Origin: Oscillospiraceae bacterium
GTDB lineage: Bacteria > Bacillota > Clostridia > Oscillospirales > CAG-272
DNA length: 54,159 bases
Reading direction: 5' to 3'
NCBI GenBank assembly: GCA_015064095.1
Contig: SVSW01000005.1
Location: forward strand, 1-54,159
A program made the translations under genes and the position numbers. Below are positions 1-54,159 of this stretch, in pieces (the stretch's first letter is position 1; every line of letters begins with the position of its first letter). Under the pieces are notes generated by a model. It made no database searches and was not told the DNA's origin. It saw nothing but the letters and a program-made list of their open reading frames with translations.

Positions 1-1
1 G

Positions 2-568
2 ACCGCCTTTATCCCCGCCGGGGCAAGCGGACTTGCATCTGTTGCAATACCGATGGCAAAAGCCTTTGGGGCGCGCGTCATCACGTCCGTTCTATCCGAT
101 GAAACAGCTGAAAAAATAAAGCCGCTCGGAGCCGATGTGATCATTAATTCAACCACTCAGTGTGTTGAGGAAATACTCGCGGCGGAGGAAAAGAACGGAA
201 CTCCCGTAAGCGTTTCTATGGACTGCCTTTCGGGTGAAACGCTCGGTAAAAGCCTACCGTATATGGCACGCGGCGGATATTGGATAGTAATATCTACATT
301 AGCAGGCATCGAAACGACGGTACAGCTTCGCCCGCTTCTTACAAAGGGCTTGCATCTTGTTGGCAGTATGCTCCGTAACCGCACGCCGGAATTTAAGGCT
401 TATATTCTTTCGGAGCTTGTTGAAAACGTATGGCCGAAAATTGAGGACGGCACTATAAAGCCGTCCATCTTCAAGGTTTTGCCCATAACCGAAGCAGAAG
501 CGGCTCACGCCATTTTGGAGCGCGGTGAAAACGTTGGAAAGGTAGTTTTGAAGGTTTATAATGAGTAA
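2..568 (+). CDS. NAD(P)H-quinone oxidoreductase, MDR/PIG3-like family (5'-truncated by window edge)
   Basis: The frame is open from base 2 (TAFIPAGASGLASVAIPMAKAFGARV), a Rossmann AGASG motif; C-terminal AEAAHAILERGENVGKVVL is typical of zeta-crystallin-type reductases. Confidence 0.8.
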   Translation, partial: TAFIPAGASGLASVAIPMAKAFGARVITSVLSDETAEKIKPLGADVIINSTTQCVEEILAAEEKNGTPVSVSMDCLSGETLGKSLPYMARGGYWIVISTLAGIETTVQLRPLLTKGLHLVGSMLRNRTPEFKAYILSELVENVWPKIEDGTIKPSIFKVLPITEAEAAHAILERGENVGKVVLKVYNE

Positions 569-1481
569 AATCAAAGCCGTTTGGCTCGCTCTTTTGACCA
601 TGCTTTTATGGGGCTCGCTGTTCCCCATGGTCAAGCTTGGATTTTCGGCATATTCTGTCGAAGGCACCGCCGATATTCTTCTGTTTGCGGGAATCCGATT
701 CGTGATCTGCGGCGGTGTGATCTGCATTTTTTCTGCTATCAGGGACAAAGGATCTTATCGCCCTGTCAAGAGCTCTCTCGTTCCGATCTTACTGTCGGGA
801 GTGTTTGCAATCATTCTCCACTATGGCTTTACCTATCTTGGACTGGAGCTCACCGACAGCTCAAAAACTGCTCTTATCAAGCAGATCGGCGCACTCTTTT
901 ACATCTGCTTTTCCTTTCTCTTTATCAAAGACGATAAGCCTACCGCAAAAAAGATCCTTGCCGCGGCGGTCGGTTTTCTCGGAATTATCGCGCTAAACAT
1001 AAGCTCCGAGGGCTTTTCGTTCTCCACAGGAGATCTCTTGATCCTCTGCGCTTCCTTTTGCACGGTCTTTTCCAATGTCATCAGTAAAAAGGTGTTCTCG
1101 AAGGTTTCTCCTATCACTTCAACCGGCATATCGCAGCTTTTCGGCGGTATCGTACTATTTGCGGTCGGACTTTTTATGGGCGGAAACGTGAAATTCTCGG
1201 CAGACGGCTCTCTTTGGATAATGGCATACATTTGTGTTGCGTCCATAGTCAGCTACTGCGCGTGGTTTAAGATCATAAAAGACGGCGAGCTGTCAAAGCT
1301 GTTTATTATCAAGTTTGCCGAGCCTGTATTCGCTTGCATCTTCGGCGCTTTGATTTTGGGAGAGAATATATGGAAAATTCAGTATTTGATCGCCTTTTTG
1401 CTCATCGGCGGAAGTATATGGTTTTCAAATACGAAACATAATTCGAAAAAAGCAGAAAATCTCAGCCACCCGAAAAACTGA
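561..1481 (+). CDS. DMT/EamA family transporter
   Basis: 306 aa, about 10 hydrophobic segments, N-terminal LLWGSLFP motif and C-terminal EPVFACIFGALILGE motif. Confidence 0.85.
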   Translation: MSKIKAVWLALLTMLLWGSLFPMVKLGFSAYSVEGTADILLFAGIRFVICGGVICIFSAIRDKGSYRPVKSSLVPILLSGVFAIILHYGFTYLGLELTDSSKTALIKQIGALFYICFSFLFIKDDKPTAKKILAAAVGFLGIIALNISSEGFSFSTGDLLILCASFCTVFSNVISKKVFSKVSPITSTGISQLFGGIVLFAVGLFMGGNVKFSADGSLWIMAYICVASIVSYCAWFKIIKDGELSKLFIIKFAEPVFACIFGALILGENIWKIQYLIAFLLIGGSIWFSNTKHNSKKAENLSHPKN

Positions 1482-1513
1482 ACCCCTTATTGCAGGAAAA
1501 CAAATCAATTGCG

Positions 1514-1542
1514 AAATATTCCGAAAAAATCTGCCATAATAT
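1514..1542 (+). promoter_or_regulatory. Putative sigmaE-type promoter for ytvI
   Basis: aATAtt (1515-1520) and CATAATAT (1535-1542), with 16 nt between ATA and the -10 box, resemble the B. subtilis sigmaE consensus ATA-N16-18-CATAcanT. Confidence 0.35.
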
Positions 1543-1545
1543 ATA

Positions 1546-2634
1546 TTGATTGGGGTGATTTTTACGGAAAAAATAAATTTTGAGCGTATCGCAGCAATAG
1601 TTATATGTGTCGCGGCAGCAGGCTTTGCCGTTTGGGCGCTCTTTCATTATGCACTCGGTATCGTTTTCCCTTTCGCACTCGGCATTTTGCTCGGCGCGGC
1701 AGCAAAAAAGCTCGCCTCAAGCTTTACACGCCGTGAAGGCTTTTTACGAAAGCTTGTCGGCGCAGTTATATATCTGCTCATGCTTTTTGTGCTGTGCGCC
1801 GGAGCATTTCTTGCCGTCGAACGTCTTACACTTGAACTCTTAAAGCTCGCCGAAACCTTGACCGCCGACGGCGGTGCAACGCTTAACGGTATCGGCGACT
1901 ACATCTCAAATTTAACATCACGCCTACCGATCATAAGTGATCTGCGTGAAAAAACTGCCGACGCAGAGCTGTGGGCGCGGCTTGATACGGCACTCGAATC
2001 TGCCGTACACTCAATGCTATCCGATGTTGCCTCATCTCTGCCAAAGCTTGTCGCACAGCTCATCGGTGCTTTCCCCGATGTGTTTTTATTTATCACCGTT
2101 GCACTTGTCACGGGATTTTTCTTTTCTGTCGGCTCGGTCGATCTCGGCGCGTTTTCAAAGCTTTTGCCACAGCGTGCATCTAACGCCCTCTTTGAGCTTC
2201 GCCGCCGCGCAGTATTGGCGCTCTCAAGCTGGTTTCGCGCCTATCTGCTTATCATGGGATTGACCTTTATTGAGCTTTTTATAGGTTTTTCCGTTCTTGG
2301 CGTGAATTACGCCTTCCTTATTGCCATTCTCGTTGCCCTTGTGGACATTTTGCCCGTTTTCGGCGCAGGCGCGGTCCTGCTGCCCTGGTCGGCAATATTA
2401 TTTTTCACAGGCGACCGAACCCTTGCCGTCGGTCTTTTTGTGTTATGGGTGATCATTTCCGTCGTTCGCGATTTTGCCGAGCCGCGGATCGTTGGCAAAA
2501 CTCTTGGCATCTCCCCTGTTTTGACCCTCTTTTCGATGTACGCCGGTGCGCGATTTTTCGGAATTGCCGGAATGATATCAGCACCGCTTATTTTAATGCT
2601 CGCTAAATCCTTTTTACTGCCAAGACCCGAATAA
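1546..2634 (+). CDS. ytvI: Sporulation integral membrane protein YtvI (AI-2E family); start codon uncertain
   Basis: Multi-TM protein with VDILPVFGAGAVLLPW and EPRIVGKTLGISP motifs characteristic of YtvI. Confidence 0.8.
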   Translation: MIGVIFTEKINFERIAAIVICVAAAGFAVWALFHYALGIVFPFALGILLGAAAKKLASSFTRREGFLRKLVGAVIYLLMLFVLCAGAFLAVERLTLELLKLAETLTADGGATLNGIGDYISNLTSRLPIISDLREKTADAELWARLDTALESAVHSMLSDVASSLPKLVAQLIGAFPDVFLFITVALVTGFFFSVGSVDLGAFSKLLPQRASNALFELRRRAVLALSSWFRAYLLIMGLTFIELFIGFSVLGVNYAFLIAILVALVDILPVFGAGAVLLPWSAILFFTGDRTLAVGLFVLWVIISVVRDFAEPRIVGKTLGISPVLTLFSMYAGARFFGIAGMISAPLILMLAKSFLLPRPE

Positions 2635-2658
2635 TTCTGCATAATATACCGCATAATA
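2629..2658 (+). promoter_or_regulatory. Putative sigmaG-type (forespore) promoter
   Basis: GAATA (2629-2633), 18 nt, CATAATA (2652-2658) matches the GHATR-N18-CATAHTA consensus and lies just upstream of a GerA/SpoVAF-family gene. Confidence 0.45.
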
Positions 2659-2684
2659 ATAAAAAATTCAACGCGAGGTCTTTT

Positions 2685-4103
2685 ATGCGGAGATTATCGG
2701 AAAATTATAGAGAAAACGTTGCCGAGCTTGACCGGCTTTTGCGGATCGGTGAGAATTTTGACCTGCTCAAAAAGACTTTGACGATCGGACGCGACGAGCT
2801 GACTCTCTATTATGTTGACGGATTTATAAAGGACGCCGTCATGCAAAAAATGATGGTCTATTTTCTATCTCTCAAGGACACCTGCGCCTCAGCCCGCGAG
2901 TTTATGCAGAGCCATGTGCCCTATGTTGAGACAGATGTGACCGAGGATCTTGACACCATGCTCCTCATGGTTCTTTCGGGCTCTGCTCTTATGGTCGGCT
3001 CAAGCTTTGGCGGCGAGGCTATAATCGTTGACGCTCGCACTTACCCTGCGCGCGAAACTGCCGAGCCTCAAAACGACCGCGTTATGAACGGAGCGCGCGA
3101 CGGATTTGTTGAAACGCTGATCTTCAACACCGCACTGATCCGCCGCCGTATCCGCGACACCTCTTTGACCATGAGCTATATGAACATCGGAAAATCATCA
3201 AAAACCGATATCGTTCTTTGCTATATGGAGGGGCGCGCCGATCCCAAGGTCGTGGAAAACATACGCAAACGCCTATCCCGCATCAAGACCGAATCCTTAA
3301 CGATGGGCGCTGAATCTCTGAAAGAATGTCTGATCCGATCCCGATGGTACAATCCTTTTCCGAAAATACGTATGACGGAGCGACCCGACACGGCAGCGGC
3401 ACATCTTTTTGAGGGGAACGTGCTCGTGCTGTGCGACAATTCGCCGCAGGTCATGATCCTGCCCACAACTATTTTCGATTTTCTCCAAGAAACGAACGAT
3501 TTTTATTTTCCGCCGCTGACGGGAACTTATATCCGCATCGTGCGGCATCTTGTATTTTTTCTGACTCTTTTCTTGACCCCTACTTGGTTTTTGCTGACGC
3601 AAAATCCAACCCTCGTGCCCGATTGGCTGACGTTTATTCTGCCGAACGACCCCGGCAGGCTTCCGCTTTTGGCGCAGATACTGATCGTTGAATTTATGAT
3701 CGACGGGCTGCGAATGGCATCGATGAACACGCCCGATATTCTATCGAACTCACTGTCGGTCGTTGGCGGACTTATACTCGGCGATTTCGCCGTTGACATC
3801 GGGTGGCTTATCCCAGAGGTCATTCTATATATGGCGTTCGTTGCTATCGCGAATTTCACGCAAGCCTCCTATGAGCTTGGATACGCATTCAAATTCATGC
3901 GAATTTTGCTGGTTGTGCTGACAGCGCTATTCAATTTCTGGGGGTTTGGAGCAGGAATTTTCATTATAATCCTTCTTATTGCCACGAATCGCTCCGTTGG
4001 CGGCGGTCGAGGCTATCTCTATCCGCTTATCCCGTTCAACGCAAAGGCTCTCTTTTCAATTCTTTTCAGACGCAAAAAGCCGGATGTTGGGCATAAAGCA
4101 TAA
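2685..4103 (+). CDS. Spore germination protein, GerA/SpoVAF family
   Basis: Motifs RTYPARE, GARDGFVETL..NTALIRRRIRD, ERPD and YLYPLIPFN; soluble N-terminal domain followed by TM segments; closest in style to SpoVAF. Confidence 0.85.
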   Translation: MRRLSENYRENVAELDRLLRIGENFDLLKKTLTIGRDELTLYYVDGFIKDAVMQKMMVYFLSLKDTCASAREFMQSHVPYVETDVTEDLDTMLLMVLSGSALMVGSSFGGEAIIVDARTYPARETAEPQNDRVMNGARDGFVETLIFNTALIRRRIRDTSLTMSYMNIGKSSKTDIVLCYMEGRADPKVVENIRKRLSRIKTESLTMGAESLKECLIRSRWYNPFPKIRMTERPDTAAAHLFEGNVLVLCDNSPQVMILPTTIFDFLQETNDFYFPPLTGTYIRIVRHLVFFLTLFLTPTWFLLTQNPTLVPDWLTFILPNDPGRLPLLAQILIVEFMIDGLRMASMNTPDILSNSLSVVGGLILGDFAVDIGWLIPEVILYMAFVAIANFTQASYELGYAFKFMRILLVVLTALFNFWGFGAGIFIIILLIATNRSVGGGRGYLYPLIPFNAKALFSILFRRKKPDVGHKA

Positions 4104-4147
4104 TAAAACGCGGCAAGGCGTTAGCCTTGCCGCGTTATTTTTTATTT
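4104..4147. terminator. Bidirectional intrinsic terminator
   Basis: AACGCGGCAAGGC-gtta-GCCTTGCCGCGTT stem flanked by A and T tracts, between convergent genes. Confidence 0.85.
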
Positions 4148-4175
4148 GTATTGCAGAAAACGTTTGCTTTACGTT

Positions 4176-6398
4176 TTAATTTCCGCCCGTCCAGCCAAGC
4201 TCAGGGTCGGGCTTAGCACCGTTACCCATCCATGAGGCGGCTTCAAAGGTTTCATTTCCCTTCGCTCCGCACTCGCATGAATAATAATAATCTCCGGTTT
4301 CTTCATCGAGATATTTATCGTCTTGTACCTCTTTGTCAAAGGTATGAGCATCGGAATCAAAATCACCGTATTCCTTATGGCAACGGTCGCACTCTGCAAG
4401 CTTGCTGCATGTTGCAGTGCCGCCTGTGTGGCTATCGTAGCCCTCTGTTGCCACGCTCGTGCAGTTTGTGCATATTATATCCGTCGTGCAATCGCCGTCG
4501 TCGTCAGCGGGGGTGTGGCTCGCGTTACCCTCTACTGCGACCTGCTCGCAATTTGCATTCGTGCACATTCTGTCCTTCGTGCAGTCATCGGCGTGCGCCG
4601 CTTCGGCAACATGTGTTTTTGCAGGTGTGGTTATCTCCTCGCAAACGGAGCATTTTATCGGTGTTGTGCAGTCGCCGTCATCATCTTCGGGATCGCACGC
4701 TCCGAATTCGCCGTAGCTAAACGTTGCGGTTGTGCTTACCTCACCGCACTTGCAGGATTTATAGTACGTTGCCTGAGTCTCGCAGGTTGCATCGGTTGCC
4801 TTGGTGCTGATTCCGCCAACCACGGTCAGCTCTCTGTCATACTCGTGCGGTGTCTTGCCTCCGGCCTCGTACTCAAAATATGTGTTATATCCTACTTCGC
4901 CTGCCGTGCCGTCCTTTGAGGATTTTCCGCACTCGCAGGACTTATAGTATGTTGCGTAATCTGCGCAGGTTGCAGCCGTTTTACTGTATCCTGCTTCGGC
5001 AACTTCTTTGTCGTAGACATGAGTATGATTCTTCGGCACTGCGTAGTAATCCTCAGTTGAAACAGCTCCGCAGACGCAGGAGAAATAATAATACTTATTT
5101 CCGTCGACCGACGTATCTTCGCTCTTAAAGGTATTGTTATTCTCTACCTTTTGGTTATATACGTGGTTCGTGAGCGCTTGGTTTGCGGTGAATGTTTTGC
5201 TCTGGTCGCCAGAGGCTCTGTTGCACCATTCACAGGTCTTATAGTACTTTGCAGTGGTTTGGCACGTGTAACCGGCTGCCAATCTGTCTGCCTGAGGAAT
5301 TTCTCTTATATAATTGTGGTCCGCAAGATTTCCCGTTTCATACGTATCATCAGCCGATGAGCTAACAATATTACAGTTCGGATTTGAGCAAGAATAATAA
5401 TTCTTTGCCCTTTGCTGGCAAGTGGCAGCTGTGTACTGGCTCTCGCTCTGATTTTCAAAGTTATGGGTCTTTGCGGCAGTTGCGGTCTGATCACAATTTG
5501 CACATTTTACGGGGGTGGTGCAATTATTGTCATCGTCTTCGGGGGTATGGTTTTCGTTGCCCTCTATTGCTACCTTATCGCAGTTGACGCACATTCTGTC
5601 CGTCGTGCAGTCGCCGTCATCGGCAGCGGCGGTATGGCTGGCGTTTGCGGCTATTGCGATCTTATCGCAGTTGACGCACATTCTTGCCGTTGTGCAGTCG
5701 CCGTCATCGGCCGCAGCGGTATGGCTTGCATTACCGGCTATTGCGATCTTATCGCAGTTGACGCACATTCTTGCCGTTGTGCAGTCGCCGTCATCGGCCG
5801 CGGCTGTGTGGCTTGCATTACCGGCTATTGCGATCTTATCGCAGTTGACGCACATTCTTGCCGTTGTGCAGTCGCCGTCATCGGCAGCGGCTGTGTGGCT
5901 CTCGTTACCCTCTATTGCAACCTGATCGCAATTGGCGCACATTCTGTCCGTTGTGCAATCGCCGTCATCTGCTGCGGCAACATGAGGCTTAAGATCGCCG
6001 TGTTCGAAGGTTTCGGTTCCCTTAGCACCGCATGCGCATGAATAATAATATGCGGCTTTGGCTTTGCATGTTGCTTCGGATTTTATGTATTCGGAAGTCG
6101 CTATCTGCTTATCGAAGTTACACGTATGCGCCGATCCTGTTGTGGTGCTCGGCGTTTCCGTTGTTGTGCTCGGCGTTTCCGTTGTTGTGCTCGGCTCATT
6201 TGTCGTTGTTGAGCTCGGCGTTTCCGTTGTTGTGCTCGGTTCATTTGTCGTCGTTGAGTTCGGCACAGCAGTTGTTGTATCGCCACCCGGAGTAGTGGTA
6301 CCGTCAGTGGGTCCTCCCTGAGGTACATCGTTGCAAGCGCAAATCGCAATGCACAAAAGAATTACAGTGAGCGCTAAAACAATCAATCTTGTTTTCAT
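4176..6398 (-). CDS. His/Cys-rich repeat lipoprotein of unknown function (740 aa)
   Basis: ATG at 6398 follows AAGGAAGGG; signal peptide MKTRLIVLALTVILLCIAICAC ends in a lipobox-like Cys; then a Thr/Pro linker and about 17 H..C..CxxC or H..C..CxC units. Confidence 0.8.
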   Translation of the reverse strand: MKTRLIVLALTVILLCIAICACNDVPQGGPTDGTTTPGGDTTTAVPNSTTTNEPSTTTETPSSTTTNEPSTTTETPSTTTETPSTTTGSAHTCNFDKQIATSEYIKSEATCKAKAAYYYSCACGAKGTETFEHGDLKPHVAAADDGDCTTDRMCANCDQVAIEGNESHTAAADDGDCTTARMCVNCDKIAIAGNASHTAAADDGDCTTARMCVNCDKIAIAGNASHTAAADDGDCTTARMCVNCDKIAIAANASHTAAADDGDCTTDRMCVNCDKVAIEGNENHTPEDDDNNCTTPVKCANCDQTATAAKTHNFENQSESQYTAATCQQRAKNYYSCSNPNCNIVSSSADDTYETGNLADHNYIREIPQADRLAAGYTCQTTAKYYKTCEWCNRASGDQSKTFTANQALTNHVYNQKVENNNTFKSEDTSVDGNKYYYFSCVCGAVSTEDYYAVPKNHTHVYDKEVAEAGYSKTAATCADYATYYKSCECGKSSKDGTAGEVGYNTYFEYEAGGKTPHEYDRELTVVGGISTKATDATCETQATYYKSCKCGEVSTTATFSYGEFGACDPEDDDGDCTTPIKCSVCEEITTPAKTHVAEAAHADDCTKDRMCTNANCEQVAVEGNASHTPADDDGDCTTDIICTNCTSVATEGYDSHTGGTATCSKLAECDRCHKEYGDFDSDAHTFDKEVQDDKYLDEETGDYYYSCECGAKGNETFEAASWMGNGAKPDPELGWTGGN
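5465..5986 (-). repeat. Intragenic 87-bp tandem repeat, 6 copies (29-aa unit HTAAADDGDCTTARMCVNCDKIAIAGNAS)
   Basis: The anchor CAGTTGACGCAC recurs at 5581, 5668, 5755 and 5842 (87-bp period), with diverged copies at 5494 and 5929. Confidence 0.9.
6138..6270 (-). repeat. Low-complexity 21/24-bp repeats encoding a PSTTTET / PSSTTTNE linker
   Basis: Repeated GTTGTTGTGCTCGGCGTTTCC units on the plus strand. Confidence 0.8.
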
Positions 6399-6463
6399 AA
6401 TACCCTTCCTTTTTGCGCCCATACAAGCGCATTCTGTTGCATTATACTATGCTATGATATAAT

Positions 6464-6492
6464 ATTATACCATATTACATTACTCTTGTCAA
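6464..6492 (-). promoter_or_regulatory. Consensus sigmaA promoter for the lipoprotein gene
   Basis: Minus strand TTGACA-17 nt-TATAAT with an extended -10 TG. Confidence 0.8.
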
Positions 6493-6534
6493 TGATTTTA
6501 TATTTTTTATAATCTGTACATTTTGCATTTTCTC

Positions 6535-6563
6535 TTGACATCTCGTCTATTAAATGATATAAT
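6535..6563 (+). promoter_or_regulatory. Consensus sigmaA promoter for alaS
   Basis: TTGACA (6535-6540), 17 nt, TATAAT (6558-6563) with an extended -10 TG. Confidence 0.85.
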
Positions 6564-6605
6564 ACTATCTTGAAAAATTGTGTCACAATAAGGAAGGTTT
6601 TTACA

Positions 6606-9233
6606 ATGCAGTGGACATCTTTAAATGATCTGCGCGAAAAATATCTCGCGTTTTTTGAATCGAAGGGGCATCTTCGTTTGCCCTCATACCCTCTCGTTCC
6701 CATAAACGACAAATCTTTGCTTCTCATAAACTCCGGCATGGCTCCGATGAAAAAATTTTTCACAGGAGAGGAAGAACCGCCCCGTCGCCGCGTGACGACT
6801 TGCCAAAAGTGCATTCGTACGCCCGACCTTGAGCGCGTTGGAATTACCGCACGCCACGGAACATTCTTCGAGATGCTCGGAAACTTCTCGTTCGGCGACT
6901 ACTTTAAAGAGCAGGCGATCGAATGGGCTTGGGAATTCCTCACCGTAACTCTTGAGATCCCCGCGGATCTTCTTTGGCCGTCCATTTACGAAAACGACGA
7001 GGAAGCATTCAGTATTTGGCGCGACAAGATCGGCGTTCCCGAGGAGCATATCGTTCGTCTTGGCAAGGCGGACAACTTCTGGGAGCACGGATCGGGACCT
7101 TGCGGACCCTGCTCCGAGATCTATTTTGACCGCGGCGAAAAATACGGCTGCGGCTCGCCCGATTGCCGTCCCGGTTGCGAATGCGACCGCTATATGGAGA
7201 TCTGGAACAATGTTTTCTCACAGTTCAACAACGACGGTCAGGGCAACTACACAGAGCTTGCTCAAAAGAACATAGACACAGGAATGGGTCTTGAACGTCT
7301 TGCTTGCGTTATGCAGGGCGTTGACAATATGTTTGAGGTCGACTCCATTCAAAAGGTCATCGCCAAGGTATGTGAGATATCCGGCAAAAAATACGGCGAC
7401 GACAAAAAGAACGATATTTCCATTCGCGTTATCACAGACCACGTTCGCTCCGCAATGTTTATGATATCCGACACCGTTATTCCCTCTAACGAGGGCCGCG
7501 GGTATGTGCTTCGCCGTATTATCCGCCGCGCTTGCCGCCACGGAAAGCTGCTCGGAATCGACCGTTCATTCCTTGTCGATGTGGTTGATGTTGCCATCGC
7601 AGAGAGCTGCGGTGCATATCCTGAGCTTGAAACACGTGCGGACTATATTAAAAAGGTTCTTTCCATTGAAGAAGAACGCTTTGATGCAACCATCGATGCC
7701 GGTCTTTCCATTCTCTCAAATCTTGTACGCAGCGCACTTGCAGATAATTCCGACACCATCTCGGGCGAGGAAGTCTTCAAGCTCTACGACACGTTTGGTT
7801 TTCCCATCGATCTCACTCGAGAGATCGCACAGGAAAGCCATCTCGAGATCGATGAAGACGCCTTTGCAATGCTCATGGCCCAGCAAAAGAAGCGTGCGCG
7901 CGAGGCTCGTGCAAATATCGGCGGCTGGGATTCTTCATCTAAATCTTTACTTGAAAATATTGCTCTTACAGAATTTACGGGATACGGTAGTTTCTCCGCT
8001 CAGGCGAAAATACTTGCTATTATGGCCGACGGCGAGCTCGTTCAAAGCGTAAGTGAGGGAGATTGTACTGTCATTCTCGATCGCACCCCCTTCTACGGAG
8101 AGGGCGGCGGTCAGATCGGTGACGTGGGTACTCTCTATGCCGACGGAAAACTTATCAGTGTCACCGACACAAAAAAGACGGACGGAATTTATCTACACCT
8201 TTGCACCGTATCAAACGGCGTTTTCTCGGTTGGCGATAAAGTTACCGCTGAGATTGCGGGTGTTCGCAGAAAAGCCATAATGAGAAACCACTCCGCGGCT
8301 CATCTGCTTCAAGCATCGCTTCGCTCCGTGCTTGGCTCTCATGTTGAGCAGGCGGGCTCATACGTCAGTGATAAGGTCTGCCGTTTCGACTTCTCACATT
8401 TCCAGGCTATGACCGCAGAGGAGATCGAAAAGGTCGAAGCCACTGTAAATGCAAATATTCTTATAGCAAATCCGATAGTCACGACCGAAACAGATATCGA
8501 AACTGCTAAAAAGCAGGGTGCGACGGCGCTATTCGGCGAAAAGTACGGCAAAACCGTTCGTATGGTCAAGATGGGCAATTTCTCGAATGAGCTTTGCGGC
8601 GGTACGCATTGCTCCAACACCGGCGAGATCGGACTTTTCAAGATCGTTTCCGAAACTTCCGTTGCCGCAGGCGTTCGAAGGATCGAGGCTGTTACGGGTC
8701 TTGGTGTTCTTGAGCTTATCAAGCAGAAGGAAACGCTTATAAACGATACCGCGCGCGAGCTCAAAGCTCAAAATACCGCCGATCTTGCAAAAAGAGCCGC
8801 AGCGGTTATGAACGAGATCAAGGACGCGAGCCGCGAGATCGAAGCTCTTAATGCAAAGCTTGCATCGTCAAAGCTCGATGCTATTCTCTCCTCTGCCGTC
8901 GACGTTAAGGGTGTAAAGCTCGTGACGGCAAAGCTTGAAGGCATGAACATCAATGCCGCGCGCGCTTTGACCGATACGATCAAAGCAAATGCCGACACTG
9001 TTGCCGTGCTCTCGGTCGTTACAGACGGAAAGCTCAATTTCCTTGCCGCTGCCGGAAGCGACGCCGTAAAGGCAGGTGCACACGCAGGCAAGCTCGTTGG
9101 CGCTGTTGCCGCTATCGCCTCCGGTAAGGGCGGCGGACGCCCCGATTCTGCAATGGCGGGCGCACAGGATATCACTGCCGTTGAAAAGGCTCTTTCCGCT
9201 GCTGCTGAAATACTTGCGGGTCAGTTAAAATAA
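6606..9233 (+). CDS. alaS: Alanine--tRNA ligase
   Basis: Motifs NSGMAPMK, RHGTFFEMLGNFSFGDYFK, DTGMGLERL, editing HSAAH and ELCGGTH, C-terminal GKGGGRPD; ATG at 6606 follows AGGAAGG. Confidence 0.98.
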   Translation: MQWTSLNDLREKYLAFFESKGHLRLPSYPLVPINDKSLLLINSGMAPMKKFFTGEEEPPRRRVTTCQKCIRTPDLERVGITARHGTFFEMLGNFSFGDYFKEQAIEWAWEFLTVTLEIPADLLWPSIYENDEEAFSIWRDKIGVPEEHIVRLGKADNFWEHGSGPCGPCSEIYFDRGEKYGCGSPDCRPGCECDRYMEIWNNVFSQFNNDGQGNYTELAQKNIDTGMGLERLACVMQGVDNMFEVDSIQKVIAKVCEISGKKYGDDKKNDISIRVITDHVRSAMFMISDTVIPSNEGRGYVLRRIIRRACRHGKLLGIDRSFLVDVVDVAIAESCGAYPELETRADYIKKVLSIEEERFDATIDAGLSILSNLVRSALADNSDTISGEEVFKLYDTFGFPIDLTREIAQESHLEIDEDAFAMLMAQQKKRAREARANIGGWDSSSKSLLENIALTEFTGYGSFSAQAKILAIMADGELVQSVSEGDCTVILDRTPFYGEGGGQIGDVGTLYADGKLISVTDTKKTDGIYLHLCTVSNGVFSVGDKVTAEIAGVRRKAIMRNHSAAHLLQASLRSVLGSHVEQAGSYVSDKVCRFDFSHFQAMTAEEIEKVEATVNANILIANPIVTTETDIETAKKQGATALFGEKYGKTVRMVKMGNFSNELCGGTHCSNTGEIGLFKIVSETSVAAGVRRIEAVTGLGVLELIKQKETLINDTARELKAQNTADLAKRAAAVMNEIKDASREIEALNAKLASSKLDAILSSAVDVKGVKLVTAKLEGMNINAARALTDTIKANADTVAVLSVVTDGKLNFLAAAGSDAVKAGAHAGKLVGAVAAIASGKGGGRPDSAMAGAQDITAVEKALSAAAEILAGQLK

Positions 9234-9243
9234 TAATCAAAAT

Positions 9244-9289
9244 AAAAAATATCCCACACGCGAATGCGTGTGGGATATTTTTTGTTTTT
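9244..9289. terminator. Bidirectional intrinsic terminator
   Basis: AAAAAATATCCCACACGC-gaat-GCGTGTGGGATATTTTTT between convergent alaS and the ABC operon. Confidence 0.9.
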
Positions 9290-9291
9290 GA

Positions 9292-10344
9292 TTAATCCGC
9301 AGTAAGTCCGGAACGTTCTATACCCTGTACCAGGAACTTCTGGCAGAAGGCATATATTATAACCAACGGCATAATTATCATTATACCCGTTGTTCCCGTT
9401 ATTGCAGAATAAATACGGGTTTGTACCGATACTAATTTTGATGCCTCATTTATTAAGCTTGCGGGATATTGCTCAACAAGATGCACGAGAAGCGGCACTC
9501 CCTGATTCGGAGATATGAACAGATTGGTGTAGAACGTATCCGTCCATTGCCATGAGAAGGCAAACAGGAATACCGTTATCATCATAGGTATCGACAGCGG
9601 CAGTATTATCTTGACAAATGTCTTGAAAACTCCCGAACCGTCTATGTATGCCGACTCCTCAAGCTCATCGGGTACTCCGCGGAAGAATTGACGCAAAAGG
9701 AAAATATAAAGTCCGTTCTTAAATGCTATTCCAAACAGCGAAAGTATGATGAACGGGAAATATGTGTTCCTCATATCAAGTGTACCTGCGCCAATCAACT
9801 CAAACAGACCGGGGCCGCCGAGTATAACGCTTATCGGATCTCTTAAATCGAACTCCTTGAAGCTCGTTAGCATCGAAAGGCGAAGTGTCGGGTGAGGTAC
9901 TATCATAGTCAGCATTACGATAAGGAATATCCACTTGCTGCCTTTGAATTTAAACTTCGCAAATCCGTAGCCTATCAAGCAACAAACTATCGTTTGTATG
10001 ACCGCGCACGAAATGGAAATTACGAACGTGTCCATGAACGCCGTTACATAATCAAGCTCGCTCCATATCGCCGCATAGGTATCAAACGTGAACGTTTTGG
10101 GGATCAAGATAACTGCGCTGTCGGCAAAATCTTCGAACTCCATGACCGATCCCATTATTTTGGAAATGAACGGGAAAAGGACTACATACGTTACTCCTAT
10201 CAGAAGTATCAGTCTGAAAAGATACCATACTACCTTCTTCAAGAAGAAGAGTGACAGATATTTCTCTTTTATCCTTACTTTCAGCGGGGCGCGTTCAAAA
10301 TCAACCTTTATTTTCTTGCTTGGATCTCTTAAAGTTGCATTCAT
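9292..10344 (-). CDS. Carbohydrate ABC transporter permease (MalG-like)
   Basis: EAA loop LRQFFRGVPDELEESAYIDG; GYGFAKFKFKG motif; multi-TM. Confidence 0.9.
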   Translation of the reverse strand: MNATLRDPSKKIKVDFERAPLKVRIKEKYLSLFFLKKVVWYLFRLILLIGVTYVVLFPFISKIMGSVMEFEDFADSAVILIPKTFTFDTYAAIWSELDYVTAFMDTFVISISCAVIQTIVCCLIGYGFAKFKFKGSKWIFLIVMLTMIVPHPTLRLSMLTSFKEFDLRDPISVILGGPGLFELIGAGTLDMRNTYFPFIILSLFGIAFKNGLYIFLLRQFFRGVPDELEESAYIDGSGVFKTFVKIILPLSIPMMITVFLFAFSWQWTDTFYTNLFISPNQGVPLLVHLVEQYPASLINEASKLVSVQTRIYSAITGTTGIMIIMPLVIIYAFCQKFLVQGIERSGLTAD

Positions 10345-10362
10345 TATTTTCGCACCTCCTTA

Positions 10363-11313
10363 TCAGTCATTTCTTCTCTGGTAGAACACAAACATCGAGA
10401 ATATTCCGGCAACTGCCGCAACTATTCCTATAACAATGAGGAAGTATATCCACGACATCGCCGAGCTTATATAAAGCTCGCCGTTGTCGTATTGCTTATT
10501 GATGTGAGTCATTACCATGTTAGAGTTCGTTGTGAACGAGTCTATTATCGTATAAACTGCGTTTACCAATATCATCGGGCTTATCATCGGGAAGGTTATC
10601 TTCCAGAAGGTTTCCCATGCCGACGCTCCGTCTATTTGGCAGGATTCGTATATCGCCGGCGATATTGATTGTAATCCGGACAGGAATATCAGCATCTGAA
10701 CGCCCGATCGGTTTACTATGTTAAAGATGTTATTTATCATGTACGTGACAAATTGCATCAGTGGCTCAAGTGCCGGAGAATCACCGAACAGCCAGTTCAG
10801 ATCCATGAGTGAGACGAATCCTCCGCCGTCTTTTTCCTCTCCTGTGTTTATTCCGCCTGACATGTATGAGTTGTTTACGTCTTGCTGTGCAACATATTCC
10901 ATAATACCCGTTGAAATTATAACGGGAACGAAAAGAATCGCACGGAAGAATGCTCTTCCCGCCATCTTTTGGTTCAGAAGAACCGCCATGAAGAGCGAGA
11001 ATATCAGGATCGCCGGAATATCAAACACCATTTGGCCAAGTCCTTCAACCAAGACCTGAACAAAATCCGGATTCTCGAAAAGCGCCGATGAATAGTTATC
11101 CCAACCTACAAACATCAGATTTTGGCTGTCAAGAGGGTTGATATCATAAAAGCTCAGCTTTATGGAATCAAATATTATCGGAAAATAGATAAACACAAAT
11201 CCGATTATAAACGGAAGAACAAATATCCAACCTGCTCTTGCCTTCTTTTTGTCAAGGGAGGCTGCTTTTTTTCTTTTTTTCTTGACATTGTTAAGTTTTA
11301 ATTCGTTTGTCAT
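10363..11313 (-). CDS. Carbohydrate ABC transporter permease (MalF-like)
   Basis: EAA loop LSGLQSISPAIYESCQIDGAS..ETFWKITFP. Confidence 0.9.
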   Translation of the reverse strand: MTNELKLNNVKKKRKKAASLDKKKARAGWIFVLPFIIGFVFIYFPIIFDSIKLSFYDINPLDSQNLMFVGWDNYSSALFENPDFVQVLVEGLGQMVFDIPAILIFSLFMAVLLNQKMAGRAFFRAILFVPVIISTGIMEYVAQQDVNNSYMSGGINTGEEKDGGGFVSLMDLNWLFGDSPALEPLMQFVTYMINNIFNIVNRSGVQMLIFLSGLQSISPAIYESCQIDGASAWETFWKITFPMISPMILVNAVYTIIDSFTTNSNMVMTHINKQYDNGELYISSAMSWIYFLIVIGIVAAVAGIFSMFVFYQRRND

Positions 11314-11332
11314 TATTTTTTACCTCCCTTTC

Positions 11333-14300
11333 TCAGTGATTTATAACCTGGTATCCATATGCCTTTATCTCGTATACAGTTTCGCCGTATTTTACCGTTA
11401 TATCGAACGAATTGTAGTTGAGTATAAAGGTTCTGTATGCCTCGGCATCGTCGCCGTCTTTTCCGCCGTATGTGACGGCTACAACAGAACCGTCGTCATA
11501 GGTGTACTTGCTTACGGTGTTCACCACTTCTTCCTTCTTTACCGGCTCCTCGACTTCTATGACATTTGTCATGTTACCGTCTTCATCAATCAGTCCGGCT
11601 TTCACCGAAAGATCGAAGAAGTGTTCAAATGTCGCCGTTGCCTCGTCGTAAAGACCTGTGATTACCGTCTCGTTCTCCAACGCTTCAAGATATACATCAT
11701 TAGCGCCGGCATATATGCCGTTTATTGCCTCGGCATCTGCTACAATTGAGCTGATATTCGCTTTCGCGGACTCGATTGCGGCATATGCGTTCATGATCGT
11801 TGCATATCTGTTGCGGAAAACTCCCGTATAAGCGTCTATTTTCTGCTTTGCTTCTTCCATTTCGGATTTGGAAATGTTCATGGTGACCACTGTGGCCATG
11901 CGCTCTGCCAAGATTTCAGCAGCTTCCTCAATATCAAGCTTGCTAAGGTCTACAAGAAGAAGCTCCTCGTATCTCTTGCTTGCTGCCTGATACTGTGCCT
12001 TTGCAGCCTCATATTTTTCCTTGAAGGTCAATATCTCCTCTACATTTCCTATAACGTCGTTTACGCCGTTTATGACGCCTGCGTTATTTGTATCGGCGGT
12101 GTTATAATTTGCTTCGATATCCTCATCGCCGAACACAAGAACCTTTGCACGAAGAAGTGCATCGCTGTCCAAAATAGCCTTGATAGCGCCTATCTTCGCT
12201 TCGATAGCCGCAAGATTTGCCTCTATCTCTGCAACTGCCGCAACTGCATCATCATAGAACTGCTGTGCTCTTTGCTTCTCTGCATCTGTTGCTTCCGGAT
12301 CTGCCTTTGTTGCATTGAGCTTTTCGAAAAGCTTTTCGGTTGCTTCCTTTGCAATCGCAAGTGCCTGCTCTGCTGTTTCCTTCATCTGCTTCGCGCTTGC
12401 ATACGCGCCCTGGATATTATCAAGGTTCTCGCGCAGCGAAGGAACGTATGCATTATATGCTTCAAGCTTTTCCTCGGCATCTATGCGCAGTGCTGCGGCG
12501 TTCTTCTCCTCGTTGCTTGCAGCATTAAGCTTTTCTGTTTCTGTATTTATAGCTTTTATTGCCGCTTTCACGAGTTCAAGCGTCTGCTTTGCTGCTTCTA
12601 CGGTTTCGTATGCCGAAACTGCTACTGCATAATCGCCTGTGACATCGTAAAGATCATATGCTTCCTGCGCTTTGTCGAGCTTTGTCTTCGCCTTGGCTCT
12701 TGCCTCGTCCTTCACCTTAAGAAGATCTCTCTCCTCTTGGGTCGTCATGCCGGAGTTGACCTCAGCGAATATCTCATTGTACTCTGCGTTTGCAAGATCG
12801 TACGCTTCTTTAGCTGCTTTGAGCGCTTCCTTTGCCTTGTAAGCGGGCTTTACGGTTTCCTCGCTCTCGTTCGCCTTCGTCATTGCGGCTTCCAGAGCTG
12901 CTTTTGCTGTGGCGAGTGCCGTTTCATACGGTGTAAGATTTGCAGCATTGATATCGGCAAGCAAAGCACCTGCGTTGATCGCGGCGTCAACTGCCTCGTT
13001 CTTTGCGGTGGTTGCGGTAACGATATCGTTGACCTTTTCCAGAGCCTTGTTCTTTCCGGAGTTATATCCGTTCTTTGCGGTATTGATAAGATCTGCTACG
13101 CTCTTTCCAACGCGAGAAACTATTTCATCAAGTATTTCAAGCGCGGCGGTTTGCGTTACTGCAAAGTCTGCGGGTGCTGCGTTTCCGATTATTGTTTCGG
13201 CCTCTGTTCTGACCGCTACCTGGATCGCTGCCAAAAGATCTGCCTGATCTCTTGCCGCTGCCTCTGCCTTCTCAACGGAAGTTTCATATTTAACCGGTGC
13301 TGCGGTTGCTATCGCCAACGCGCTGTCTGCCGCGGTATTGCTTGCTGCCTCAATAAGCGCATTGTAAATTCCGTTTATGAGAGTTGCTTTGCTGCTGCCG
13401 AGCTCTGCAACAAGATTGGATACAACCTTGCTGTCTTGGAAGAGTCCGGGCAGGCGGCGCTTCACTGCTGTCTTGACATATTCACAAGCTGCATCGCCGT
13501 ATATCTCAAGATATGCCTCGTCTGCTGCCGCAACAGCCTGATTTGCTACGCTGAGAGCAGCGTATGCTTGGTCTACATAGCTCGAATCTATCTTCGCTGC
13601 TGCCTTTGTAGCCTTTATTGCCTGATCGCTTGCGTTCTTCAATGCTTTGATCACAGCATCACTCTGTATTCCGGGAGTTTTGCGGAGCTCAAGTGCCGCC
13701 CTCAGCGCTTCCTTAGCTTCTTGTGCAAGCTTTTCAGCTTCGGCAAGCGCTTCAGCCTTCTCAAGAGCCTTTCTGTCCGCCTCTGCCTCATCGGCATCGG
13801 GGATACGGTCGACTACGAGGAACTCGTGATCAATTATAAGCTTTGTCTGAAGATCTGACAGAAGATCGTTAAGCTCAACGTACATATCAACGACATCGTC
13901 TTTCCAAATGTCATATCTTATGGAATAGTTATCGCTGAGACGGTTGAATTCTTTAAGTACATCTGTATTCTGATACGAAAGCTTGAAATAAAGTCCGCTT
14001 CCGTTTTCTATTGCGCGAAGCAGAGCTGCCTTGAGGTTGCCCTCCTCGTTTATCGGAGTGCCTGCGTAATTCATATAACCGTGGAGCACCATTCCGACAA
14101 ACGGAACTGTGTTGCTTGCCACGTTATAATTACTTGAATTGAGCGGAGCGTTGACTATATGATCAACATATTTAAGCGTATAAGAATTGCCTCCGTCAAC
14201 CATGATCTGCATATCCTCACCGTACTCGTTTCTCAGAAGCGAGATCTGGCGAAGTGCATCGATCGTGAACTGCATTGCGTCCTCACGGTTATAAGGATCA

Positions 14301-16828
14301 TCCTCATCAAAGTCGGAGTTAAGAGCCGTTCCGAGAGTGGATACCGAAATACCCATCGGATTATACTTCATATAATTCGATGTGAACTTTGTTACAAATC
14401 TTGCAAAGAATGCAGGAGATATTGCAAGCTCATAATATCCGACGTAGTTTTGATATGTTGCGTCATATACGCGACGGCTGGTATATCTGTTGTCTATTGT
14501 CTTAACTGCGTGATCAAGAAGCGATACGCCGTCAAAGAGTGCGGTTTCACTTACATACGCAAAGTCGAAATCCGGGAAAATTCCGAATCCTTCCTCGCGT
14601 GCGGTTTCAACCAATTCTTGGAAGCCCGAAGCACCTCCGAGGGATTCCTCCCAGTTGAGATGGTAGGGCATCGTTGAGAACATACCGCCGTTTGCATAGC
14701 CTGTAAGTCTGAAATTGATGTTTGAGAAGCCCTGATTCTTTTCACCGACGGAAACGGGATCCTTGATCGCCGCCATTTCCTTGTCGATAGCATCGGAGAG
14801 CTCCGTATACATCGTCTTGACGTCCTCAAACGTTGTAAGAGGTGTCATAACGTTGACAGGCATCGAAAGGATCTTCTCGACGGTCTCAACCGTTCCGAAG
14901 GTCTCAATGTAAAGCGGAATATTTGCATCGGCTTCACTTTCCGCTATTCTCGAAATCACGCCCGTGTATTCGAGATAATCTCTGTAAGCCTCTGCCATAC
15001 CGACCCAAGAACATTCATAATAATTGCTTATTCCGTTCTCTACCGCAATCTCCGTGTCTGTCAGCATGATGTATTTTATCTTATAGTTGCCGACGTACTT
15101 TCTGTCAGAAACTACCTTTATCTCGGTGTTTTGACCGACCGAGATCGCATCGGACATATTATAAGTATCGGAAGATCTCGGATAGAAGGTGACTTGCATG
15201 GAGCTGTATTCACTAGATGCATTTCTGTGCGATGTCGTTAACTGCGCCATCGAATCGCCTTCGTCAATTATAGCAAGGAAGCCGTGATCTTCTTCGGTAA
15301 TTACCGTCTTTGTACCGTATACGGCATCTTTTATGATATTACCATCTTCATCTTCCTCTGCGGGAGATATGACATTCTCGTAATCGGTAACTGTTTTCAG
15401 ACCCTTCCAATACTCAACAGAACCGTATACCGGGTATCTTACGGTTTCATGATGCTTACCTGTCAGCTTATGATAAGCAAAATCCGTTCCGTAAATCTTT
15501 GCTGAAAGTGTTGTGTTTGCACCGTTGTTCAGGTCCTCATAATCAAACAGCGCGCCCGAGCCGTCCGGGAAGAAATTATATCCGCCGTTTCCGCTCTTGC
15601 CTGCTCCCATAAAAGGAAGAACCGTGATACTGTCGAGCTGATAGAGCGACTCATCGAAGCGAATTCCGTTCGCCGGAAGTCTTACTGTCAGGCCCTGTTC
15701 GTCCAGCGTATATTCAAGTGCAAGTCTGAAAAGTGCGGGTGCCTTTGTCGTGCCCGTGTACTCGGTTTCAAGATGGTCTGCATCAAGCTGCTCAAATGTA
15801 TAGCTCTGAACGTAAGTCTTGATGTGTCTTTCCGCTTTTATAAGGGCTGTGGTCTTTGGATTCTCATTGAAAACGTAGACTGCCATCTTTTTGGTTATCG
15901 GATATGTATTATTCATTTCCGATATCTCTTTATCGGTTACTCCCTCAGCCGAAGGATCGTAAAGAGTATAGTTGTTCAGGAGCTCTCTGACTGCCTGGTG
16001 GTCTACCGCTTTTCGCTTTTCATCGGGGTCGTTTTTGGGTCTTTCATCGGTAAAAACGACAGGACCGTTCATATCAAAGTCGGGATTTTCCATACAGATC
16101 AGATCATAATAGCCATATGACTGACCAACCTCTATCAACCCCGCTGCTTTTGCAAACGGGAAATTATCTATCGGCTCCTCGTTTGTTTTAAAAGTCGCCT
16201 TTTCCGTGATAAGGATCGACACGCTGTTGTTTACGGCTTGGCGCATCGGAATGAGAATGTTGTTCTCAAACGACGCCTTTGACGCCATTCTCGGAACAAG
16301 GTATCTCGAATTCTGACGGCCTATTGCGTATTCAACGCGAATACCGTTCTTTATGTACTTGATCTTTATCTGACCTCTCTCTGCAGCCTCAATGGTACTG
16401 AGCATTTCCTTCGAGGTTCCGTTGTCGGTATAGTTTACAATAACCTGCGAAAGAAGTCTTTTCTTTTCGTCCAGCGAATTGGTGTTCGAGGTATTGATAT
16501 CCCAAGGGTTTGAGAAAAGCGTTTCTCCGGTTGCCTTTTTAAGTATAGCGACCTCACCGGTTATCTCATCTGCATAAAGCTCGTAGTAATCTGTTTCAAG
16601 CATGAGCTTCATTGTATTGAGCTTTCCCTGGGCTGTGGTAACCGGATTAACCTCGAACTCATCGAGCTTTAAATAATCTTCTATAACTTTCTGATAATCT
16701 ATTGATCCCGATTCGGAATCGATTGCGTCACCCAAGGGTATTGCACCAACGGGAACTGGGATCACAGTCAGAGTTCCGCAGAACATCAATACAGCCAAGA
16801 AAGCCGATAATATTTTAATTTTTTTCAT
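11333..16828 (-). CDS. Large secreted DUF5696-like protein with a long Ala/Glu/Lys-rich helical insertion (1831 aa)
   Basis: Signal peptide; motifs FSNP, LPFMGAG..GYNFFPDGSGAL, RYPVYG, TPLTTFED, VPFVGMVLHG, LRAIENG and C-terminal ILNYN recall DUF5696 proteins of such ABC clusters (recognised from memory, no HMM run). Confidence 0.7.
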   Translation of the reverse strand: MKKIKILSAFLAVLMFCGTLTVIPVPVGAIPLGDAIDSESGSIDYQKVIEDYLKLDEFEVNPVTTAQGKLNTMKLMLETDYYELYADEITGEVAILKKATGETLFSNPWDINTSNTNSLDEKKRLLSQVIVNYTDNGTSKEMLSTIEAAERGQIKIKYIKNGIRVEYAIGRQNSRYLVPRMASKASFENNILIPMRQAVNNSVSILITEKATFKTNEEPIDNFPFAKAAGLIEVGQSYGYYDLICMENPDFDMNGPVVFTDERPKNDPDEKRKAVDHQAVRELLNNYTLYDPSAEGVTDKEISEMNNTYPITKKMAVYVFNENPKTTALIKAERHIKTYVQSYTFEQLDADHLETEYTGTTKAPALFRLALEYTLDEQGLTVRLPANGIRFDESLYQLDSITVLPFMGAGKSGNGGYNFFPDGSGALFDYEDLNNGANTTLSAKIYGTDFAYHKLTGKHHETVRYPVYGSVEYWKGLKTVTDYENVISPAEEDEDGNIIKDAVYGTKTVITEEDHGFLAIIDEGDSMAQLTTSHRNASSEYSSMQVTFYPRSSDTYNMSDAISVGQNTEIKVVSDRKYVGNYKIKYIMLTDTEIAVENGISNYYECSWVGMAEAYRDYLEYTGVISRIAESEADANIPLYIETFGTVETVEKILSMPVNVMTPLTTFEDVKTMYTELSDAIDKEMAAIKDPVSVGEKNQGFSNINFRLTGYANGGMFSTMPYHLNWEESLGGASGFQELVETAREEGFGIFPDFDFAYVSETALFDGVSLLDHAVKTIDNRYTSRRVYDATYQNYVGYYELAISPAFFARFVTKFTSNYMKYNPMGISVSTLGTALNSDFDEDDPYNREDAMQFTIDALRQISLLRNEYGEDMQIMVDGGNSYTLKYVDHIVNAPLNSSNYNVASNTVPFVGMVLHGYMNYAGTPINEEGNLKAALLRAIENGSGLYFKLSYQNTDVLKEFNRLSDNYSIRYDIWKDDVVDMYVELNDLLSDLQTKLIIDHEFLVVDRIPDADEAEADRKALEKAEALAEAEKLAQEAKEALRAALELRKTPGIQSDAVIKALKNASDQAIKATKAAAKIDSSYVDQAYAALSVANQAVAAADEAYLEIYGDAACEYVKTAVKRRLPGLFQDSKVVSNLVAELGSSKATLINGIYNALIEAASNTAADSALAIATAAPVKYETSVEKAEAAARDQADLLAAIQVAVRTEAETIIGNAAPADFAVTQTAALEILDEIVSRVGKSVADLINTAKNGYNSGKNKALEKVNDIVTATTAKNEAVDAAINAGALLADINAANLTPYETALATAKAALEAAMTKANESEETVKPAYKAKEALKAAKEAYDLANAEYNEIFAEVNSGMTTQEERDLLKVKDEARAKAKTKLDKAQEAYDLYDVTGDYAVAVSAYETVEAAKQTLELVKAAIKAINTETEKLNAASNEEKNAAALRIDAEEKLEAYNAYVPSLRENLDNIQGAYASAKQMKETAEQALAIAKEATEKLFEKLNATKADPEATDAEKQRAQQFYDDAVAAVAEIEANLAAIEAKIGAIKAILDSDALLRAKVLVFGDEDIEANYNTADTNNAGVINGVNDVIGNVEEILTFKEKYEAAKAQYQAASKRYEELLLVDLSKLDIEEAAEILAERMATVVTMNISKSEMEEAKQKIDAYTGVFRNRYATIMNAYAAIESAKANISSIVADAEAINGIYAGANDVYLEALENETVITGLYDEATATFEHFFDLSVKAGLIDEDGNMTNVIEVEEPVKKEEVVNTVSKYTYDDGSVVAVTYGGKDGDDAEAYRTFILNYNSFDITVKYGETVYEIKAYGYQVINH

Positions 16829-16850
16829 ATTTCGTCTCCTCTCTGCACGA

Positions 16851-19040
16851 CTACATGCGGTAATTAAGCTCGGTTACTATGTTGGATATGAAGCCTACGA
16901 TCTTTCCGAGCAGTGTGGTAAACAGCAATGCGACAAACATGATAAATACCATTCCCACAAAGGTTCCTGCCGTTGTGAGGAAGTTTTTACCCATTGAATA
17001 ATCGTGTGTTACCATCATTCCAAGGAAGATCAGAAGCCCTGACCAAATATAACCGAATGTGACAATGACTGACAAAATGTCAAGCTCCTCGACAAGCATG
17101 AAGTTAGATGCTATCGTCGTGGGGATAAGCAACATGACCATGGGAACAAGTGAATATCCGAGAGCGATTATAACATCTTTAAAGCTTCCTTCTCCGTCAA
17201 AGAGTGTCGTCAAGCACCAGTTTGCAACGGCAAACAGGAAGAACGGAACCAAAACCATAATTGCCTGATCTATTATCGTTGAGTAGTTTCCGTGTGGATT
17301 GGAAACATATCCGGTTCCGACAGCTTGATAGAAGAATGCTATTACGGTGATCGCTATGAAGAACACTGCTGCTCTGAGCGATCCTCGCTTTTCATGCTTT
17401 AGATCCCAGAATCCGTCGAACGGGTGGAATATCACATGGAAGACATACAAAACCTCTTCTTTAAAGTTTCTCTTGCCGCCGGCAACTGCCGCCCTGGTGT
17501 TTACCTTCTTGCAGTATTTCATGAACATAGCCCAAAGCAAGCAGATCGCAACTACTCCGATCGGAATGAGGATAATGAATTTGCTTATCCACTCCTTACG
17601 TATTTCTTTATACGCATCGGACCAGTTTGCCGTATCGTACGCCGCTTCGTAGTATTTCATTGCCTCCTCGTAATCACCGCTGCGGTAAAGAGACTGACCG
17701 ATTCCGATATATGCGGCATCAAAGTTCGAGTTTCTCTTCAAAATATCCGTCCAGTCTTCGACTGCGAGGTTATACTGTCTGTTGTTTTGGTTGGCAAGTG
17801 CGCGTATCAGAGTGTTTCCGTACTCGGTTCTCTCATAAATCGTAAAGCTTCGATCGTTTTTGTTGAGTATGAGCATTCTGTCGCCCTGATAAACTATACC
17901 TGCCATATTACTTAAAGTTCCGAGCTGATTTCCGCTATCTCCGAAAACGAAGAGCAGATTTCCGTCGAAATCGTAAGTAAATACCTTCGAACGCTTTTGG
18001 TCGATTATTGACCATGTTTTTTCGGGTCCTACGGCAACGTCAACGATAGTTGACGGGCCGGTTATAACCGTAGCACCGCTCTGACCGACCGATGCGCCTG
18101 CAAGCGTGCTCGTTACACGAACTTCTCCGGAAGGCGGCCAAAATCCGTTTCGTCTCATGATCTCCTCGCCTGCGGCGTTGAGCATCTTGACGGGGGCGTA
18201 GTCGCCTGCCTTCGATTTTGAGTTTATCGCGCTCTGCTGAGCGTCGGGATCGATAGATCCTGTTGTTGCGTAAATAAATCCGTCCTCTGTTATCGTGATA
18301 TTATTGAACTCGGTTGAAACGACCTGCTCGGACATCTCTCTCTGCTCATCGGTTTGGAAGCGTCTCCAAAGTATATCCCAAGCGCTGAGATTTGATTTCT
18401 GTGCTCCTATAAAGCCTGTGAAATCACCCGTATCGGTCATAACTATAATTCCCTGATATGTAGTGGACGACACGACAAAAAGTCTGTTGAACTCGTCGAC
18501 CGCGACGGCTATCGGTCTGTATTTGTCGCCCTCATCGAAAAGGGTGGATACAGGCGCGGGAATTATCGCATTAAACTCATATTCCCCGTCGCCGTCGAGA
18601 TCGCGGTCAAATGTGACTATTCTTTCATTGTTTGTGTCACATACATAGATCTTTTCGGGTGTAACAAAAACTCCCTGAGGATTATTCAGCTTATCGTCAA
18701 TATAATCCGAGTTTTTGAACTCCGAGAGCGATTTTACAAAATTGTAATTCCTATCGAGGATAACTATTCTGTTGTTATCCGCGTCTGCTATATATACGTA
18801 TCCGTCCTCGTCAACCTCAATGTCTGACGGATTTTTGAGTTCCTTTCCGCCGAGATTGTCAAGTCCTATCGTATTTGAGTTTACAACACCGTGCGTTATC
18901 GGGAGATAAGCATCGGGGGAATACAGTGCATAGCCGTCATACGAGTAAGTATACGTTTGATACGCCTTTGCTCCGACGGGAATCGCCATCACCGATGCCA
19001 GAAGAAGGATAACGGCAATTATCGATATTATCTTTTTCAT
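16851..19040 (-). CDS. NHL-repeat beta-propeller + TPR-like + Yip1-family membrane domain fusion protein
   Basis: Signal peptide; NHL repeats (LKNPSDI..YIADADNNRIV, LNNPQGVFV..YVCDTNNERIV); TPR-like AAYIGIGQSLYRSGDYEEAMKYY; C-terminal HPFDGFWDLK and NWCLTTLFDGEG Yip1-type 5-TM region. Confidence 0.8.
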   Translation of the reverse strand: MKKIISIIAVILLLASVMAIPVGAKAYQTYTYSYDGYALYSPDAYLPITHGVVNSNTIGLDNLGGKELKNPSDIEVDEDGYVYIADADNNRIVILDRNYNFVKSLSEFKNSDYIDDKLNNPQGVFVTPEKIYVCDTNNERIVTFDRDLDGDGEYEFNAIIPAPVSTLFDEGDKYRPIAVAVDEFNRLFVVSSTTYQGIIVMTDTGDFTGFIGAQKSNLSAWDILWRRFQTDEQREMSEQVVSTEFNNITITEDGFIYATTGSIDPDAQQSAINSKSKAGDYAPVKMLNAAGEEIMRRNGFWPPSGEVRVTSTLAGASVGQSGATVITGPSTIVDVAVGPEKTWSIIDQKRSKVFTYDFDGNLLFVFGDSGNQLGTLSNMAGIVYQGDRMLILNKNDRSFTIYERTEYGNTLIRALANQNNRQYNLAVEDWTDILKRNSNFDAAYIGIGQSLYRSGDYEEAMKYYEAAYDTANWSDAYKEIRKEWISKFIILIPIGVVAICLLWAMFMKYCKKVNTRAAVAGGKRNFKEEVLYVFHVIFHPFDGFWDLKHEKRGSLRAAVFFIAITVIAFFYQAVGTGYVSNPHGNYSTIIDQAIMVLVPFFLFAVANWCLTTLFDGEGSFKDVIIALGYSLVPMVMLLIPTTIASNFMLVEELDILSVIVTFGYIWSGLLIFLGMMVTHDYSMGKNFLTTAGTFVGMVFIMFVALLFTTLLGKIVGFISNIVTELNYRM

Positions 19041-19055
19041 TGCTTTTTCCTCCTT

Positions 19056-19928
19056 TTAATCCTTCATACCACTCGAACCCATCGTTTCTATGATGTTCGA
19101 CTGAGTGATAACGAAAACAAGTATCGGCACCATCATCATAATAACGGTTGATGCCGCGCCCGCACCGGCACGCTTGATACCGCCGGCGAGGATCTGCTGG
19201 ATCGCGTAGTTGAACGATTTGAACTGCTCTGACTGAATGTAGATCGAAGATCCTGCGTTCCAAAGTCCCTGGAACGAGTAAACGATAAGTGTCAGCCATG
19301 CGGGCTTGACCATCGGCATTGCGATCACCCAGAAGGTGCGGAATTCGCTTGCGCCGTCAAGTCTGGCAGATTCAAGAACCGCATCTGTTACGCCGCTATC
19401 CATAAACTGCTTCATGAGGTAGAGTCCAAGAGATGTACAGAATGCGGGAACGATCAATGCCCAATAGGTATCGAGCATTCCGAGCATACTCATGATGAAG
19501 AAGTTTGTGATCGAAGTAACGGTTGCGTGGAACATCAGCGATGTACGGACTGTCTCGAACATCCAACTGCGTCCCGGGAACTTGATCTTCGCCATGGCGT
19601 ATGCTGCCATCGAAGAGCAGAAAAGGTTTCCTGTAGTTCCGACTACCGATACAAAAACCGTGTTGAATATGTAACGCGAGAACGGCACCCACGAGGTGTT
19701 CATCAGCGTAAACAGATCCTTGAAGTTATTAAGCGTCGGCTTCATAACTATAAATCTCGGCGGGAACATCCAAAGCTCATCAAGAGGCTTTAAGGACTGA
19801 ATTACAACGTAATACATCGGCAAAAACATAAATACGCCGAGGATCACGAGCATAATTGTTATACCCAAGTCGCCGCCCGCCGAACGGTTCAGAACGACTT
19901 TGTGTTTTCTTGTTCTTAATCTTGCCAT
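19056..19928 (-). CDS. Carbohydrate ABC transporter permease (MalG-like)
   Basis: SLKPLDELWMFPP motif; EAA loop LMKQFM..VLESARLDGAS. Confidence 0.9.
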   Translation of the reverse strand: MARLRTRKHKVVLNRSAGGDLGITIMLVILGVFMFLPMYYVVIQSLKPLDELWMFPPRFIVMKPTLNNFKDLFTLMNTSWVPFSRYIFNTVFVSVVGTTGNLFCSSMAAYAMAKIKFPGRSWMFETVRTSLMFHATVTSITNFFIMSMLGMLDTYWALIVPAFCTSLGLYLMKQFMDSGVTDAVLESARLDGASEFRTFWVIAMPMVKPAWLTLIVYSFQGLWNAGSSIYIQSEQFKSFNYAIQQILAGGIKRAGAGAASTVIMMMVPILVFVITQSNIIETMGSSGMKD

Positions 19929-19929
19929 A

Positions 19930-20877
19930 TCAGTTACCTACCTTTGAAATGACTTTCTTTACGAGTAGGTTGGAGCCAACCATTACGGCAAAGAGTACTA
20001 CCGCTATTGCGGACGAATATCCTATTTCGAATCGCTGACCGCCGTAGTCGTCCAAGTGGTGCATTATCGTATGCGCCGCGTAATCGACCGAGGGGAAGCC
20101 GCACAGTGCGGTAACAACCGCTCCGAATCCGAAGGAGTTTGTAATGGACATGATAGCACCGAACATAAGCTGCGGCTTCATATTCGGCAAGGTTACATAC
20201 CAAAGCTCCTGCCAACGGTTGCGAATACCGTCAACAGCTCCCGCTTCGTACTGTGCGCGGTCGACGCCCTGAAGACCTGCGATAAACGAAAGGAACGAGG
20301 TTCCGAGTGAGCACCAAATAGCGACGATTATACACAGCGGCATAACATAGCTTGCATTTTCGAACCAGTTTACCTCGCTTGAGATAAGTCCGAGCTCAAG
20401 AAGCCATGCATTTGCCCAACCGTACGAGTCTCCCGAGAAAAGCGTTTTCCAAACGAGATATGCTTCTCCGGAAATCGAAGGTGCGTAGAATATTAGAGTT
20501 ACGATAGCGCGGATCTTCGGCGAAAGCTCATTTATAAACCATGCTACCATAAGTGACATAAGATAAGAACACGGGCCGACTATTGCGGCGAATATAAATG
20601 TATTCTTAACTGCGATGAGGAACACGTCGTCGTCAAGGAAAAGCCTGACGTAGTTGTCAAACCAGACGATGTTCGGCATCTGCAACATATTAAAGTCCGT
20701 AAAGCTGAAGAACACGGAAAGTACGACGGGAACGACCGTGAATATGGTGAAGAGGATCATGAACGGTGCAACCATGGCATATCCTGCCCAGTTGCGCTTC
20801 ATCTCTTTCCACGTCCACTGCATTTTTGTCATATCTTTACGCGCCACAGCTTTTTTTGCTGCAGTTTTTTCTGACAT
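19930..20877 (-). CDS. Carbohydrate ABC transporter permease (MalF-like)
   Basis: EAA loop IAGLQGVDRAQYEAGAVDGI..ELWYVTLP. Confidence 0.9.
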   Translation of the reverse strand: MSEKTAAKKAVARKDMTKMQWTWKEMKRNWAGYAMVAPFMILFTIFTVVPVVLSVFFSFTDFNMLQMPNIVWFDNYVRLFLDDDVFLIAVKNTFIFAAIVGPCSYLMSLMVAWFINELSPKIRAIVTLIFYAPSISGEAYLVWKTLFSGDSYGWANAWLLELGLISSEVNWFENASYVMPLCIIVAIWCSLGTSFLSFIAGLQGVDRAQYEAGAVDGIRNRWQELWYVTLPNMKPQLMFGAIMSITNSFGFGAVVTALCGFPSVDYAAHTIMHHLDDYGGQRFEIGYSSAIAVVLFAVMVGSNLLVKKVISKVGN

Positions 20878-20898
20878 TGTTTTATCTCCTTACTTAGA

Positions 20899-23800
20899 TC
20901 AATATGAAGCTTGGTAATCCTTGAAGCATTCTGCGATCTCATCGAGCTTGTCGGCGAGTTCGTAGAAGTCGGAATACTGAGTTTTTCTTAACGCAACTGC
21001 CGCAGCCGTGAAGAATGCTATGTCCTCATCGGGAACGGAGTTCGTTGTTTCGGGGACCTTTGCAAGCGCCTCATTGATCAGGGCGATCTCGTCTTTATAT
21101 TTTGCCTCTACTGTGCCGTCAAGCGTTGAAAGCACTTCTTTTATCTCGTCTATACGCTTATCGGCAAGTGTTTTTCCGATCTCAAGAGTTTCAAGATCGA
21201 ATTCTTCGCGTTTTCTTGTTATTTCCTTATTAATTAGATTAATGTAAGAAAGCAACTCGTTTGTCGGGCTTGCGAGGTTATCATAAGCCGCAAGGAACGA
21301 GAATTGGGTGTAACGCGAGATTATATAAGAGCCGGGATAGTTCGGGATCGATGCAAGATTCTCGAACTGAAGCGAAAGCTGATTATACTCATCGGTCGAC
21401 CAAGGCATACTTTCAAGTGCCTTTGTGTTTGCCGTGGGATGCTTTGCGGAGTCACCGAGTATTGCAACCATCTCATTCGAATAGTTGACCTGGCAATCTT
21501 CGCCGACATACCATTTCATGTAATCCCATGCAGCTGTCTTTGCATCACAGCCGTTCATCATCGCAATAGCAGTTACCGTGGAAACCGCCTGATTGTTGAT
21601 GCTCTTTACGACCTTTTCGCCGTTCTCATAAATGAAATCACCGTCTTCATTAGTTTCATAAGTGGCGATACCGGGCAGCGGATAGAATGACCAAAGTCCG
21701 CGTATCTCCGTTGCGAAAACAACGAGCTGGTTATAAGTTGCGTTGTAGCTTGCTATACCTATCGGTATTTCACCGGTTCTGAAACGGTTTGCAAAATCGT
21801 ACTTATAGGGGAACGAGTACATCGTAAAGAGATTACACATATACTCAAACGATTCAAGCGCGAGGTTCGAATCAAGATTGATTCTCATACCGTCATCGGC
21901 GAAAAGCTCTCCGCCCTGCTGATACAGGAACACCTTATAGTCATTCGACATACCGATCTGCATGTTCTTCGACTGAAGAACGGGGATCGCAGCCTCTATA
22001 TCGTCCCAGCTTTTCGGAATTTCAAGTCCGAGATCGGCAAGAATATCATTACGGACGAACATCATCGCGAAGTTCTGAGTTTCGGGCAAGCCGTAGTAAT
22101 GCATGATACCCTTTGTATCCGCAAGTCCGAGAACGTACATTGCCGCCTCATTGAACTGAGCGTCTTCATTCTTTATCTTGTTGCCGTTTTCGTCGAGCTT
22201 ATAATTATAAACGTAGGTAGAACCTTCAAAATTATCTCCGATGTTGTAAAGATCGCCGTTTTTATCAAAATAGCAATAATGATTGCCGTTTCTATCGGTT
22301 ACCTCGCCCGAGTTATCCGACGAGAATGCGATCGTGTACATCGTCACACCGTCACCGGATTTGGCGAGTATCTTTGACGTTCCGCGGCCTTCAATAATAT
22401 AATTGTCAGCCTCAAGCTCGGAGATAAGCTCGGAAACGTTTTTCTTAACCATTACATATTGATTTGTAATTTCATTGAATCCTTCATAGTTTTCAACGTT
22501 AAGAAGCGCGCCGCGTATTGCGTAGTTTATGATGTTATCCTCAGTTACTCCTATATAAACATCAGGACCCGATCCTGCAAGTATCGACGGCAGAAGCGCT
22601 CCGGCGTTAACAAGCTTGAGATCAACAAGATGGCCTGTTTCGGGGGTGAACTGATTATTTATGAGGTTACGGATAACCTGTGTCTGGTCGCGGCCGTATG
22701 CAAGCCAGACCTCAACGGTCTCGTTGCTATCGGAGCTTTTGGTGGTTGCACCCATACGGTCATAGTTTCTGAAGAAGCTCTGGAAGAAACGCGTGATCTC
22801 GTGCCAGAGGCTCTCGAAGAAATTAGCATTTGCGGGGGGAAGCTCGGCATCTGCGCTCTGAACTACGAAATAGTCGAGTCCGAGCGGCTGAGTTTTAGCC
22901 GTGCTGACCCAAGTACCGAGAGTACCTATATAAGATTTGAGCTGATCGAGGTATTTTGCAACGTTATCCTCGTCCTTACCCATTTCCGCAAGAAGCCATG
23001 CGATACGCTCAAGCGTTGCAACATTAGAGCTCTTTGCTCCCGCTATATCAGCAAGCTCCTTTGCGATCGCCGTAAGATTGTCGGCCTCAACGAGAAGACC
23101 CGCCATCGTATCCGGCATTATGCGATAGAATCCGTAATCGCGGTATTCATCGGGATCGGCACCAGTGAGCTTCAAGATATCAAGGTAATAGGAGTTGATA
23201 TTTGACAGCGAGCCCGATACGCGGCTGACAACATCTCCCATGTCGCCGAGAGAGACCTCAAGCTCGATCGTATATGTAACGCCTTCCTTGAAATAAAACT
23301 CAAGGGGGATCTCCTCCCACTGTGAATTACCGTTCTCACCGGAAATTCTCTTGGCATACATAAGCGGTCCGACCTGCCAATCGGTGGAATAGTCAAAACG
23401 CAAGTTCGCCGCCTCTGTGAAAGGACTTCCGTTATAATATCCGTCTGCCCCCTCGGCAAGGCCTTCGCTGTATATACGAAGTGCACGTGACGAGAACATA
23501 CCGTCATTTATATTCTGTCTGTATCTTGCTACTATCTGATAAAGACCGTCTGCATCAACTTTGAATTTATATCTCAGCCACTGACCTGAGGTCTGCCACT
23601 TATCTCCGCCTATTGTATTGAGCACCGTGTGGCTCGTATTGGACGGCGACGTGAGTGCCGAGGAAGGATCCTCTATCGGGTAAACCGTTTGAGATGAGGA
23701 CGAGAACACGTACTCAGCTTCAAACTTTACGCTTCCCGTACCCTTTTTGTATCCCTTTGCCTCATACTCTTTAAGAATGTCCTCATAAGAGCGGCTCTCC

Positions 23801-24831
23801 TCAAGCGGGCAAAGAGTGATGCTCTTTATGACCATGGGCTGATTCTTGGACTGAAGGCTTATCGTGTTCGTTCTGCCGGCATAAAGCAAAAATTCAAACG
23901 ACTCGGAATAAAATCCGTCGACGTCGCTGCACTCATAAGCTCTCCATTCGGGAACACGCTGCATTGTGGGGCGTATCTCGTTTCCGTCTATATCCGAGGT
24001 AAAAAGTCTAAGATCGGACTCGGTCATTTTGTCAACGATCTCGTCTGTCCAGCCACCGTCGGGAAGATCTATAACAATATATGAAGAATCGGCAGCCACC
24101 TCATACTCGAGCCCGCAGCGCTTGGCTGCTTCGACGTAAGGCGTTACGTCGGTGTACGAGCCGTCCTGCTTTTGGGTCATCGTAATCTTATAGAGCGAGC
24201 GCCATACCTTCGCCAGCGTTAAATAACGCGCTTCGGCAAAAGGAATAGATCCGTTGATCTTAAGTATTCTTTCGATCGACGACGCCTTGTCCTCCGCCAC
24301 GACCGTGCCTTCCTGACCGATAAGCTCGTTTACCGGATAATACTCGATCTTTATCGAATACTTTGAATACGTAGCATAATCCGTTACTATCTCATTGGTC
24401 TGCGGATCCTCGTGCGTTCCGACGACAACATTTGGAACATCAACGTCAAACGATATCTCTCCGATCGCGGGAGTATAAACGCCCAACACCTCGCCGTTAT
24501 TAGGCACGTAGTCATCACCAACGACGGTCACGTCACCCGTGAGAGAATCGACCTTAACGCGATAAACGTCCGCCGTTGTCGCGTCGGCATTATAATCAAT
24601 GCCGCTGACCGTTATCTCTTTTTCTCCCTTGGGAGCCGCCTTAAATATCTCCGTTCCGGCATACTCCTGATAGGATACTGCGTTCAGCAGCTCACGCACG
24701 TCATCGAGCGTTGAGTCGGACACCGACCCACCGCCGTTTTCGCCTGCGGCGGCGGGTATTACCCCCCCGACGAGAACGAACGACAACGCAAGCAGAAGAG
24801 CTGTAATTCTTCTGAACAATGGTTGCTTCAT
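20899..24831 (-). CDS. Very large extracellular solute-binding protein (1310 aa) with N-terminal CBM-like beta-sandwich region
   Basis: ATG at 24831 follows GGAGGA; Sec signal ends VIPAAA with no lipobox Cys; FEAE and WQTSGQWLRYKFKV..GLYQI CBM-like motifs; C-terminal family-1 SBP motifs (GRDQ, YGLPETQNF, PKSWDD, AAWDYMKW). Confidence 0.85.
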   Translation of the reverse strand: MKQPLFRRITALLLALSFVLVGGVIPAAAGENGGGSVSDSTLDDVRELLNAVSYQEYAGTEIFKAAPKGEKEITVSGIDYNADATTADVYRVKVDSLTGDVTVVGDDYVPNNGEVLGVYTPAIGEISFDVDVPNVVVGTHEDPQTNEIVTDYATYSKYSIKIEYYPVNELIGQEGTVVAEDKASSIERILKINGSIPFAEARYLTLAKVWRSLYKITMTQKQDGSYTDVTPYVEAAKRCGLEYEVAADSSYIVIDLPDGGWTDEIVDKMTESDLRLFTSDIDGNEIRPTMQRVPEWRAYECSDVDGFYSESFEFLLYAGRTNTISLQSKNQPMVIKSITLCPLEESRSYEDILKEYEAKGYKKGTGSVKFEAEYVFSSSSQTVYPIEDPSSALTSPSNTSHTVLNTIGGDKWQTSGQWLRYKFKVDADGLYQIVARYRQNINDGMFSSRALRIYSEGLAEGADGYYNGSPFTEAANLRFDYSTDWQVGPLMYAKRISGENGNSQWEEIPLEFYFKEGVTYTIELEVSLGDMGDVVSRVSGSLSNINSYYLDILKLTGADPDEYRDYGFYRIMPDTMAGLLVEADNLTAIAKELADIAGAKSSNVATLERIAWLLAEMGKDEDNVAKYLDQLKSYIGTLGTWVSTAKTQPLGLDYFVVQSADAELPPANANFFESLWHEITRFFQSFFRNYDRMGATTKSSDSNETVEVWLAYGRDQTQVIRNLINNQFTPETGHLVDLKLVNAGALLPSILAGSGPDVYIGVTEDNIINYAIRGALLNVENYEGFNEITNQYVMVKKNVSELISELEADNYIIEGRGTSKILAKSGDGVTMYTIAFSSDNSGEVTDRNGNHYCYFDKNGDLYNIGDNFEGSTYVYNYKLDENGNKIKNEDAQFNEAAMYVLGLADTKGIMHYYGLPETQNFAMMFVRNDILADLGLEIPKSWDDIEAAIPVLQSKNMQIGMSNDYKVFLYQQGGELFADDGMRINLDSNLALESFEYMCNLFTMYSFPYKYDFANRFRTGEIPIGIASYNATYNQLVVFATEIRGLWSFYPLPGIATYETNEDGDFIYENGEKVVKSINNQAVSTVTAIAMMNGCDAKTAAWDYMKWYVGEDCQVNYSNEMVAILGDSAKHPTANTKALESMPWSTDEYNQLSLQFENLASIPNYPGSYIISRYTQFSFLAAYDNLASPTNELLSYINLINKEITRKREEFDLETLEIGKTLADKRIDEIKEVLSTLDGTVEAKYKDEIALINEALAKVPETTNSVPDEDIAFFTAAAVALRKTQYSDFYELADKLDEIAECFKDYQASY

Positions 24832-25136
24832 GATTTTTCCTCCTGAAAGATTTTTTCGGACAGGGCCGTGCCCCTCCGAACTGCCCTCGCTTTTGCGAGT
24901 GCTTATATTCAACCGAATCTTGCCAAGCTTTTTCCGTGAGCGCATCGCGACTCCGATATGCTTGCGGAAAAGCGACCTTCGGTCGGCAGGGCGAGCCTGC
25001 TAAAGAAGCGCTCGCTTTCCGCCACTATTCCTTAATGACGGACAGACCCCGACGGTTGGCCGACCGTCGGGATCTTCATTCTGTCGGTCCGCGGCGACTC
25101 CGCGGACTCCAAAGCGATATGCTTCCTCATTTGATG
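24832..25136 (-). ncRNA. Candidate structured 5' leader RNA of the ABC operon (family not recognised)
   Basis: About 300 nt, GC-rich, between a strong promoter and the RBS; at least 7 stems visible by eye and a repeated AAGCATATCG decamer. Confidence 0.55.
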
Positions 25137-25141
25137 CTAAT

Positions 25142-25170
25142 ATGATACCATACGATAATTTCTCTGTCAA
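25142..25170 (-). promoter_or_regulatory. sigmaA promoter for the ABC operon
   Basis: Minus strand TTGACA-17 nt-TATCAT with an extended -10 TG. Confidence 0.75.
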
Positions 25171-25673
25171 GGCGTATATATATGTAGAAAACCTCTGCCG
25201 CGCGCCATTTCTTTCGAGTGATCTTCTGCGCCGAAAAAGCAAAAATATTACCTCTTTTTTGATTTTTGGAAGATTTCACGAAGAAGTTTTTTTGTCTTTT
25301 TGTTTGGTAAATCAAATTTACATCAGTGGTGCTGCAAAAGTGTCGGTTTTGTCACGCTATGCATTTTTTTGTGCAACTTGTATGAACAAAAAATCGTAGT
25401 TTTTTGAGGGTAATTATAATTTACCTGCCTTTCCCGATACCCTGATTTTTCATGTATTGTCGATTTTCGGCACTGTATACATATTGCACAATTTTGAATT
25501 CAAAATTTCTACAAATATGTAGAATGATAATTTTTTCAACAAAAAACACAAAATCGACGCAAAAAACGCCTTTTTGGGCTTAAAATTTACATTTTTTGTA
25601 TGCGATATAAATATTTGTAAATTTTAGGTTTTTAAAATTCACACGGTTACCACACAAATCACAAGTGCAAAGC

Positions 25674-25708
25674 AATAAAAATTCCCTCCCGTGAAACGGG
25701 GAGGATTT
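25674..25708 (-). terminator. Orphan intrinsic terminator-like hairpin
   Basis: Minus strand CCTCCCCGT-ttc-ACGGGAGG followed by GAATTTTTATT. Confidence 0.5.
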
Positions 25709-25719
25709 CAGTTTCGGTC

Positions 25720-25811
25720 ATAGTCCTAATACTTCCGGCTACGCACAAGTGCGCTTTTTGTTGGCCTGTCAGCCATACAATTGTTACGCAAACCCGCTTG
25801 AGCGGGACTAT
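25720..25811. repeat. Possible MITE-like element, 92 bp
   Basis: Terminal inverted 7-mers ATAGTCC/GGACTAT enclosing three small hairpins; only one copy in this window. Confidence 0.3.
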
Positions 25812-25814
25812 ATC

Positions 25815-25952
25815 AAAGCCTTCCTGCGGGAGGAAGGTGGCGGCGAAGCCGTCGGAAGGAGCCTGCGTTGCTTAATATTTAGAGTAACGATATCTCAACG
25901 CGCTCTCCCCCACCCGACTACGTCGGGAGCCCCCTCCCGGGGGGAGCCTTTT
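25815..25952. repeat. REP-like palindromic element (inverted doublet)
   Basis: Two head-to-head GC-rich hairpin units (AAGCCTTCCT..AGGAAGGT-GGCGGCgaaGCCGTC-GGAAGGAG and CTCTCCCC-CCCGACtacGTCGGG-AGCCCCCTCCC..GGGAGCCTT) resemble interspersed palindromic repeats I recall from Clostridia. Confidence 0.55.
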
Positions 25953-26047
25953 GCACAGGCTCATTATCACTCTATATTTCGTTTGCTTTTTCTCATCGGC
26001 AATAGCCTTTTTTGAACCGCGCCACTATCGCGTGATTTTCGTCTTAC

Positions 26048-26083
26048 AAAAAAAATAAAGACCGCCGTGCGGTCTTTATTTTT
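26048..26083 (-). terminator. Intrinsic terminator after rsfS
   Basis: AAAAATAAAGACCGC-cgt-GCGGTCTTTATTTTT, with a T8 tract on the minus strand. Confidence 0.85.
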
Positions 26084-26091
26084 CGTTTGTT

Positions 26092-26457
26092 TCAGTTTTC
26101 ATCGCGATAGAGCTTATCGAGATTGTAGAAATCTCTCGCCTCGCGGCTGAAAATGTGTACGATAACAGAAGCATAGTCAAGAATGATCCAGCTTCCGTTA
26201 TCTCTGCCCTCGGTGCGTATAGGCTCAACTCCGCGCAGCCCGATCTTGTGCTCGACCTCGCCGATAAGGGCTTTGACCTGAGTTGACGAGTTGCCGGTGC
26301 AAATAACGAAGTAATCTGCGATCGAGGTCTTTTCCGTCACGTGCACTACCTTTATATCTCTCCCCTTCTTTGAGTCGAGCACCTCGGCGATCGCCTCGGC
26401 AAGCTCCTTCGGATCTTTATCGGTTAGGGGCGTCAAGTTTTCTGTTTTTTCTTCCAT
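26092..26457 (-). CDS. rsfS: Ribosome silencing factor RsfS
   Basis: KKGRDI, IADYFVICTGNSSTQV, WIILDY, HIF..EARDFYNLDKLY; follows nadD-yqeK. Confidence 0.95.
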   Translation of the reverse strand: MEEKTENLTPLTDKDPKELAEAIAEVLDSKKGRDIKVVHVTEKTSIADYFVICTGNSSTQVKALIGEVEHKIGLRGVEPIRTEGRDNGSWIILDYASVIVHIFSREARDFYNLDKLYRDEN

Positions 26458-26483
26458 TTTTGACTTCTCCGTTTTGATTAATA

Positions 26484-27107
26484 TTATTTTTTAATTATTA
26501 ATTCATTTAAAGCATCTACTGTATCGGTGCTTATAGGTCTTTCTTCTTCAAGGAGTGCCGAAACCGTCATTTTGAACGAGGTTATCAGCACATCGCGAAG
26601 GTGTGCGTCTTTTTTTGATTTTTCCATGCTTTTTGGGTCTTTTGACCAAAACATTTCGCGCAAGCGAACGCAATCGGGGAATTTCCTTGTTTCGTCAATA
26701 TAATCAGCAAGATATATAAGCTTTTCCGTCAGCGTCATACCCGCGTGACCCGTAGTATGCCAGCGAACAGCCGAAACTACATCGGCGGTTGCAAATTCCG
26801 GGTATTTTTCGGGGATAAGAAGCGCTGCGGTCTTTGCATGAAGCGTTTTGTCCGCAATTATTTCCGCTTTCGTTGGCTCGATTCCGTGCTCGCGCAAAAT
26901 TTTTACGTGTTCTTCGACCGTCAATTCTTTTGTTATATCGTGCAGCAGCGCGGCGGCACGCAAAACGTCTGTTTTCTCGGGTGCATAAAGCTCACCGAGC
27001 ATTATCGCTGCTTTTTCAACCGCGAGCGTGTGCGCGCGGCGCTTTTCGGACATTTGTGCAGTTTCTATTTTGCGCCGCAGCTCATTTAAAGTTTTTTCGT
27101 TTATCAT
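26484..27107 (-). CDS. yqeK: HD-domain symmetrical Ap4A hydrolase YqeK
   Basis: KRRAHT, AALLHDITK, LHAK, WHTTG, YLADYI motifs; nadD-yqeK-rsfS synteny. Confidence 0.9.
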   Translation of the reverse strand: MINEKTLNELRRKIETAQMSEKRRAHTLAVEKAAIMLGELYAPEKTDVLRAAALLHDITKELTVEEHVKILREHGIEPTKAEIIADKTLHAKTAALLIPEKYPEFATADVVSAVRWHTTGHAGMTLTEKLIYLADYIDETRKFPDCVRLREMFWSKDPKSMEKSKKDAHLRDVLITSFKMTVSALLEEERPISTDTVDALNELIIKK

Positions 27108-27709
27108 TTTGATCCGTAAAGCCCGTTTTCCTTTATATAATGTAAGATCTCGGGTGTCAAATAATTTTCCGTCGGCTTGCCGCTCGCTATGAGCTCACGA
27201 AGCTCGCTTGACGAGATGTTTATTGCATCTGCATCTATCATCGTAATATCCGAAGAAAATTTATCTTTATATTCCGCCAGCTTTTTTCTCAAAAGCTCGC
27301 CTGCTTCGGAATCGTTTTCACGCCTGATGCCGACGGGTGTGCAAAGCGAGAATATCTCCTCGGCGCAAAACCAAGTATCAAGAGTAAGCAGCATATCCGT
27401 GCCGCAAAGCAGATAAAGCTCCCTGCCCTCTCTTGCAAGCTCGCGCAGGGTCAGCACGGTATAGCTTTTTCCTCCGCGCTTTATCTCCATATCGGAAATT
27501 TGCACGTTTTTGATGTCAGAAAACGCGATCTTGCACATTCGAAGCCTTGCGATTGGGTTATCCCCATATCCGACCGTTTTGTGCGGAGGTATTGCCGTGG
27601 GGATTATGAGCAGCTCGTCAAGCCCCATTTGCTCCGAAAACGCGCGTGCGGCGCCGATATGACCGATGTGCGGCGGTGAGAACGTTCCGCCGAAAATACC
27701 GGTTTTCAT
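27104..27709 (-). CDS. nadD: Nicotinate-nucleotide adenylyltransferase
   Basis: GGTFSPPHIGH, PPHK, SYT, GTD and ISSSELR motifs. Confidence 0.95.
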   Translation of the reverse strand: MKTGIFGGTFSPPHIGHIGAARAFSEQMGLDELLIIPTAIPPHKTVGYGDNPIARLRMCKIAFSDIKNVQISDMEIKRGGKSYTVLTLRELAREGRELYLLCGTDMLLTLDTWFCAEEIFSLCTPVGIRRENDSEAGELLRKKLAEYKDKFSSDITMIDADAINISSSELRELIASGKPTENYLTPEILHYIKENGLYGSK

Positions 27710-27993
27710 GGCAGCTCGATCTTTTTGTGCTTTTCCGACTCGCGGTAAAGCACGAGCTTAAAGCCTATAACGGCAACGACGTCGGAATTCGTGGCTTTTG
27801 CGAGCTCCTCTGCCGCCTCCTTGGTTGTATAAGGACAGGTCTCAAGCGTTTTCAGCTTGATAAGCTCACGCGCCTCAAGCGCGTCCGAGACCGTTTTTAT
27901 TAAATTTTCGCTGATGCCGTCTTTGCCGATCTGCATGATCGTGTCAAGATTGACGGCGAGCGAGCGAAGGTATGCTCTTTGTTTTGATGTCAT
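27706..27993 (-). CDS. yhbY: CRM-domain RNA-binding protein YhbY
   Basis: TSKQRAYLRSLA..QIGKDG..ARELIK..IG..LVLYR. Confidence 0.93.
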   Translation of the reverse strand: MTSKQRAYLRSLAVNLDTIMQIGKDGISENLIKTVSDALEARELIKLKTLETCPYTTKEAAEELAKATNSDVVAVIGFKLVLYRESEKHKKIELP

Positions 27994-28589
27994 ATGAACA
28001 TTTCTCTCAATTTTAATAGATTTCCAAGCTTTTCTGTGGCTTTTGCGCGGTGGCTGACAAGGTTTTTCTCATCTGGGGTCAGCTCTGCATACGTTTTTCC
28101 GAGCTCATCGACCCAGAAAAGCGGATCGTATCCAAATCCTCCCTCGCCGCGCGGATTAACGAGTATCTCGCCGTAGGTTTCGCCGGCTGCCACCAGCGGC
28201 TTTTTCGTATTCGGGAACACGCACGCGATAGTGCAGACGAATTTTGCCGCACGGTTCGGCTCTTTGCCAAGCTCCGAAATAAGCTTTGCGTTGTTTTTCT
28301 CGTCATTTGTGTCCTCACCGCCGTAGCGCGCGGAGTATATTCCCGGTGCGCCGCCGAGCGCCTCAACGCAGAGCCCCGAATCGTCACCTATGCCGATATA
28401 TCCCGACTGTGCTGCGAATCTCGCCTTGATAATTGCGTTTTCCTCGAAGGTTGCTCCGTCCTCAACGATCTCCCCGAAAAGTCCGACGTCTTCGAGCGAA
28501 AGTATTTCAATATCCGGCACGTATTTGCGTAAAAGCGTTTGCAGCTCTGCTATCTTGTGCTTATTGTGAGAGGCTAAAACTGCTTTCAT
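27990..28589 (-). CDS. rdgB: Non-canonical purine NTP pyrophosphatase (RdgB/HAM1)
   Basis: ASHNKHK, DDSGL, PGIYSARY, GFGYDP and SHR motifs. Confidence 0.95.
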   Translation of the reverse strand: MKAVLASHNKHKIAELQTLLRKYVPDIEILSLEDVGLFGEIVEDGATFEENAIIKARFAAQSGYIGIGDDSGLCVEALGGAPGIYSARYGGEDTNDEKNNAKLISELGKEPNRAAKFVCTIACVFPNTKKPLVAAGETYGEILVNPRGEGGFGYDPLFWVDELGKTYAELTPDEKNLVSHRAKATEKLGNLLKLREMFI

Positions 28590-29509
28590 TCTTCCTCTCC
28601 CCCGTTCGGTATCAATGCGCCGATGAACTCCTCGGCGTCAAAGCTCTCCATATCGTCTATCTGCTCGCCGACACCGACAAATTTGACGGGTATGCCGAGC
28701 GCTTGCTTGATAGATATAACGATGCCGCCCTTTGCCGTACCGTCGAGCTTGTTGAGAATAAGCCCCGTGATCTCGGCGGAATTTTTGAATTCCTTTGCCT
28801 GCAATATCGCGTTTTGACCCGTCGTTGCGTCAAGCACGAGCAGATTTTCGCGGCATGCGCCCGGCAGCTCGCGGTCGATCACTCGGTTTATCTTCGAGAG
28901 CTCATTCATAAGATTTTTCTTGTTTTGCAGGCGGCCTGCAGTATCGATTATCAGCACATCGGCGCCGCGGTTCTTCGCATAATTGACTGCATCGTAAACG
29001 ACTGCGGCAGGATCCGAGCCCTCGCTCTGACGTACCATTTCAACGCCTGCGCGATCGCACCAAACAGCAAGCTGGTCTATGGCTGCGGCGCGGAAGGTAT
29101 CTGCCGCCGCAACGACGACCTTTTTGCCCTCTCGCTTTAATTTGTTGGAAATTTTGCCGATAGACGTGGTCTTTCCCGCACCGTTGACGCCGATGACGAG
29201 CACGACCGCCGGTTTACCGTCAAGCTTCAGCGGTTCACCCTCGCCTATCATCTCGCCAAGGATCTCGCGAAGTGCGTTCGTAACCTCCGACGGCTCGCGA
29301 AGACGTCCGGCCTTCACGCGCTCGCGGAGTTCATCTATAATGGTTTCCGTTGCCTCAACGCCGACGTCGGCACAGATAAGCAGCTCCTCAAGCTCTTCAA
29401 GCAGATCATCGTCAACGCGCGTAAAAGAGCGCGCGATGCCGGCAAAGCCGCCGAATATCGCCTTTTGGGTGTTTTTCAGACCGTTTTTCAGTTTATCAAA
29501 AAATTTCAT
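28586..29509 (-). CDS. ftsY: Signal recognition particle receptor FtsY
   Basis: GVNGAGKTT, DTFRAAA, DTAGRL, KLDGTAKGG; likely start MKFFDKLK at 29509. Confidence 0.96.
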   Translation of the reverse strand: MKFFDKLKNGLKNTQKAIFGGFAGIARSFTRVDDDLLEELEELLICADVGVEATETIIDELRERVKAGRLREPSEVTNALREILGEMIGEGEPLKLDGKPAVVLVIGVNGAGKTTSIGKISNKLKREGKKVVVAAADTFRAAAIDQLAVWCDRAGVEMVRQSEGSDPAAVVYDAVNYAKNRGADVLIIDTAGRLQNKKNLMNELSKINRVIDRELPGACRENLLVLDATTGQNAILQAKEFKNSAEITGLILNKLDGTAKGGIVISIKQALGIPVKFVGVGEQIDDMESFDAEEFIGALIPNGGEEE

Positions 29510-32500
29510 CCCAAGTGTCACCTTTCTTTTTGGCGATCTCGCCCACGTCAAGCTCAAGCACCTTCGAAATACCGTGCTCCGGCATCGTTACGCCGTAAAG
29601 GCGGTTTGCCGCCTCCATCGTGCCGCGGCGGTGCGTGATGACGACGAATTGAGTGCCGTCCGTGTATCGCTTTATGTACTCTGCAAAGCGCGTGACATTG
29701 ACCTCGTCAAGCGCCGCCTCGATCTCGTCGAGTATGCAGAACGGAGTGGGGTTGACCTGAATGATCGCAAAGAACAGAGCTATCGCGATAAACGACTGCT
29801 CTCCGCCCGAAAGCTGCATCAGCGATTTGATGATCTTTCCGGGAGGTGCTGCTTTGATCTCAATGCCCGAACCGAGCACGTCGTCGGGATCTGTCAGCGA
29901 AAGCTCTGCCGAGCCGCCGCCAAACAGCTCCGAGAACACTCGGTTGAAGTTCTCGTTTATGCGGTTGAACGCATCAAGGAAGGTCGATTTCATCTCACCG
30001 TCGATCCTTGAAAGTATGCTTTCAAGATCGGCCTTGGACTTTGTCAGATCCTCGATCTGTCCCGACATATAATCGTATCTCGCCTTGATCTCTTTATACT
30101 TTTCAACGGCATCAAGGTCGACGTTTCCGATAGCGCGCAGCTTATTTCGGCACTCCGTTTGGATAGCCTGAACCTCGCGCCTCGTTTCCTCGTTTATCGC
30201 GGGATATCCGAGCGCTATTGCTTCGCTTCTCGTGATCCCGTGCTCCTCGGTCAGCTTATTTGCGAGCTTATCCTGTGTATCGCGCAGATTTTCAAGCTTC
30301 GTTTCGTATTTTGTATACTCGCGGAAGATGAGCTCCTTTTCGTTCATCTTGGCGCGCAGCTTTGCGCCGAGCGCGTTGAGAAGACGCTCAAACTCAAAAT
30401 TATCCTCCTCAAGTGCCGTTCGGCGATCCGAAAGCTTTTTGAGTTTATCGGAGCTCTCTGCGAATTTCTCGCGGTTTTCGCGGCGCTCAGCCTCGATCTG
30501 CGCAATCTGGGCACGCAGCCCTTCAATTCTTTCATTTGCCTCGCCGATCTGCTCGCTAAGTCTTGCAAGCGTATCGTTCGATGCGCCGATAAGCGTTTCT
30601 TCCGTTTCTATATCCTTGCGCAAAGAGTTTATACCGATAAATTCGGCCGTCATCTTCTCGCTGATCGCATCGCGTTCTGCAAGCTTTTCGTTGCGCTTTA
30701 TATTCGTATCCGAGCGATATGCGGATATCTCCTCGCGCGTAGCTGCAAGTCTTTCTATTTCGGCCGAGAAGGTCTTGATCTCCTCCTCGTTCTTTTGTCG
30801 CACCTCTCCGAGTGCTCCGAGATCGACACGCAGCTTTTCAAGCAAGGTATTATTGGCATCGAGCTTTGCCGCAAGCTGGCTGAGCGCATTCTGCTCGCTC
30901 GTGCGCAGCATATTTATAAGCTTTATCTTATCCTCGCAGGCGTTTTTCGCCGATACGACCTTTTCATACTCTCGGTTTTGTCTTTCGCGCTCTTTTTCGG
31001 TGTCCTCAATATCCGCGCGCAGTCCCGTCAGCTCCGATTCGAGATTTTTGATCTCACCGGCGCGTCCGAGAATACCGCCCTTGGTCTTTGACGAGCCGCC
31101 TGTGAACGAGCCGCCGGCATTGATCTGCTGACCGTCAAGCGTGACGGCGCGAACACGGTAGCGCATGGCGCGCGCCATATCGGTCGCATTATCTATATTG
31201 TCAAAAATCACAGTTCTGCCGAGCAGATTTGACACCACTCCGCGGAATTTTTCATCGCAGGAAACAAGGCTGTCGGCAATTCCGATATACCCGCGATAGC
31301 TCGCGGCGGACTGAAGCTCGTCCGTCAGGAAAGACGGTTTCATTGACGAAAGGGGAAAGAACGTGGCTCGGCCTGCCTGCGCCTGCTTTAAGCAGTACAT
31401 AGCAGCCTTCGCGGCGCTTTCGTCTGCCACGACTATATGCTGAAGATTTGCGCCGAGCGCAGTCTCAATTGCGGTTATATACTTGTCCTCAACCGAAATG
31501 ACGCGTGACAGAGGACCGTATATTTTTGCGCAGCGAACACCGTTCGGATCGGTTATTCTGCCTTCCGAATACTGTTTCATTACATACCGAACGCTACTGT
31601 TATAACCCTCGAACTGCTCCTCCATTATCTTGAAGTTTTCAATTCTTTGGATTATCGAATCGCGGCGGAAGCGCATTTTGGCAAGCTCCGAATCCGTTTT
31701 TTCGAGCTCGTCAAGCTTTGCATCGGCATCGCTTTCTTGCTTTGATCTCTCGTTTTCCGTTTCATCAAGCGATGCGGAATAAGAATCTATCATCGCCTGC
31801 TTCTCGGCACACTGTGACGAAAGTATGCCCGAGGTCTTTTCATACTCGGCAATATCCGTGCGCACCGTTCCGCTTTTGTCTTCGTCGGTAATATTAGCGT
31901 CTTCAAGCACTCGCACGCGCACTCGAAGTTCGTTTTCCTCTTTGTCTATGCGGCGAATATCCTCAAGCGCGGCGGCAAGATCAAGCTCCATTGCGCTTGC
32001 CTCGCGGTCAGCCGCTTTTTGCTCCTCCGTGAGCCTTTCATATTCCGAAAGTTTCTTTGAGAGCTCCTCGCCGAGAGCGCGTTTTTTGTTCTCGCGTGCC
32101 GACTTGACCTCGTTTTCCGTGTTTATCGCACCCTCGGAATTCGCAATTCCCGCCTGTGCCGATGCGATAAGCTCATTTATATGCAAAAGATTGGTTTCAC
32201 TGACCTTATAATCACTTTCGAGCGCGTGATTTTCGTCTGTTGCCTCGCGTATCTCTCGATATATCTGCTCAGACGACAGCTTTGAGTTCTGCGAATCCTC
32301 AAAAAGCTTTGCGTTCTGGCGCTCGTACTCGGCGATCGCGGACTCTGCGTTTTCAAGATCAAAAGCCGTGCGGCGGAACGCCTCATCGGCCGTTTCCATA
32401 TCTGCACGGAGCTTTTCCGTATCATAAAGCCAAAGCTGAACGTCGGCTTTTTTCTTTTTATCAAGCAGCTCAATGGCGCGTGTGGCCTTTGCCGCCTCTT

Positions 32501-33125
32501 TTTCAAGCGGAGCGACCTGAGCTTCGACCTCTATAAAAACATCGTTTATGCGAACCATGTTTTCCTCGGTCTGCGCAAGCTTTCTTTCCGTTTCCGTCTT
32601 TTTGTGGCGGAAGCGCGCGATACCCGCGGCGTCCTCGAAGATGCTCCTTCTCTCGTCGCTCTTTCTTGATATTATCTCGGCGATCTTACCCTGACCGATG
32701 ATCGAATATCCGTCACGGCCGATACCCGTGTTCATGAAAAGCTCGTAGATATCCTTAAGCCTTACGGGCTTTCTGTTTATAAAATACTCACTCTCGCCGG
32801 CTCTGTAATAGCGGCGAGTGACCGTGACCTCGTCATACGGGCTGTCAAGCCTTGCCGTGTCACCTGTATTATCAAAGGTGATCGACACCTCGGCAAAGCC
32901 CATTTGACGGCGGCTGTCGGCACCTGCAAAAATGATATCCTCCATTTTTGCGCCGCGTATACTTTTTGCGGAGATCTCACCGAGAACCCAGCGCATGGCG
33001 TCCGAAATATTCGATTTTCCGCTTCCGTTGGGTCCCACGATGACCGTTGTGCCGCCCTCAAAGGTCAGCTTGGTCTTATCGGGAAAGGATTTGAAGCCCT
33101 GCATTTCAAGCGATTTAAGATACAC
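29496..33125 (-). CDS. smc: Chromosome segregation protein SMC
   Basis: Walker A GPNGSGKS, coiled coils, hinge (GRATFFP, GGSFTGGS), LSGGE signature and DEIEAALD. Confidence 0.97.
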   Translation of the reverse strand: MYLKSLEMQGFKSFPDKTKLTFEGGTTVIVGPNGSGKSNISDAMRWVLGEISAKSIRGAKMEDIIFAGADSRRQMGFAEVSITFDNTGDTARLDSPYDEVTVTRRYYRAGESEYFINRKPVRLKDIYELFMNTGIGRDGYSIIGQGKIAEIISRKSDERRSIFEDAAGIARFRHKKTETERKLAQTEENMVRINDVFIEVEAQVAPLEKEAAKATRAIELLDKKKKADVQLWLYDTEKLRADMETADEAFRRTAFDLENAESAIAEYERQNAKLFEDSQNSKLSSEQIYREIREATDENHALESDYKVSETNLLHINELIASAQAGIANSEGAINTENEVKSARENKKRALGEELSKKLSEYERLTEEQKAADREASAMELDLAAALEDIRRIDKEENELRVRVRVLEDANITDEDKSGTVRTDIAEYEKTSGILSSQCAEKQAMIDSYSASLDETENERSKQESDADAKLDELEKTDSELAKMRFRRDSIIQRIENFKIMEEQFEGYNSSVRYVMKQYSEGRITDPNGVRCAKIYGPLSRVISVEDKYITAIETALGANLQHIVVADESAAKAAMYCLKQAQAGRATFFPLSSMKPSFLTDELQSAASYRGYIGIADSLVSCDEKFRGVVSNLLGRTVIFDNIDNATDMARAMRYRVRAVTLDGQQINAGGSFTGGSSKTKGGILGRAGEIKNLESELTGLRADIEDTEKERERQNREYEKVVSAKNACEDKIKLINMLRTSEQNALSQLAAKLDANNTLLEKLRVDLGALGEVRQKNEEEIKTFSAEIERLAATREEISAYRSDTNIKRNEKLAERDAISEKMTAEFIGINSLRKDIETEETLIGASNDTLARLSEQIGEANERIEGLRAQIAQIEAERRENREKFAESSDKLKKLSDRRTALEEDNFEFERLLNALGAKLRAKMNEKELIFREYTKYETKLENLRDTQDKLANKLTEEHGITRSEAIALGYPAINEETRREVQAIQTECRNKLRAIGNVDLDAVEKYKEIKARYDYMSGQIEDLTKSKADLESILSRIDGEMKSTFLDAFNRINENFNRVFSELFGGGSAELSLTDPDDVLGSGIEIKAAPPGKIIKSLMQLSGGEQSFIAIALFFAIIQVNPTPFCILDEIEAALDEVNVTRFAEYIKRYTDGTQFVVITHRRGTMEAANRLYGVTMPEHGISKVLELDVGEIAKKKGDTWDEIF

Positions 33126-33137
33126 AGGCGATCCTCC

Positions 33138-34157
33138 TTACATAATATACTCTATTTCTATATTATATCCTATAATGTCGATTTTTTCAAGAACTTTTAT
33201 CCGATTTATTCCGTATTTTTCCGAAAGGCTCAAAACATTCCGCCTTTTTTGCCCCGCGGCGCGCGAAACCGCACCGGGTGCGACGTAGATAATAAGATCA
33301 TCTCCCGTTTTTTCGGTCTTGTCAATCATCTCGCAAATACGCTTAAAATAAAGCTCATTCATTGCAAGCTCGCCGACTGCGGGGTGATTTGCGCCGCCGA
33401 AGACTGCCTCGTCGGACGCAAGATTTTCAGATGCGCAAAGTCCGACGCGAATAACATCTACACCCTCACGGTCAAAAACGTCGAGCACCCCGGCGGCACG
33501 GCTCGCGGCGACCTCACCGGTCATAGGTGTGTACTTGCCCATCTTCGCAAGCGTGCAAAGATCGGTATCACGGAAAACGACTGTCGGATAAACGCGCGCG
33601 GCCTCACAGCCCCATGCGGCGATATTTCTCGCCGTATCAAGCTCGCCGTCGGGCGTAGCAGAGGGCAGACCTACCATCATTTGACCGACTACCGAAAAGC
33701 CTGCATTTTTCAAGGCAAAAACTGCATTTTTCGACTGCTCGGCGGTATGCCCGCGCCGTGCGGCGCGAAGCACCGCATCATCTGTGCTCTGTATACCGAG
33801 TTCAACCGCCGAAACCGTATATTTTTTAAGTATTTCGATGATCTCGCCGTTTATATAATCGGGTCGAGTTGACAGCCTGATGCCGATGACCTTGCCCGAG
33901 TTGACGTACTCTTGCGCAAGGTCAAGCAGATATATCATAAGACCGCGGTCGATTCCCGTGAACGATCCGCCGAAAAATGCGATCTCTGCTGTTCTTTCGC
34001 CGAGTGTTGCGAGTGCCGTTTCTATTTCGTTTTTAACCCCGGACGGATCAAAATCCGTGTGCCCCGATATCGTTCTTTGATTGCAGAAAATGCAATCGTT
34101 GGGACAGCCGAGATGCGGTATGAATATCGGTATATTTGCGTGCCCGTGTTTTTTCAT
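33138..34157 (-). CDS. Radical SAM protein (Elp3/HemN-like, uncharacterised)
   Basis: CPNDCIFC cluster motif, AFFGGSFT, STRPD, ELGIQS, RGHT; likely start MKKHGH at 34157 after GAGGG. Confidence 0.85.
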   Translation of the reverse strand: MKKHGHANIPIFIPHLGCPNDCIFCNQRTISGHTDFDPSGVKNEIETALATLGERTAEIAFFGGSFTGIDRGLMIYLLDLAQEYVNSGKVIGIRLSTRPDYINGEIIEILKKYTVSAVELGIQSTDDAVLRAARRGHTAEQSKNAVFALKNAGFSVVGQMMVGLPSATPDGELDTARNIAAWGCEAARVYPTVVFRDTDLCTLAKMGKYTPMTGEVAASRAAGVLDVFDREGVDVIRVGLCASENLASDEAVFGGANHPAVGELAMNELYFKRICEMIDKTEKTGDDLIIYVAPGAVSRAAGQKRRNVLSLSEKYGINRIKVLEKIDIIGYNIEIEYIM

Positions 34158-34242
34158 AAAATCCCTCGAAAACCAAGTAATTGCAGGGATATTTGGATAA
34201 TATTCCCTGCAATTTCGCATTTAAATAATAGTATTAATTAAA

Positions 34243-34962
34243 TCAATTTTCAAGCTCGCCGAACAGCTTTAACGCTTCTCGCGCCGCATTTTGCTCGGCG
34301 TCTTTTTTTGTTTTTCCGCTACCCTTGCCGATTATATTGCTGCCCATTCTCGCTTCGACCGTGAACGTCTTTGCATGATCCGGGCCTTCCTCGGAAATGA
34401 GCACGTATGAAAGATTGGCTGCGCCGTCCTGCTGCAAGAACTGTTGAAGAAAGGTTTTATAATCCTTGCTCTGTCCGCGTGCGAGCAAGCGCTCAAGCTC
34501 CTCCGAAATAAACGGCAAAAGAAATTTTTTAACGGTTTCTTGATTGCCCGAGTCGATATACATAGCGGCAAGCAAAGCCTCAAAGGCATCGGACAGCATG
34601 GATTTATTGTTCCTGCCGCCGTTTTTCTCCTCACCGACACCGAGCAGAAGATAATCGTTCAATCTGATCTGGTTCGCAAAGCCCGCAAGTGCGCGCTCGC
34701 AAACGACTTCGGCGCGCATCTTTGTGAGATCCCCCTCATCACGGTCGCGAAACTTTGCAAAAAGATACTCACTCGTGATAATAGACAGAACGGAATCTCC
34801 GAGAAATTCAAGCCTTTCGTTGCATCTGCAATCAGGCTCTTTTATTCTGTGCTCGTTTTTATATGACGAATGCGTCATTGCGGTGCGCAGAAGTCCGATA
34901 TTTTTAAATTTATAATCTATTGCGGCTTCAAGCCCCGAGAGGGCTTTCGGTAATGCGTTCAT
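34243..34962 (-). CDS. rnc: Ribonuclease III
   Basis: NERLEFLGDSVL signature, DAFEA, and a C-terminal dsRBD (GPDHAKTF, KKDAEQNAA). Confidence 0.97.
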   Translation of the reverse strand: MNALPKALSGLEAAIDYKFKNIGLLRTAMTHSSYKNEHRIKEPDCRCNERLEFLGDSVLSIITSEYLFAKFRDRDEGDLTKMRAEVVCERALAGFANQIRLNDYLLLGVGEEKNGGRNNKSMLSDAFEALLAAMYIDSGNQETVKKFLLPFISEELERLLARGQSKDYKTFLQQFLQQDGAANLSYVLISEEGPDHAKTFTVEARMGSNIIGKGSGKTKKDAEQNAAREALKLFGELEN

Positions 34963-35987
34963 TGTTTTTCTCCGTTGTTTTCGCTATCTTTTTTGGCACG
35001 GAATCCTTCTGCCGCGCGTGCGATATCATAAGTTATGCCCGTGTCAACGCAAGCTATTGCTTGGCGGATCGCATTTTTGAACGCTTTTGCGTTTGAAGAT
35101 CCGTGTGCTTTTATTACAGGCTTTGCGATTCCGAGTATCGGCGCACCGCCGTACTCCGTCGGGTCATATTTGTGCTTGATCTCACGCAGACGGTTTTTGA
35201 CCATTACCGCCGAAACCATCGAAACCGGCGAAGCCTTAAAGAGCTTGACAAGCTCACCCATGACCATCTTGCCCATGCCCTCAACGCATTTGAGCAATAT
35301 GTTTCCGCAAAAGCCGTCGGTCACAACAACGTCACAGGTATCAAAAGGCAGGTGATTCGACTCAACGTTACCGACAAAATTTATTCCGTCATATTCCGAA
35401 AGATATTTATAAGCCGAAACGCGCAGCTCCGTACCCTTGCACTCCTCGGTTCCGTTGTTGAGAAGTCCTATGCGCGGATTTTCAACGCCGTAATAATTTT
35501 TCATATAGGTTGCGCCCATAACGGCGAACTGTGCAAGATTTTCCTCGGTCACTACAAGATTTGCGCCCGAATCGAGCAGCATAACAGGCGGATCAAAAGG
35601 AAGCACTGAAGCTATCGCCGCCCGATTGATACCGCGTATCTTTCGAACGATCAAAGAGGCTCCCGTAAACAGTGCGCCGGAATTTCCGGCACTTACGAAA
35701 ACGTCTCCGCGTCCCTCGGCGAGCAAACGAAGTCCCACTGCCATTGAGGATTCTTTTTTTGCACGAACTATCGAAAGAGGGTCGTCCTCCATCGTTATCG
35801 TATCGCTTGTGTGAACTATTTCAAAGCGGCGGATATCGTGGCCACATTCCTTGGCGGTCGTTTCGATAACCTCACGGTCACCAACGATTATGTAGCTCGC
35901 CTGAAATTCATCATCGGCAGCAAAAACCCCACGCAAAATTTCGTGCGGTGCATTATCTCCGCTCATCGCGTCAACGATAATTCTCAT
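34959..35987 (-). CDS. plsX: Phosphate acyltransferase PlsX
   Basis: IVDAMSGDNAP, SAGNSGA, DSGAN, GTEECKG, DGFCGN and KAHGSS motifs. Confidence 0.95.
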   Translation of the reverse strand: MRIIVDAMSGDNAPHEILRGVFAADDEFQASYIIVGDREVIETTAKECGHDIRRFEIVHTSDTITMEDDPLSIVRAKKESSMAVGLRLLAEGRGDVFVSAGNSGALFTGASLIVRKIRGINRAAIASVLPFDPPVMLLDSGANLVVTEENLAQFAVMGATYMKNYYGVENPRIGLLNNGTEECKGTELRVSAYKYLSEYDGINFVGNVESNHLPFDTCDVVVTDGFCGNILLKCVEGMGKMVMGELVKLFKASPVSMVSAVMVKNRLREIKHKYDPTEYGGAPILGIAKPVIKAHGSSNAKAFKNAIRQAIACVDTGITYDIARAAEGFRAKKDSENNGEKQ

Positions 35988-36008
35988 AAGCGACCTTCCT
36001 TTCTTCCG

Positions 36009-37325
36009 TTATCTTTGGAAATAATCTAATGCTCTTTTTGCAAGAGCCTCATTTTTGGCGGTCTTTCCGCCTTTCACGCGAGCCGGCAAGGGCTCGACTA
36101 TACCGAAATTCGCATTCATCGGTGTGAACTTCGACACTCCGCCGCCGCTGACATATGCAGCCATAGCTCCGAGCATCGTGGTTCGCGGGAATATCTCACC
36201 CTCCTCGCCCTTTGCACGCGCGGCTGCATTGATACCGGCAACAAGTCCCGACCCTGCCGACTCAACATATCCCTCTACACCCGTCATCTGACCGGCAAAG
36301 AAAATTTCGGGTCTTTCAACCACCGAGTAATCGGCGGCTAGGAATCCCGGGGAATTTATATACGTGTTTCTGTGCATGACCCCGTAGCGCAAAAATACCG
36401 CGTTTTCAAGCCCCGGAATAAGCGAAAACACTCTTTTTTGCTCCGCAAATGTAAGGTGCGTTTGAAAACCCACGATATTATACATCGTGCCCTCGATATT
36501 TTCCTTCCTGAGCTGAACGACGGCAAAATATTCTTCGCCGTTTCGGGGATTTTTAATGCCGACCGGTTTAAGAGGTCCGTAACGCAGAGTATCGTACCCT
36601 CTTTTTGCCATGACCTCAACCGGCATACACCCCTCAAAGACATTGAGCTTTTTGCCCTGTTCCTCTTTATCAAACTCTTTAAGCTCCGCTTCTTTTGCCT
36701 CGATCAAGGCAAAATAAAACTTATCGTACTGCTCCTTCGTCATCGGACAGTTTATATAATCGGCATCTCCCTTGTCATATCTCGACGCAAAAAATGCGAT
36801 ATCCATATCGACCGATGCAAAGTCCACAATAGGCGCGGCAGCGTCAAAAAAGTGAAGATCGCCGCAGCCAAGCTCGTTTTTCATATATTCCGCCATCGGC
36901 TCAGACGTCAGAGGCCCCGTGGCTATGACGGTTATCTCTCCGTCCTCGATCCTGTCTGCCTCTGCGTTCTCAACCTCGATCAGCGGGTGGTTTCTAATCT
37001 TTTTCGTTATATAATCGGAAAATTTTTCGCGGTCAACGGCGAGCGCCGCACCTGCCGGCACTTGTGTTTTATCCGCAGCCTCCATAATAAGCGATCCGCA
37101 GCGTCTCATTTCCTCTTTGAGAAGTCCGACGCCGTTTGTCAAAGACGCAGCGCGCAAAGAATTTGAGCAAACAAGCTCCGAAAATTTTTCCGAATGGTGT
37201 GCCGGGGTGAACTTTTGCGGCTTCATTTCAATAAGCCTTACCTTCACGCCGCGCTCTGCGATCTGCCACGCCGCCTCGCAGCCGGCAAGACCCGCACCGA
37301 TGACCGTTACTCTTTTACTGCTCAT
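36009..37325 (-). CDS. trmFO: Folate/FAD-dependent tRNA m5U54 methyltransferase TrmFO (Gid)
   Basis: VIGAGLAGCEAA, ELVCSNS, FEGCMP, YGVMHRN, AGQMTGVEGY; start MSSKRV at 37325; dprA-topA-trmFO synteny. Confidence 0.96.
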   Translation of the reverse strand: MSSKRVTVIGAGLAGCEAAWQIAERGVKVRLIEMKPQKFTPAHHSEKFSELVCSNSLRAASLTNGVGLLKEEMRRCGSLIMEAADKTQVPAGAALAVDREKFSDYITKKIRNHPLIEVENAEADRIEDGEITVIATGPLTSEPMAEYMKNELGCGDLHFFDAAAPIVDFASVDMDIAFFASRYDKGDADYINCPMTKEQYDKFYFALIEAKEAELKEFDKEEQGKKLNVFEGCMPVEVMAKRGYDTLRYGPLKPVGIKNPRNGEEYFAVVQLRKENIEGTMYNIVGFQTHLTFAEQKRVFSLIPGLENAVFLRYGVMHRNTYINSPGFLAADYSVVERPEIFFAGQMTGVEGYVESAGSGLVAGINAAARAKGEEGEIFPRTTMLGAMAAYVSGGGVSKFTPMNANFGIVEPLPARVKGGKTAKNEALAKRALDYFQR

Positions 37326-39579
37326 TTTTTCCCCGTTTATAAGAACAAGCCTTGTTCGAGCAGACAAGCTGATCCTTACCCTTCTTTTGAAGCAATATGG
37401 CTCCGCAGGTGGGGCATTTCTCGCCCGTGGGCATATCCCAAGACGAAAAATCGCAATCGGGATAGCGCTCACAGCTGTAAAACACGCTCTTGCTCTTGCC
37501 GTGCTTTTGAACGATCTTCGCGCCGCACTTAGGGCACGGAACGTCTATTTCTTTGGTTATCTGCTTTGTATTTCTGCATTTCGGGAAATTCGAGCAGGCA
37601 TAGAAGCTTCCGAATTTGCCGGAACGAAGCACCATGGGCGCACCGCACTTTTCGCAAACGAGATCGGTTTCAACAACCGGCTTTTTATCTGCCTTAGGTG
37701 CCGGTTTATTCTCCTCAAGCGGCTTTGTATTCTTGCAGCCTGGATAATTCGGGCAAGCGGCAAATTTGCCGAACCGACCGCTTTTTACGATCATTTTTGC
37801 ACCGCATTTTTCGCATATAATATCGGTTTCAACTACCGGCAAAGCTTCGGGCTTTACGGCGTTTTCGTTTGCGGCGGCGAGCTTCGGCTCAAGCTCAGCC
37901 CAGAATTTTCCGAGCGCTCCCTCAAGAGTTTCCTCGCCATGCTCGATGTCATCGAGCTTATCTTCCATTTTTGCGGTAAACTTATAGTCAACGATCTCCG
38001 AAAAGCTCTCCTTCATAAGCTTCGTTGTGACCTCGCCGAGCTTTGTCGGCACAAGCATCTTGCCGTCACGCGCAACGTATTCGCGCGAGATGATAGTAGT
38101 GATGATAGGTGTATAGGTACTCGGTCTGCCGATGCCCTTTTCTTCAAGGAATTTGATCAGCGATGCTTCGGTGTAACGCGGAGGTGCTTCGGTATAATGC
38201 TGTGCCGGTATGACCTCGCGGCAGTCAAGCTTTTCACCCTCGCAAAGCTCCGGTATCTTTATATCCTTGACGTCTTTTTCCTCATCTGCATTTTTTTGTG
38301 TATCGTCCGCCGTTTCCTCGTAAACTGCCATGTATCCTGCAAACGTGACGGTATATCCGCCGGTGCGGAAGATATATCCCGCGCACTCAAAATCGGCATT
38401 TACCGTTGCAAGCGTTGCAGACTCCATCTGGCTTGCAATAAAGCGATCCCAAATGAGCTTATAAAGCTTGAACTGATCCTGAGTGAGATGTTTTTTTATG
38501 CTCTGCGGATCAAGCGCGGGCTTTGAGGGTCTTATCGCCTCGTGTGCGTCCTGCGCACCTGATCTCGATTTATAATTTCTGAATTTTGAGGGGCAGTACT
38601 GTTCGCCGTATTTTTCGGAAATAACGGCGCGAGCCGCCTCCTGTGCCTCTGCGGAAACTCTTTGCGAGTCCGTTCTCATATAGGTTATAAGACCGAGCGT
38701 GCCACCTGCGGCTGCGCCGACGTTAACTCCCTCGTAAAGCTCCTGTGCGACCTTCATCGTTCTTGCCGACTGGAAGCCGAGACGCTTTGAGGCCTCCTGC
38801 TGCAAGGTCGAAGTTGTGAATGGCGGTGCCGGAGATTTATGCTTTTTGCCCTTTTTGACGCTCTTGACATAAAACGGCTTACCGTCAACTGCGTTTACGA
38901 TACGCGCAGCGTCCTCTCGGCTTTCAAGCTTGATCTTCCCACTCTCTTCGCCGTAAAATTTGACCGAAAACGCCTTTTTATCGGCGGTGGCGAGCATTGC
39001 ATCAATGCTCCAATATTCCTCGGGGACAAACGCGCGGATCTCGTCCTCACGGTCAACTATTATCTTGGTAGCAACCGACTGCACGCGGCCTGCCGAAAGT
39101 CCGTTCTTGACATTCTTCCAAAGGAACGGGCTTAATTTATATCCCACGATTCTGTCGTAAATTCTTCTCGCCTGCTGTGCATTGACAAGATTCATATCAA
39201 GCGGACGCGGAGCTTTTATCGCACTCTTGACCGCCGTCTTCGTGATCTCGTTAAAGGTCACGCGCATAGTTTTCTCGACCGGTATGCCGAGTGCGACGGC
39301 GAGATGCCATGAAATAGCCTCCCCCTCGCGGTCGGGGTCCGTTGCGAGAAAGACCTTATCCGCATTCTTTGCCTCTTTTTTTATCTCGTTTATAAGCTCT
39401 CCCTTGCCGCGTATGTTTATATAGTGCGCGGCAAAGCCGTTGTCTATATCAACGCCGAGCGTGCTCTTGGGAAGATCGCGCACATGCCCCTTGGACGCGA
39501 CAACGCGATATCCCGAGCCGAGATAGCCCTTTATTGTTGACGCCTTTGACGGCGACTCAACTATTATAAGATTTGCCAT
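37315..39579 (-). CDS. topA: DNA topoisomerase I with three C-terminal Zn ribbons
   Basis: IVESPSK, ATDPDREGEAI, SAGRVQS, ITYMRTDS (catalytic Tyr), GIGRPST and three CxxC ribbons. Confidence 0.98.
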   Translation of the reverse strand: MANLIIVESPSKASTIKGYLGSGYRVVASKGHVRDLPKSTLGVDIDNGFAAHYINIRGKGELINEIKKEAKNADKVFLATDPDREGEAISWHLAVALGIPVEKTMRVTFNEITKTAVKSAIKAPRPLDMNLVNAQQARRIYDRIVGYKLSPFLWKNVKNGLSAGRVQSVATKIIVDREDEIRAFVPEEYWSIDAMLATADKKAFSVKFYGEESGKIKLESREDAARIVNAVDGKPFYVKSVKKGKKHKSPAPPFTTSTLQQEASKRLGFQSARTMKVAQELYEGVNVGAAAGGTLGLITYMRTDSQRVSAEAQEAARAVISEKYGEQYCPSKFRNYKSRSGAQDAHEAIRPSKPALDPQSIKKHLTQDQFKLYKLIWDRFIASQMESATLATVNADFECAGYIFRTGGYTVTFAGYMAVYEETADDTQKNADEEKDVKDIKIPELCEGEKLDCREVIPAQHYTEAPPRYTEASLIKFLEEKGIGRPSTYTPIITTIISREYVARDGKMLVPTKLGEVTTKLMKESFSEIVDYKFTAKMEDKLDDIEHGEETLEGALGKFWAELEPKLAAANENAVKPEALPVVETDIICEKCGAKMIVKSGRFGKFAACPNYPGCKNTKPLEENKPAPKADKKPVVETDLVCEKCGAPMVLRSGKFGSFYACSNFPKCRNTKQITKEIDVPCPKCGAKIVQKHGKSKSVFYSCERYPDCDFSSWDMPTGEKCPTCGAILLQKKGKDQLVCSNKACSYKRGKNEQ

Positions 39580-39596
39580 TTATAACCTCTGTTTTA

Positions 39597-40841
39597 TTAT
39601 TTTCGTATGTAAGCGCCGCCCGGACGCTGTGTGACCAGCCCCCGTATTTCAAGCACTGTCAGTGCTGCCATTATCTGCGGCAATGAAATTCCCGTCGCCG
39701 TCAGTGCTTCGGGTCTTATTTCGCAGCCCTCGGGGATCGCATCGTATACGGTGCGCGTTTTTTCATCGAGTGCCTCAACTGCGGAGTTTATGTTCTCTTT
39801 CGGTGCTTCGGGGATCTCTTTTTCCTCCGCCTTTACCGCCCGTATCTCTTTTTCCGTTTCTTCTTCCTTTTCAGCAAAGGAAAGTCCGCAAAGCATGGCG
39901 GCGATCCTTGTATAATTAGATTTTCTTTGCGCTCTTTCAAGTGCTCCGAAATCAAGTGTATCGGAATAAAGCTCACGGTAATTTTCAAGTATATCGTAAG
40001 CGGAGCGCACCTGTACTGCACCATCGTGGATCAGCTTATTCGTTCCCTCAGATCCCGGTGAGTCGATATTTCCCGGCAGAGCATAAATATCCCGTCCCTG
40101 AATTATCGCCGTGCGCGCCGTGATAAGCGCGCCGCTTCGCCCGTCACCCTCGATGACGAGAGTGCCGTTACACATTCCGCTGATTATACGGTTGCGAGCA
40201 GGAAAATTATAATCGTACGGCGGTGTATGAGGCGGATATTCGCTGACCGCACAGCCGTGGTCGATTATCTTTTCCATTAATCTTTTATGCTTTGTAGGAT
40301 ATGCACGGTCAACGCCGCAGCCGCAGACCGCAACGGTCTCGCCCTTTGCCGAAATTGCGCCGCAAGCCGCAAAGCTATCAACTCCGAGCGCCATACCGCT
40401 GACGACTATTGCTCCTGCGGCGGCAAGCTCGTATGATATTTTATACGCCGATGTCTTTCCGTATTCGCTCATTTTGCGAGTTCCGACAACGGCGATACAT
40501 ACTCGGTTATCAAGCTGCGGCAAATTGCCGCGCACATAAAGCACCGCCGGCGGGTCTTGAAGCTTTCGAAGCTTTGACGGATATTTTTCCGAGTCATATG
40601 CAATTATCTCGATACCGTGTCTTTTGCAATACTCAACCGTTTTACAGGCGCTGTCAAGATTTTTGTCTTCAAGCCGATAAAGCTTTTCGTTTCCGTGTAA
40701 ATCAAATCCCGTGATCTCCTCGGGCTCGGCTCGGTATATTTCATACGCAGATTCAAAGCGTGCCAAAAGTCCCGGCAGCCTACGGCTTGCGGGCCCCAAC
40801 CTTTCTGCAAGCCAAACCCAATAAAGAAGATCGCTTGACAT
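39597..40841 (-). CDS. dprA: DNA-processing protein DprA
   Basis: AVVGTR, VSGMALGVD, FPARNRIISG, SGALITA and a C-terminal winged helix (LEIRGLV..PG). Confidence 0.95.
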   Translation of the reverse strand: MSSDLLYWVWLAERLGPASRRLPGLLARFESAYEIYRAEPEEITGFDLHGNEKLYRLEDKNLDSACKTVEYCKRHGIEIIAYDSEKYPSKLRKLQDPPAVLYVRGNLPQLDNRVCIAVVGTRKMSEYGKTSAYKISYELAAAGAIVVSGMALGVDSFAACGAISAKGETVAVCGCGVDRAYPTKHKRLMEKIIDHGCAVSEYPPHTPPYDYNFPARNRIISGMCNGTLVIEGDGRSGALITARTAIIQGRDIYALPGNIDSPGSEGTNKLIHDGAVQVRSAYDILENYRELYSDTLDFGALERAQRKSNYTRIAAMLCGLSFAEKEEETEKEIRAVKAEEKEIPEAPKENINSAVEALDEKTRTVYDAIPEGCEIRPEALTATGISLPQIMAALTVLEIRGLVTQRPGGAYIRK

Positions 40842-40858
40842 AAAAATACCTCTTTAAA

Positions 40859-41671
40859 TCAAATAAAATTGCGCGCTTGCTCCCAAAGTATCACGGCTGC
40901 TGCCGCCGCCGCATTGAGCGACTCCGCACCTGCCTTCATCGGTATATACACGCTTTCCGTGCACTCGCCGACGGTGGTATTTGCAAGTCCGTGACCTTCG
41001 TTGCCGACGACGAACACATCTGTCGGCAAAAGCTCAAACGAGCCGAGCCTTCGTGCGTCACGGTCAAGCGCTGCGGCAAATATTCTGCGTCCGTTTGCGC
41101 GAAGTGCCGAGATCGCCTCGGACATACTTTCGACAGCTACGATCTCAATTGAAAAGATCGCACCCATAGCGGCGCGCAAAGTCTTAGGATTATATAGATC
41201 CGCGCAATCTGCGCTTATGATCATTCTTTCGCAGCCAAGTGCGTTCGCGGAGCGAATGAGCGTTCCGAGATTGCCGGGATCGCGCACGGATTCAGCCAAA
41301 AACAGCCTTTTTCCGTCCGAAAACACCGTATCCCCATTATTTATTGTAACGATTTTTACAAGATTGTCAAGATGTTTTGCAACACAGATTATTCCCTCGG
41401 GCGATTTTTCTTCCGAGATCTTCTCAAAAACCTCGTCGGTCGTTCTTATTAAGCGGCAGGATCCGGGCAAAGCGGGCAGCTCGATATCCGCGCTTTCCGA
41501 GAGAAAAATTTTCTCTATCTTAACGCCTTTTTCGAGTGCTTCTTTGGCAAGCTTTATACCGTCGATACGGAAAAGTCCCGTATCTCGCCTCGCTTTTTTG
41601 TCGCCGAGCTTTATCACCTCAACGACCTCTCTGTTTTGCCGAGAGCTTATAATTTCTCTTTCTGTCATCAT
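40859..41671 (-). CDS. TrmH/SpoU family RNA methyltransferase (start uncertain)
   Basis: DPGNLGTLIRSA, GNEGHGL and IPM..AESLN SPOUT motifs. Confidence 0.9.
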   Translation of the reverse strand: MMTEREIISSRQNREVVEVIKLGDKKARRDTGLFRIDGIKLAKEALEKGVKIEKIFLSESADIELPALPGSCRLIRTTDEVFEKISEEKSPEGIICVAKHLDNLVKIVTINNGDTVFSDGKRLFLAESVRDPGNLGTLIRSANALGCERMIISADCADLYNPKTLRAAMGAIFSIEIVAVESMSEAISALRANGRRIFAAALDRDARRLGSFELLPTDVFVVGNEGHGLANTTVGECTESVYIPMKAGAESLNAAAAAAVILWEQARNFI

Positions 41672-41684
41672 ATCAAAATACAAC

Positions 41685-41709
41685 AAAAACCCGGTAAAAC
41701 CGGGTTTTT
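41685..41709 (-). terminator. Intrinsic terminator after rplT
   Basis: AAAAACCCGGT-aaa-ACCGGGTTTTT hairpin. Confidence 0.75.
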
Positions 41710-41719
41710 ATCTGGCTTT

Positions 41720-42079
41720 TTACGCACCAAGCGCTTCCTTTGCCTTTGCGCAAAGTGCTGCGAATGCTTCCTTATCGGATACTGCGAGCTCAGAAAGAAC
41801 CTTTCTGTTCAGCGCAATACCTGCAAGCTTCAGACCGTGCATAAAGGTCGAGTAATTCATACCGTTGACCTTTGCCTGTGCATTGATTCTTGCGATCCAC
41901 AGACGTCTGAAATCTCTCTTCTTCATCTTGCGGCCGGCAAATGCGTAATTGCCGCTCTTCATGACTGCTTGCTTTGCCATCTTGAAGTGCTTGCTCTTTG
42001 CACCCCAGTAGCCCTTTGCAGCCTTCAGTATTTTATTTCTTCTCTTGCGCGTCATCATCGCGCCTTTAATTCTGGCCAT
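41720..42079 (-). CDS. rplT: 50S ribosomal protein L20
   Basis: [36 protein letters not shown]. Confidence 0.98.
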
Positions 42080-42097
42080 TACCTTTTACCTCCTGTT

Positions 42098-42292
42098 TTA
42101 TTTCTGAATGAGACGTCTGATATTGTCAGCCATCTTGCCCTCTACGTACGTTGCGGTGCGCAGATGTCTTTTGCGCTTCTGATCCTTTTTGCCGAGTTTG
42201 TGGCGACGCTCTGCGTGGTTCATCTTGACCTTACCGGTTCCGGTAACGGAAAATCTCTTAGCCGACGCCTTATGTGTTTTGACCTTTCCCAT
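42098..42292 (-). CDS. rpmI: 50S ribosomal protein L35
   Basis: MGKVKTHKASAKRFSVTGTGK; lies between infC and rplT. Confidence 0.97.
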   Translation of the reverse strand: MGKVKTHKASAKRFSVTGTGKVKMNHAERRHKLGKKDQKRKRHLRTATYVEGKMADNIRRLIQK

Positions 42293-42347
42293 TTTCAAAA
42301 ATCCTTTCTATAACATTTATTATCATAGAGCTGTGCTCATTATGAAC

Positions 42348-42872
42348 TTATTTCTTGATCGGAACAACGACCATGCTCATGAATCTTCCGTCAAGCACGG
42401 GGCGTTTTTCCACTGTGCCGAACTCGGCACATGCAGCCTCGAATTTCTCGAGAACTTCCTTGCCTATTTCCTGATGGCTCATCTCACGTCCCTTAAAACG
42501 AAGTACGACGCGCACCTTATTTCCCTGAGTGAGAAATTTCTTTGCGTGATTTGCCTTGGTTTCAAAATCGTGAACGTCGATACGGCAGGAGAGCTGGATC
42601 TCCTTGAGCTCAACGACCGTTTGCTTTTTCTTGGCCTCTTTTTCGCGCTTATCCTTTTCAAAGCGGAATTTGCCGTAATCCATGATCTTGCATACGGGCG
42701 GAGTTGACTGTGCCGCCATAAGTACAAGATCAAGATTTCTTTCGTAAGCCATTTCAAGTGCAGCAGAGCTTTTCATGATACCGAGCGTTTCGCCCTCGGG
42801 ACCTATAACTCTGACCTGGGGAAATCTTATTTCCTCGTTTATCTGCATCTCTTTTTCTTTTGCCGCGCTAAT
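42348..42872 (-). CDS. infC: Translation initiation factor IF-3, probable AUU start
   Basis: INEEIR..VRVI, PPVCKIMDYGKF, FKGRE motifs; in-frame ATT at 42872 lies 9 nt after SD GGAGGT. Confidence 0.95.
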   Translation of the reverse strand: MSAAKEKEMQINEEIRFPQVRVIGPEGETLGIMKSSAALEMAYERNLDLVLMAAQSTPPVCKIMDYGKFRFEKDKREKEAKKKQTVVELKEIQLSCRIDVHDFETKANHAKKFLTQGNKVRVVLRFKGREMSHQEIGKEVLEKFEAACAEFGTVEKRPVLDGRFMSMVVVPIKK

Positions 42873-42889
42873 CGGAAATACACCTCCAA

Positions 42890-43012
42890 AATAAAAATAA
42901 AAATGCACGGAAAGCAAAAATTCTCCGCGCAAAGACACCCCCCATCGGGGCTTACCTTATTATACCCGGCTCGCTTTGCGGCAGGGTGAGAACGGAGAAC
43001 GTTCTGCTTCAT
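42890..43012 (-). ncRNA. L20 leader (ribosomal protein autoregulatory attenuator)
   Basis: AAGCAGAA..CCGTTCTCACC..GGTAAG..GGTG pattern upstream of infC-rpmI-rplT, followed by terminator TGCGCGGAGA..TTTCCGTGCA-TTTTT; upstream TTCTCCG can pair with CGGAGAA as an antiterminator. Confidence 0.85.
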
Positions 43013-43022
43013 TGACCGTTTG

Positions 43023-43051
43023 ATTCTACCATGTTTCTTTCCGTTTGTCAA
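43023..43051 (-). promoter_or_regulatory. sigmaA promoter for the infC operon
   Basis: Minus strand TTGACA-17 nt-TAGAAT with an extended -10 TG. Confidence 0.8.
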
Positions 43052-43080
43052 TAGTTTTTGCAAAAATTTTTATTTTCACC

Positions 43081-43200
43081 AAAAAAGACAGCGGTGAGTG
43101 CCTTTTGCGAGCTGATATCATAAGCTTGATATTCCGCATAAAACCCTTTGACCGCTGCCTTTAGTTGCCGGTTCCTCGATTGGCCCATGATTCGCCGACG
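43081..43200 (-). ncRNA. Candidate small RNA or orphan leader (~120 nt)
   Basis: Has its own promoter upstream; forms a long irregular hairpin with G-U pairs on the minus strand ending in a U6 tract. Confidence 0.5.
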
Positions 43201-43205
43201 CAAGT

Positions 43206-43235
43206 ATTATAACATACGCGCGGTGGCTTTGTAAA
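43206..43235 (-). promoter_or_regulatory. sigmaA promoter for the candidate sRNA
   Basis: Minus strand TTTACA-18 nt-TATAAT with an extended -10 TG. Confidence 0.6.
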
Positions 43236-43281
43236 GTTGGCAAAATGCACGATTTTTGATTTGATTATTGGTAAAAAAAGC

Positions 43282-43334
43282 TACGACATGGTACGACCTC
43301 GACTTTTGTCGTACCAAAGCGACATACTACGACA
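43282..43334. promoter_or_regulatory. Cluster of Spo0A-box-like heptamers
   Basis: TACGACA twice, TGTCGTA once, plus TACGACC, CTCGACT and AGCGACA within 53 bp; the 0A box consensus is TGNCGAA / TTCGNCA. Confidence 0.45.
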
Positions 43335-43390
43335 TCGTTTGACCGCTTTCGCTCTTAATAATAAGTTTAAATTTTTTTTTGCGCAACGGG

Positions 43391-43419
43391 TAGAAAAATT
43401 TAAAGATATGTGTTATAAT
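43391..43419 (+). promoter_or_regulatory. sigmaA promoter for the lon operon
   Basis: TAGAAA-17 nt-TATAAT (43414-43419) with an extended -10 TG. Confidence 0.6.
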
Positions 43420-43452
43420 ATATAAATAATAATCTCTTATAAAGGAATCACC

Positions 43453-45879
43453 ATGCCCGCATACATAGAAAAAGCCGAAATGATAAATCTTCCCGTCGTG
43501 GCTCTCAAGGGGGTCGTTGCTTTCCCCGCCATCAATTTTAACATCGAGCTTACCGACGAAAAAAATATTGCCGCCGCCGAGACTGCGCTCTCGGCAAATT
43601 CCCACGTCCTTCTTCTCACAATGAAGGATCCCTCCTCCGAGATCCGCGAAAGCGCGCTGTTCTCCGTCGGAACCGTTGCAAAGATCAAGCAATCCGTCAA
43701 AAGCGGTGAGGGCACGCTGCGCATACTCGCGGAAGGATATTCCCGCGCCACCGCGCTGACGTTTACCGAGGACGAACATCTCTCGGCGTCCGTTATGTGC
43801 AAGACCATTACACTTGACGGAAGCGGCGGAGTCAAGGGCGAGGCGTATATGCGCGAAGCTATACAGATAATCGAGCGTATCATGGCATCTATGCCCTCTT
43901 TACCCGATGACCTGCTGGTCACGGCAAAAGCCATCGACAATCCCGGCATGCTTGCCGATTTTATTGCAGCGAATATTATGGTGCGAACCGATGACAAGCA
44001 GCGCGTTCTTGAATGCTTTGAACCTCTTAAAAGAATAGAAACTCTCGTTTTCCTGCTTTCAAAAGAAGCAGCTATGCTCGAATACGAGCTCGTAGTTCAC
44101 AAAAAGGTACGCGAGCGACTCGGTGAGGCACAAAAAGAAAGATACCTGCGCGAGCAGCTTGCCGTTATTGAGGACGAGCTGGGCGACGGCAGTGATGAGC
44201 AAGAATACTACCAAAAGATAATGTCGGCAAATCTGCCCGATGAAATACGCGACAAGCTCCTTCGCGAAAACGAGCGCATGGCGCGCGCGCAGTTCGGCTC
44301 GGCAGAAGCTTCTGTGCTTCGAAATTATCTCGATGTGTGCCTTGAGCTTCCGTGGGCAAAAGCCACGACCGACCGACTTGATATCGCGACGGCGCGCAAG
44401 ATACTCGACGCCGATCACGACGGACTTGAAAAGGTCAAGGAGCGTATACTCGAATATCTTGCCGTCAAGCAGCTCAATCCCGAGCTTAAAAATCAGATCA
44501 TTTGCCTTGTCGGCCCTCCCGGAACGGGAAAGACATCCGTGGCGCGGTCGATCGCCCGCGCGATGCACAGAAAGTACGTTCGCGTGTCCCTTGGCGGTAT
44601 TCACGACGAATCCGACATTCGCGGTCACAGAAAGACATATATTGCATCAATGCCGGGTCGCATTATAAATGCACTCATACAGGTCAAGGTCAAAAATCCA
44701 TTGATGCTGCTCGACGAGATCGATAAAATGACCGCAAACGTGCAGGGAGATCCCGCATCGGCTATGCTTGAGGTGCTCGATCCCGAGCAGAACAAATATT
44801 TCCGCGATCACTTCGTTGAGATACCGTTCGACCTTTCCGACTGCCTCTTTATTTGCACGGCGAACTCTCTTGCGGGAATTCCGAAACCGCTGATCGACAG
44901 AATGGAAATAATCGAGCTTTCAAGCTATACGCGCCGCGAAAAGCTCTCGATTGCGAAAAACCATCTGCTTCCCAAACAAAAAAAGCGCCACGGGCTGAAC
45001 GGGGCATCGCTCCGCGTTTCCGACGACGCGCTTTACGAGATCATAGATTTTTATACCCGCGAGGCAGGCGTGCGAGGACTTGAACGCGAGATCGCGTCAC
45101 TTTGCCGCAGGTGCGCCATGAAGCTCGTTGAAAATCCCGAGAAAAAGCGCATTACCGTTGCGCAAAAGGACGTTGAGGCATTTCTCGGTGCGCGCAAGGT
45201 ATTGCCCGACACGTTATCCGAACGGGACGAGGTCGGCGTGGTCAACGGGCTCGCTTACACCGAGGTGGGCGGAGATATGCTCCGCATCGAGGTGGCAATA
45301 CTTGATGGCACGGGCAAGCTTGAGCTTACCGGCTCGCTCGGCGACGTTATGAAAGAATCCGCACGCGCAGCGATAAGCTACATTCGCTCGATCGCCTCGG
45401 AGCTTTCGATACCGAACGATTTTTACAAAACAAAAGACATACATATCCATGTGCCGGAGGGTGCTGTGCCGAAGGACGGCCCGTCCGCCGGTATTACGAT
45501 GATGACGGCTCTCGTTTCGGCTCTGACCGATCGCCCCGTGCGCCACGAGGTCGCAATGACGGGCGAGATCACTCTGCGCGGAAACGTGCTCGCCATCGGC
45601 GGTCTGCGCGAAAAGACCATGGCAGCTTATGCCCGAGGAATAAAGAAGGTCATCATTCCGAAGGATAATGAAAAGGATCTTGAAAAGATAGACCCCGAGG
45701 CGCGTGCGGCTTTGACATTCCTGCCCGTTCGCCACGCCTCTGAGGTGCTCCAATACGCGCTCTGCTCGGCAAAGTCCACCGACTCGCCTCGCAAAGCGGT
45801 CAAAAAAGAGGAAAACAAGCTGGAAATACCGTTTGACGACATAAAGACGATCAAAAAAGGAGACACTCTCGGTGCTTAA
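43453..45879 (+). CDS. lon: ATP-dependent Lon protease
   Basis: [32 protein letters not shown] (catalytic Ser), TGEITLRG and GGLREK. Confidence 0.97.
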
Positions 45880-46465
45880 CCTTTCAAAAGCCGAACTTAA
45901 AATAAGCGCGGGCTTCCCGTCACAGTTCCCCTCCGACCCGATACCGCAGATCGCGTTTTCGGGGCGCTCGAACGTCGGCAAAAGCTCGCTTATCAACACG
46001 GTCCTCGGTAGAAAATCGCTCGCTCGCGTTTCCTCAGCCCCCGGAAAGACCGTTACCGTAAATTTTTATGAAATTGACAAAAAGCTCATGCTCGTCGATC
46101 TGCCGGGATACGGATTTGCCAAGCGCCCGCTTGCCGAAAAGGAAAAGTGGTCACGCTTAACGGACGGATATTTCACAAAAAACCCGAATATCGACCGCCT
46201 TTCCCTCGTTTTACAGCTCGTTGACAGCCGTATACCTCCAACACGCGACGACGAAATGATGCTCGATTATCTTTCTCAGCTCGGCATTCCTTTTATCGTT
46301 GTGGCAACAAAGGTCGACAAGCTTAACGCAACGGAAAGAAAGAAAAATTTTGCCGCGCTTGCATCACACCCCCTGACATCGGGCGCAAGAATAATTCCCT
46401 TTTCCTCGCTTTCGGGAGAGGGGCGCGATGAGCTTTTGGGTGTAATTAAAGGAGTTTTATCTTGA
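45872..46465 (+). CDS. engB: Ribosome biogenesis GTPase EngB (YsxC/YihA)
   Basis: GRSNVGKSS, PGKT, DLPGYG, TKVDK; lon-ysxC synteny. Confidence 0.96.
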   Translation: MLNLSKAELKISAGFPSQFPSDPIPQIAFSGRSNVGKSSLINTVLGRKSLARVSSAPGKTVTVNFYEIDKKLMLVDLPGYGFAKRPLAEKEKWSRLTDGYFTKNPNIDRLSLVLQLVDSRIPPTRDDEMMLDYLSQLGIPFIVVATKVDKLNATERKKNFAALASHPLTSGARIIPFSSLSGEGRDELLGVIKGVLS

Positions 46466-47142
46466 TTTTCGATTTAATTTTGAACGGCGACATCAAAGAG
46501 GCGATAATCACTTTTTTGATGTGGCTGCCTATCATTCTTCTGTCCTTCTCGGTACACGAGACGGCGCACGCCCTCATTGCCGACAAGCTTGGCGATCCGA
46601 CGGCGAAAAATCTCGGGCGGGTTACATTAAATCCCGCAAAGCATATTGATCTTTACGGATTTATCTCAATGCTTCTCATCGGTATCGGCTGGGCAAAGCC
46701 CGTTCCGATCACTGCACGGAATTTCAAAAAGCCGAGAAACGGCATGGCGCTTTCTGCCCTTGCAGGCCCTGTTTCAAACCTGCTCCTCGCCGCAGTGTTT
46801 TGCGCTCTTGCAAGCGTTTATTCAAATTTGATCTACCCGCTATTCGTAAACGAAGGCAATTTTCTGGCGCTTTACTATATTTTTCAGTTCTTCATCTACG
46901 GTGCACTTATAAACGTTTCGCTTGCGGTGTTTAATATGATCCCCGCGCCTCCGTTTGACGGCTCGCGCATACTATATGTTTTCCTGCCGCCGAAGGCATA
47001 TTTTAAGGTTATGAAATACGAGCAGTATATCGGACTCGGCATAATGGCGCTGTTCCTTATCTGCTCCTTCGTCGAAATCGATCTTCTCAGATTTATCGTT
47101 TACCCGATAGTAAACGGTATGCTTTCGCTCTTCGGAGCATAA
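46462..47142 (+). CDS. Site-2 protease family (M50) membrane metalloprotease
   Basis: HETAH (HExxH), GRVTLNP, GWAKPVP, AGPVSN and FNMIPAPPFDG motifs. Confidence 0.92.
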   Translation: MIFDLILNGDIKEAIITFLMWLPIILLSFSVHETAHALIADKLGDPTAKNLGRVTLNPAKHIDLYGFISMLLIGIGWAKPVPITARNFKKPRNGMALSALAGPVSNLLLAAVFCALASVYSNLIYPLFVNEGNFLALYYIFQFFIYGALINVSLAVFNMIPAPPFDGSRILYVFLPPKAYFKVMKYEQYIGLGIMALFLICSFVEIDLLRFIVYPIVNGMLSLFGA

Positions 47143-47164
47143 ACAACAAAAAAGGAGGGAGCGT

Positions 47165-47947
47165 ATGGCGCTGACTTATAAAATTGAACAGTTCGAAGGC
47201 CCGCTTGACCTCCTTCTTTCGCTTATTGCAAAGAACAAGGTTTCGATCGAGGATATTCCGATATCGCTGATCTGCGATCAGTACATGGACTATATCCGCG
47301 AGGCGGAACGCCTTGATATGGAGCTCGCCTCCGAATTTACTCTGATGGCATCGGAGCTTATGCTGATCAAAAGCAAAATGCTCCTGCCGCGCACGGCTGA
47401 CGACGAGGAAGACCCCCGCGCAACGCTTACCGATGCGCTTATCCGATATCAGCAAGCCAAGGCTGCGGCTTTGCAGTTCGCTCCGCTTTACGCCTATTAT
47501 TCGGGCAGACTTGCAAAGGATACGGACGAGGTCACAGTCGACAAAGCCTTTGTTGCCGACCAAGATCCTCTTTCGCTTTGTGCGGCGGTGCGGCGGATCA
47601 TCGCAAACACAAACGCCGATGTTCGCAACTCCGTTCAGGTGTTCTCGCCTATGATCAAAAAGCCCGTTGTGCCCGTTGAAGTCAAGATCGTCGGCATTCT
47701 GCGTCACCTTGAAAGCAAAAAAGGTGCGGCGACGCTTGACGAGCTGCTCTCCGACTCCGTTTCTCTGCCCGATATGATCGCCATTTTCATTGGCATTCTC
47801 GAGCTTGTCAAGGTGCGGCGTCTTATAATCTCGGATTCCGATGAGGACGAGCGCGGTATTCACGGCGCGCACACGACCTTCCGTATCAATGAGAACGAGG
47901 ACGACATAATAAAAGAAGAAAAAAAGGCGGATAATTCTTATGACTGA
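47165..47947 (+). CDS. scpA: Segregation and condensation protein A
   Basis: FEGPLDLLLSLI, IKSKMLLP, EEDPR and FIGILELVK motifs. Confidence 0.95.
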   Translation: MALTYKIEQFEGPLDLLLSLIAKNKVSIEDIPISLICDQYMDYIREAERLDMELASEFTLMASELMLIKSKMLLPRTADDEEDPRATLTDALIRYQQAKAAALQFAPLYAYYSGRLAKDTDEVTVDKAFVADQDPLSLCAAVRRIIANTNADVRNSVQVFSPMIKKPVVPVEVKIVGILRHLESKKGAATLDELLSDSVSLPDMIAIFIGILELVKVRRLIISDSDEDERGIHGAHTTFRINENEDDIIKEEKKADNSYD

Positions 47948-48545
47948 TAACATAAAAAACGAAGCTACAGCGCTCGAAGCCCTTTCGACCGTTGAGGATA
48001 TATGCCGCGCGATCGAGGCGATCCTCTTTGCCGCAGGCTATCCCGTTGCATACGAAAAGCTCGGCGAGGTGCTCGGGCTGACTGCAAAGGACGTAAAGCT
48101 GCTTTGCGAAAATCTTGCCGAAAAATATAACGGCGAGAGCTCGCCGCACGGCATCATGCTGGCACTTTTCCCCGATACCTGCCAGCTCTGCACCAAAGAA
48201 AAATTCCTCCCCTATATTCGCGAGGCTCTCGGTATTCGCCGCGGAGGAAATCTCTCCGCGTCGTCGCTTGAGGTGCTTGCCGTTGTCGCTTACAATCAGC
48301 CCGTCACAAGATCGTTTATAGATCAGGTGCGCGGAGTTGACAGCAGCTACGCTGTCGGATCGCTGATAGATAAAGGACTTATCGAATCCTGCGGACGTCT
48401 TGACGCCCCCGGTCGCCCCATGCTCTATGCCACCTCGGATAAATTTTTGCGTGTCTTCGGCTTCAATTCGCTTGACGATTTGCCGCAGACCGAGCCGCTT
48501 GTTGTCCCGGAAGCGGCACCTCTCGAAAACGAAGAACAGGAATAA
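47940..48545 (+). CDS. scpB: SMC-Scp complex subunit ScpB
   Basis: IEAILFAAG, LEVLAVVAYNQPVTR, RGVDS, PGRPMLY and FG..SLDDLP motifs. Confidence 0.96.
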   Translation: MTDNIKNEATALEALSTVEDICRAIEAILFAAGYPVAYEKLGEVLGLTAKDVKLLCENLAEKYNGESSPHGIMLALFPDTCQLCTKEKFLPYIREALGIRRGGNLSASSLEVLAVVAYNQPVTRSFIDQVRGVDSSYAVGSLIDKGLIESCGRLDAPGRPMLYATSDKFLRVFGFNSLDDLPQTEPLVVPEAAPLENEEQE

Positions 48546-48554
48546 GGAGCGCAA

Positions 48555-49280
48555 ATGACGGCATTAATCGTTATAGGCATTATTCTTCTCGTCATTTTCG
48601 GGATAGGAGCTATACGTGCCACCGTTTATATCGATTATGCGGACGATATTTCTCTTTACGTCCGCGTGCTCGGTATTAAGATCGGTATTCTCCCGAAAAA
48701 GGAAAAGAAGGTCAATATAAACAAATATTCGGCTAAAAAATTCCGCAAAATGCTCAAAAAGAAAGAGAATGCGGAGCGAAAAAAGCTCGAAAAAAAGAAG
48801 AAAAAGGACGAGCTTAAAAAGCAGAAAAAGCTTGAAAAGAAAAAGAAAAAGGACGCCGAAAAGCAGTATCGGAAGGATCACCCCGACGAGCCGAAAAAGG
48901 CTCATAAAAAGCTCTCGATCGGACAGATATTCCCCCTTGTCGGCGATGTGCTTTCAACTCTTTTCTCCCGTTTCGGGCGGCATTTTCGCATAAAGGTCGC
49001 GCGGCTCAATATCACCGTTGCAACGGGCGACGCGGCAACCACGGCGGTGCTTTACGGCGTTGCCGTTCAGGGCGTTGAATATATACTTGCCTTGCTCGAC
49101 AAAATGACAAACATCAAATACCGCCGCGATGCGGAGGTAAACGTTAACGTCGATTATCTTTCCGACGAAACCACCGTTGATATCGCACTTGCTTTCTCGC
49201 TTAGAGTTTGGCACGTTTTCGATCTTCTCTTCCGCGTGGCGTTTGCCGCTGCCAAAAACATTTTGAAACCGAAAAAATAA
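48555..49280 (+). CDS. DUF2953 / YtfI-like protein
   Basis: N-terminal TM, Lys-rich stretch, TGDAATTAVLYG motif; directly upstream of ytfJ. Confidence 0.75.
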   Translation: MTALIVIGIILLVIFGIGAIRATVYIDYADDISLYVRVLGIKIGILPKKEKKVNINKYSAKKFRKMLKKKENAERKKLEKKKKKDELKKQKKLEKKKKKDAEKQYRKDHPDEPKKAHKKLSIGQIFPLVGDVLSTLFSRFGRHFRIKVARLNITVATGDAATTAVLYGVAVQGVEYILALLDKMTNIKYRRDAEVNVNVDYLSDETTVDIALAFSLRVWHVFDLLFRVAFAAAKNILKPKK

Positions 49281-49310
49281 ATAATATACAACCCCGAAAG
49301 GATAAAAATT

Positions 49311-49760
49311 ATGCAGAACGAATCAAAACTTCAGGACCTTGTGCGCACCTCCCTTGAGAGCATTCGCACGCTTGTTGATGCAAACACCGTCATCGGCGAC
49401 CCAATCGTGACCGAGCAGGGCGTGACTATCATTCCCGTTTCGAAGATCTCCGTCGGCTATGCCTCGGGCGGTCTTGACTATGCAGTTAAAAACGAGCCGC
49501 AGAACAGCGCAAAGCCGAAAAACTTTGGCGGCGGCGGCGGAACGGGACTTTCGGTCGCTCCTATCGGATTTATCGTTATCAGCAAGACCGGCACCGTTGA
49601 CTTTATCAACGTCGGCATGAAGGTTCCGTCCGATCCCATAGGACAGATCTCAGATCTGCTTGACCGTTCCCCTGAGATCATCGGCAAGATCAAAGAGGCT
49701 TTTGCAAAGAAGCCCGCAGAAAACAAAGAAGAAGCTACGTCAGAAGAAGCCGCAGAATAA
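49311..49760 (+). CDS. ytfJ: Sporulation protein YtfJ (GerW family)
   Basis: VDANTVIGDPI..IIPVSKISVGYASGG..FGGGGGTG. Confidence 0.92.
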   Translation: MQNESKLQDLVRTSLESIRTLVDANTVIGDPIVTEQGVTIIPVSKISVGYASGGLDYAVKNEPQNSAKPKNFGGGGGTGLSVAPIGFIVISKTGTVDFINVGMKVPSDPIGQISDLLDRSPEIIGKIKEAFAKKPAENKEEATSEEAAE

Positions 49761-49825
49761 CGCTATCGGGCATATATCCGCCGTCGGTGAATATCATTTA
49801 ATATGATATTTTCGGAGGTGTATAT

Positions 49826-50890
49826 ATGCCCTTGCGCGCGCGAATACTCGCTTTTTCACTTGCGCTTTCCTTTTTAGTCATTCCCCTGCCCGTTTCGGCG
49901 CTTTCAACACAGCCCTCGGTTTCGGCATCTTCGGCGATACTGATCGACGGCGCGTCGGGGCGCGTGCTTTTTGAAAAAAATTCGTCAGTTCCGATGAAGC
50001 CCGCAAGCACGACTAAGATCATGACTGCGCTTGTTGCGCTTGAGCACGGAGATCTTGAAAAGACCGTTTCCGTCGATCCGCGTGCCGTGGGTGTTGAAGG
50101 CTCATCTGTCTATCTTAACGCAGGAGAAAGGCTAACACTCTCGGAGCTTATATATTGCCTTATGCTTGCCTCCGCAAATGACGCGGCGGCGGCGATCGCA
50201 TACGAGATTGCAGGCGGAATTCCCGAATTTGCCGAGCTTATGAACGAAAAAGCTCAAAAGCTCGGGCTTTTTTCCACGCATTTCGAAAACCCTCACGGGA
50301 TCGACGCGGAGGGGCATTACACAACGGCGGCAGATCTCGCGCGGCTGACTTTCTTTGCTCTGCAAAACGAAAAATTTGCCGAGATAGTTGCCACCAAACG
50401 CCGCGTTATAGACACCGATCTTGCGAGCCGTTCACTTTCAAATCACAATCGCCTGCTGCTCAGCTATAAGGGCTGCATCGGCGTTAAAACAGGCTTTACG
50501 AAAGCCTCGGGGCGCTGCCTTGTTTCCGCTGCCAAACGTGAAAATTTGACGCTTATTGCCGTCACTCTGCGCGCACCCGACGACTGGAACGACCACCGTA
50601 CCATGCTCGATTACGGATTTGAACACTACCGCGCCGAGCAGCTTTGCAGCGCAGGTCAGAGATTTTATGAAATGCCCGTGGTTTCGGGTGAAAAGGGGCG
50701 CGTCTTTTGCGTTGCGGGAAAAGACGTCTTTTTAACGCTTGCGCGTGAGCTTTCGGGCATCACCTATGTCGTTGAGTGTCAGCGCTTTCTTTTCTCCCTG
50801 CCGCGTGCCGGAACAGTTGGCGGACGGGTGGTTTTTTACCGTGACGGCAAGGAGGTTGCGCAAACGCGACTGTTATATTATATAATGTAA
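49826..50890 (+). CDS. D-alanyl-D-alanine carboxypeptidase (S11, DacB-like)
   Basis: Signal peptide; STTK (SxxK), SAN and KTG motifs; ytfJ-dacB-rluB context. Confidence 0.9.
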   Translation: MPLRARILAFSLALSFLVIPLPVSALSTQPSVSASSAILIDGASGRVLFEKNSSVPMKPASTTKIMTALVALEHGDLEKTVSVDPRAVGVEGSSVYLNAGERLTLSELIYCLMLASANDAAAAIAYEIAGGIPEFAELMNEKAQKLGLFSTHFENPHGIDAEGHYTTAADLARLTFFALQNEKFAEIVATKRRVIDTDLASRSLSNHNRLLLSYKGCIGVKTGFTKASGRCLVSAAKRENLTLIAVTLRAPDDWNDHRTMLDYGFEHYRAEQLCSAGQRFYEMPVVSGEKGRVFCVAGKDVFLTLARELSGITYVVECQRFLFSLPRAGTVGGRVVFYRDGKEVAQTRLLYYIM

Positions 50891-50898
50891 GGATTTTT

Positions 50899-51621
50899 AT
50901 GGAAATCAGACTTCAAAAATATTTTACAGACTGCGGCGTGCTTTCGCGCCGCGCCGCCGAAGCGGAAATCGCCGCAGGGCACGTCAAGGTCAACGGGGGC
51001 GTTGCAAAAGTTGGCGATAAGATAGATCCCGAGCGCGACACCGTCACTTGGCGAGGAAAAGCCGTCGAGGCGCAGACCGAGCGAAGGATATACGTTATGC
51101 TGAACAAGCCGCGCGGATATGTCACCACAATGTCAGATGACCGCGGCAGAAAATGCATAACCGAGCTTATCTCCGATATTGATGAGCGCATTTATCCCGT
51201 CGGACGCCTTGATATGGATTCGGACGGTCTTCTTCTGCTCACAAACGACGGTGAGCTGGCAAATTTTCTCACGCACCCGCGTCACGAAATACCGAAAATC
51301 TACCATGTTAAAGTAAAGGGCAAGCTGACAGGCAATGAGATACGGGAGATCGGAAAGCCGATTGAGATCGACGGCGCGGAAACGCAACCCGTACGGGTTA
51401 CTCTCGTTTCCACCGACCGCGACAGCTCCACTCTTGAAATGACCCTCTATGAGGGCAGAAATCGCCAGATCCGCCGTATGTGCGAGGCAAGAGGCGTTGA
51501 AATACTGCGTCTTTGCCGTATCGCCATCGGTGATATCACTCTTGGCAATCTTGCCCCCGGCAAATGGAAATATCTCACACGCTCACAGGTACAATATTTA
51601 AAAAAAGGAATTAAAAAATAA
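50899..51621 (+). CDS. rluB: RsuA/RluB-family rRNA pseudouridine synthase
   Basis: S4 domain (RLQKY..SRRAAE), GRLD catalytic Asp, EGRNRQIRRM. Confidence 0.85.
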   Translation: MEIRLQKYFTDCGVLSRRAAEAEIAAGHVKVNGGVAKVGDKIDPERDTVTWRGKAVEAQTERRIYVMLNKPRGYVTTMSDDRGRKCITELISDIDERIYPVGRLDMDSDGLLLLTNDGELANFLTHPRHEIPKIYHVKVKGKLTGNEIREIGKPIEIDGAETQPVRVTLVSTDRDSSTLEMTLYEGRNRQIRRMCEARGVEILRLCRIAIGDITLGNLAPGKWKYLTRSQVQYLKKGIKK

Positions 51622-51998
51622 TGCTTGAAGTAAAACCGATACAGTCAAAGGACGATCAGCGCGATTTTTGCGAGCGCGTCGGCGCGCGGTATGACGCAGA
51701 CCTGCTCGCTTATTCCCTTTTTGACGGCGACCGCCTTGTCGGCGTTTGCCAGTTTAAGCTGACACCCGAGGGCGGCAGCATTAAAAGCCTTGATCTGACC
51801 GACGAAAAATTTGATCTCATCTATATGCTCTGCGCGGGAACGCTCAATTTCATCGAGCTTTGCGGTGCGCTCTATGCTTATCTCGATCTTGATATCACGC
51901 CCACAAAGGCAAAGCTGCTCGGCTTTCTGCCCGACGAGCGCGGAAGATACAAGATCGATCTTAAAAAATTTTTCTCAAATCCGTGTAAATGTAAATAA
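51621..51998 (+). CDS. Hypothetical protein (125 aa)
   Basis: Start overlaps the rluB stop (TAATG); normal composition; followed by a terminator. Confidence 0.75.
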   Translation: MLEVKPIQSKDDQRDFCERVGARYDADLLAYSLFDGDRLVGVCQFKLTPEGGSIKSLDLTDEKFDLIYMLCAGTLNFIELCGALYAYLDLDITPTKAKLLGFLPDERGRYKIDLKKFFSNPCKCK

Positions 51999-52025
51999 AA
52001 AACGCCCGAGAGGGCGTTTTTTTAT
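51997..52025 (+). terminator. Intrinsic terminator
   Basis: AAAAAACGCCC-gaga-GGGCGTTTTTTT. Confidence 0.85.
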
Positions 52026-52169
52026 TGATATCGTTTTGGCAATTTATGGTAAATAAGCACAAAGTTTGTTGGTAAAATTTGTAAATTATTTTTGTTTGAA
52101 ACCTATTGCCAAATTTTACCAAATATGGTAATATATTAGTGTCAAAACACATCAAACGGAGGAAAAATT

Positions 52170-52955
52170 ATGGAATCAAATGTAAAAATACTGATAGCGG
52201 ACGAAAATCCCGCACAGCGCGCAAGTCTTCGCGAGGGGTTGACGCGCGCGGGGTATCGCATGATCGAGGAAGCGTCAAACGGAGAGGACGCGATCGGCAA
52301 GATCGGTCGCTTTCACCCCGATATCGCGATAATAGACGTCTGGCTCTCAAAGCTCGACGGTATCGGCGTGCTCCGCAATTGCCGCGCGCTTGATCTTGCA
52401 CCCGATCGCTCACCGTCTTTTATCGTTGTTTCAATGGTATCAAATCAAAATATATTTATGGAGGCTATGGGCGCGGGTGCTTCCCTTTGCCTGCTCAAGC
52501 CCTATGATATCGGCAGCCTGCTTGAGCATATAGACGCACTTGTTCGTGAGCGTCAAAAAGTCTCTGCCGCATCAAGCGAGGTCGCGGAGAGCAAGACCCC
52601 TGACATTGAAACTCAAGTTACGAAGATCATTCATCAGATCGGTGTTCCGGCGCATATCAAAGGCTACCAGTATCTGCGCACCGCGATCTTGCTTACGGTC
52701 AGCGACAGCGATATAATCAATTCCGTGACAAAGGTGCTTTACCCGAGCGTTGCCAAAAAATATTCGACGACCACGAGCCGCGTTGAGCGCGCGATACGCC
52801 ATGCCATTGAGGTGGCATGGGACAGAGGAGATGTGGATACGCTGAACAGTTATTTTGGATATACAATCCAAAACAATCGCGGAAAGCCAACGAACTCTGA
52901 ATTTATCGCGATGATCGCCGACAATCTCCGCCTTAAATACAAATTGTACAAATAA
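52170..52955 (+). CDS. spo0A: Sporulation master regulator Spo0A
   Basis: Receiver domain plus highly conserved C-terminal domain ([38 protein letters not shown]); SD GGAGG. Confidence 0.97.
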
Positions 52956-52957
52956 TG

Positions 52958-52985
52958 GAAAGCCCCCTCGGGGGGCTTTCTTTCT
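52958..52985 (+). terminator. Intrinsic terminator after spo0A
   Basis: GAAAGCCCCC-tcg-GGGGGCTTTC followed by TTTCT. Confidence 0.8.
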
Positions 52986-53005
52986 ATAATTTATTGATCA
53001 AGACC

Positions 53006-53034
53006 TTGACATATGGCGAAAAAAGTCATATAAT
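53006..53034 (+). promoter_or_regulatory. Consensus sigmaA promoter for aspartokinase
   Basis: TTGACA (53006-53011), 17 nt, TATAAT (53029-53034). Confidence 0.85.
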
Positions 53035-53067
53035 ATTAGAGTTAAGACTAATTTAGGAGAATTTAAA

Positions 53068-54159
53068 ATGGCAATTAAGGTAGTAAAATTCGGAGGCAGC
53101 TCTCTTGCCGATGCGGATCATTTCCGTCAGGTCGCTTCGATCATAAAGGCTGATCCTGCGCGCCGCTACGTCGTTCCCTCAGCACCCGGAAAGCGCTTTT
53201 CCGGCGACGAGAAGGTAACCGATATGCTCTATGCCTGCTATAATATGGCGAAGGCAGGCGAAAATATAGATGCTACATATGATAAGATCTGCGATCGCTA
53301 TAATTCCATAATCACCGATCTCGGACTTGATTTCGATATTTCGGGTGAGCTTGAATACATCAAAAATGCGATCATTCAGCGTCGCTCCGGCCGCGATTTT
53401 GCCGCAAGCCGCGGTGAATATCTCAACGGAATTATACTTGCAAAATATATCGGCTTTGATTTTATCGACGCCGAAAACGTCATTTTCTTCAAGGATAACG
53501 GCACTTACGACCATGAGTTGACCTATAAGGCCCTCGCAGAGGAGCTGAAAAATCACGAATACGCAATTATTCCCGGCTTTTACGGCGCTATGCCTAACGG
53601 CACGATCCGCACGTTCTCGCGCGGAGGCTCGGATATAACAGGCTCGATCGTTGCAAACGCCGCAGGTGCTGAGCTTTACGAAAACTGGACCGATGTTTCG
53701 GGCTTTATGACCGCCGATCCCCGTGTGGTCGACGACCCCGTTTCCATTGACACTGTGACCTACCGCGAGCTTCGTGAGCTTGCATACATGGGTGCGACCG
53801 TGCTCCACGACGAAGCTATCTTCCCCGTCCGCGCGGCTTCGATCCCGATCAATATCAGAAACACAAATGCCCCCGATGCCCCGGGCACGATGATCGTTGA
53901 ACATACCGACTCCTATGACACCGAGCGCGTTATCACCGGTATTGCCGGAAAGGGCGGCTTCTCCGCCATTAACGTCGAGGTTGAGAAAATGAACTCCACT
54001 CTCGGTTTCTCGCGCCGCGTGCTCGAGATCCTTGAGGAGCACGGCATGAATATCGAGCATCTCCCCACCGGCATTGATACGATGAGCCTCATCGTTCACA
54101 CCGAGGAGCTTGACCGCTGCCGTGAAAAGCTCGTCAATTCCCTTACCCGTCTTTTAAAG
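53068..54159 (+). CDS. Aspartate kinase (3'-truncated by window edge; not in ORF track)
   Basis: Manual translation: MAIKVVKFGGSSLADA..VVPSAPGKR..ASRGEYLN..PGFYG..TFSRGGSDITG..WTDVSG..ADPR..YRELRELAYMGA; SD AGGAG. Confidence 0.95.
   Translation, partial: MAIKVVKFGGSSLADADHFRQVASIIKADPARRYVVPSAPGKRFSGDEKVTDMLYACYNMAKAGENIDATYDKICDRYNSIITDLGLDFDISGELEYIKNAIIQRRSGRDFAASRGEYLNGIILAKYIGFDFIDAENVIFFKDNGTYDHELTYKALAEELKNHEYAIIPGFYGAMPNGTIRTFSRGGSDITGSIVANAAGAELYENWTDVSGFMTADPRVVDDPVSIDTVTYRELRELAYMGATVLHDEAIFPVRAASIPINIRNTNAPDAPGTMIVEHTDSYDTERVITGIAGKGGFSAINVEVEKMNSTLGFSRRVLEILEEHGMNIEHLPTGIDTMSLIVHTEELDRCREKLVNSLTRLLK

Follow-up and report, generated by a model that had tools for sequence, protein, structure and literature searches.

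A candidate leader RNA family with repeated conserved hairpin loops upstream of a giant SBP gene in one genus of uncultured gut Clostridia

The window analyzed here is the whole stretch of 54,159 nt of contig SVSW01000005.1 from an Oscillospiraceae bacterium (assembly GCA_015064095.1; positions 1 to 54,159), and coordinates refer to it unless another contig is named. Its minus strand carries a giant SBP gene (20899..24831), which encodes a secreted protein of 1310 aa with a C-terminal SBP_bac_8 domain and is the first gene of an operon (11333-24831). The genes downstream of it encode two ABC permeases, a Yip1/NHL/TPR membrane protein of 729 aa and a DUF5696 protein of 1831 aa with a long coiled, alanine-rich middle, and an ATPase gene is absent from the operon. 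Among the papers covered by our literature search, none mentions DUF5696. The SBP gene starts at the ATG at 24831-24829, behind the Shine-Dalgarno (SD) sequence AGGAGGA at 24844-24838 (together 24829..24844, minus strand), and UCAGGAGGAA is invariant across the seven leaders of the genus. The start is not the ATG at 24945, which is in phase with the SBP frame, lacks an SD and is unconserved in orthologues; because this ATG opens the frame, mechanical ORF lists give the protein a length of 1348 aa. SBP relatives are present in 42 of the 61 genomes searched, the protein identity among the four lineages of the genus that carry the operon is 63-65%, and a contig scan for SBP relatives found further carriers among uncultured Eubacteriales/Clostridia MAGs.

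Between the upstream terminators and the ATG, the sole minus-strand promoter-like site is a sigma-A type promoter, TTGACA-17-(TG)G-TATCAT, at 25142..25170, with 11/12 matches and a TG-extended −10 box. We infer a TSS at about 25135, and we define the 5' leader as the 310 nt that separate the −10 box from the ATG (24832..25141, minus strand). A sequence-only reading of this DNA had described a TTGACA-17-TATCAT promoter followed by a highly structured leader of about 300 nt, GC-rich beside AT-rich DNA and lacking a terminator, and all of these features were recovered. The minimum free energy (MFE) of the leader is −137.6 kcal/mol, compared with −104.6 ± 5.2 for 100 dinucleotide shuffles (z = −6.41), and no shuffle was equally stable. 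The GC content is 0.56 in the 240 nt before the RBS and 0.36 farther upstream. The MFE of a 240-nt stretch of the leader (−111.7) also lies below those of all 161 long upstream regions in the genome (best −98.8), a comparison made on rough ORF calls from a scan in which the start of the SBP gene itself was mis-set. There is no intrinsic terminator on the minus strand within the leader, and the two terminator-like sites found there belong to the opposite strand. The leader matches only itself in the 1.39-Mb, 92%-complete assembly, so that it is not a dispersed genomic repeat, an identity under which the proposal of a regulatory RNA was to be given up.

The sequence elements that had been named inside the leader are likewise all present where they were placed (all on the minus strand). 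The strands closing domain 1 are AAUGAGGA (25131-25124) and UCCGUCAUU (25042-25034), and the domain carries a hairpin with a conserved loop, hereafter HP1, GUCCGCGG-AGUCG-CCGCGGAC (25087..25107), as well as a long hairpin, GACAG..AUCCCGACGGU-CGGCCA-ACCGUCGGGGU-CUGUC (25041..25085). A hairpin is found at the place of the latter in every lineage, with a lineage-specific sequence. The strands of the alternative pairings, GCGGAAAGCGA (25022-25012) and UCGCUUUUCCGC (24975-24964) together with CGGAAAA, are present, and so is the decamer AAGCAUAUCG, which occurs at 25124-25115 and at 24963-24954 with GGAGUC following each copy. The first copy of a repeated word, UUGGAGUCCG (25103..25112), overlaps the 5' strand of HP1, and its counterpart in two other species of the genus (G001 and G004) is UUGAAGUCCG. 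The second hairpin with a conserved loop, HP2, is UAUCG-GAGUCG-CGAUG (24943..24958), lengthened in this genome by GCUUUUCCG / CGGAAAAAGC to 24973-24927. Closer to the gene lie a small hairpin, CUCGC-AAAA-GCGAG (24886..24899), and an RBS-proximal hairpin, GUUCGGAGGGGCACGGCCCUGUCCGAA (24855..24881), with an A-rich stretch of about 10-12 nt as spacer after the latter. By inspection of the folds, a stable hairpin stands 10-12 nt before the SD in all seven leaders of the genus.

The operon is carried in the genus by seven species of four lineages (G000; G007, G003 and G006; G001 and G004; G002). A metagenome scan with an alignment of the N-terminal part of the SBP added two loci, one with a leader identical to that of G007 and the other distant. 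The seven leaders are 235-313 nt long, all have the same promoter type with a 17-bp spacer, and their identity between lineages is only 43-58%. In each of them there is one HP1, with a 5-nt loop A[G/U][U/C]CG closed by CGG/CCG (the loop of G002, AUUCG, is divergent), and one HP2, with a 6-nt loop RAGYCG closed by CG/CG. The distance from the promoter to HP1 is alike in all seven, the HP1 loop beginning 39-43 nt after the −10 box, and HP1 and HP2 are 100-146 nt apart, with lineage-specific structured inserts between them. The word RAGYC[GC] occurs exactly three times in six of the seven leaders and once in that of G002; compared with shuffles, its enrichment ranges from 0/500 to 65/500 per leader. 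The repeated decamer with its GGAGUC is the local trace of this word.

Since plain MAFFT did not align whole leaders correctly across lineages, covariation was counted only for HP1 and HP2 and within the set of the three closest leaders. Six of the eight HP1 pairs and four of the five HP2 pairs changed on both sides; the fraction of cells paired is 97.9% in HP1 (72.5% when shuffled, and 35-65% when the partner is slid) and 97.1% in HP2 (73.2% when shuffled), all of these pair counts being inflated by the selection of segments, which required a hairpin around the word. The power of the covariation is low, since the motif is limited to seven species in four lineages. In the three closest leaders, 78 alifold pairs include 10 with compensatory changes, and the HP2 loop is invariant within the most variable segment. 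Moreover, the conserved center is asymmetric and the arms are variable, which is the opposite of what a DNA operator displays, so that it is the RNA on which selection acts. In the orthologous loci of the genus, to which the sequence-only reading had looked for conservation and covariation, two hairpins are thus kept with compensatory stem changes, and we read the leader as a multi-hairpin RNA that selection maintains in a single genus of uncultured gut Clostridia. A search of the whole window against Rfam 15 gave no match at the gathering thresholds, and at E ≤ 10 the region 24700-25400 gave five chance-level matches, all with E ≥ 2.2 and far below gathering. The leader therefore matches no Rfam family and is a new, genus-restricted candidate RNA family.

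To what extent the motif reaches beyond the genus was examined in several ways. In a BLASTN search of the leader against 60 relatives, only the RBS region was hit. An HP1 model, searched against 53 sources of 284 kb in total, recovered its own seven training hairpins along with weak hits to HP2 in three leaders, and gave no match at E < 1 in 46 orthologous loci outside the genus; the motif is absent from the nearest outgroup. The two-hairpin pattern, searched in 401 genomes of the family, found five leaders of the genus and seven sites elsewhere, and the latter are at chance level because the reversed-pattern control gives about 12. Across genera, no k-mer is enriched in 51 leaders. An element with a AAUAUCAAG-hairpin, which at first sight seemed common to them, found no support. 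Within this genome, other CGRAGYCGC hairpins lie inside open reading frames or are isolated. A look-alike occurs in front of the monocistronic tRNA-Lys(UUU) gene (G000:C17, about 30361-30417, minus strand), which stands behind a TTGACA-17-TGGTATTAT promoter and whose short 5' leader forms GUcCGCG-AAGUCG-CGCGAC with the same loop word as HP2. We rejected it as a chance hairpin and not a member of the motif, as it is unconserved: G005 keeps the hairpin with the loop ACGUUG, and five other loci of the genus are without it.

What the orthologous loci outside the genus do share is the general architecture. Their leaders are long, with strong promoters and a hairpin before the SD; among 50 orthologous loci, the median GC content is 0.475 in the proximal and 0.367 in the distal part, and the median folding z is −2.4 and −1.1, respectively. 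A structured leader is thus an old property of the operon, and the RAGYCG loops are a specialization at the level of the genus. As the loci outside the genus are structured yet without the motif, a sequence-independent role, for example stabilization, may be both the ancestral and the main function.

In many orthologous promoters of this genus and of other genera, the −10 box is followed at a distance of 3-5 nt by the hexamer GCCA(C/U)A, as in TATCAT-ATT-GCCACA and TAAAAT-GTT-GCCATA. This hexamer may be a conserved initial transcribed sequence.

The sequence-only reading had further proposed that competing helices switch the leader between alternative states, and this part did not hold up. The alternative pairings that it named occur only in this genome, and the other six leaders have no equivalent around HP2 or the RBS hairpin. 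Heptamers with both an upstream and a downstream partner number nine in the leader, compared with 5.3 ± 3.4 in shuffles, and 15 of 100 shuffles reach nine. Such pairing triples are enriched in four of the other six leaders, but in different, non-homologous segments. A competing-helix switch is thus not supported, because the pairings are specific to one genome and no commoner than in shuffled sequences. As for the SD, the mean unpaired probability of GGAGG is 0.28-0.52 across the seven leader ensembles, and inspection of the folds revealed no anti-SD element common to the seven leaders. With no terminator and an SD that is about half unpaired, neither attenuation nor SD sequestration is indicated. 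An attenuator or terminator riboswitch was accordingly dismissed, as the stretch from the TSS to the start codon has no intrinsic terminator, and so was a translational riboswitch or thermometer, there being no conserved helix that sequesters the SD or the AUG.

Another argument for the RNA as the control element had been that no regulator lies next to the operon. This argument is weakened, because the operon is probably under the control of an XRE-type regulator through conserved palindromes. The DNA upstream of the SBP promoter contains two palindromes with the pattern GTAAAT-N3-5-ATTTAC, a distal one at 25409..25425 (GGTAAATTATAATTACC) and a proximal one at 25307..25321 (GTAAATTTGATTTAC), about 104 bp apart, and both are putative operators. 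The only other good copy in the genome (G000:C32:27653) is 53 nt upstream of a gene for a 291-aa XRE/HTH_19 protein (G000:C32:26728-27600, minus strand), and the palindrome precedes the orthologue of this gene in all 10 of the closest genomes; among eight more distant orthologues it is present in G014 and absent in seven. Similarly, a strict or near palindrome was found in 29 of 51 orthologous regions upstream of the SBP gene, 27 of the 28 strict palindromes in 228 kb of SBP loci lie within 600 nt upstream of the start, and the spacing is 104-107 bp in 16 of the 18 loci with two palindromes. On this comparative evidence, the SBP operon very probably belongs to the regulon of this XRE-type regulator encoded elsewhere, which would act via the two phased palindromes, and the palindrome and the XRE gene likely form an operator-regulator pair with DNA looping or helical phasing.

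Still farther upstream, between rsfS and the SBP promoter, there is a GC-rich, hairpin-rich dispersed repeat of about 147 nt (25815-25961, minus strand). It has copies of 77-87% identity in contigs C41 (two copies), C45 (two copies), C26 and C39, shows no match to Rfam, and is followed by a terminator-like hairpin at 25705-25684. This repeat could represent a small RNA family, or else an element resembling REPs or MITEs.

We tentatively favor the reading that the repeated RAGYCG loops of this genus-restricted leader RNA are recognized by a trans-acting factor, which thereby decides what becomes of the mRNA, although we hold its probability to be somewhat short of even. Two of the RAGYC(G/C) copies sit in loops, one in that of HP1 (CGG-AGUCG-CCG), whose distance from the promoter is fixed, and one in that of HP2 (CG-RAGYCG-CG). 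The factor that reads them, in all likelihood a multimeric RNA-binding protein or ribonuclease, would set mRNA stability, processing or translation efficiency after initiation, and the remaining GC-rich hairpins, together with the hairpin upstream of the exposed consensus SD, would make for a long-lived and well-translated message. Initiation itself would be controlled separately at the DNA level, by the two phased operators upstream of the promoter, which are probably bound by the XRE-type regulator. We infer both the binding of such a factor to the loops and its effect on the mRNA; a search of this genome for a partner protein gave no candidate, with a single NusG and no CAT_RBD protein found. 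A more specific proposal, which we put forward with hesitation, is that the three RAGYCG words, two of which sit in covarying hairpin loops, could be the operator of an undescribed RNA-binding regulator, or a loop-loop ligand sensor, and would add a new class of post-initiation control to the XRE switch at the DNA level.

The main rival to a trans-acting factor is a constitutive stabilizing or processing leader, in which the array of GC-rich hairpins, placed between a very strong promoter and a consensus SD, would protect a transcript encoding an abundant surface protein against 5'-end-dependent decay without any signal-responsive step, and the loops would be processing sites or merely favored stable loops. 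This is possible, though we find it rather doubtful. The long, GC-enriched and structured leaders that orthologous loci have family-wide without sequence conservation agree well with it, as do the stable hairpin, A-rich spacer and exposed SD of all leaders in the genus and the lack of both a terminator and a conserved SD sequestration. It leaves unexplained, however, why a 9-nt word has been kept in the loops of two hairpins with covarying stems across four lineages whose leaders are otherwise of near-random identity, and several leaders begin with about 20-27 nt of A-rich single strand before the first helix, which is not a classic 5'-terminal protective stem. The same compensatory changes in the stems and fixed loops, in leaders diverged to 43-58% identity, together with a folding stability far beyond that of shuffles, speak against a functionless leader, for which the XRE-type regulator at the promoter would be the sole control and the likeness of the hairpins would be inherited sequence that has not yet decayed. 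That conservation reaches much farther for the palindromes (29 of 51 upstream regions) than for the RNA motif, and that the regulator gene bears the same palindrome in the 10 closest orthologues and in G014, would fit such a leader, which we nevertheless regard as improbable.

A metabolite riboswitch, in which a bound ligand would bring the two loops together in the manner of the two ACGR loops of guanidine-II, or competing helices would switch, seems equally improbable to us. It could draw on the fact that the operon imports a solute and on the presence of two hairpins with near-identical conserved loops and C-G/G-C closing pairs, and it would have to be a new class because no Rfam class matches. 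Yet the conserved nucleotides are confined to the loops, with no conserved junctions or internal loops seen; the hairpins lie about 100-150 nt apart with lineage-specific inserts between them; and the HP1 and HP2 loops, as read from their sequences, are complementary to each other only at a CG dinucleotide. Furthermore, there is no expression platform, as neither a terminator nor a conserved SD-sequestering helix is found and the alternative pairings are at chance level, and the distribution of the motif is restricted to one genus.

If the loops are truly recognized, the leader would represent a new RNA family controlling a conserved and uncharacterized uptake system of abundant, uncultured human-gut Clostridia, and would at the same time illustrate control in two layers, one exerted by phased XRE operators at the promoter and the other by an RNA element after initiation. 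If it is only a stabilizer, it would still offer, joined to its near-consensus promoter, a compact natural leader with which genes could be highly expressed in these organisms. The general importance is moderate, because the reach is one genus.

Among known systems, the leaders regulated by ANTAR proteins (the targets of EutV, NasR and AmiR) carry two adjacent hairpins, each with a hexaloop that has A as its first base and G as its fourth; the second hairpin competes with a terminator, and the pair is read by a dimeric RNA-binding regulator. They are like the present leader in that identical conserved nucleotides recur in the terminal loops of two hairpins, whereas the loops here, A[G/U][U/C]CG of 5 nt and RAGYCG, are about 100-150 nt apart and no terminator is present. 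We therefore do not class this leader as an ANTAR target RNA: the HP1 loop has 5 nt, position 4 of the HP2 loop is a pyrimidine, and the loops, which start 103-146 nt from each other, are not adjacent. The ANTAR domain (PF03861) has no match in this genome, and equally none in 14 control genomes. The guanidine-II (mini-ykkC) riboswitch consists of two hairpins with ACGR tetraloops and a short linker and controls access to the SD. Like this leader, it has a pair of small hairpins that resemble each other and in which C-G pairs close the conserved loops, whereas the loops here are AGUCG and RAGYCG, long structured inserts separate them, and the SD is not sequestered. Since the loop sequences differ and Rfam gave no such match at E ≤ 10, a guanidine-II element was rejected as well.

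In the RAT sites of the PRD/CAT antiterminators (LicT, SacY and GlcT), the RAT hairpin overlaps an intrinsic terminator. Both the RAT site and the present element are hairpins in the leader of a sugar-uptake operon, that of RAT being bound by a protein, whereas this leader has no terminator and this genome has no CAT_RBD protein (PF03123, which matched in four genomes of the control search); PRD/CAT antitermination is thus dismissed. A LoaP-type processive antitermination leader was likewise set aside, as the genome has no NusG paralogue besides one NusG (a single match to PF02357, 184 aa). The mRNA-stabilizing leaders of Firmicutes, namely the 5' stem-loops and stabilizers of Bacillus mRNAs, STAB-SD and the leaders of S-layer genes, serve abundant proteins. 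As in these stabilizing 5' UTRs, there is here a strong promoter, a long and stable leader, a hairpin near a consensus SD and a large secreted protein; unlike them, for they need no conserved loop, this leader repeats a loop word on covarying stems. A bulk prediction from human gut metagenomes has yielded 16,482 structured-RNA models (PMC8040213). In the part of its supplement archives covered by our search, the motif strings had no match, and its candidates resemble this leader in their gut habitat, in combining intergenic conservation with covariation, and in being absent from Rfam.
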